64,000 nucleotides of DNA. Origin: the human T2T-CHM13v2.0 reference genome, Homo sapiens. Shown here in pieces: positions 1 through 64,000 of the stretch. Each line of letters starts with the position of its first letter. Positions within the stretch are counted from its first letter, which is position 1. Position numbers and translations under genes: made by a program. Where the stretch lies: the NCBI RefSeq assembly GCF_009914755.1, contig NC_060939.1; one strand, given 5' to 3'. The notes under the pieces were generated by a model that did no database searches, had not been told where the DNA came from, and saw nothing but the letters and a program-made list of their open reading frames with translations.

Positions 1-640
1 TCTGTGTGGTGTGATTAGCCTATTTTTGTGTCTGGAATGTGCATAGATTTTTGTGTCTGGAATGTGGACAGTAATTCTGGTTTTACTACTGTGCAAAATG
101 TGCTACTTTAGTAAATTACATGTTTTTTCTTTGACTCAAAACTGAAAATATGTACCCCTTAGATGGTGAGGTAGGCTTGTAAAGCAGTTAGAAATTTGAA
201 ATCCTCTGAAATATAATAATTCTAATATTAAGTTGCTGCTGTTGTCATCTGAAAGGTTTTGGTAATAAGAATAACTAGTTTTCCAAGTCATGTTTAATCA
301 ATCCTAAAACCCATATATATATAAGAAAAGGCGTACAGTTTTATTATCCTGATTTGTTGAGATGTATGAATTTGCCACATGAATCTATCACATAAAAGAG
401 TTATTTTTGGGTCTCTTTTTAGACAGGACACATCAGAGGCAGGTAACTGGTATATCCTTCTATGAGTGTAAGGTTTTCAGTGTTCTCTAAAAGTGTTTTT
501 TTTGTTTGTTTGTTTTGTTTTGTAAAATCTCTGGCGTAATTACTAGTAAAGATTACTTAAGGGGCAGATGGGAGTAAAAAATAGGTTTTCTTTTCCACCT
601 TTGACTTTTGCTTTGATGTATGTGGATCCCCAGACTTTAG

Positions 641-808
<168 letters not shown>

Positions 809-859
809 TGAACTTGAGGAATAGTGGCTTTTGCTTTTGGAAGTAATGTAAATTTTAAA

Positions 860-2049
<1,190 letters not shown>

Positions 2050-2081
2050 TAACTTTTCTGTCTTATTTTTTATTTGTTTAG

Positions 2082-2126
2082 CTGTGAAGACAAGTAAATC
2101 TACATTGGGTCAAACAGATTTTCCAG
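2082..2126 (+). CDS. CHD2: CHD2 exon 11: (A)VKTSKSTLGQTDFP, insert in chromodomain 2
   Basis: tttag|CT...CCAG|gtaagc; 45 nt; phase 1-1. Confidence 0.95.
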
Positions 2127-2261
2127 GTAAGCAAGAAATTTTATTTATAAATGTTCTTCAACATTTCAGAACAGTGTATGTTTTGCAGATTATTTTGTTT
2201 TGCCACATGATGTTTTATTGATTATGCATAAAACAGAATGTCATTTTTCACTTTTAATTGA

Positions 2262-2483
<222 letters not shown>

Positions 2484-2697
2484 TGATGGTTGGCTTTTGT
2501 TTTTTCAGGGAGAAGATATACTGATAAAGAGGATTGGACACATATGTGCTGAGAAAATATTACAAAATGAAATGATGATTGCCATTTTGAAGTGAAAGAA
2601 GGTGATTTAAATATGACATTAAAGCAAAAGGAGAGAATGAATTATTTCATGGCTTTGCTGACTTGTTTAATCTTGCAATTTACATAATTAGAAATAG

Positions 2698-3073
<376 letters not shown>

Positions 3074-3077
3074 TGAA

Positions 3078-3210
3078 GCCAGTTGCAGTGGCTCACACCT
3101 GTGGTTCCAGCTACTTGGGAGGCTGAGGCGGCAGGATTGCTTGAGCACAGGAGTTTGAGGCCAACCTGGGGAAGATTGTGATACCCGTTCTCTAAAAAAA
3201 AAAAAAAATA
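3078..3210 (+). mobile_element. FLAM / Alu monomer
   Basis: Single left arm with A tail. Confidence 0.85.
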
Positions 3211-4812
3211 GAGAGCGGGAAGTGATAGAAAAGGCGAGTGTCTTTGAATTCTAAGTTAGAAATTAAATATATAGGCTTATTTGCTAGATTGGCTGAATAA
3301 ATCCTTTCCTTGGAATTTATTCCATCAGGAAACTGATGTGCTTGGGTCCTCAGTAATGAAATATCAGACAAGTGATACGTCTCTGAGAAGTTGACATTCA
3401 TGTTAATGGCACTAGAATTCTATCTGTGAAAACCAGTATTTAATTGCCAAAGAGTGTGATAGGGAAAATGTGGTCAGAGAAGCACCAATGTAGAAGTCTC
3501 TGAGCTCCAGTGGTCATTGAATGGGTTTTAAGAGGAAGTTGTGGTTGTTGAACTGCATCTGGCCCTTGTATAATGGATTGGTGCTGCTGGCTATACAGAC
3601 AAGAGGGGGCCCAGGGTATTGCCCTCCTGTGAAAGGTATCAAGAGAAAGATTCTTATAGTTCAATAGGAGAACTACTAGACCCCAGGGGTGAGGAGAAGA
3701 GGAATGATGTTGACAAGTACATCAAGGTCAAAGTGTGTGTGTCTTGGCTACCTCGAAGGGTATTTTGACTTTATCTCCTAGGTATTCGTACAGCTGAGTA
3801 CAGTGGCATTATGAAATAGTTTTATTTAGAAAGCTTCATGTAATAGCAGTATATAGGAGACTCTGGAGTAAGTAATTATTAAAGCCAGAAGGTCCAGCCA
3901 GTAAGATGTCATTGAAGTCCACGAATGAAGAAGTAGTGTGAGGACAAGGGAAGTAACAGTGGCGTGGAAGGAGTGGATGGGAGAACAGTTATGGGGTAGG
4001 TTTGGTAGGAGTGGATGGATGGCTGGGTTTTGGAGTTGAGAGTAAGCAGTCGGATTCCATTCACTGCCAGCCGCCCTCATAGAGAACTGAACACATCAAT
4101 AACCTTATCAAATATTCTTATTAGAATGATACTTCTCATAATGTGTGCTATAGAGCACTAATCTTCAGAGAAAAGTCCCCTGAAAAAAGACTTTTTGGCC
4201 ATGTAACTTTGAGATACATCCCTGAATGAATTTCTCCTGTAAATTCACGCTATGGACACACATTTCAGACTTTGAAAAGTCATGAGTAAAGAAATTGTAT
4301 AACTTTTTGATCGGTTGTTTCCTAAACTGATTTGGCCACAGAATCCACATTTTATGCAAACCATAGAGACTGACCTCACTAGAATGCTATCCTTTAAGCT
4401 TCTGGGGGTGAAAACAACCTTCCCTTCAGAAGCTTGTTTCTGAAGGGAAAACCAAATTCACGCAATTAAAGGGTTTAAGGTAGATGGGCGGCATTTCTGA
4501 ATTTACAAATCCTGTTATGGTGAAGATCAACTGTATTTAGCATATGACAGCTGGAGGCAATGTTTTGTACTCTTTAGAATCAGATAACAGAAAGATAGTT
4601 GTTTCTGAAAAATAGGAGACTCTGACTGCCATATAATAGACAAGACCTAAAGTGCTATTTAATGATGTTCATAGATTTATTTCAGGAAAGGGGCAAGTTA
4701 ACTAAAAATATTTTATTTGAGGATGAACTAACTCTGGCTTATGGAATATTAACCATGAAGAAAGGGGTGATGGAGTGAGGTGGTGATTCACACACATGAA
4801 ATTTAAGTTTTT

Positions 4813-5119
<307 letters not shown>

Positions 5120-5155
5120 TTATGCTTTGATGCCGAATATGTGAATTGTGGCTAG

Positions 5156-5338
<183 letters not shown>

Positions 5339-5479
5339 TAGGTAGAAAAATATGAGTGCAATTTTCCTTACTGTTTCTGGCTTCTTTATTGTTAGATGTC
5401 AAGAATTTTTTTTTTCTTTTTTCACACCCTTATTGTATCTCAACCAAGAAATCTTTATGCTGCATATTACAGAAATAAA
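5339..5479 (+). terminator. CHD2: Read-through stop codon (TAG 5339-5341) and AATAAA (5474-5479) of a short CHD2 isoform
   Basis: TGC AAG TAG reads across the exon 13 donor; AATAAA ~135 nt downstream, followed by GT/T-rich sequence. Confidence 0.65.
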
Positions 5480-5994
5480 AGATGATTGAGAGAAATGCTT
5501 CCTGGGAGTTTTTATGTATGTGTAATACCATTTTATTCTGATCTAAAGAATACTTTATTTCATTATTTGGTGGGTAATTTGTCATAGCCAGAAACCTGTA
5601 TCATCATATGTTACTCATGAGTGTATATAGCAAGTTAAGTCACTCAAATCTTTAATGTGGAAGGAGTTACTCAGAAGAAAGAAGAAGATGTCTTTTTCAC
5701 ATGTATTTTCTTTCTAGGCCAGGGAAGCCTTTAAATTAATTTCCTACAGTAGTGCTGTAGAGAGTGTGATTCCCCTCCCTTCACTCCACTCCCTACCTAT
5801 ATAGTCTGTAGGATTATCCTGTTCAGAGGAAGGTTGAACCTGTGAAAGTATCCTTTTTATAAGACCACGTTAATCTTGGGGGGGTGAAAAAAAGATGAGA
5901 CAGTGATAGCACTGGAGGTTTAAAGGTACTTTTGGGAAGTACTTACAAATTTCCTTCACCAATTTCAAGTAGTTCCTAATTACTAAGTGCTAGG

Positions 5995-6615
5995 TGTTAG
6001 AAACAAATGCTTGTTCCTCGGTGCTGAAAAGAACTAGTGCTCAAGGAATTTTCTCAGCAAGGCAATTTTACTTTCTGCAGAAAGGGTGCTTCTTGGAAGC
6101 CTAATTGTCATGAGAGCACACCGAACAAAGAAAAGCAGAGGTTTTTATCCCTGACTCATTGGGTTCTTACTGCTGCGTCCTGTCTCCATTGGCTGGAGCT
6201 GGACCGCACAATCTAGACTGATTCCGATTGGCTAAAAGCTTAAAACTTTCCTAAATAGATAAACGCGCAGTGGAAAACAAAGGAAGGGGGTTGTTTACAG
6301 GAAATTAGGAGAATAATAACATTTCCAAATAAGGAAGGGGTGTAGGCTGTAAGCTGGGAAATGCCTGGGCACGTTCGGACATGTCTGAGCAGGTTATAGT
6401 CCAGAACAAATAACCTGGTTAAAGTACAAGGACATAGAATGTACTTATTCCCTTACTATATTTAACAGCCACATAGGGCTTAACAAAGAGTTATTAGCAA
6501 AAAGCAAGGGAGCTTGAAGGAAGTTAATTTCTAAAAGAAACTGTTATTTCTAACACTTGTTATTTATTCTTTAACAAAAAGGGAAACTTTGAAGAGGAAC
6601 TTTTTACTTTTCACA
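5995..6615 (-). mobile_element. ERV1 solo LTR, LTR10-like (HERV-I group)
   Basis: TG...CA termini, 621 bp. Minus strand begins TGTGAAAAGTAAAAAGTTCCTCTTCAAAG. CCAAT boxes and p53 half-sites inside. Subfamily from recall. Confidence 0.75.
6357..6396. promoter_or_regulatory. Tandem p53 half-site array within the LTR
   Basis: GGAAATGCCT GGGCACGTTC GGACATGTCT GAGCAGGTTA versus RRRCWWGYYY, with no spacers. Confidence 0.6.
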
Positions 6616-6817
6616 TGCGGATCCATTAGTCCTCGAGAATTTAACAGTGAACCTATATAGATGTATTTTGCTGTCCTTACAGAACATGCAGTGTAAGAAG
6701 TACCTTTAATGCCAACCTACACACTTCTTTCCCGAAGTACCCAATTAAGTGCAAATGCTTAATGTCTTTAGTGTTTTATAGTAAAGCAAAAAATCCTTAT
6801 TTAGAATTAGAAGTACA

Positions 6818-7027
6818 GGCCTGTGCAACATGGCAAAACCCCATCTTTACCAAAAAATACAAAAATTAGCTGGACATGGTGGCATGCTTATGTAGTCTCA
6901 GCTACTTGGGGGCTGAGGTGGGAGGATCGCTTGAGTCCAGGAGGCCAAGGTTGCAGTGAGCCATTTTCGCACCATTGCACTCCAGCCTGGGTGACAAAGT
7001 GAAACTTCACCTTAAAAAAAAAAAAAA
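6818..7027 (+). mobile_element. 5'-truncated Alu (J-like)
   Basis: End of left arm, full right arm and A tail. Confidence 0.9.
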
Positions 7028-7427
7028 GGACAGCTTAAAAAATATTTTTCCCCTCATTGCTGAAAGGAAGCTTTCTAGTTATAGAGATGCATTTACAGTG
7101 ACTTTTTCCCAAGTGAACCATCTCCTACTTTTTATCTGATAAAATCTAGTACAATATTTAATACTCAGTTGTGAAAATTAGGTGTCTTGAGAAGATTGAG
7201 AATGTGGGTTTGATATAATGATTCTGAATTGCTTAAAAATGATTTTTCCTTTTAGAGGTTAGTGGGACCTAATTCATCTAAATGACAGTTAATAAAAGTT
7301 AGATGAACTTTAATTGTGATCTAATCCTCTCATTTTATAATTGAAGACTCTTAGGAACAAAGGTGCCGTGTACCCATCCAGAGTCACATGGTGTTTTGTG
7401 TACAGTCCTTGGCCAGCATTTTTTAGA

Positions 7428-7759
<332 letters not shown>

Positions 7760-8520
7760 TAAAAATCAGTTGAAAAGGGCTCAAGCACCTGTTAAGCCCT
7801 GGTCACAGGAATGTTACTACATTACATAATGTGCTATTTTGGTCTGGTTCCAGAAAAACAGGTGAATCAATTCAAACCTACTGTAGTCTGTATATGTAGA
7901 CAATGGCATTTTCTAGGGGCAGGAAATACTGGAGAAACTTAACTGTGCTTCCTCCTGAATAGTATTGAAAAGTGAGGGAAATAAGAAGGAAATTACTCAA
8001 AGGAATATACTACATCGTTTAAACTGTGTAGAAAATTAGGTGTACCTGAGATGTATAGGGGTATGGCTTCATCATTCTCCCTTTCCCAAGTGTGATCTTC
8101 TTTGTTTCTGTATTTTACCCTTTAAACTAGCTAGTTTGTAGAACACAGAAGGTATTTTTAGAAATTATGTCTTTTTGGTGAATTAAATGTCTTGTTTTTT
8201 GAATCAGTTAGGTTGCCTTTAACTCATAAATTACTTTTAGTTCTTTCTGATTTGCTGATTAAGCACATATTATATATACGTGCAAACTTTCAGTGTCCTT
8301 ATTTTCCAGAACCTTTTTATAATGTTTGCAATCTGATGTCTTACATGTAATCCTAATTTCCTGCCAAAATGACTGTATTCTGTTTCCCAAATATATTTTC
8401 CTAACTCTGGCTGTTTCTTCAATTTTAAATGTTTTTCTTAGATATTCTTTTTCCATTAATATCCTGTTGAAATCTAGCCCATTTTGTAGAGTAGTGTTTC
8501 TCAAACTGTGGTTTTAAGGT

Positions 8521-8990
8521 AGTGCTTCCCAACCTTTTTGGCACTAGGGACTGGTTTCGTGGAAGACAATTTTTCCACAGGCTGGGGAGGAGGGAGGGGG
8601 ATGGTTTCTGGATGATTCAAGCACATTACATTTATTGTGCACTTTATTTCTATTATTATTACATTATACTATATAATGTAGAATCAGTGGGAGCCCTGAG
8701 TTTGTTTTTCTGCAACTGGACGGTCCCATCTGGGGGTGATGGGAGACAGCAACAGATCACCAGGCATTAGGTTCTCATAAGGAGTGTGCAACGTAGATCC
8801 CTCACATGTGTAGTTCATAGTGGGGTTCATGCTCCTATGAGAATCTAATGCCGTTGCTGATCTGACAGGAGGCGGAGCTCAGGCACTAATGCCAGCAATG
8901 GGGAGCGGCTGAAAATACATATGAAGCTTCCCTCCCTCACCCGCTGCTCACCTTCTGCTGTGCAGCTGGGTTCCCGAGTGGGGAATCCTG
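8521..8990. mobile_element. MER1-type hAT-Charlie DNA transposon
   Basis: Starts cccaacctttttggcactagggactggtttcgtggaagacaatttttcc; internal ctcctatgagaatctaatgcc. Confidence 0.8.
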
Positions 8991-9477
8991 GTCTGGTCTA
9001 AGGAATACCTGAGTCAGAATCTCCAAAGGTGTTTGTCAGCCCTTTTCCATATATTGTTTAGTATATCTAGGGTGGGGTCCACAAGTATGATCTGTAGCCT
9101 ACCCCTGCTTTAGACCAAAGTGTATTTAAAACAAGCCCCATGCACCTATACATGTAGGTCTAGGAAATAGTGTGGGTGGCATTAAACAACCCAGTGGCCT
9201 GCAGTGGAATGGGGTGGGCCAGCCACAGGATTCACCAGCGGTGCTGATAGCTTTCTCTATTGATGGAGTCTAAGGTTACATGCTTGTCTTCACTTTTTAC
9301 AAAGCCTGTCTTCTCTGTGATAAAAGATAGCCTATGGAAGGTGATGTGAAAAGCCTAAAGGTAAAGAGTCTGACAAGGCTGTCATAGTAATCCAAGTCTA
9401 GGTAGGCCACTTGTTATTCTGCTTTTTATGGTTTCTACTTTCTTCCTTATGTTGAAAGCTGAAGTAATTGCAGATGA

Positions 9478-9858
<381 letters not shown>

Positions 9859-11683
9859 TAGAATCTGTGTTATAAATGTAATTTAGAAATTCACTTAAAG
9901 CCTTCAGTAGATCATCAGTAAAATTTGTGGTTATTATTCTGATACTGTGCTGTGTTCTCAATATTAGGAGGTTTATCTATCACAAAAGTGCAACTCAGAT
10001 GTTCTTTAACAAATATGCTTACTAGTTAAAAAGCAACAGCAGTATGTGAGTGGGAATCTCTTTTAGCTGGGTTGCAATATTAAATTTTTCTTCTCTCTGC
10101 CCTTTTTACTTCTAAGATTGCTTTATATGAGATAATATGGAGTTAATACTTTGTGTAATATTAATATTATTTTTGCTTTCTCAATAGACATATTACTGAA
10201 AATAATCATTCTTCGAATTTCTTAATTTCTTAAACAGTGAGGTTGCATAACTTATAAAAAAGGAATAAAAGTAAAGGAAAACAAGCTATTTTAGGACTGT
10301 AGAAATAAGAATTATCCTAAACTGTTACCAAACTTTATTTGGGCATCATGAATTTAGAACACAGTGACTTAAGTTTATCTTTGTTTAGCAGATCTTTTCT
10401 TTATAGTAACTTTTTTTAAAGCACCTACTGTGTGCTAGATGTTGCGCTGGGTGCTTTACGTATAATACCTGTAATCTTCATGATAGTCTTCAAAGCTGAT
10501 GGCATTCTTTCCTGCTACTGATGAAGAATTGACTCAGAGAGTCTTAACACGCGACCCTAGCGAGCAAGAATGTGGCAGAGCTCAGATTCGGACACAGGTG
10601 TTTCTATCTAGTCTAGAGCTTTGCTCTTTCATCACTGTATATAAACTATTTCTGGGAAATTGCTTGTAATAAGAGCAAGCCATTAGCAATGTTTAAATAT
10701 TTGAGTTGCATGTTGTAACCATATATTTTCATACAAATTCAAATTTATTTTTGGTAAATACTTTCATTAAAATTGTGTAACTTAAACACTGGCTGATTTC
10801 ATTGGCCTAATTTTGAGTTTCTAAGAATATAGTTTTAGCTTTGTTAAATCATTAGTTAACCGTTAAAGACGAAAAAAGAGAAATTTATAGGTTTACAAAA
10901 TAGCGTAAAGCACTACATTCCAAAAATGATTGCAAACAAAGAAAATGAACTCTAAAAAATTGTAGTCAGAGAAGTTTTCCTTGCTATCTCCAGTTCTCCT
11001 TTTCTTTGTTCTTTTTACCCCCACTTGGGGGCGATCACCTGCAGGCACTTACTGTCTTGTTCTCCAGTTCCTAACTTGACAGCCAAACTGCAAGAGCGTT
11101 GTCATGAGTCTTCGTGCTTGCTGAGTGTCCAGTTATACTTCAGTATGAATGTACTCATCTTTGTGTTCTTTTACATTGACGTTATTATACGTATTGCATT
11201 ATATTTTCATCTTACAAGCCTCCCTTTTTGTTGGGGGACATATCTCTTTGGTCTATGGTTGATGAAGTTCCAAAGGTTGGAATTTGTTTTACTTGTTAAT
11301 ATATGTATTTTCCTATTCAAAAAGTAAATAAATTGCATTTTTAAAAGAAATTTCTAAGGATCTGGGAGATCCCTTGTTGAGTTCCAATCACCAGGGTTCA
11401 GTAGCTGATGAAGTGCATTTTCTTCAGTAGATGTATTTCTGGGGGCCAGTTTCTTCTGATTCTGGCAATAAAGCTTTTGCTGTTCGGTGGTCAGTGTTTT
11501 AATTCTAACTCTTACTGCTTTATAGTTTGGTTGCTTAGGTCATTTTAGAATGTGAGATATTCATTGAATTCTAATCAGATTTATTTTTTATTTGGCATGT
11601 TTCTATTACATCAATCACAAAACTTATGTGATATAGAAAGGTAGAAGTAGAAATTATGTCTTAATTATGTTTTTTTCTTATAG

Positions 11684-11782
<99 letters not shown>

Positions 11783-11825
11783 TAATATCTAAAAGGCTAA
11801 ATCTTTTCCAGTGCGACTTGTCCAG

Positions 11826-11910
11826 ATGGTAGGGTCTGTTACTGTTCTGTGGAGCATGTTAGAAATAAATACTTGAAAGTTAAAAATAAAAAACAAATGG
11901 TAGGGTCTGT
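11826..11910 (+). mobile_element. 57-bp retro-insertion with 14-bp TSD, AATAAA and A-rich tail
   Basis: ATGGTAGGGTCTGT at 11826-11839 and 11897-11910. Confidence 0.7.
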
Positions 11911-12719
11911 ACCTCCTACTTGCCATGTTACTTTTCTTCTCTTATTTCAAAAAGCAAGCAAATGAACAACCAGAAAAATTACTTTTCAAAGGATATTAAC
12001 GTTATAAATAGAAAACAGAACCCTATAGATGAGGGGACCTTAGGTCACCAAGTCCAGTTGAATTAAACAGAATGAAAGGGTATTGAATAGGTCAGTAACT
12101 TACCTGAGATTATTGTCAGTCATTGGATGCCATCTCAGGTATTTCCCTTGAATGTCATCTTAGGCATTTCCTATTGTATCATTGTTAAGGCATTTCTCCA
12201 GAAAAGATGATGTGAATGGTCTTTGTGAGGAGGACAAAAATAAGAAGCTCTTTAAATACCGCCTTTCTGCTAAGAAATATATGTGGTAGGTAGATCCCAT
12301 TGGTATTAAGTGCAAACAAGTTGAGTTTGGTGGCTCTTGGTGTTTGTGTGCTTCAGGGTTGGGGTGGAGAATAGGCAAGAGAAGGACCATAATTAAGGGG
12401 AGAATACAGAATCATATGGTTTTTTTGTTTTATTTTTGCCCAGCATAGCAATTTTTGTGTTCTTGCTGTGGGGCATGCAGTAATAGCTGGTATAAGAGGC
12501 CCACCTATACCTTTTAGATGATGATACTCTCTTTTGAATAGCTACCAATCTGGCAACTAACAGAATAAACAGAAGAGGCCTAATATATATTGTCAGTGAA
12601 GAATAAATGTGTCAATTTATACCTTTGTAATGGTATTTATACAGAGATAATTAACACTTGAAAGCACTTGTGGGTTCCCTTCTGACCTGGTGGCTCGTTC
12701 TGTTTTGTTTTTACTTTAG

Positions 12720-12911
<192 letters not shown>

Positions 12912-14693
12912 TAAGCTCCTTCCTGTGTATTTCAAAAGATGCTAGAATGTCTGAAATGCCAATGCTTTTTAACTTTCTTAGTAGACCTTAGGGAAAACAG
13001 ATGGCATGGTTTGGGGAAAGCAAAGCGTCAAATGGAGGCAGGGATGGCGGTAGTAAAATGTTTCATAATCAATGAAAGAAGGCACAGAAATTAGCCTGTT
13101 AAGGAGGAAAGCAGTATTGTCTGCTGAAAGGCTGAATTAGTTAATGCACTTGGGAAATAATTGTTAAATAGATAACATCAGACCTTTTCACTGTTGGTAT
13201 AAGATAATCAATATAAGTAAAATGAAATATACAAGGTACACAAGCACTGAAAAGTATGTTATACTCAAATATCTGATAACCGAAGCATCAATTTTACATC
13301 TTATTCACGTATTATTAAAGAACTATGGAATGTGTTTATTGAAAAGATTTTTATGGGAGAGATGATATGCACATTTCATAAAACTTAAAATTATCCAATG
13401 GTATTCAGCGATACTTAGAATAACATCTATATTCATTAATTTGGAGGACTCCACTCAGTCTGGCCCCTTGACAATAGTCTGATTCCTCTCATCCACTTTC
13501 TCCATTACTCATTATGCTTCAGCCATTCTGGCTATCTTTCTGTCCCTTAAACATGCCAAGCCATTACTATTCCTTCTTGACTAGAATTATATTTCTTCTT
13601 GTCTTCACATGGCCAACCACCTTAATGTTTCAGCTCATCTTAAACGACCACCTCCTTTCAGAAATCTTTTGCAGATTGCCTAACCTAAAGTAGCCCTTTA
13701 GACATCTTATCCCTAACCTGTTTTAGTGTCTATATAGCATCTCTTTTTACATTTATGTTCTCATTCATCTCATGTCATTAAATTATGTATGAAAATCGCA
13801 GGGATTTTGTTTGCTTGATTCATTGCTGGTTCCCATTGTCTAGAATAGCACCTGGTGCACAGTAAACAATTCAGTTAATAGTTGTTCAGTTGATAGATAT
13901 ATGCTCTACAATCTTTTTTTTTTTAATTCAGGATTAAATTTTATTTTTTACTTTTATTTTTATTTTTAAATTTTAAATTTAAATTTGTTTAGTAACTTTA
14001 TAGTTTGCAACCATCATCATTGTCCAGTTTTGGAACATTTTCCTCATCCCAAAAAGTTCCCCCTTGCTTGTTTGCAGTTAACCTCTGCTTCCACATATAG
14101 CCTTAGGCAACCAGTAATCAGCTTTTGTCTCTAGAGATTTACCTTTTCTAGAAGTTTTATATAAGTGGAATCCTAATATGTAGGCTTTTGTTTCCGGCTT
14201 CCTTCACTTAGCATATTTTTTTTGAGATTCATTCATGTCAGAGTCTGTCAGTAGGTGTTCTCTTTCATTGGGTAATATTTCATTGCATCCAGTTACCGGT
14301 TGATGGACATTTGGATTGCTTTGTTTTGGGGTTATTATATCTTTGTGTGGACATATGTTTTTCTTTCTCTTGCTTAGAGACTTAGGAATAGAATTGCTGG
14401 ATTGTTTGGAAAGTTTATGTTTAACATTTTAGAAACTACCACGCTGTTTTCTAAAGTGACTACCATTGTGCAGTCCTACCAAAAATGTTTGAAGGTTCTA
14501 GTTTCCCTGCGTCATCACCAGGACTTGGTGCATTGTCAGTCTTTTTGATTCTAGCCGTTCTGGCGAATGTGTGTCATTGTGGTTTTGACTTGCATTTCCC
14601 TAATGACTAATGATGTTGAACGTCTTTTCATGTGTTCATTAGCCATTTGTATGTCTTTGGTGAAATTTCTATTCAAATGTTTTGGCATTTTAA

Positions 14694-14820
14694 CTCAGGC
14701 GTCGTGTTCCGTCATTGGAACTCTAAGCATGTGGGAATTATTTATATCCTACTGCTCAAGGTCATTGCCAAGGTCTGATTGCAAAAAATTCAAAAAATTG
14801 CAACCTCTATCATAAATGGG
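14694..14820 (+). mobile_element. MER85 piggyBac (PGBD3-derived) MITE
   Basis: TTAA at 14690-14693 and 14821-14824; right TIR cataaatggg; body ctaagcatgtggga...ctcaaggtcattgccaaggtctgattgcaaaa. Confidence 0.88.
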
Positions 14821-14905
14821 TTAAAAAAATTGGATTGTTTGTCTTATTATGAGTTGAAGAGGTTTTTTATTTCTTTTAAAAAAATTCTAAAGACAAGTGC
14901 TTTAT

Positions 14906-15264
14906 CAGTACAGTCCCCAACTTTCTATAGTTTGATGTAAAATGTTTTGACTTTTCAGTGGTATGAAAGCAATACACTTTCAGTAGAAAGTATACTTTGA
15001 ATGAACACAACCATTCTGTTTTTCATTTTCAGTGTAATATTCGATAAATTACATGAGATATTCAACTCTTTATTATAAAGTTGGCTTTGCGTTAGGTGAT
15101 TTTGCTCAATATCCTCATGATAAGCGTTCTGAGCACATTCAGGGTAGGCTACGGTGTGATGTTCTGTAGGTTAAGTGCATTAAATGCATTTTTGATTTAA
15201 CAATGTTTTAAACTTACGATGGGTTTCTCAGGACATAACCCTGTTGTAAGTTGAGGAGCATCTG
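14906..15264 (-). mobile_element. Tigger-family MITE (MER47-like)
   Basis: Ends gtaagttgaggagcatctg|TA; imperfect TIR at the other end. Confidence 0.7.
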
Positions 15265-15745
15265 TATATAATTTGAACATATTTTATCCCAATCTGTGGC
15301 TTCTTTTCACTTTTTGAATGTTGTCTTTCAAAGAGAAAAAGTTATTGATTTTGATGAAGTTTAATTTATGGATTTCTTTGTATGGATTGTGCTTTAGATA
15401 TCATATCTGACACAGATTTGCCTAACCTATGGACACGAAGACTTGCTTCTTTATTTCCTTCTAGAAGTTCTAGCTTTTGTATTAAGTCAGAGTTACATTT
15501 TGTTTATAGTGTGAAGTGTGAGTGCCTTAGTTCATGTTTTTGTAGTAGAATTTGGGAAATTGTTCTAGTATCACTTGTTGAAAAGAATATCTGTTCTTCA
15601 TTGAATTGCCTTGACACTGTTGTTGAAACTCAGTTGACACCATAAATGTCATGCTTTGTTTCTGGACTGTCAGTTCTGTTTTATTAATACATATTTCTGT
15701 CCTTCTGCCAATGTCACACTGTCTTGATTAATGTAGCTTTCGACT

Positions 15746-16122
<377 letters not shown>

Positions 16123-16919
16123 TAGAATTCTTGATACTTCCATGTACATTTTAGGATCAGGTTGTTAATTTCTGCAAGAAAAATATGGAATTTTGATAGA
16201 AATTGTGTTGAATCATATATCAGTTAAAGCAAAATTATTAATATTGAGTCTTCTAATCCATAATCATGGAAAGTTTTTCTCCATTTATTTAGATCTTCTA
16301 TAATTTTTCTCAGTGTTTAGTGGTTTTTAGTTTAGAAATCTTATACATTCAAAATATTCTTTTAATTCTGACTATATTTGGAGTGGAATTTTTAAAAATA
16401 TAACCTATTATAGAACTACAATTGGGTTTTGTATATTGATCTTACATCCTGCAAACTTGATAAACTTACTGTTTTCTACTGTGTGTGTATGTGTGTGTAT
16501 ATTGTTCTGTATTTCTTAGTATTTTTCTATAGACAGGATTATGTTTTCTGTACCTAAAGATTTCTTTTCCAAAATGGATGCTTTTTATTTCTTCTTCTTG
16601 CCTTATTGTATTGGCAGGAACCTCCATCTTAAATAGAAATGGTGGGAGCAGGATGTTGGCTATAGATGTTTTTTGTAGATAACCTTTATTGGGTTGAGGA
16701 GGTTTTCTTTTCTTCCTAGTTTGTGAGGTTTTAATAAAGAATGGATATTAGGTTTTGTCAAATGCTTATTTTCTGTGTCTGTTGAGATGACCATGTGGTT
16801 TTGTCCTTTAACAATATAGTATATTACATTAATTGCTTTTTAGACATTAGGCCAACTTTTTTTTTCCTAGCATAAATCTGACTTGTTAACAGTGTTTGAT
16901 ACTTTCTATGCATTGCTAG

Positions 16920-17284
<365 letters not shown>

Positions 17285-17664
17285 GCATTTGTGTTTTTTA
17301 TTTTAATTAGGATTTTAGTCTATAGCTTTTTGTTTTGTTTTGATGTTTACGTTGCTTTGGTTTTGGGATCATAAAATGAATTGGAGAGCGTTTCCCTTCT
17401 GTTTTCTGAAGGAGTTTGTGTAAGTTTAGTGTTATTTCTTCTTTAAATATTTACTAGAATTCACCAGTGTAGCCATGTCAACCTTCACTTTGTGGGAAAA
17501 TTTTTAATGACTAACCTGGTTTCCAGTTACAGGTTCACTTAAGTTTTCTATTCTTCTTGACTTAGTTTTGTTAATTTGTGTCTTTCTAAGAGTTAGTCTG
17601 TTTCATCTAACTTGTCCTAATTTGTTGGCATAAAGTTATAGTACTCTCTTAGCCTTTTAATTTT

Positions 17665-17970
17665 AGTTTTCTTTTTTAAGAGACATGGTCTTTCTCTGTC
17701 ACCCACGCTGAGTGCAGTGGTACGATCATAGTTCACTGTAACCTCGAACTCCTGGGCTCAAGGGATCCTCCCACTTCTGTCTCTTGAGTAGCTGGGGCTG
17801 CAGATGTGCACCACAATGCCCAGCTAATTTTTAAAATTTATTTTTTGTTATTTGTAGAGATGGGTTCTTGCTGAGTTGTCCAGGTTGGTCTCGAACTTCT
17901 GGGCTCAAGTGATCCTCCCGCCTCTGTTTCCTAAAATGCTGAGATAATAGGCATGAACCACTGTGCCTGG
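17665..17970 (-). mobile_element. Alu (J)
   Basis: Diverged antisense dimer (ctcctgggctcaag). Confidence 0.9.
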
Positions 17971-18136
17971 TAGATTCTTTTAAGGATCAATAGTGATTAA
18001 AGTTAATTTTCTTGATTATGGTAATTTGTATCTTAGCTCTTTTTCTTGGTCAGTTCTAGCTAAGGGCTTAACAATTTTGATGCTCTCAAAGAAGCAACTT
18101 TTGACATCATTGGTTTCTTCCTCTGTTTTTTCTTCT

Positions 18137-18440
18137 CTTTTTTTTTTTTTTTTTTTTTTTGAGACTGAGTTTTGCATTTGTTGCCCAGGCTGGAGTGCAG
18201 GGTGCGATCTCGGCTCACTGCAACCTCCGCCTTCCAGTTTCAAGTGATTATCCTGCCTCAGCCTCTTGAGTAGCTGGGATTACAGGCACCTGCCACCACG
18301 CTTGGCTAATTTTTGTATTTTTAGTAGAGACGAGGTTTCACCAAGTTGGCCAGGCTGGTCTTGAACTCCTGACCTTGTGATTTGCCTGCCTTGGCCTGCC
18401 AAAGTGCTGGGATTGCAGGCGTGAGCCCCCGTGCCCGGAC
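18137..18440 (-). mobile_element. Alu (S)
   Basis: Antisense dimer; ctctgttttt TSD. Confidence 0.95.
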
Positions 18441-21400
18441 CCTCTGTTTTTCTGTTTATTTCCACTCTCAAAGGTTGCCGTCCTTTGCTTGCTTTTCATT
18501 TAATTTTCTCTTTTTCTCTTAAGATACAGTTTAGATTACTGATGTAAAACTTTTTTCTTTTCTAGTTGTTTAAAGGTATGTTTACTTCTATGCACTGCTT
18601 TAGCTGCATCCTGTAAATACTGATAATTTTGTGTTTTTGTTTTCATTTGATTTCATCTATTTTCTAAATTCTCTGTGATTTATTCTTTGAAGCATGGGTT
18701 TTTCAGAAGGATGGTGTTTAATATCCATATATTTAGGGATTTTCCAAATGTCTTATAATTCGGTTTTGTCTTAGAGAACATGCTTTAAATGAATTTATTA
18801 TGACTTATTAAATAGTCTTAGTATGCTTTCTTTCCTGGAGACTGTCCGATAAGTGCTTGTAAAGAATAATCTGTATTCTGCCTTTGTTTGAGTAGTGTTT
18901 TGTAAATGTCCGTTCAGTGTGGTGTTAATGGTGTTGTTCAAGACTTTTATATCTTTTCTAACTGCCAGTTTAGTTGTGCTTTGAATTATTGAGAATGAAA
19001 TATTTTAATTTTTAACTGTAGTTGAGTTTTTGTCTTCTAGTCATTTTTTGCTTCATTATTTTGGGGTTGTTCTGTTAGGTATGTATCCATTCATAACTTT
19101 TGTATGTTCCTGAGGTATTGACCTTTTTCTGGTCAATATCAGAATGTCCCATTTGACCTCTAATGATATTTATTGTTTTGTAAATCCATTTTGTGTGATT
19201 TTATTATAGCTCCTCAGCTCTCTTCTGATTCCTGTTTGCATGATATATTGTTTTCCATCATTCGAACTGGTTACCATTTGCATGGTATACTGTTTTCCAT
19301 CATTTTACTTTCAACTTACTTCTTTCTGTAAGTCTAAAATGTGTCTTATAGACAACCTGTACTTGGATGTACCTTTTTTATCCAGGCAAATAATCCTTGC
19401 CTTTTGATTGGAATATTTAGTTCATTTACATTTAACAGAATTAATAATATGGTTGGATTTATTTCTGCTATTTTACTATTTGTTTTCCATATGTCTTACA
19501 TCTTTTTTGTTCCACTTTCTCCTTTATTGCCCTCTTCTGTTTCAGCAAGTATTTTTCAGTGTGTCATTTTAATTCCTGTTAATTTTTTGCTATTAAAAAA
19601 ATTGTAATTGGTTGCTGTAGGGATTGTATGCATCAGTCTTCTTCAGGTTAGTACTGACTCAGTTCTGGTAAAATAGGGCAACTTTGCCCCGCTGTAGCTC
19701 CATTTTCACTTCCTTATGTTATAAATCCAAGAATACAAGGAAATAATTATTGCTTTCCACAGGTTTGTCTTTTAAGGACATATAGAAAAGAGAAAAAAAA
19801 TATATACTATCTTTCATATTTATCCATATATTTGATCATTTTCAGTGATCTTCATTTCTTCCTGTGTATTCAGGTCGCTGTTGGGTATTGCTTTCTTTTA
19901 GTCTGAAGGGCTTCCTTTATTTACATATTGCAAATAAGAATATGCTGGCTTAGATGATTAAAAGATGTCCCGTATGACACAGTCAATAAGTAGATAGACG
20001 AAGATCAATAGCAAATCTTCTGTGACCAAGGCCAGTGTCCTTTGAACTTCAAGTTCTAGGAGAAAAAAATACATCCTTCATAAAACCATTGAGACGAAGT
20101 AAGGTCACCCTACGTAGTAAGAGTTATGAGACACAGTGGGAACATCTGTGCTTGTTTTTATAGAAAAAGAATTGTGGTATGTAGTTTCTACCAGTGAATA
20201 CTTAGCCATGATTTGCTTTTGTGTACCTACCTGCTGAAGTGGATGGTAGGGATTTTGCTCCTAAGTGGTCATAATTAGCTTTTTCCTGCCATTAAGTAGC
20301 TGTGGCATTCCACTCAGCATGGGCTATGTTTGGAAAAATGTCATATATCCTTCTTTTGTAATTGGAGAGAGGAACTTTCAATTACTTTATCATTCAGGGA
20401 GTCTCTTCCAAAATTTTCCTTTGGCCAGTTGAATCAATTATGGAATGATAGGTTAGAGTTAGAGATGCAAGTTTTTTTCTGTGAAAGAGATCTTTTTTTC
20501 TTTGAAAATTTTGTGTTTAAAGCATTGTCATTTTCAAATAAAGTTTCAAAATTGTTGTTCACAAAGATATGTATATGAAAAGGAAACCAATTAGTTAAGG
20601 AGTTCAGATTTGCCCTTATTTCTGCCTGAGCTTGCTGGATGGGTAACTATAGTCTTGTGAAGTATTTTGCCTCATCCTCAGCAGAAGTTCCTGAGGTACC
20701 TTAGGACTCTACAGAGCTTTTGAAGAAAGGATCCACTGAAGAAAAACTATTGTAAAGGAGAGAATTAGGTTTAGTCAAATAGCTTTGGAACTTCCCCACT
20801 CAAATGTTACAGGCTATTGTTTCAAAATCCAAAAGTTAGTCCTCTTTTTAACCAACTGAAATTCTGTTTCCTTAGTATAGAGTCTAAGTGCCTTTCCTGC
20901 AGGGTGGCTCTGACAGGGAGTACACATGACTAACCATATTGGGAATACTTATCAATCAATAGCTTCATTTTGTACATACTGTTTGCAAAGCATGGAACTT
21001 GGTATTAAGGGTAGAAAAAGATATGACAAGATTGAAAAATTCGGCTTATAAAGACCATCATGTGCAAATATATACTTCAGACTTACCGCAGAAAACAAGT
21101 CAGTTTGATAGCATGTATTTCAGAGATTACATCTTTTAGTGTTGGGATGATTTTTTAAATTTTTACTTCTGTCGTCTAGGCCAATCTCTTAATTTTTTTT
21201 GCACTTTTCCTTTTACATATTTACTGTGTGACTTTTAGCATACCATTTTCACTGCTTTGGTTTAATTTCCGTTGTTGGTCCTTATTAAAGTAACCTATTT
21301 TTCTAAAATTCCGTGTTCTGCAAAGCTATAAAGATCAGAATTTTTTCTAGTTCTGTGAGAGACAAATATTAAATACAGAAGTTGATAGCAGGGATTTATC

Positions 21401-21536
21401 TAAAATATGAATCTTTAGATGTAACATGGTGTCTTTATACATCACCACTATGACCTTATACCTTTTCTATATCTAATATTATAAATTAATAATTGTTTTC
21501 AGGGCAGCAGACTTTTTCTAAAGAATCTGATAGTAT

Positions 21537-21825
21537 GCCGGGCGTGGTGGCTCACGCCTGTAATCCCAGCACTTTGGGAGGCTGAGGTGGGCAGATCACG
21601 AGGTCAGGAGATCGAGACCATCCTGGCTAACACGGTGAAACCCTGTCTCTACTAAAAATACAAAAAATTAGCCGGGTGTGATGGTGGGCGCCTGTAGTTC
21701 CAGCTGCTCAGGAGGCTGATGCAGGAGAATGGCGTCAACCCAGGAGCCCAGGAGGCAGAGCTTGCAGTGAGCCGAGATCGCACCACTGCACTCCAGCCTG
21801 GGCGACAGAGCCGAGACTCTTTCTC

Positions 21826-21857
<32 letters not shown>
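21537..21857 (+). mobile_element. AluY
   Basis: Full dimer with long A tail; TSD agaatctgat(a/g)gta. Confidence 0.95.
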
Positions 21858-21859
<2 letters not shown>

Positions 21860-22304
21860 AACTCAGAATCTGATGGTAAATATTTTTGGTTCATAGCCCA
21901 CACAGTCATTGTTAGCCACTCATCTCTGCTGTTTAGAGGAAAAGCAGCCATAGAGAATTCATAAACAAATAAATGATACTTATATCTCCTCAGTGTGTGT
22001 AGATCAAGAACTAGTGTCTCATATTAACTCCCTTAATATAATAAGAGTACAGTAGGCAGGTGAAAATATTTGTTGCTTAAAACATAGAGGAAGTAAATCT
22101 TGGAAATAAACTTTACATTTAATTTTTTAGATTAGTAAAGTTTTAATTTATTATAACATGTGTTAGGTAAATTAGCTTATTGAAATTGTCTCTCAGGTAT
22201 TCAGAAAATAGCCTGATACAGTGATATTTCTACTTCTACTGATTTCCGGTCACTTCACACATTTAGTGTGTGAGGTATCATCTCCAGCATTGAGATAGTT
22301 CAGT

Positions 22305-22626
<322 letters not shown>

Positions 22627-22865
22627 GAGATAGTTCAATTTTCATTGTGCATTTGAATTATTAGTTTTAATTCCTCACCTATTTTATGTTCTTGGAGTAT
22701 TTGCTTAATAGCATAGCAGTGTGAGAAAATACAGTTTACCTTAGGTTTATCAGGCTGTAGGCTTTAATGACGACTTTAGATGTCTACCCCAAAAGATCAT
22801 ATAATCTGCTTCCCTGTAGATTGTTTCAGGCCATACCGGGTGTTACTAAGGCTGATGTTGATTCA

Positions 22866-23197
<332 letters not shown>

Positions 23198-23560
23198 TTA
23201 TGAGTTCAGAAATGACGGTGACTTTCTTGAGGCTGTTGTATCCATTGGCAGTACTGGCACCAGCTATATCTGACGTTCCATCTTACCAGAGGGCATGTGC
23301 TTTGAGTAGTTACTGAGTAGTTCTAGATGATGTTGGTTACATGATAGACTGAAGTATTTTATTAACTCTGAATTCAGTCTGAGAATTGGAAACGTGCTAT
23401 TATCCAGTGTAGACTGATGGAGTTGATTTCATTTTACTTTTCCCCTTTTTGTTTTCCCTTCTATTTAAGAGCTCTAGTGATTGATAATGTCTTTCCTTAT
23501 GGGAAAGATTCATTTTTTTACAGTTTTTTTTCCTATTCTTCTTTTCCTCAATGTGGCTAA

Positions 23561-23776
<216 letters not shown>

Positions 23777-23855
23777 TAAGTTCTTGTTTGGGTTAGGCCT
23801 GAAGGGGTTGAGATCAGTACCATGAAACTATTAGATAGGAGATATATATATATAC

Positions 23856-24052
23856 TTTTGTTTTTTTTTTTTTTGGAGACAGAGTCTCGCGATTCTGCTG
23901 CCTCAGCCTACCGAGTAGCTGGGATTACAGGGATGCGCCACCACGCCCAGCTAATTTTTTTTGTATTTTTAGTAGAGATGGGATTTTTCCATGTTGGTCA
24001 GGCTGGTCTTGAACTCCCGACCTCAGGTGATCCGCCCACCTCGGCCTCCCAA
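23856..24052 (-). mobile_element. Alu, internally deleted and 5'-truncated
   Basis: gagtctcgc joined directly to gattctgctgcctcagcc. Confidence 0.9.
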
Positions 24053-24196
24053 CGTTTTGTTGTTATTAAGCAAAATTTCAATACTGTTGTTATGTCTAAA
24101 AAATTTTAATAATTCCTTAACAGTTTCGTAATATCTAGTGTTTACATTTTCCTGGTTGTCATATACATGTATGTATATCTCCGTTTGTGCATGTGC

Positions 24197-24347
24197 CATT
24201 TTGCTTGTTTTGGGATCGATGTAAGCTCCGTGCATTTTGCTTGTTTTGGGATCGATGTAAGCTCCGTGCATTTTGCTTATTTTGGGATCAACGTAAGCTC
24301 CATGCATTTTGCTTGTTTGGGGATCGATATAAGCTCCATGCATTTTG
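24197..24347. repeat. 36-bp minisatellite, ~4.2 copies
   Basis: Unit CATTTTGCTTGTTTTGGGATCGATGTAAGCTCCGTG starting at 24197, 24233, 24269, 24305; partial copy at 24341. Confidence 0.95.
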
Positions 24348-24452
24348 ATTGGTTGGTATGTCTCTTAAGTATATTTTAATCAATTTATTTTTCTTTGCCT
24401 TATAAATTTTTTGAGTCAGGAAACTGAATTTATGTTTTGTAGACTTTTCTCA

Positions 24453-24812
<360 letters not shown>

Positions 24813-25299
24813 TCATTAGAGAGTACAAAAGGGTGATATTCAAATTTTATCACTCACTTGTTTATTAGGTGGAATACTTTTATAAAAAGAAACTTTCCCA
24901 TGTCAGCTGAGGAACAGTTCATGTAGGAAAGGCAGAATAAGATTCTTTTTTACTTTTGCCATTTTCAAAGGAAAAGATCTACTTTTCTTCAAAGGTTTTG
25001 ACCAATGAGATTTACTTTGATATGATTATGAACTCATCAATTACACCTATTTATGTTTAATTCTGTTGGAGTTAATATCCATATTCATGCTCTAACAGTC
25101 CCATTTTTAGCTAGTGGGAACTCATTCAAGTTGGTTGTTGTAGTCCTTTTGACATAACCGTAATAGTAGTTGATAGTTTCTTTGCTATCTGGAATGATTA
25201 AGTGTTCCACATCCATCTTGTACATTTCCTGCCCCAGAACTAGAGTCAGCCATTTATCCAAGAAGTTCTGCATACTCCTTTACTAGGAAATGATATTTG

Positions 25300-25811
25300 T
25301 TTGTTTCTGTTTTTCCTCTGAAAATAGTTTAATACTGTAAAATGTAAAAGGGGAAATAGTGTTACCTTAGTAACAACATGAATGTGTCAGTTGGTCAGTG
25401 CTATTTTGGGTGTTGATTGATCATATGATTTTTCTGGCAACTCTAGATACTTCCAGTTTACTTAAGTTGATTTAGTTGAGTTTTTATCACTTGCAATTTA
25501 AGAGTCCTGGCTAATATTCTGTTGCCTTCAGGCTGCACAACATGCAGGATTGGGGAAAGCACTAGAGAGCCAAAGAAAGTGAGCAGAGTTACTTCAGGGC
25601 CACCAGCGTTCCCCGCAATCCCTGTCCTCAGGCATAGGCCCTTCTGCTCTTCCCACTGTAGAGCAGCACCCATCCCCACCAAACCTCACTTCTGGGTGTG
25701 ACTTCATAGGCTGTCGTGTTCTGCAGTACCCTCGAGTCCGAGGCTGTTGAGTCTGAAGGATCCTCAGAAGACTGGCCTCTTTCTGATGGTTTATGGACTA
25801 TGGCAAAGATG
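25300..25811 (-). pseudogene. Retroposed 3' fragment of an unidentified transcript
   Basis: 15-bp TSD AGGAAATG(A/G)TATTTG at 25285-25299 and 25812-25826; minus-strand ATTAAA at 25328-25333 followed by a decayed A tail. Confidence 0.7.
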
Positions 25812-26068
25812 AGGAAATGGTATTTGGAGACCACATACTGGGCCCTAGGGGTGCTCTTTGCAACTGCAACAAACATGGACAGAATTGGGAAATTTGTTTT
25901 TAATGGTAAAAATACATGATGAACAGTACCACAGAGATTTTATTTGATCTTACTGATCTTATGCCATACTAAAAATCTCACTTCCCAACCACACCAAGCT
26001 AATTCATTCTATACATACAACAAAGCTAATACTACCACCAACAATAAGAATAGTAAAAACAGGTTAAG

Positions 26069-26155
26069 ATTTTCTTTTTTTTTTTTTTTTTGAGACGGAG
26101 TCTCACTCTGTTACCCAGGCTGGAGTGTAGTGGCACGATCTCAGCTTACTGCAAC
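26069..26155 (-). mobile_element. Alu 3' fragment
   Basis: Poly(T) plus ~65 bp of right arm. Confidence 0.88.
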
Positions 26156-26461
26156 AGGATTTTCTTTTTACAGGTTTTGTTTTTACTTTTTTTTTTGCTT
26201 TTTAAGGTTATATACCACAAGAAGTGGAAAAGAGTTTTAAAGTACTCAAGATAGTTTTTCTTCTGTGTCTTTAGGCAACTAATGGTTACATAGATTTATT
26301 TATTTCATTTTAGTTTTGATTTTTAGGGATTGCTTTAATTTTGTTTTTAAATTATAGTATTTGTAGATTTCCAAAGGCAAAGCTACAAAGCCTGGTATGT
26401 TCAAAGAAATGTAGCTTCAGTCCCTCTTCCCTCCATTCTAGTCCATCTTTCCCCATAGGTA

Positions 26462-26764
<303 letters not shown>

Positions 26765-27427
26765 ATAATTATTATTATTTTTTAACATTTTAATGCTTAT
26801 CCTTCCTTTAACTTTTAATTATTAAATAAAAGCAAATGCATTTTAACTTTGAATATCCTCCTTTCTCTTAGGTAAGTGGTAGCATACCGTATACACTTTT
26901 CTCTGCCTTCCTTTTTTCCTTAATGATACATGGCTGAAGAGCACCCCATAGTAGCTTATAGAGATAGGCCTTTATGATGCATAGTGTTCCATTGAGGTTA
27001 TATAGTATGGTTTATTCAACCAGTTTCCTTGTGGTAGGCACTTAGATTGTTTTACCTACTTTTATAAATAGTTCTGGAGTGAAGACCTTGAGATAGATTC
27101 CTAAAGTGTGATTTCTAAGAGAAGCATGAAGAAATTGCGCCACTCAGGAAAAAATGTACTTTTACTATTTTGGAGTTTGTGGTTAAGGAATATACATGGG
27201 TATACATGAATATATCTGTATTTCTCCTCCAAATTTGGGTAGAAAACATACTGATAAGTTATTTTGTCAGATAAAATACTCTTTTACAATGTTAAAATGG
27301 GTATGTAGCCTCTATTTTATGGTATATTTACATTTATTTAACCTCATAATGTTAGCTTATTTCCAATTTTTATATTTCAGTGAAGAGTGTTTCAGTGACA
27401 GTCATTTTCCATTCACACATGCACACA

Positions 27428-27645
27428 CAGGTTGAGTCTCTTATCAAAAATGCTTGGGGACCAGAAGTATTTCAGATTTTGGGATATTTGCTTTATACTT
27501 ACTAGTTAAGCATTCCAAATCTGGAAATCAGAACTGTAAAATGCTCTAATGAGAATTTCCTTTGAGCGTCATACTGGCACTCAGAAAGTTTTGAGTGCCA
27601 TTTTGGAACATTTTAGATTTTCACATTTAGGATTCTCAGCCTTTG
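27428..27645. mobile_element. Tigger4/MER46-type DNA transposon
   Basis: caggttgagt...aaatgcttggggaccagaagt start; ggattctcagcct end. Confidence 0.7.
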
Positions 27646-27768
27646 TGTACACACACACACTTAAATATGTATAAAGTACATGTGTGTAAATATGTAAAAT
27701 GTATGTATGTATGTGTGTGTGTGTATATATGTAAAGCATATGTGTGTGTTGTGTATATGTAGAGAGAG
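27645..27768. repeat. Mixed (CA)n/(TG)n/(TATG)n simple repeat
   Basis: Directly visible. Confidence 0.85.
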
Positions 27769-27919
27769 TTGTTTTCTTCTAGTATTCCTGTGTTCAGTGA
27801 GGTTGAAATATCCAGCAGAATCTTTAACATTCCTAATTCTGACTGGAGATGTGAAAGATGTATGATTAGATGGCAGGAGATACAAAAGAAAATATTCTTT
27901 GCTTCTTAAACTTTTTTAG

Positions 27920-28204
<285 letters not shown>

Positions 28205-28499
28205 TAATTACTTTCTCAAAAAAAACGCTTAGTTTCTCTAGGTGCTTTTCATCAGAATGCTCTATTTCCTTGTTGGTGACCTATCAAGGATCATCAAAGG
28301 AAGCTTTAAAAATGGGAGAGAAAAGGTAACTAAGAATGATTTGGAAAGTAAAGTATAGTATCAACAGATACTGGGAAAAAGAACATTTCGGGAATTGCTG
28401 GTCAAGCAGGTTGCTAAGGGCTTCAGAAAGCTTTAAGATGATTTTTAAAATATGGATTTGTAGAGATTAGAGAAGATTAAAATTTGTGTTTCAACATAA

Positions 28500-28685
<186 letters not shown>

Positions 28686-28831
28686 TGATTTCAGTAATTG
28701 CTGTGGGGGGAATCAATCTCTCTCTCCGCCTCCCCTCCCCAACCTTCCTACACTGGGTTGTATGCTTTGCTTGTTAAAGTAGGAAGTAAGAGTTTTCTTG
28801 TTTCAAAGAAGTTAAGGTTAAGATTCCAGGG

Positions 28832-29175
<344 letters not shown>

Positions 29176-31140
29176 CTACCATATGAAAGTGGTCATGAGG
29201 AGACGATTCTTTTTTTGAAGGTGGGTGGGGAGGATTAGAGAAAGTCAAACGGGGCAAGATAAAAAAAGGATGTCAGATGGCATCTTATTGCATGTGTATG
29301 GTGAAAGTAGAGAGGAAGTAAGTGTGAGCTCAATTCCAGGAGCCCAAATCCTAGAAGGAGAGGGCAGTATCAGACATTCCCCCCAAAAGTTGACCCTGGC
29401 TGTGAGGCTGGGAACATAGCAGAACACTGCTACTTAAAACCTTGCTACTCCCTGAAGTAAGTGATGATGGCTTCCCCTATTTTCTGTGGAGTTCCTTAAC
29501 TGGAGTTACTGTCTTCACACAGTTATCTCCTATGGGGAAAATTTCTTCCGCATAGTAACATTTTTCTAGGTGTATATAATCTAGTAGAAACTTATTCTCT
29601 GATCTATTTATAGACACATAGACATATACGCAATTTACCTTGTCTCTTGGCATGTTTATAGTGCTTTGATTTTTAAGATTTATTACATTTTTTTTAAAAC
29701 TTTGAATGGATGAACTCTTCTACCAACTCACATAATTATGTTGGGATTGAAGAAACTTGGACCAATGATTATCTCCTAAGAAGGCCCACCTTTGAGACTA
29801 TCAGATTGATTATCTTTCAAAATACCCTGAAAGGCATTGTTATATCCATAATATCTTATATGGTCTTTCAGTTGCTGTCTTAGAATATAGCTTAAGGCTG
29901 TGCTTGTTATCAAGAAACAGCCTATTGCAAAAAGTCACTTCTCTGTCAGTGAATCGAATCCCTATGAGCTTTCATTCCTAGGAAATCCCGTGATACCAAG
30001 TAAATCAAGAATGCATCGTTTTTCTCTCTAGGGAATAGATAAGCTTGGTCAGTGACTTTTAGATAATTAATGCCCTCTACTAATGGGAATATTAAAAGGC
30101 GGCATTAGGTTTTCTGATTTCAAGTAAAGGCTCTGAACCTCCCATTGAATACGTCTTCGGTTTAAGGCTCTGAGTAGAGTAGTCAGTGAGAAAGAAGTAA
30201 GGGACTCCTCACCTGTCAGTTGACTTGAGTTAGGTCTGGTGGGCAGAGTTCTGGGTATGTAGGCCCTTCCACAGAGTCTGCTGCCAGCCAAGTCACCTTT
30301 CAGGTTAGTTTTGCCTTCTGTAAAATGAAGTATTTTGTTCATCTCAAGTGGTGATTGTGAGGGGATGAAATGCAAAAATGATTTTAAAGAGTAAGAAATG
30401 CTTTATAAAATGTACAGCATGCAGGTGATAATTCTTTAGTATTTTATGTGTCAATGGTTTCTCTATGGTGACATTGTATTGCATGTAGAACTGACATATG
30501 TTCTAATAAAGGAATTGTGTATGCTAATAAATGCCAGGGGCTTTCTTGAATTCTCATGTAGTTTAGCTGCTTGAACACTTTACTATGATTTCAGAGTGTA
30601 ATTTTTGGCAAAGCTGGGATATATGATCAATTTTAACATTTTCAATGATTCAGCAAAATGTTTTTCAAACAAAATTATTATATAAATAAATTTTTGGTTT
30701 GTGTGACACTTTAAGTGATAGTTTTAGCCACATTAGCTAAGAAGCATCATTTTTCTGCAGGAGCTTATTATTGGGTGACCCGTGGTCCTATTTCCTAATC
30801 TCTGCAGTACCTACAGAAACAGAAGTAAACCCAGCCTCCAAGCACAGGTTGGGTTTTCGTCTTTCTCCTTTTAGGTCCTGGCAGCCATTCTGATCCTTGG
30901 CTAAACCTGGACAGCCCTTTGAATCAGAAGCTTGTAACCTTGAGTCTGTAACTGGAGAGCTCAGGTCGAGTAGGGTAGGGTGTGCTTCTTAAGCACAGCT
31001 TCTTCATAGCGCTTTGCCAGTGCTTTGCAGTTATTTTTACTCAGTGGGTGTTCAGGTGATAAAGGTTCCAAGTCTGCTGTTCTATTCTGAGTGTAGCTGA
31101 TCTTCCTATCTTACAGTTTTCTTGTGGTTTATTTTTACAG

Positions 31141-31212
31141 CGTCTGGATGGTTCCATCAAGGGAGAAATCCGAAAACAGGCACTGGACCACTTCAATGCA
31201 GATGGGTCTGAG
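31141..31212 (+). CDS. CHD2: CHD2 exon 20: [24 protein letters not shown]
   Basis: tacag|CGT...GAG|gtatac; 72 nt. Confidence 0.97.
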
Positions 31213-32790
31213 GTATACTATGCATGGCTTTGTTATTTGAGCAACTTGGGCTCTGCATCAAGGGGAAAGTCTCTCTCGCTTAATGTATTCTGTTTCAGAA
31301 ACAATTTATAGTGCAATTCTTTTGCCTTGAGAAGAAAATGAGAAATCTCTCATATAAAAGATGGTGTTTTGTTGTCACTCCAGAAAAATAAATATGTGCT
31401 TATTTATCTCCCCTGTTCTGGGTTGACAACAGAGTGGTTCTCCTGGTAGCTTCCAGATACCAAATCCTTGGGCGTGGAAGAGCAGTAAGGCAGGAGTAGG
31501 GGAGAGTTGGGCAATAGAATTAATATAAGAAGGTTCTGATCTCTGTACTCTTTTGGTGACTAAGTCCTGAAAAATATATTTGCCATGTCTCAAATTTGTT
31601 GGACTTCTGATACAGTGTGGCTTAATGTTCTTGCTCTCGCTAACAGCAACATTTTACAATCAGTGTCGAGCTTGGATTTGGCATTATGAAGTATTTTGTT
31701 TGGGGGGCACATATAGAAGAGCTACTTAGGATGAAATAGAAGGTATGACAACATTGTAGTTTGTGCATATCAAATCATCAGATGCCATGGGATTTGAGAG
31801 AAGTGGGAGAGAAAAGTTTTGGTGTGAATAAAACTGTAATAATGTGTAGAGCTAAAGGAAGCAGTGGAGACAACCTGAAGTAGAAGTGTTTCACAGAGAA
31901 TGCTAATTTCTGGAGCCTGAGCCACTACTTTTTTTTTTTTTTAAACAGATAGAACAGACTTAGCTTTCTGAAGAGCTTTAAAAACTCTTGATGCCTGTGC
32001 CTGTTACTACAGAATGCTCTGCTGTCTGCCTTTAGAGTGTAGAAATCCTAGTTAGACTAGTATTCTGGCTACTTCTGTAGTCTAAACATTTACTTCTTGA
32101 GGGGCTTGGGGCATTAATCTATTCAGAGCCAAGGCTCTCGTTCATTAAGGATAAGAGGAATGGAATAATTAAAGACATCGGTCATCAACTAATTCCCATT
32201 CCTCCTTTCCTTGCTCCTTGTTTCCTCAGCTGTAAAATCACAATGATTCTGATACCCCACTTCATAATATTGCTCTGAGGATTAAATTTGGTAATCAACA
32301 TAAAGCACTGATCACATTGCCCAGTGCATAGTAAGCGCTCTAAATATCTGCTATTTTTATCATGTAGTGTTGGTTGAAATTGGTTTTGTGTTCTCCACTC
32401 TTAGTTTAAAAAATAGTATGAGTCGAATGTTTCATATTGCCCTGTCTCAGGGGAAAAAAAAAATTGCTTTTTGCATAGCTCTCAGTTGATTCCCACTCAC
32501 TATGATGGCTATATAGAACACAAGTTCTCTACCATTTCTGCAGTATTTTAAAAATTCCTTTAAAAAACTAAATATTTATTGTGGGACAAAATATTATATG
32601 CTTACTTAGAATATTGGGAAGATGGTAAAGAATACAAAGAAAAAAACAATTGTACCCCTCATTCTAGACACAACTTGCTGTTCACGTCTTTGGGGTGTAT
32701 TTCCATTCCTACTAGATGGAACCATTTATATGTTTACCTAATTCGGATCATGTTGCATACAGTTTTGTTCCCTTCAAAATTATACTTTGA

Positions 32791-33175
32791 GGCTAGGCGC
32801 GCATAGTGGCTCACACCTGTAATCTTAGCACTTTGGGAGGCCAAGATGGGGGAGGATCACTTGAGACCAGGAGTTTGAGACCAGCCTGGTCAACATAGTG
32901 AGACCTGTCTCTACCAAAAAAAAAAAAAAAAGTTTCCCCATGTTATTAAAGATTTTACAAAATTTAATTTCTAGGCCCATAGCAAGACCCTATCTCTACA
33001 AAAAATTAAAAAATGAGCCGTGCATAGTATTGTGTGCTTGTAGTTCCAGCTGTTCAGGAGACAGGCAGGAGGATCCCTTGAGACCAGGAGTTTGAGGCTG
33101 CAGTGAGCCAGGATTGCCCCACTGCACTCCAGCCTGGGTGACAGAATGAGACCCTGTCTCAAAAAAAAAAAAAAA
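32791..33175 (+). mobile_element. FLAM/left monomer (32791-32931) plus a truncated AluJ (about 32975-33175)
   Basis: Two Alu-derived pieces, each with an A tail. Confidence 0.85.
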
Positions 33176-34471
33176 TTTTTTTTTTAAATTTCTAAATTTT
33201 TCTTATGCTTGTACCATTTATTTATTTAACTACCTTACCGTTAGTGGCATTGAGTTTTATAATTTTTTAACCTTTTTCAACTTGATCATAGATGCAGACG
33301 ACATATTATAATCCACGTTATCCTTGCTAAAGAGTGATATAGCAGATTGTTGGTTGATAGGATCTTTTTGACTCCAGATTTCATTTGTTTTAGATATCTC
33401 ATCTTAAATTGTCCACTGTTTATCTTTAGACTTCTCTTTGGAGTGTGGTGGTGCTTAATATTTCTCTTAAGAATCACAGATTATGTGCCTGGACACTCCT
33501 GTTGATCACTTCTTTATTGGAATTGTTTAATTAAAATTCTTGTGAAGCAGCTGTCTCCATTTTTATTTCTATGGCATAATGTTGTTGAATGTGACTATTA
33601 GAACATGGAGACCTTTTCATTGCATCTCTATGTGTATGCTAAATATACCCATTTATCAAGATGGAACTCAGGACTACCAGTTTTTCAATGCTGCTTCTCT
33701 CTGCTACAAAGGCATCAGCTTTTGACATATATGATTAAATTCCCTGAAAATAGAAATATTTCACCTTTTCCCCCCGGCTTATATATTTTATTCTTTTTCT
33801 CCTGCCCCCATATTTTTCTGAGCACTCAGACGCAGGCAGGTGTGCTGTGCTTGCCCAGTGTCTACTGTCATTGCTGTGGATACTGCAGTGTCAGTGCCTG
33901 GGTGGTTCCACACATCGCTCTCCAGCCAAACCTGTTTTGATTTTTTTATAATTTTGGCATGTTTTGTGGTAATTGAGGATCCTGTGGTTCTCAACACTTA
34001 CCATATATGATCTCTTTAGTGCAGTGTTTCTATATTTCTCGCCAGCCTAACAAACATAAATATTTATATAATAAAGTATCTCTGTTTATACTAACTGACT
34101 TACATGGCATAATCTACCTTTTCCCTAAAAATAATTATACAGGTGACTTCCTGGAGTTAATGATCTCCATGATAATTGTTTGTCTGTTTTTATTATTGTT
34201 GCTGTTAACTTCTTGTATATTAGTTGTAGCCGGGAGGTAGCACTAATTCTCTCACTCCCATTGCCTTATTAGAGTCTACTCTACTCCTGTTCATGGCACT
34301 GACTTTGCCTCTTAATCAAATGAAAATTCATTCTACCATCAAGTCCCTGACATTCTTTTAGCCTCCATAAAGTTTGTCCATCATATCTCACTTTTCTTCA
34401 CACCTGCAGGGGTTTCCAGGTGTAAGGGCTTATTGGACTGTGAAACTGTTTCTGAGAAGGCCACTGCATAA

Positions 34472-34780
<309 letters not shown>

Positions 34781-35378
34781 TAACTAGCACAGAGATGTTG
34801 TCTTTGGGCCCAAGATGAACCTATTAAGGAACTTTTCTTTTTCTCTGTTTGAAAAGTACAACATCAGCGACCTTCTATGTGTTTATCTTGAGAGAGATAT
34901 ATGATGAATAGACTTAGAACTGAACATTTTCTCTATTTTAGTATGGAAAAGTTAAATATCCTATTGTTCAAGATGGTTTGTTTTTATTATACATGACAGT
35001 GTTAGCTTTAAAGGTACTTTGGAAAACCACACACTTTTTTGTTTATGAATCTTAAAGTCTGTTCTATATTGGATAACCCGTAAGTTTCATTCTTGGCCAA
35101 AGATTCTGTTTTTGTGGAACTTTCCATCACTGAAGCACGATTTTTATTGATGGAACAGGCCATAACGACAGATCTTTAGAGGCAATTTTATTTAAGACTG
35201 TAACCTGCTGCACATAGTAAAAGTATTGCATCTACTTAAGCTGCCTGCTTGGATGGCTTACAGTCTTCTATGGTTAGAGAATAAATTCTGTTAAAATTTT
35301 CCCCTCTTGGGTTTTGACAGAGCTAATCCTTCTCTCTTTTTTTGGGGGGGTTGGGGGGTGGTTCAGGCATAAGCATAA

Positions 35379-35546
<168 letters not shown>

Positions 35547-35854
35547 TAAGTGCCAGGAAGATTGGGAGGTAGGCAGAATCAAATTGATTCTACATCACTG
35601 TTGGATATAATAGGATTTTCTACCACAGACATTAGTCTGTTCATTACCTGGAAGATGCCAGGCCAGAACCACAAATAGGATAGCATTTTCACTTTGAGTT
35701 TCTTGGTTCCTTTTTTTGCCCATCACCCCCCTTCTTATGTGTTTTCCTCTCTTTCTTGCCCTCTCCCTTACCTTTGCTTTTGGCTGCTCATGTGACATAT
35801 GACACAGCAACAGCAGTGGAGTTGTGTGTTGGGTGTCAGCCTAGCATAATGTCA

Positions 35855-36242
<388 letters not shown>

Positions 36243-36295
36243 GTTTACATTTTGAGCAGATTGTTGAGTGTCTTCTGTGGTGGTGTTTCAGCTAT

Positions 36296-36622
36296 GTTTT
36301 TTGTTTGTTTGTTTGTTTGTTTTTGAGATGGAGTCTCGCTCGGTCGCCCAGGTTGGAGTGCGCTGGCACGATCTTGGCTCATTGCAACCTCTGTCTCCTA
36401 GGTTGAAGTGATTCTTGTGCCTCAGCCTCCCGAGTAGCTGGGACTACAGGTGTGCACCACCACACCTAGCTAATTTTTTTTTTCTTTTTTTTTTTTTTTT
36501 TTAGTAGAGACAGGGTTTTTCCATGTTGGCCAGACTGGTCTCAAACTCCTGACCTCAAGTGATAGGCCCACCTCAGCCCCTCAAAGTGCTGGGATTATAG
36601 GTGTGAGCCATTGTGCCCGCTG
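36296..36622 (-). mobile_element. Alu (S)
   Basis: Antisense dimer; TSD cagctatgtt. Confidence 0.95.
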
Positions 36623-37076
36623 CAGCTATGTTAAAGGTGTATTCAAATTAGCCCTTCCTAAATAAAATGTTTTCAGATAGTTTTCTGTTTAAGAGGAAGC
36701 TAGATGAGAAAAGCCTAGCTCTTTTATTTTGGACCGGGGTTGAGAAGGTTGAAAATTCTTGGTGAATTATAACTTTCTGAGTAAAAGGCCAAAGGAAAGA
36801 GCTCCATTCTATAACATTGCTAGTCACCTTTCTGGCTTACCCATGCAATAGGTGAACCAGTAGGACTGTAACTAATTTTCTATTCTGCTGGTTTAGGGTT
36901 ACCATCACAGACTCATCCTGTAGATAGAAAATGCGATGTTTGAGAAATCATTTTTCTTGAGGCAGAGTTTATATTTTCAGCAGTTAACTTGACCTCTTTC
37001 TGAAGGATAGTTATTCTGAAGTAGAACACTTTAGAGGTTATTTGATGTTTCTAACAACTACATTTTACTTCCACAG

Positions 37077-37173
37077 CTCAAATCCTTTTAATAAAGAAGA
37101 GCTGACAGCTATTTTGAAATTTGGAGCAGAGGATCTCTTCAAAGAACTGGAAGGGGAGGAATCAGAACCTCAG
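37077..37173 (+). CDS. CHD2: CHD2 exon 23: [21 protein letters not shown]...EPQ
   Basis: cacag|C...CAG|gtaatt; 97 nt. Confidence 0.97.
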
Positions 37174-37626
37174 GTAATTAACAATGAGGAGAGGGAAATT
37201 TTTTTGAGAAGTATGATCTGTGAGAGTCTAACTTTTCTGTAAGAAGATTCTGTTAGAGGCTTTTGTAAAGAAAAAGTAATTACTTGAAGGACAGTGTGTT
37301 TTTCTTTCGTAGGAATCTCATAGCTCTTACCAAATTGAGTAGGAAGGAATTAATAAAGCATTCGAGTATACTTTTTTGGGTTGTTTTTTTCTCCCATTTC
37401 TGTTCGTTTTAATTTTTGAAGTTTCACCTTGTCATTTGTATAAATTATAGTTTGAGACATTAGATGTAAAAGATGTAGAGTTGAAACTGAAAGTAAATGA
37501 AATATCAGAAAGGAGAATTGGTTTATTTGCACCAAACATTTTTAGTAAATACGAATAATTTCTGGGCAACTAGGCAACTCATCTGTTGCCATTTTATTCT
37601 ATTCGTGTTGGCTTTTGTTCTTTTAG

Positions 37627-37722
<96 letters not shown>

Positions 37723-39125
37723 TGAAGATCTTTGTGGGAGAGAGTTCTCAGCATTGATTCATTAATGATGACTAATGTTTATGAACGCTTTCTTTGTGCT
37801 AGGCGCTCTGCTTTTCTCTTTACCTGAATTGAGTCATATCCTCAATATTGTTCTCTGAATTGTGAGTATGTTGTGAATGTAGGTTCTACAGTCCGCACGA
37901 AGGTAATCACTGAAGTGGGCTATCCTATGTAGAGTCAGTGTGTGGCGGAAAAGAAATCACTGAAGAGAGGGCTAGGTAGAGAGCCAGGACAGAGTGTAGA
38001 ACCAGGACGTGTGGAGCACTGTGGGACACGTCAATAGATCAGATGCCAAAGAGAGGTCAAAGATAGGAAAAGAGTAGATGACAATTAGAAGGTTCTGATG
38101 ACTTGGTGAGATTTTAGTTTGTTTTTTGTTTGGTAAGTGAGAGAAAGAGGTGTCAGTGGTGTCTCATATAACAGAAAATTACATGAAATGAGGACTAAAC
38201 ACAAAAGTTGGGCACCAGACGAATAGGAGGTGGCAGCACAGAGTATCAATGTTATTAAAAAGCTTAGTGAAAGAGTACAGGGATGCTAAATTATATGGCT
38301 AGAAGGTTGAAGCAAGACAAGGTTTTTGAAAGATGTTACCATGTTTCTAGTTTGAGGAAAGAACTTGAGTATAGGGAGATATTGAAGGTTCTCAGGAAGG
38401 AAATGATTTGATGGCACATTGCCCCAGAGGAGACTGGAAGGGATACAGTCAAAAGCACAGATGGAAGACTTGGCCTTGGAAAGAAAAAGGACAAGTACAC
38501 TTTAGGGAAGAGGAGGAAAGAGATGCTGTGGGAGTTTAATTTATGCTCTTAATGACTAGTAAAGTAAGTGAGGTGTTTGCTTGAGAAGTGGAAAAGATTT
38601 GGGACAGCCATGGATGAGGCAGAAAGTTGTTGGGAGGAACCTGATAGGGAGTCAGCTGAATTGAGATGATACAGCTTTGCCGTGGAGCCAGTCAGCAGGG
38701 TCATATGACTTTCTCCAGCAATACTTTTGAGGTCAGAGAAATTGGATCAGTTGGCTATCCCAAGGTGGGAGATTGGCTTGGGAGGCACAGGAAAGTCAAA
38801 ATAGCAAAGGTTTTCAAGATTCATGTGACAGCTTGGAAGGAAGGATTGACCATGGGTTGATTCCATGGAGGTAGAGAAGCAAGAGAGACCTGATGATTAC
38901 AATGATGGCTAAGTGTAGTATGCCCATTAGGATTGAATTGAATTAGGGGAAATTGTGTGAAGTGTTTGGAAGGAAGCAATATTGTGTGATTAGCTCCAAA
39001 GCTGGCCACTGGTAGAAGTTGTTTCAATGGAAGAACAAGGATGGAATTGAGTGGGCCAGAGAGCCCTAGATTAATGGGTTAGGATGCAGAGGATGGGGTA
39101 GAGAAGGGGGAAGGTGATTTATTAG

Positions 39126-39468
39126 TGTTCGTCATAGTCGGTTTGGGCTCCTGCAGTAAAATACCGTAGACTGGGTGGTTTATAAACAATAGAAATGTAT
39201 TTCTCACAGTTCTGAAGATTTGAAGTTTGAGATCAGGGTGCCAACATGGTCAGGTTCTGGTGGAGGCTCTCAGGTTGCAGACTGCTGACTTTTCTTATCT
39301 TCCCATGGTAGAGAGAGAGAAGCTAGAGAGCTCTCTGGGGGTCCCTTTTATAAGGGCAGTAATCCTATTATGAGGGCTCTACCCTCATGACCTCCTAACA
39401 CCTTACATTGGGAGTTAGGATTTCATCCTATGACTTTTGGGAAGAACATAAACATTCAGTCCATTGCA
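39126..39468. mobile_element. MLT1A/B-type MaLR LTR
   Basis: aaaataccgtagactgggtggtttataaacaatagaaatgtatttctcacagttctg ... aaacattcagtccattgca. Confidence 0.8.
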
Positions 39469-40558
39469 CTGTTTCAGCTCAGTTCCACCTCTGTGACTGC
39501 TGCTCCTTTCTTCAGCAATAAAAACCTGCACTTGTGTAACTCTTACTGTGTTTCAAGCACTATCTTAAGTTAAGGGCCAGAGTCTGGCCTTTAACCACGA
39601 TGTCCCTTTTGGAAAAGTTAAATTCCTTACTGCATGAACCACTAACGTATGTGCATATTTACATCAATCTTAATTTTAGTTAATTTTAGCCAAAAGTCAT
39701 AAAGTAAGAGTCTTAACTTGACTTCACTGTTGGCTCCAAGGAATGGAGCCTCCAGAAGCTCATTTATACCTTATGACTGTCTCAAAGGCTAGGAGGGAGG
39801 GAATAAGAAGAATGCGGAGCCAGGCTGGGGGCTGCCTGCCACTGCTCAGATGCTGTCCAGAGGTGGTAGATGTTTCTGTGTACTCCTCCTCTGGTTCTTT
39901 GAAATGGATACATTTAGATGGCTTTCTTTCTGGGATACCTACTGTTTTAGTACAAATACATATCGGATATTAAATAATATTTGATAAGAAATGAAGAGAA
40001 TATTCTTCTAGATTTATTTAAATTTTTTCTGTTTTATGTTTTCATTTTATTTCCTAAGACTAAAGTGCACTTGTGAGCATATGAAATCACCACACATCTT
40101 TAACTTTCATATTTTTGATAAAAATGAATAAAGCAACCAGTTGGCTAGATGATAATGAGTGCTTTGAGTTATGCATTGTTTCAAATGAACTCTATACAAC
40201 TTATAGAAATGTAAGTTCATCATGGAGTATTAGGTATTAAGCATTTTAAAATCTAAATAAATCTAAATTTTATCATTAGTATTATATTTATTAGAACATG
40301 TATATGATTTATAACAGCTCATTCAATAAAACTTATAAAAACAATTTGTATCTTTGTAGCTGTTTCTCTGCTTTTCAGTAAAATTTATGATGTGATGAAC
40401 TTGAGGACTTGACAAGTTGATTTTTGGGGGTATAAAGGAAAAATTAATAGAAAATTGATTATCTGATTATGTAATATCACAAAAGTCCTATTATTCACAG
40501 TGTCTACTTAGATAAAAACACTGGATAAATTGTTTTAGTAGATGGTGTTTAGAAATAG

Positions 40559-40771
<213 letters not shown>

Positions 40772-41738
40772 TGAGATGAAAGATATGAAATTATTTCTTA
40801 TGTTGTGAATGCTACAGAAGTGTTGATTATTCAAAGAAGAGGCCTTGCATTGTTCCCCTGACACAGAGGCTTCAGGAGCAGAGTTGATACTGTAGGAAAC
40901 TTAACAAAGGAAAGTGGAGAAATCTGCAGAGCTCCTGAGCACACCTGTGAGACATCGGATTTGGTCTTTGCAAATTGGCTCTTTGTGAAGCTGATAAACA
41001 GGGTCTGAAATTTCCAGAAGTTTGCATTTTGCCTTTGAGTAGTCCTCACAGTTTGGCTGTTAATTGCCACTGCCTTCAACTTTCAGAAAGTCACACCTCT
41101 GTTTGTCCATAACAGTTCACAGCACTTGATATAAATACTTAGTAAAGGATTATATAACTATAAATAAGAAACATATACCAACTTGACAGTTCACAAAGCT
41201 CCATCACAGACACTATCTAATTTGATTTTTGTAACAACATTGAAATAGGTAGAACAAGTTTTTTTACCCATTTTGTTGGAGGTAATAGACACAGATTTGT
41301 TCAAGGTCACAGTAAATCAGTATGAGGTAACACTAGCTACCATTTATTGAGCCCTTACAATGTGCTAGGCATACTTCTAAGTGCTTTAACTTACTGAAAA
41401 CCATCTGTTATAGGTACTATTGTCTTCATTTTTCAAATGAGAAAATAAAGGCACAAAGAGTAAAATTACTTGCCCAAAGGAGTAAACATGAACCTGTTTT
41501 ATAATGGGATATTGTAAAAATATTCATATATTTTTAATCCAGTTCACTTATCGTTATATTACAATGTCTCTGAAAGTATGACTGTCCTAAGTGGGTATTT
41601 CTCCAAGACCTGTCTCCCCTTATTTGTCAAAGGAAAATTGACTTGTCTGATATGGTGAGAAGTTCTGAATACTAAAGAATTAAGATGGCCTTCTCTTAGT
41701 CCTTTCACCACTTGAACTTCGCACTTGTTACAGTGTGA

Positions 41739-42023
<285 letters not shown>

Positions 42024-42994
42024 TAGGCAGAGGCTAATACCTACAAAAAAGGAAAGAGAAGCTGGGTCCTGTCCCAGATCTGTAGGATGATCCTTCCTTC
42101 TCCAAGGTTTCTTTCTGTTGAGATCACTTTTATTTGTTGTTCATCTCTCTATTTCTCTCTTATTCTCTGGTTATTCAGAACATTTTCACAAAGTTCAGCT
42201 CGGGGAAGGAGATAATTGACATACATGTATATACAGACTTATGTATCTGTATATAAAAGAAATATCAAAAATAAAAATGGTACAAATAAGTCTACCCTCA
42301 CTACCTCTCCCCTCCGCCACAATCCCACTTCCACCTGTGTTAGTACTGACATCAGTTTGCTAGTGGTTTGCTTTGATTTATAAGTAGTATGTACAGCATG
42401 TTGTTCAGCACCTTGCTTTCCCCGATCCCATTTAAAATCCATTTTAGACATCTTTCTATGTGAGTGATTACTATACATTTCTTGGTATCTGATTCAAATG
42501 TCTCTATCCTCCATAAAAAAATCTAAAATTGTTGCTTACAAATTATTTTTTTTCCAGTTTCCATCTTTTTTTTTTAAGCCTGAAGAAAATAGAAAGTATA
42601 AAGATGGTTTTAAGGCCTAATCCATATTATAATTATATTAAATAGTCCTTTAAGTTTCATGTATTTGAAACTGTGAGGTGTTTCTTTTCACTTAAAGGTC
42701 ACACCTATTCTTCTTTCTTTGTTTAATTTACTATGGAAAAATAGAAATATTTCAAAATACTGACAGAATAGCATGTAACACATCCCCTCTTGTGCTTATC
42801 ATCTTAACAATTTTGAATTTGTAGCCAAAATTGTATGTATATATACACACCCCACCTCTTCTTGCTCCCTATTCCCAGTATTATTTTGAGAAGAATGTGT
42901 TTTCTGCTATGGGGCAGTATGTTCTATAGCTGTATTTGGCTTAGTGTTTTTCAGGTCTTTAATTTCTTCATTGATTTTCTGTATAGTTGTGGTT

Positions 42995-43297
42995 ATTTTG
43001 GTAGAGTCAGAATCTTGCTCTCTTGCACAGGCTGGAGTATGATCCTATCTCACTGTAACCTCACACTCCTGGGCTCAAGTGATCCTCCTGCCTGAGTGCC
43101 TTTTTCACTCAGCCTCCCAGGTAGCCAGGTCTACAGGCATGTGCCACCATGTCTGGCTAATTAAAAATTTTTTTTTTTGGTAGAGACAAGGTTTCATTAT
43201 GTTGCCCAGGCTGGTCTCAGACTCCTGGCCTCAAGTATCCTCCTGCTTCAGCCTCCCAAAGTGTTGGGATTATAGGCCTGAGCCACCGTGCGCAGCC
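42995..43297 (-). mobile_element. Alu (J)
   Basis: Diverged antisense dimer. Confidence 0.9.
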
Positions 43298-43577
43298 TAG
43301 TTGTTCTACCCATTATTGAAAATGGGATGTTGACATCTCTGTTACTCTTATATGATCCATTTGTTCTTCAATTGTTAGTTTTTGCTTCATGTGTTTTTGG
43401 ACTCTTATTAATTGTATATATTTTTTATAATCGATAGGTCTTGATTGGCCTTTTTATTGTAACATGTATTTCTGTCTGTAGTAACAATTTTTGTTTTAAT
43501 TCCTATTTTCAGTTTGATATTAGTATAGCCACTCCAGCTTTCTTTTTGGGTATTTGAAATTTTAAAAAATGGTATTT

Positions 43578-43892
43578 GGCCAGGCATGGTGGTTCACGCC
43601 TGTAATCCCAGCACTTTGGGAGGCCAAGGCAGGCAGATCGCTGGAGCCTAGGAGTTTGAGACCAGCATGGTCTCAACATGGCGAAACCCTCTCTCTACTA
43701 AAAATACAAAAAATTAGCCAGGTGTGGTGGTACACACCTGCAGTCCCAGGTACTTGGGAGGCTGAGGCTGAGGCACGAGAATTGCTTGAACCCAGGAGGC
43801 CAAGGTTTGCAGTGAGCCGAGATGGCACCACTAAACTCCAGCCTGGGTGACAGAGCAAAACTCTCTAAAAGAAGAAGGAAAAAAAAAAAAAG
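43578..43892 (+). mobile_element. Alu (S/J)
   Basis: Dimer; a(a/g)atggtat flanks. Confidence 0.93.
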
Positions 43893-44344
43893 ATGGTATC
43901 TTAAAATTTTTTAAAAATATTTTTTCTGCCAATCTCTTTTTTTTGATTGCAGTATTTAATCTATTTACATTTAATGCAGTTATTATAAAGTAGGAATTAT
44001 GTCTGCATTTTGCTATTTGTCTTCTATATGTCATGTTTTTTTTGTTTATTTCCCCATTACTACTTTCCTTTGTGTTAAATATATAATATACCATTTTAAT
44101 TACCTTAAAAAAAAAACTTTTTTTTTCACTTATTTTCTTAGTGGTTGCCCTAGAAATTACAAGTAACATCTTAGAACAATTTACTTTGAATTAACATCAA
44201 TTTAATTTCAATGGCATTATAAAAACTTTGCCCCAGTTATAGCTCACCATCCCCATTTGTGCTGTTGTCGCACATTACATCTTTACACATTTTAAACCCA
44301 TCAATGCAGTTTTATAATTCATACTTTATATAGTTAGTTGTCTC

Positions 44345-44648
<304 letters not shown>

Positions 44649-45235
44649 AGTTAGTTGTCTTTTAAAATCAGATAGAAGGAAAAGAGTTACAAAAATGCAT
44701 GTATACTGTTTTTATATTTACTTACTCTATTATTCCATGGGTGCTCTTATTTCTTCATGTGATTTGAGTTACTATTTTATGTCCTTTCATGTCTGCCCAA
44801 AGGACTCTCTTTTAGCATTTTATTTTGAGGCAGGTCTGCTAACAATGGATTCTCTATTTTGGCTTAGCTCGCACTGTTAATTTCATCTTCATTTTTGAAG
44901 GAAAGTCTTAATTTCTTTTTTTCTGTTTCTCACGTGGGATAATCTCAATTGGCCTATCTTCAGATTTGGCAGTTCTCTCTTCTTCAGGCTAATATCTGCT
45001 GCTGAGCCTCACCAGTGATTTTTTTTTTCATTTCCGTTATTGTAGTTTTCAACTCTAGAATTTCTATTTCACTCTTTAAAAAATGTCCGTTTTTAAACAG
45101 CATTTCTGTTTCTATTGATATCATTTTCGACCTTTCTTTTTAATTCTCTAGGCAGACTTTTTTTAACTCTTGTAAATATTTATAATAGCTGATTAGCATC
45201 CTTGTCTTATAAGCCTACATGCTAGACTTCCTTAG

Positions 45236-45648
<413 letters not shown>

Positions 45649-45996
45649 TAAATCATATGGCAACTCTGGAAATCAGATCTCCCCTCCCAGCCATGTGTTG
45701 TGTTTGCCGCTGCTGTTGTATTTGCTTGTTTAGTGACTTTCCTGTACTAGTTATCTGAAGTCTGTATTCTTTGTCATGTTATGTGATCCTTGTCATGCTA
45801 TGTGTAGTCTCTACTCCTTTAGCTTAGTGGTCAGCTAATGATTGAACAGAGATTTCCTTAAATGCTTTGAGCCTGTAAGTCTACCAGCCTTTGTTGAAGG
45901 GCTGGGTATGTGTTGTTGGGGCACGTTTCAATGCTCTGGAAGGCAATTGACAACTCTGCCTTAACTTTCAGTTCCTGCTTGCACAGTTGCTCAAGG

Positions 45997-46148
45997 TCTT
46001 TCTCAGGCTCAGACAAATGACAGTGACTCTGACAGTGAGTCCAAGAGGCAGGCCCAGAGATCCTCTGCTTCTGAGAGTGAGACAGAAGAGTCTGATGATG
46101 ACAAGAAGCCAAAGCGCAGAGGGTGTCCCAGGAGCGTGCGGAAGGACC
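45997..46148 (+). pseudogene. Partial intronic duplicate of CHD2 exon 26, including 10 nt of its acceptor
   Basis: Ungapped match to 41750..41901 with 8 mismatches in 152 bp. Confidence 0.95.
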
Positions 46149-47737
46149 CTTTGAGATCTTTCCTCTGCATGGACACAGACCTGCACATGTCAGAGCTTTT
46201 CAGAGTATCTATCCTATGAACATCTTTCCTCCCAGTTTTTCTTTTTGTCTTTGTTCAACCTTTTGTTATTTCCAGTTGGTAATGTTGCCTCAGGCCGTCA
46301 TGGTGTTAAATCTTTGCATCTAATTGTTTTTGACCAATGAATTTTGGACAGGGCTATTCACACAGTGAGTTCTGGGTCAGTCCAATAAAGACAAGCCTGA
46401 GAATGGAGCTTCTTAGGGTGCTGTTAGCCAGGTCCAGTCATTCTGGGGGAATAGGGCTTTTGGAGAACTCTCAACCTCTTCTTTACCCTCCAGTGGCTGC
46501 TGTGCTGCTGGTTACACAGCTATTGTAGTTGCAGAAGTGTTAGTTTTGAAGGCTGTCATGCAGCTGGGGTTAAGGGGTGGGAATAGTGCAAGTTAAAAAA
46601 TGCCTTGAAGCTTGCTGAGCCATTTTCTTGAATAAATTTCTTAGATGGCTGCACGCATTTGGTTAATTTCCAGAGTTGTGACAATACTGATTGTGACCGT
46701 TTATGCCAGCATTCCTATTGCTTTTATGGGGGAGCAGATTTTCACAGACCCTTAGTCTGTCATTTCGGAAGTGTTGTTATTTAGACATAAAATATTTCAG
46801 TGTCTGTCAAGAAGGAGAAATGCAGTTAAGGAGTAATCCTCAGGTTTTGTTCATATATAATACTTTCCTAACCTTTGTATCTGCGCTGTTCCTTTAATGT
46901 TGTTTTTAGCTATTGTCATATTCAGTCCCATTTTATTCTGTAGCCATGTCTTCTCATTTCCATTTTTCCCTTAGCATCTGTCCTTACATGGTTATATAAC
47001 CCAATTATCATAGTAATTTGGCATATTACATGATGCCCTTAATGTGTCATGAAGTCCTGGTTTTTAGTGGAAAGTACTGGTGACCAGCCTGTAGGAATGG
47101 GGATGATGGCATGAGTTGGTATGTAGCATAGTTTAGGGTAGAGACTTGCAGGAAGATAGATTGGATTTTTGGGAGGAGAGGTCAGTAGAGTTTCCAAAAT
47201 TGTTTGCCTAAGAAGTTTTAAATCATATTTTACTGTGCCTTATTCCAAAAACTATTTGAGACAGTCAAAAAAATCTTAACAGCTGAAAAATCATTGGTTT
47301 TCTAATAACGAAAAATATGGTATTGAAGGTAACAGTGGTGAACTGAATACGCTGATGAAACGATATAAGGGTTTGTCACAATAGAGTCGTGATGATTGAA
47401 TCCTTTATGACACAGTGAAGTCTATAAACTTGTATCTTCTAAAAAGGATATTAGAGCTAAGTCACAGTTCTCTAGCATGTTATCTAAGCAGGTTTATGTA
47501 CAGTCACTGAGAATAAAGTTGATCTTTAATTTGAATAGATTTTTAGCAGTCATTATTTTAAGTTGACTAGTTTCAAAGACATTCAACATTTATTCATTTT
47601 TTTGGTAGTGCAAGGATTGAGTCCACTCTATTTTTGACAATTTGCATGGCTCATATGTCATCACAGGATATGCTAGCATCAACATAACTAAAGTAAGTCT
47701 CTGTTTTTTTAATATGTTTTATTGATCCTATTCTTAG

Positions 47738-47779
47738 GTTCATCAAGGCTTATAAGAAGTTTGGTCTCCCTCTTGAACG
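47738..47779 (+). CDS. CHD2: CHD2 exon 27: FIKAYKKFGLPLE (SANT)
   Basis: cttag|G...CG|gtaagt; 42 nt; phase 2-2. Confidence 0.96.
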
Positions 47780-49070
47780 GTAAGTTCAGTGTAATAGTCC
47801 CTTATCTTCCTCTTTTTTGCTTTTATTATATAGTACGTTCTTTTTTGGTAAATTTTTCCATTTAATACTAATGCTGGGAACATTTTTTTTTCTGGAAACA
47901 TTTATTTACAAACATTTATATATTGGGTGCCTGTTCATTCATGTCTCTCTGCAGAGGGATGACAAAGATGATAAAGACAGGCCATCCATAAAAAGACTTT
48001 CACCTTCGTGAGGGAGATAAAGCAAGTATATTCAAAACCATAGTGCGTGAAATAATTTCCAGAGAGATGTTCATGTAACTCCAGTTGAAAAGAATGTATG
48101 TAGTTATTATTTGTATCCTAGTTCTTAGATTTAATAATGTCAAAGGTAAAAGGCTCTTTATGATTTTATAATCTTCTGCTAATTAGCAGGATTTTATGAG
48201 GATTAAATACAAAGGACTTAACATAGCCTTGACTATAAAAACTTCCAAAAGGGTAGCTGTTGTTACTATTCTATAAGCATTTAGAAAATAATTCAGAAGT
48301 TAGATTTTAACAGAAGACTCTATTTGAAATGGTTCGGTACTTTACTTCCTATAAAATCTAAAAAGCCCTAATTTAAAGGAAATACTGGGCTCCCTTCTCT
48401 TTCTTCTGATAAACTTCTTGAGTGGGTGAAAATTACAAGCCTGTTTTTGTTTGGTCCTCTCCATTTGGCGAGGAGGTAGTGATGTGTAGCATTAAGCCAC
48501 AGCAAGGCCAAGAAGGTCAGTTGCATCTTTCCAGGACTATTGCTGACCACCCAGGGGTAGACTGTCTGTTTTTGGGCCAGTTACCGTAAAAGCCAATAGA
48601 ATGTGGAAAAGGGGGCTTGACACCTTTTGACAGCCTGTTTTTTAGCTGTTAATGTAGTTGTGTGCTTCATATGACATGGAGATCAACTAAACATATAGTA
48701 GAAGTAGCTATACTCTGCTTCTAGGAGCATTGCAGTGAATGAAAGTAGGCTGGAGAAAGGAAAGTGAACACAAAAGAAGCAAGCTAGTACGGATGGTGTT
48801 CAGGCACTTCACCTGCTGCCACTAACAGCCTATTTATTTAATAAACTTTGCTTTGCTTGTTTCTTTCTTTCCTCTCTGTTTTTTGGAATTATTTTGTTTT
48901 GTGGAATATTCAAGACACAATTCTTTATGATGGAAAATGAATGTGTTAGCCTTCAGTCAATGTCCAGGGGTTCTTGTTGGAGCCTTAGAATGACCACTAA
49001 AGGAACGCAAAGAAAAGTGTCTTTGCAGGAGAAGATTATGTGAGGCCTAGTGGCATCTCATGACACTTAA

Positions 49071-49277
<207 letters not shown>

Positions 49278-49828
49278 TAGTGAGTCTTCGCAACCTGGCA
49301 CTCTTGGACTGGATTTCTGTTGCTAAAGGGCGTTTTAAGGACAGGCTTGAGGACCACACATGCCTAGTGATTTCAGGTGTTTATTCTGAGCTGCGTTTCT
49401 GTGAGCTTAATATTCTACTCTCCTACAGGTCTACTCACAAATGAAGTTGATTTGCAGAAGGTGTAGAGTGAAGAAAAAGATGAAATGGTTTTTTTTTGTG
49501 TTGCTGTAGAAAGTTTAAATTCGTCGGAGTGATGTAAAAACCCAGGGGCAGAGCTTGGTGGACACCTCTGTATTTTGGCTGCAAATAAGAGGTGTTATAG
49601 ATCACAAGCATTGTTAATTATCTTGGATATATATTGTGCGTTATGGCAAACACAAAGGATTTAGAGAATTAATTGGAATAAATAAAATATTGGATGAGTA
49701 TCGTAAACATTTTTGGGTTACGTTGAGATTTTCATGCCACTAGAATTTGTTCTCATTGGATTGGACATGCAGTGTGTTTTCTCTTTGATACCAGAAAGTG
49801 ATTTTGCCTGTCCTGTGTGATATCTTTA

Positions 49829-50265
<437 letters not shown>

Positions 50266-52412
50266 AATGAAGTTATTATCATTCTACTTCTCCAGACTGT
50301 GGTTTATCTGTGCCATTTCTGCATTTTTTGGGGACAGCCTTTACTTAGGTAAGGCTACCCTTCTGCAGCTTTGTTGAGCTGTGGTTAAATCTTCAGGCTC
50401 CAGAGAAAGAGGCAGTCAGTTATCTGGAATTTTGGTTCTACCACTTCTAGTTATAAGACTTTGGGCAAGTTATATCCCTTCAACTGTCTCATTTGCAAAA
50501 TAGAGTAATAGTATCTACTTCAAAGGATTTGGATAATTGAATAATTCCATACTTGTAAATTGTTTAGCAATGGCGTCTGGCTTGCAATGTTAGCTGTTAT
50601 TAAGAAGTGAGTATTTGTGCTTTGAAATTTTCTTTTTTTCTTTTTAAGATTTTAATAATAAAAAATTATTTTATTATTCAATAATAACCTTAATATTATT
50701 GAATTTGATATAATTTAAAAATATCTTCAAGAGAGTCAAAACTTATTTTAAGATAATGTTCTTTTTTGTAAAAGACAAATAACTTGTATGGTTTGCAAAA
50801 TGATCTGAATATGTGCTTTTATAACATTCAGAATACACCCAAAAGTAAACTTTAGGTTTAATGTACAGTATGTTTTCTATGTAATTGTTTTGAATAAGTA
50901 ATACATCTACATGGCTTAAAACTGAAAAACGTATTCCTGTTACTTCTTGATGCTTTTGAGAAATGAATAATGTTTTCTCCCTTTTAAATGGTAGTACAGC
51001 ATGCACACTTTTCTGTGCTTGCTTTTTTATCTCATAGTATCTTGTGGAGCTGTTTTCTTAACAGTCCCTTCTCCCCAAAGTCTCCCTTTTTTTTGTGCAT
51101 GTCCACATTCTGGATCTGGCTGATTGCTTCTTCCTGGTATTAACTTATTTCCTCACACCTGTATTTCCTGTAAACTGGTATTCAGCATATTCTGAATCCA
51201 GGCTGACATTTCTAGATCAAATGGAAGATTATTGATACCTTTTTTCCCTTAGGTTGAAATTTTTGTTTCTAAAAATGTTAACATAATTACATATTTGCTT
51301 TATCCCAAACATATGTTTCCAAATACCAATACCAATCTTACTGTTAACAAAAGAATGCTGAAATGCGAAGTGTGATTTCTTTGCATTTCTTTTTGATCTT
51401 AGAATATATCACACTAACAATATAAAGTCAAAATATATGTTTAAATTATTCAAAGTTATTCCTTTCTCTGTGTGGTTAATGCCACCACCTTAATATATAG
51501 TTAGACTCTTTTGTTTTCATTTATTTTCAGTACTTAGGGACTGCTTTTCTCATTTAGATTCGATTTAATTTTTTTAATTATGTAAAAACATTTACATGGT
51601 TCAAAGTCACAACTATAAAACAAGGTACATTTGGAGCATCTTGTTTTCGTTTTTTGTTCCCCAGCTGCCTTCTCTTCCTCCTTAATAGGTCACTGTTTCT
51701 ATTAGTTGTAAGTTTATCTTTGATTGTTTCTTTTAAAATTTAAGTGTGTGTGCGTGTGTATTTTCCTTCTTACACAGAAGAGAACATACTCTTTTGCACC
51801 TGCTTATTTTCATGACTGAGATAAATTCATATCATTATGTAGAGATCATCCTCTTTCCTTTTACAGTTGCAGAGTATTCTACCATGTAGATAGATGTCAA
51901 TTCACACTTCCCCCCTAGTATTTAATATTTGGGTTGTTTTCGGTCTTTTGTTATTATAAAGAAAGTCACAATGAATAATGATCTAATGAATATACCATTT
52001 CATATCTCTGCCAGCATATCTTTGGGATAAATTTCTAGAAGTGGGATTGCTGGGTCCTGGGAAAATGCGTATATACTTTGCTTCGATATTCCCAAATCCT
52101 TCTGCATAAGTCTGGTGCCACAATGTTTGTCACAAGCCTCACAAACAGAATATATTGTTAAACGTTTGGAGTTTTGCCAGTTTGATAGGTGAGAAACGGT
52201 ATTTCATTTTTCTTTTAACGAACAAGGTTGTACATCTCTAAGGGTCACTTGCATTTTGTTCTATAAAGTGTCTATTCATGTGTGCTGCCCATTTTCTATT
52301 GAAAGGAGTTTTCCTCTCACAGGTAGCATTATCTCATGGATTTCAAGTTGGACTATTTGGTTGGGGCTTCATTTTTACTTCTGTGATCATTTTAATTTGA
52401 AATTTGGGTTAG

Positions 52413-52721
<309 letters not shown>

Positions 52722-53201
52722 GGTTAGTGTAATTTTCTTAAGCCACCACTTGTTCATCATTTCACATGTGTTAGATGTGAACTTAAGCTCATGTGTTTTC
52801 AGTAATAGTGTTGTGAAGATCAAGTTCATTTTTAAAACACTTGAGAGTTTTTTGACCTTCGCTAGTGGGATGGGTAGGAAAACAAAAAGAGAAACCTTCA
52901 GCACTAATATTATACCCTCAGAATCTACTTTTGTTCATTTGGAAACAAAGTAGTATAAAACAAGCAGGAAGATTAAAATACAACTATAAACATCAGTGAA
53001 TTAAAAAAGAATTCCAAATCTTAAAAGACTGAATGTTCAGAGGTTATTTTACAGACATTAGTTGAGAAAAAAATTTGTCTTATAGATTATATCTTCAAAA
53101 TAACAATAAGCCAGAGATATATTCAGAGAGACTAAGAGGTCAGGGTTCGTTGATACATGTTTTCTGTGGAACTTCTGCAGATTTTCATTTAACTAATGTG
53201 A

Positions 53202-53357
<156 letters not shown>

Positions 53358-53502
53358 TGAGTATATTTTGTGTACATGCTTAGATGGTCGTACCGTAAGA
53401 AAATAGATTTGAAGTTAGACTTTGTGTAGTTCCATAGTATTTTTACTGTCTCTTCTTTAACATACCAAAAAGGCCCCTCTTCTAATGTCTTCCTGTTTTT
53501 AA

Positions 53503-53709
<207 letters not shown>

Positions 53710-54409
53710 TAATATTTTTATATCGATTACTTATTTCTAACTATTTTCGAGGGGGCATCAAATTAGAAATTAGTATAGTCATTCTTGGAAATACTTCCAT
53801 CTTTAGCAGATTGTGGCACTGTTTCACGGATGAAGATAAAGGGAAAAGACAGTAGCCAGGTGAAATTTTGGGGAAACTGTAGGAGAAATCTTAAAATTCT
53901 GGTATTTAATTATAGGTCAGATTTCATTACAATAAATACCCAGGTGAGTTTGTTAATGATAAAAGCATTCCTTGGCCTTAGTTATTGGCCCTTTGTTTAA
54001 AAGTACATTTGAAACAACCATATTTCACTTCCTCACGTAAAGATTGAATGTCACCTTGGTATTCTTTGTAATGGAATTAAACATTGGCTGTTCTTCTCCC
54101 ACAAAATCGAGCCTCCCACCCTATCTGTTGCAAGTAGCAAGGCCATGGTTGGAGCTATAAGCAGGGAAGGCTGACTGGCTCAAATTTTGGTAGGATTTGC
54201 TCCATGTTGTGCTCCTGGCAGTTCAACAGTGCTCATCCCATCTGGTTTTAGGAGGGTGACAGCACCCTGCCTTAAGCACTGAGACCAGATTCAGTCTGGC
54301 AAGAGACCCAGTTGTTGTAGCAAGGAACAGATCATGTCCTGGCGTAGCTCAGTGCTCTCCGGCAATGCTCTAAGAAGCATTTTCAATCTAAAACGAAGCT
54401 TTAACCTAG

Positions 54410-54522
54410 CTCCAGGGATTCCCTGCTCCTGGAAGGAGGAAATCCACGACGGCTGGGATGCTCTAGCAGATGAAGCCACAAGCCCCTCCTACCTGAGTTG
54501 TTCTACCCTGTTAACAGCACAG
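54410..54522 (+). other. CHD2: Candidate poison (NMD) cassette exon in CHD2 intron 30
   Basis: cctag|CTC...CAG|gtagga; 113 nt; in-frame TAG at 54464-54466. Confidence 0.7.
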
Positions 54523-54630
54523 GTAGGAGCCATTGGGAGAGCTGGATTTCTCCATCCCATTTTGTAAAATGAGAACGGCTCGTGAGGGATTTTCAGTGAC
54601 TGGGAGCCATGGACATGAGATAGGATCTGA

Positions 54631-54918
<288 letters not shown>

Positions 54919-55062
54919 TGAGGCTCCTACCCTGCAGAATTAGGTAGGAAGAGAGAGGCCCTCTCTGAGCACTGCACAGAATGTCACCTTCTCATGGGCA
55001 TATTTTGTTTTTGAGGTTCCAGTAATGATGCTTTGCTTGGTAATAATAGAAATGTTCATTTA

Positions 55063-55410
<348 letters not shown>

Positions 55411-56220
55411 TTACAAACCCATCCTTCTGAAATGTTGCTTCAAATTCATCCTCTGCTCCCCAGTCCCACTATTCCACACATACTGTTACTGTTTCTTTAT
55501 CCTACTTTCTCAATTTTGGAACATAGTTGCAGTTACTGCATTGAATACCTGTGGGTTTGCCTGTTGTTCTGTCTGTCTCTGTGGTTCTTGTAATAGTGGA
55601 TCCCAGAGATAAAATGGACAGTTGTAATGCACAGTTAATTCAGAAACTAGACCTTACTTGCTGTGTGAAATACCAACTAAATTCTCAGTGAACTCAGCTG
55701 AGCTTTATCTCCTTTTGTTTCCCCAATTTATAATTTCAGTTCAGGCCCAGAAAGATGGAATCCCAGCTAAGAAATACAAGTTACACCCTGTACTAGCAGC
55801 CCATGTGTGCATGTTCTTTAAGTGCTCTTGCAGCTATGTCATTTATATTGATTTCCCTGTATTATTATAAGCAAAGCAAATTTGAGGAAAAAAACCCATA
55901 ATACCACACCTCATTTTTTTCAAGTAATAGGGTCATAAGTCTCATTCTTCATATAATATGTTGAGTATGCAATATATTATGTGTTAGGCTCTGGAAAGGC
56001 AGAGGTTAGATCATGTTACAGATCATATCTGATTAGGCAGATAAACAGTATTTTAACCTTTTCCTTATTATGTGTAACTTGCTTTCAGGTTTTTTAATGT
56101 TACTATTATGTCTTTAATATATTATCTTTATTTGTACTTTTGTATACAGAGTGATTTTCCTTTTTTAAAAAAAATTGTGTCTTTAGGATGGATTCCAAAG
56201 ATGTGGAATCAGTAGGTTTA

Positions 56221-56557
<337 letters not shown>

Positions 56558-56747
56558 TTAATGTGGTATAGGCCATGTATAAGGCCTATAGGTTTTTATT
56601 TGTTTTGGTTTGGTCTTGTGAGGTAAAATGAGTTGCACTCTTTTGATTTCTTTGGAATTTTCTTGTTTGAATTATATGGCTGCTACTGCTTTAAAGAGTC
56701 ATCATGTTGTTTGGTTATGCTTTTGAGTGTCTTGATTTGTATTTTAA

Positions 56748-56903
<156 letters not shown>

Positions 56904-57113
56904 TGAAGTGGGGTTTCGGTTGAGGGTTATTTATTTATTTTAGCTATACTTATCATGCCAGCTGGAATAAAATCATCTGAAATGTGTTTGGTTTACGAGT
57001 GGATTAAATGGAAATAGAATATGTAAGTCTTCGCTTAATCTGTCAGCGAGGATAGTTTAAGTCAGCAACTGCAAATTTGTACATAATGGAAGTAAATGAA
57101 GGGGACTATGACA

Positions 57114-57429
<316 letters not shown>

Positions 57430-57750
57430 TAAAGTTTTAATGATAAATGGCGATTGACACGTAGCCTCATTCTTGCAAATGACGGGGAGTGGTCAGGACT
57501 GTGGTTAACCAGAGAGCTCATGCCTAATGTAAAGGGGGCAGCTGCTATGGAGTTCTGTTAACAAAACTCCTGTGGGTCAGGTTTGGCTTGCCAGTTTGTA
57601 ACCTCTGGTCTAAGTAAAGTGAATAGTAAGTTGGTATCATTTAGTGTGCTATTTCAGTGACAACTTTATGGAATTTCTGAGAGTGTAATTGTACTTGGAT
57701 ATTAGCTCCAAGAGGATCAGCAGTGTGTACAGGAACTAGCATGGATTTGA

Positions 57751-58092
<342 letters not shown>

Positions 58093-58436
58093 TAAATACT
58101 AGCAACCTAATCAGTTATTAGCTGACTTTGTATAGGTATATAATCTCTTTGGTACTCAGTTTCCATCCGTGAAATGAGAATAATAAACTTACGTTGAAGG
58201 GTTGCTATGAGAATTAAATGAGAGGATATCAGTAAAGAGCTTCTGCCTCTACAGTTGTAACTGGTTATTACTGGAAAGTTTAGACTTCTCTGAGTCCCTT
58301 GAGGCTATTTGCTTGAAAACAAGCTTCTAAGTATAGACAGTGATGAACCACTGGGGGCAGTGCTTCTTTTTCCAGAAAGTACATAAGTAGATATAAAATT
58401 TGTAGCAAAAATTCATAGCCCTGTTTTGTTTCCTAG

Positions 58437-58637
<201 letters not shown>

Positions 58638-59340
58638 TAGAAGTAGAATGAGATTTGAGGGCCCTGGAATAATTGTCTTTTTATGGGTATGTTCAAGAAG
58701 GATGGGTGGGGCCGTTGATGGGATACCTGCACCTGTCCTTGCAGAGAGAGGGGAACCTGCAAGTTTGGGGTGTTCTTTAAAAAAGAAGGCCTTTACTTGG
58801 TCTTTTATGACATATTTCAGGGGGAAATGTTTGAATGAGATAGGACAGGTGAGAGAAATCGGCATTTACATGTAAATACGAAATACGTTCTCAGATTCAT
58901 ATTAGAGGAGCACAATCCACAACTGAATTTGAATACTTGAAGAGTTTGAGTCAAAAACAAATATTAGCAAGAGTTATTGGAATATAAATGGATGAAAAGC
59001 CTTGCTATTATAACCTTTACATTAGGGGTTTTATGAAGTTCATTCTAAACCAAAGAATTTGGTACAGTGTTGCAGTGTATACTTGCTGACCTCTGAACAC
59101 AGTAAAATCATTGCCAAAACACAAACAACTGCTGTAATTCTAATATCCAGTTGATAACTCTAATAGATTTCTTGATAAGTGCCTTTGAAACTTTTACTTT
59201 GAAATTTTATATTAAATATAAAATAAACTTCTATTTAAGAACAAATATAAAAATCAGATTAGGCTGTTTGGGTAGTTTTTCCTCCTCACTTAGCAGTATA
59301 TCACAACTTTCCAAGTGATTAAATGTTAAAGTCATTTTTA

Positions 59341-59565
59341 CAGCCTTGGCAACGTAGGGAGACCTCGTCTCTACAAAATAAAAACAAGCAAAAATCTAGC
59401 TGGGCATTGCGGCATGTGCCTACGGGCCCAGTTGCATGGGAGGCAGAGGTGAGAGGATTGCTTAGGCCCAGGAGCTCGAGGCTGCAGTGAGCCATGGTTG
59501 TGTCACACTTCACTCCAGCTTGGGCAACAGAGGAAGACCTTGTCTCAAAAAAAAAAAAAAAAAAA
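59341..59565 (+). mobile_element. 5'-truncated AluJ
   Basis: Right arm and tail; tcattttta TSD. Confidence 0.9.
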
Positions 59566-60103
59566 TCATTTTTAATAGTTGGGGAGGATTCTGTTTGGGT
59601 GTAACATGTTAGAAGCAATTTGAATTTCCCATTTTGAAATACTTTCTAATTTTTGATGTTAATAGACCATACTGTGATAAATAACCTGTGCATTTGTGCT
59701 CCCACAGAAAGACATTATTTTTCTTAAAGTAAAATATTAAAAAAATAAAAAAAGAGCAATTTTAGCAAACATCTGTTTATCCACTCTCCAGATACCACAA
59801 CTGTTGTTAATATTTTTTCATGTTTACTTTAAGTGGCTTTTTTTTTTTTTTTGGCGGGGCCAGGCGGGGGGAGACGCTGATATCTTTTGTATTTCATGAA
59901 CATATGACTGATACTGTTGAAGCTGCCCCCTGTTCCCTTTCCCTGATTTTATTACTCTTCCTCTGTTTTCCCCATAACCACTACTGTGAAGTGGGTCCGA
60001 AACCTTCCTGTTCATGTTTTTATATTTGTAGTACATATTATAGTGTATATCCATATAACTATAAACAAAGCATACTGTATGCTTAAAAATGTACATGAAG
60101 TCA

Positions 60104-60443
<340 letters not shown>

Positions 60444-60873
60444 TCAATGTAATTGAGATTTGTATAGAGTTCATTTACAATAATGTAGTTAATACAGATT
60501 CCTAAACCAAAGGGTATGCTGTTAATAAAGGTTGCTACATGATACTCTAGAGAGTTCTGCCAATTTACAAGCTTAACCTCTTGATGACATTTCTGTGCAT
60601 TTTATGGATAAAGGAGTAAGAAGCCCAAAAATAGCACTGATGAAATTGAAGTTATAATTGGGTACATTTAGAGATGGAAATGGGAATAATGTGTGAGTAA
60701 GCTGCTAATCAGACAGGTTTGTCTTCATGATGTTTCAGGATTTTATTTTACTTTTTAAAAAATAAACTGAGACCATCATATTTACCCATTTTAATAACAC
60801 AACATAGGTAAGAAACCTAAATCGCACGGTAGGATTGCACAAATGACAATGACTCCTTGTAACTCTTTTTTAA

Positions 60874-61077
<204 letters not shown>

Positions 61078-62332
61078 TAGGTCCAGCCAGAGCTTCAGTT
61101 GAGCTAAGCAATAGTACATTACTTGGGAAACACATTGCTTACAGTATCGGAAGACCATGTGCTCTTCAGCAGGCTGGCAGGAAGAGATTTTCTTGTCTTT
61201 TATTGAGGGGAAGTTTAAGGAGTGGATTTCATGTCTTGTGCTCCTAGTTAAGAGAGGCTCTCAGGGCCCTTAGAGGCATTTGGGAAAGAGAAGTGTTCAC
61301 TGAGCAAGTATTTATTGAATGTTTTCTGTGTTCCAGCCCCCAGAGTTACCATGTTGAATAGATAACCATTTCTATCATCGTAAACTGTACATTGGAGTAG
61401 GGGAGTTAGATAACTACACAAATCATGTTGGTGCCCCTGTGACAGGGCTCTGGAGGAGAGAGAGTGCATACTGTGGAGATCCTGTGAGAAGGGAATTTGA
61501 CCTAGTCAGGGGTTGCCAGGAGGGCTTGTGTAAGGAAGTGATGTTTGAGTTGGGTTCTGAAGGAAGAATAAAAGGTAACAGGAGAAGAGGGGAGGGCAAG
61601 GCGATGGGGAGCGAGTGCATGGACCAGGTCTTGCACGGGATTGGATACAGGCCAGTGTGTCCTCAAGGTCCCTTTGCCCCTGGCTGGAGCTGCAGGTATA
61701 GATTTCACTGTGCCACCATCCCTTCCCCACCTCTCTGTGGTCTCTTCTCCCCATACTTCCACAAATCCATTAATCAAACGGCTCATTCAGGCTGAAAGAA
61801 AAAGCGGTTTTCTTTCAAATTTGAAAATACTTCCATCCTGTGGCAGCAAAGGACCCTGTTGACCCTGTCCTGTAACCTCTCTCTGACTTCTTTCTCTGAG
61901 TTCTCTAAAACCTATACACGTATGTATATAGATATTGTTTTCTTTGCACTTAACTCTGTTTTCTTAAGTCTCTTTTTTGCCTGTGAGCTCTCTGAGGACA
62001 AGTATTGTTTTATATAAAGGTCATTTAGATGCTAGAAGTATATCAATAAATGAGTAAATTGAATAAATGAATAAACTAATTACATAGCCAGCTAACCAAT
62101 CTGTTTCCTAGTCTTTCTTTTCCGAGTGTTTATAAGAGAAAATGATATCTAATGTTCTATGGTACCATGATATTTAAAAAATGCTCTTACAAATGACTCA
62201 TTTAATCTTGTTTTTATATTATGAAATCTTTAAAAGATGCAGAGAAATTTCAGGGATATAATAGTCATTGATAAATATACCATGAAGTTTTGTCAAATCT
62301 GAATTTTTTTAAGACTCAAAATATAAAGCTGA

Positions 62333-62684
<352 letters not shown>

Positions 62685-62784
62685 TTTTCTCTCTCTCTTA
62701 CCTCCCAGACGTAACCATGATTCTGAATTCGATGTTTATACTTAACGTGTGGTTCTAGAGTTTTACTGCTTAAGTCTGTAAAGA

Positions 62785-63000
62785 TGATAATAGCTCACAT
62801 TAATAGCCAGTTACTGTTTATGTGCTTTATATATATTTTTTCCACAACACTCCTGTGAGGTACGTTAGTGTTTCCATTTTACATATTTAAAAATAAGGTG
62901 AAGAGAGTTAAGTGATTTGCCCTGTGTCACACAGCTAAGACATAGAACACAGTTTTGACCCAGGCAGTTCGGCATGAGAGGTTGGGTCCATAACCATTGT
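62785..63000 (-). mobile_element. MIR SINE
   Basis: MIR core ccattttaca...agagagttaagtgatttgccc. Confidence 0.75.
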
Positions 63001-64000
63001 CCTACGTAGCCTCCCACATATAAACAACATAGAGGATTGATTTCCATGTCTTAAAACTGTAATTGGCACTTGTGTATCCTGTAACTTGCTTTTCCTCTCA
63101 CAGCAGTCACATTTGTTGAGATTTATCTATATTAATAATTGTGGCTGTCATTTAAGTTTCATGTTATTCTACAATTTATTCTTCCACAGTTTAATTTTTT
63201 CCCGTATTGGTGGACATCAGGATTTTTCCAAATGTTTGCTACTACAAATAGGCTACAGTGAAATTGTTGCCCATATTTTCTTGCACTACACAAGTGAGAA
63301 CTTCTCTAGGGTGTATGGCTTGAGCAAAAATGGTGGGTCATTCATTAGGTGTACACATCTGCCACTTTATTAGATACTCGAGTTCCTCTTGAAAGCAGTT
63401 GTAGAGATTGCATGAATTATAGCAATGAATTCAAGTTCTGATTGCTGACCAGCCTTAGAAACAGTTGTTAATTTCTGACTCAGTTAACAGTTGTTAATTT
63501 TTGCTAATCTGAGGACTATGAAATACTGACTGAAGGTCGTTGGACATTTATTTTCATATTTTAGTGGTCATTCATGTTCCTTGTGAATTGCCTATTCAGT
63601 TATTCAAAATTGACATATTTGGAATAATTTATCTTTCTTACCTTTTCTGTAGGAATTCTTTTTACATTCTTAATACTAATCTTTTATTTTTTATAGTCAT
63701 TACAGGTGTCTTTTAGTTTTTGGTATATTTTTTATTTTATGTCCTTTTTAAAAATTGAAGTATAACACAGAAAAATCCACAAATAATAAGTATGTAGCTG
63801 TGGAAATGACCACAAAGTGATGGGGAATTTGTAGAGTTTTCATTATTTGAAAATTTCATGACCATGTGTCTTACTTAGTTCATTGTGCCAGATACTCAGT
63901 GGCTGACAACCATGTCCCTACACCATTCTGTGAAATTTTCTTGAATTATATGGTGGTAATTTTCTCTAAGTTCCCAGTTTTACCTTTATGGAATTTCTTG

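What the first reader, a model, noticed from the sequence alone, without database searches (positions are those of the whole stretch)
45997..46219. Intronic copy of exon 26 that kept its acceptor and gained a new donor: a candidate decoy or poison exon
Seen: 45997-46148 matches 41750-41901 without gaps at 144/152. It includes the intronic tctttctcag acceptor, so it is not from spliced mRNA, and I see no polyA tail or TSD. Five of the 8 changes are synonymous. The others are T>S, D>E and R>C, the last breaking the RGRP AT-hook core. The C>G at 46035 creates ACA|GTGAGT, defining a 28-nt micro-exon (46007-46034). A weaker AGA|GTGAGA at 46077 gives 70 nt. The 28-nt form reaches TAA in exon 27 if added after exon 26, or TAG in exon 28 if it replaces exon 26. 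Read-through stops at TGA 46217-46219. Inference: a templated insertion into an L1 that may divert CHD2 transcripts to NMD. It could also cause mis-mapping and false variant calls in exon 26 of this epilepsy gene.
Basis: partly seen in the sequence, partly recalled or inferred. Interest (0 to 1): 0.8.

Follow-up and report, generated by a model that had tools for sequence, protein, structure and literature searches.

The report
Old intronic copy of CHD2 exon piece
A 150-base piece of a CHD2 coding exon was copied long ago into a decayed L1 element in the next intron, probably as a DNA-repair patch, and nothing yet shows that the cell splices it.

Summary
Window 45997-46148 equals 41750-41901 without gaps at 144 of 152 bases. 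These are the only two copies in the T2T genome.

Fourteen other copies of the host repeat all lack the piece. They show no target-site duplication and no poly(A). About 18 nt of the repeat were lost at the insertion site. The junctions carry short microhomologies (TC, AGGACC). The host is an L1 lying antisense to CHD2, hit in its 5' UTR.

The best reading is an ancient, fixed, local templated insertion with junctions like class 2 templated sequence insertions (PMC5110952).

The poison-exon idea remains untested:
- The donor is as weak as, or weaker than, 20 of the 25 real CHD2 donors here.
- The native branch-site region was not copied.
- An AG lies 11 nt upstream of the acceptor, closer than at any of 25 real acceptors.
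- 87 intronic acceptor-donor pairs in the window pass the same crude thresholds.

The published CHD2 NMD event maps about 7.5 kb downstream. Mis-mapping is unlikely for reads of 50 nt or more. Interest is low to moderate.

The parts
41750..41901 (+).
   Evidence: The exon is old: the CHD1 paralogue on contig C5 keeps RGRPR and GF-DAEIR.
45997..46148 (+). Intronic copy, 4247 nt downstream of the source, same orientation, 144 of 152 bases identical.
   Evidence: It is absent from all 14 other copies of the host L1 family examined.
45997..45998 (+). 5' junction microhomology TC, shared by the source and by the host repeat.
   Evidence: 10 of 14 repeat copies read TC at this position. Repeat-to-window alignments run to 45998.
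46143..46148 (+). 3' junction microhomology AGGACC, matching the repeat imperfectly. The repeat resumes here after about 18 nt are missing.
   Evidence: 4 of 14 repeat copies read AGGGCC here, and most begin with AGG. Locus L014 aligns from 46143 onward.
45987..46006 (+). Candidate acceptor region. Only the last 8-10 nt (…TTTCTCAG) were copied from the true acceptor. Further AGs lie at 45994-45995, 45985-45986 and 45970-45971.
   Evidence: 12 of 17 pyrimidines (real acceptors: median 13). The nearest upstream AG is 11 nt away (the minimum over 25 real acceptors is 15). The source's native branch-site region is not in the copy.
46032..46040 (+). Candidate donor ACA|GTGAGT, created by the C>G at 46035. 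It would define a 28-nt exon, 46007-46034.
   Evidence: U1 duplex -5.7 kcal/mol, 7 of 9 consensus positions. Real donors have a median of -7.3 and a range of -12.2 to -4.2; 5 of 25 are as weak or weaker. 86 of 3471 intronic GT sites are as good on both measures.
46074..46082 (+). Second candidate donor AGA|GTGAGA, given a +5 G by the A>G at 46081. It would define a 70-nt exon, 46007-46076.
   Evidence: -5.4 kcal/mol, 6 of 9 consensus positions. The source equivalent scores -2.8 and 5 of 9.
46217..46219 (+). TGA that ends the exon-26 reading frame if no donor is used.
43297..46765 (-). Host repeat: a decayed L1 fragment (5' UTR, ORF1 remains, start of ORF2) on the minus strand, interrupted by Alus at about 43513-43979, 44335-44676 and 45278-45597. 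The insertion lies in its 5' UTR, about 0.6-0.75 kb from the L1 5' end.
   Evidence: Homology to many genomic copies at about 70% identity. In related copies the strand opposite to the window's plus strand encodes Tnp_22_dsRBD (E 4.3e-14), Transposase_22 (E 7.4e-6) and Tnp_22_trimer (E 1.9e-4, just under the cut-off).

Best explanation
This is an ancient, fixed, local templated insertion.

**Proposed sequence of events**
1. An L1 was already sitting antisense in this CHD2 intron.
2. A break, or a stalled replication end, arose in the L1's 5' UTR.
3. It was repaired by copying about 150 nt from a template 4.2 kb upstream in the same gene and the same orientation. That template was the last 8-10 nt of the preceding intron plus the first 142 nt of the exon.
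4. The patch was joined through 2-6 nt microhomologies, and about 18 nt of the L1 were lost.

The template was most likely nearby DNA, through a template switch or synthesis-dependent end joining. Unspliced nascent CHD2 RNA copied by a reverse transcriptase is the less likely alternative.

**Since then**
The copy has drifted to 5.3% divergence. By chance it gained GT donors behind its short inherited acceptor core. I infer that it is not a meaningful exon: at most it is a rare splicing error whose products NMD would remove.

**Shown versus inferred**
- Shown: the duplication, its boundaries, the empty-site structure, the L1 host, and the in-silico stop codons.
- Inferred: the repair mechanism, the age, and the lack of splicing.
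For: **Origin and structure**
- The match is 144 of 152 without gaps, with sharp ends. There are only two copies in the genome.
- None of the 14 aligned copies of the host repeat has the piece.
- The window's left flank aligns to those copies up to ...GGTC, and the right flank resumes at AGG(A/G)CC. About 18 nt present in most copies are missing between them.
- There is no duplicated target and no A-tract.
- These are the junction features that define class 2 templated sequence insertions: no target-site duplication, no poly(A), microdeletion and microhomology (PMC5110952, whole text parts 1-2 read).
- The intron bases in the copy exclude spliced mRNA as template.

**Direction and host**
- The direction is exon to intron. 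CHD1 shares the exon's RGRPR and GF-DAEIR motifs, so the exon predates the copy and the R>C change arose in the copy.
- The host is an L1, shown by ORF1 Pfam domains in related copies.

**Age**
- Divergence of 8 in 152 (Jukes-Cantor 0.055) means tens of millions of years under any of the rates tried. The rates are recalled values.
- This also rules out an assembly artefact or a recent private insertion.

**Against use as an exon**
- The donor is as weak as, or weaker than, 20 of the 25 real donors.
- The branch-site region was not copied, and an AG sits 11 nt upstream of the acceptor.
- 87 intronic acceptor-donor pairs in the window pass the same thresholds.
- RefSeq has no exon here (hub table).
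- The CHD2 NMD event used in print maps elsewhere.
- Four literature searches found no paper on an exon in this intron.
Against: **The copy is not a random pseudoexon**
- Its body is 95% identical to the first 142 nt of a constitutive exon, so it probably keeps exonic enhancers. I could not score these.
- Three of its eight changes create or improve GT donors (46035, 46081, 46124).
- The new donor's U1 pairing (-5.7 kcal/mol) is within the range of real CHD2 donors.

**Limits of the splice-site evidence**
- My splice-site measures are crude: U1 duplex energy, consensus count and pyrimidine count. No MaxEntScan or SpliceAI was available.
- I had no RNA-seq data, so lack of splicing is inferred, not shown.

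**Pattern of substitutions**
- Six of the 8 differences fall on third codon positions, and only 3 of 8 change an amino acid.
- This has P = 0.014 if all changes were neutral changes in the copy. It rises to P = 0.107 if the true exon also took synonymous changes.
- With eight sites this is not decisive, but it is not the cleanest neutral pattern.

**Unresolved**
- A DNA template cannot be told from an RNA template with these data.
They may list events in this intron.
Confidence: 0.7

Rival explanations
1. Same origin, but the copy is spliced into a fraction of CHD2 transcripts as a cryptic or poison exon. It would use 46007-46034 or 46007-46076, or one of the upstream AGs. This shifts the frame and sends those transcripts to NMD, with or without regulatory use.
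For: - The acceptor core TTTCTCAG|G is inherited from a constitutive exon, and the exon body is 95% identical to it.
- The GT donors ACA|GTGAGT and AGA|GTGAGA fall within the range of real CHD2 donors.
- All nine acceptor-donor combinations tested give a premature stop when added between the two exons.
- CHD2 is known to undergo NMD-coupled splicing at another site.
Against: - The native branch-site region was not copied, and an AG lies 11 nt upstream of the acceptor. The minimum at 25 real acceptors is 15.
- A consensus-like branch motif at about 45964 (my reading) would favour the AG at 45986 instead. This is inference.
- A 28-nt exon is very short for exon definition.
- 87 intronic pairs in the window pass the same thresholds.
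- RefSeq lists no exon here (hub table).
- The published CHD2 NMD event maps to 53565-54828.
- No paper was found on an exon in this intron.
Confidence: 0.17
2. The copy acts as a decoy exon. Its splice sites engage the ends of the intron without completing splicing. This would promote retention of this 5.8-kb intron rather than inclusion of an exon.
For: - Decoy exons are described as cryptic, rarely included exons inside larger retained introns. Only the search listing and abstract starts of PMC6097662 and PMC7373989 were seen.
- The copy offers an exon-like body with imperfect splice sites.
Against: - I have no evidence that this intron is retained.
- Nothing distinguishes this site from the other 86 pseudoexon-like pairs except its exon-derived body.
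- The idea is not testable with these tools.
Confidence: 0.04
3. L1-mediated retrotransposition of a CHD2 pre-mRNA fragment (a class 1 insertion), or a chimeric L1 that already carried the fragment when it inserted.
For: - The insertion lies inside an L1.
- The source is transcribed in the same orientation.
Against: - There is no target-site duplication, no poly(A) and no polyadenylation signal at the 3' end. A target deletion is present instead.
- The piece lies inside the L1 5' UTR with L1 sequence on both sides, and 14 of 14 other family copies lack it.
- The L1 is on the opposite strand to the fragment.
Confidence: 0.03
4. An assembly artefact, or an insertion private to the sequenced genome.
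For: Only one assembly was available to me.
Against: - An artefact or a recent event would be near 100% identical to its source. The copy differs at 8 of 152 sites, including three C/G transversions.
- Its flanks are continuous L1 sequence.
Confidence: 0.01

Closest known systems
Class 2 templated sequence insertions (TSI/TSIP; Onozawa and Aplan, PMC5110952)
   Same: - The donor site stays intact.
- The insert is about 150 nt. The experimental inserts were 73-414 bp.
- There is no target-site duplication and no poly(A).
- The junctions show microdeletion and microhomology.
   Different: - Those insertions are defined as templated from distant regions and are often RNA-derived. Here the template lies 4.2 kb away in cis, in the same orientation.
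- This one is old and presumably fixed, not polymorphic.
- Whether RNA was the template cannot be told.
Dispersed duplication with deletion at the insertion site, and replicative template switching (FoSTeS/MMBIR). Both names are recalled, not taken from a call.
   Same: - A short segment is copied to a nearby site in direct orientation.
- Microhomology is present at both joins, and a few bases are lost at the target.
   Different: - At about 150 nt it lies at the small end of what such classes usually describe.
- A single event cannot distinguish a replicative switch from break repair.
Poison exons / NMD-coupled cassette exons, for example the known CHD2 event (10.64898/2026.01.19.700316) and SCN1A
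   Same: Inclusion would introduce a premature stop far upstream of the last exon junction.
   Different: - No evidence of inclusion.
- The known CHD2 event lies between the exons at 53514-53664 and 54760-54882.
- The splice signals are mediocre.
Tandem exon duplication giving mutually exclusive exons (PMC8373072, search listing only)
   Same: An exon-derived sequence lies in the adjacent intron, in the same orientation.
   Different: - Only the first 142 of 176 exon bases were copied, without the donor.
- The copy sits 4.2 kb away inside an L1.
- The only frame-keeping form (116 nt, 46007-46122) relies on a poor donor: 5 of 9 consensus positions, -4.6 kcal/mol.
Decoy exons in retained introns (PMC6097662, PMC7373989; listing and abstract starts only)
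   Same: A cryptic exon-like unit inside an intron larger than 1 kb.
   Different: - No evidence that the intron is retained.

Membership tests
Class 2 templated sequence insertion (PMC5110952) | Inserted sequence is a copy of another genomic locus, and the donor stays intact | tested here: met
   Source 41750-41901 is intact inside the functional exon. The copy is at 45997-46148.
Class 2 templated sequence insertion (PMC5110952) | No target-site duplication, no poly(A) tract, no polyadenylation signal at the insert end | tested here: met
   The empty-site alignment with 14 repeat copies shows a deletion, not a duplication. The sequence after 46148 is repeat sequence, not an A-run.
Class 2 templated sequence insertion (PMC5110952) | End-joining features at the junctions (microdeletion, microhomology, or untemplated bases) | tested here: met
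   About 18 nt of the repeat are missing. TC lies at the 5' junction and AGGACC (5 of 6 against the commonest repeat reading) at the 3' junction.
Class 2 templated sequence insertion (PMC5110952) | [quoted passage not shown] | tested here: not met
   The template is 4247 nt upstream in the same gene and strand. I therefore say it works like a class 2 insertion rather than filing it as one.
Class 2 templated sequence insertion (PMC5110952) | RNA intermediate (reverse-transcribed template) | not testable with these tools
   The copy includes intron bases, so only unspliced RNA or DNA could be the template. Nothing distinguishes the two.
L1-mediated retrocopy (class 1 insertion / processed pseudogene) | Target-site duplication of 5 bp or more, a poly(A) tail, and loss of introns | tested here: not met
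   None of the three is present.
Poison exon (NMD-coupled cassette exon) | Inclusion places a premature stop upstream of later exon junctions | tested here: met
   All nine acceptor-donor combinations tested, when added between the two exons, give a stop at 46018, 47753 or 49132.
Poison exon (NMD-coupled cassette exon) | Usable acceptor (branch site, pyrimidine tract, AG) and donor | tested here: inconclusive
   The donor lies within the real range but is weak. The pyrimidine tract is adequate, but the branch region was not copied and an AG lies 11 nt upstream. The measures are crude.
Poison exon (NMD-coupled cassette exon) | Observed inclusion in transcripts that rises when NMD is blocked | not testable with these tools
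   No RNA-seq data were available. RefSeq lists no exon here (hub table). The published CHD2 NMD event maps to 53565-54828. Four searches found no report.
Decoy exon (PMC6097662) | Host intron is retained, and retention depends on the decoy's splice sites | not testable with these tools
   No expression data or reporter assay was available.
Tandem exon duplication / mutually exclusive exon | Whole exon duplicated with both splice sites, with the same length class so that the frame is kept | tested here: not met
   The last 34 nt and the donor are not copied. The 28-nt and 70-nt forms shift the frame. Only a 116-nt form with a poor donor keeps it.
L1 (LINE-1) as host element | Homology to a dispersed family whose members encode L1 ORF1/ORF2 domains | tested here: met
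   The flanks match many loci at about 70% identity. Related copies encode Tnp_22_dsRBD (52.7 bits) and Transposase_22 (26.7 bits), both above their cut-offs, on the opposite strand. The window's own ORF remnants gave no significant Pfam hit.

The most novel reading that the evidence does not exclude
The exon-derived copy is a lineage-specific (probably catarrhine) NMD-coupled cryptic exon of CHD2. It would have been born when a repair patch delivered a ready-made acceptor core and exon body, and point mutations then supplied a donor. If it is included at a few percent or more in neurons, it would be a second antisense-targetable unproductive splicing event in a haploinsufficient epilepsy gene. 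It would also be a clean example of exon birth from a templated insertion.
Probability: 0.1. Interest if true: 0.6.

Novelty: new member of a known kind. Interest (0 to 1): 0.25.

Why it matters
As it stands, this is a tidy, datable example of a local templated insertion. Both junctions can be reconstructed because the host is a multi-copy L1. It shows how repair patches can drop exon fragments into introns.

It would matter clinically only if the copy is spliced. CHD2 is dosage-sensitive, and unproductive splicing events are candidate targets for antisense upregulation.

For diagnostics it is of little concern. Reads of 50 nt or more distinguish the copy from the true exon.

Tried and rejected
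**Identifying the host repeat**
- I first scanned same-strand ORFs upstream of the repeat in related copies. All 59 ORFs from 8 copies, and then all 40 from four 6-kb extensions, gave no Pfam hit.
- Opposite-strand ORFs in the four extensions gave one weak RVT_1 hit among 43 (E 0.0028, below the cut-off).
- Opposite-strand ORFs nearer the junction then gave the L1 ORF1 domains.
- The window's own L1 ORF remnants gave no significant Pfam hit. My reading of 43834-44190 (minus strand) as the ORF2 N-terminus rests on recall only.

**Ideas considered and dropped**
- *Lariat idea.* I asked whether the copy's 5' end marks a reverse-transcriptase stop at a branch point. The base before the copy is an A at -11, but it lacks the U at -2. 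A better branch motif lies at about -22, so I dropped this (my reading).
- *AT-hook.* Pfam does not call an AT-hook in the exon peptide. The RGRP motif is a recalled consensus, supported only by its conservation in CHD1.
- *Selection on the copy.* The codon-position skew is suggestive but not significant once synonymous change in the true exon is allowed for.

**Searches and look-ups that gave nothing useful**
- The supplements of PMC6889285 give only transcript counts for CHD2 and one variant elsewhere. They hold no exon coordinates.
- The genome search of 41936-43010 failed three times on server errors and was answered on the fourth try.

- There was no access to other primate genomes, RNA-seq, SpliceAI or MaxEntScan.
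Full report
**1.
- Window 45997-46148 matches 41750-41901 without gaps at 144 of 152 positions. The E-value is 6.8e-65 within the window.
- Identity collapses at both ends: 4 of 10 and 2 of 10 bases in the next 10 nt.
- A search of the whole T2T assembly with the exon and its flanks finds only the source and this copy (2 of 2 candidates scored). An earlier search with the copy and its flanks agrees.
- A protein-level search adds only the CHD1 paralogue exon on contig C5.
- In the exon's frame, five are synonymous and three give T>S, D>E and R>C.
- CHD1 keeps RGRPR, so the R>C change arose in the copy. It also shows that the exon is far older than the copy.
I did not check them.

**2. What the copy sits in.**
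- The flanks 45635-45998 and 46143-46765 match a dispersed repeat at about 70% identity (47 matches listed from 40 scored candidates).
- Same-strand ORFs of related copies gave no Pfam hit (0 of 59; 0 of 40).
- On the opposite strand, related copies encode L1 ORF1 domains:
  - Tnp_22_dsRBD: E 4.3e-14, 52.7 bits
  - Transposase_22: E 7.4e-6, 26.7 bits
  - Tnp_22_trimer: E 1.9e-4, 22.1 bits against a cut-off of 22.2
- These domains lie 0.5-1.5 kb to the low-coordinate side of the junction.
- The host is therefore an L1 on the minus strand, antisense to CHD2. The insertion is in its 5' UTR, about 0.6-0.75 kb from the L1 5' end near 46765.
The orientation and the position within the L1 are new.
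- In the window, L1 homology runs only from about 43297 to 46765 and is broken by three Alus.

**3. How it got there.**
- I aligned 14 other copies of this L1 region with the window. None carries the CHD2 piece.
- The window's left flank follows them up to ...GGTC (45998). The right flank rejoins them at AGG(A/G)CC (46143-46148). About 18 nt that most copies have between these points are missing.
- The first two bases of the match (TC) are shared by the source and by 10 of 14 repeat copies.
- The last six bases (AGGACC) match the commonest repeat reading at 5 of 6 positions. Four of the 14 copies read AGGGCC.
- There is no duplicated target, no A-tract and no polyadenylation signal.
- At least eight unambiguous intron bases (TTTCTCAG) are included, so spliced mRNA was not the template.
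- These junction features are what Onozawa and Aplan use to define class 2 templated sequence insertions. They read them as patches used in double-strand-break repair (PMC5110952, text parts 1-2).
- One defining feature is not met. The template is not distant: it lies 4247 nt upstream, in cis, in the same orientation.
- I therefore describe the event as a local templated insertion that works like a class 2 insertion. In structural-variant terms it is a dispersed micro-duplication with a deletion at the insertion site (the term is recalled).
- The closeness and shared orientation favour a DNA template, through a template switch or synthesis-dependent end joining. Unspliced nascent RNA cannot be excluded.

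**4. Age.**
- The p-distance is 0.053 (Jukes-Cantor 0.055).
- With recalled substitution rates of 0.5-2.2e-9 per site per year, and different assumptions about how much the true exon changed, the estimates span 12-109 million years. At 1e-9 they are 27-55 million years.
- Three of the eight differences are CpG transitions, so the lower part of the range is more likely. This is inference.
- Either way, the copy is old and almost certainly fixed. It is not an assembly artefact.

**5.
- Adding 28 or 70 nt after the true exon gives TAA at 47753.
- Replacing the exon gives TAG at 49132.
- Read-through stops at TGA 46217.
- All nine acceptor-donor combinations I tried give a premature stop when added between the two exons.

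The splice signals are unremarkable.
- The donor ACA|GTGAGT pairs with the U1 5' end at -5.7 kcal/mol and matches 7 of 9 consensus positions.
- The 25 real CHD2 donors in the window have a median of -7.3 and a range of -12.2 to -4.2. Five are as weak or weaker.
- 86 of 3471 intronic GT sites are at least as good on both measures.
- The acceptor has 12 of 17 pyrimidines, against a real median of 13.
- Only the last 8-10 nt of the acceptor came from the true exon's intron. The native branch-site region was left behind.
- An AG lies 11 nt upstream, closer than at any of the 25 real acceptors, whose minimum is 15.
- Two further AGs (45971, 45986) follow a consensus-like branch motif near 45964 and would compete. 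This is my reading.
- With the same crude thresholds, 87 acceptor-donor pairs exist in the window's introns.

Points in favour of exon use:
- The body is 95% identical to a constitutive exon.
- Three of its eight changes create or improve GT donors (46035, 46081, 46124).

**6. What is in print.**
- A CHD2 NMD-coupled splicing event is known and is used as an NMD reporter (10.64898/2026.01.19.700316, passages read).
- Its primers map to 53565-53584 and 54809-54828. These lie in the exons at 53514-53664 and 54760-54882, about 7.5 kb downstream of the copy.
- None of the papers listed, or the passages I read, describes an exon in this intron. The searches were:
  - CHD2 with "poison exon" (20 papers)
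  - CHD2 with "non-productive", "nonsense-mediated" and "antisense oligonucleotide" (4 papers)
  - CHD2, "deep intronic", "pseudoexon" and "cryptic exon", any two terms (977 papers held at least 2 terms; none of the 15 listed mentions CHD2)
  - CHD2 with "cryptic exon" (12 papers)
- RefSeq lists no exon here (hub table).
- bioRxiv supplements were closed, so event tables that might cover this intron were not seen.

**7. Mis-mapping.** The longest identical run is 38 nt. Every read of 50 nt or more inside the shared stretch differs from the wrong locus by at least 2 bases, and reads of 100 nt or more by at least 5. False exon calls from this copy are unlikely with current read lengths.

**8. 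Verdict.**
- The structure and its origin are well supported.
- The functional idea is a fair hypothesis with no evidence yet, and with some features against it.
- This is a new instance of a known kind of event. Interest is low to moderate unless junction reads are found.

Noticed in passing
window 43297-46765 (minus strand) and 41936-43010: The host L1 keeps its 5' UTR, ORF1 remains and the start of ORF2, but lacks the 3' 4 kb or so. This is the opposite of the usual 5' truncation. The 1.07 kb between the exon and the Alu at about 43000-43300 is unique in the genome: apart from itself it has only one 48-nt match. A later deletion near that Alu is likely but was not examined.
   Followed up: partly
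window about 46182-46183: The window's L1 copy lacks about 30-35 nt that the other copies have just downstream of the insertion, between short direct repeats ending in ATGT. This looks like a separate small slippage deletion.
   Followed up: no
window 53565-53584 and 54809-54828: The primers published for the known CHD2 NMD-sensitive splicing event (bands of 192 and 181 bp against 169 bp) map to the exons at 53514-53664 and 54760-54882. The known unproductive event therefore lies in that 1.1-kb intron.
   Followed up: partly
window 46007-46148 against 41760-41901: Six of the 8 differences fall on third codon positions, and only 3 change the amino acid. This gives P = 0.014 if all are neutral changes in the copy, and P = 0.107 if the true exon also took synonymous changes. 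An outgroup would show how many changes happened in the real exon.
   Followed up: partly
window 46007-46122: The C>T at 46124 (the R>C change) also creates a GT (AGG|GTGTCC). A 116-nt exon ending there would replace the true 176-nt exon in frame with no stop. The donor is poor: 5 of 9 consensus positions, -4.6 kcal/mol.
   Followed up: partly
window 41936 (donor of the true exon): The real donor of the source exon, AAG|GTTGGT, has a U at +3 and a G at +4. It is only average by U1 pairing (-7.6 kcal/mol, 7 of 9 consensus positions).
   Followed up: no
L020:801-980 (+): There is a weak reverse-transcriptase (RVT_1) match (E 0.0028, below the cut-off) about 3.3 kb from the junction-equivalent in one related L1 copy, on the strand expected for an antisense L1.
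   Followed up: no
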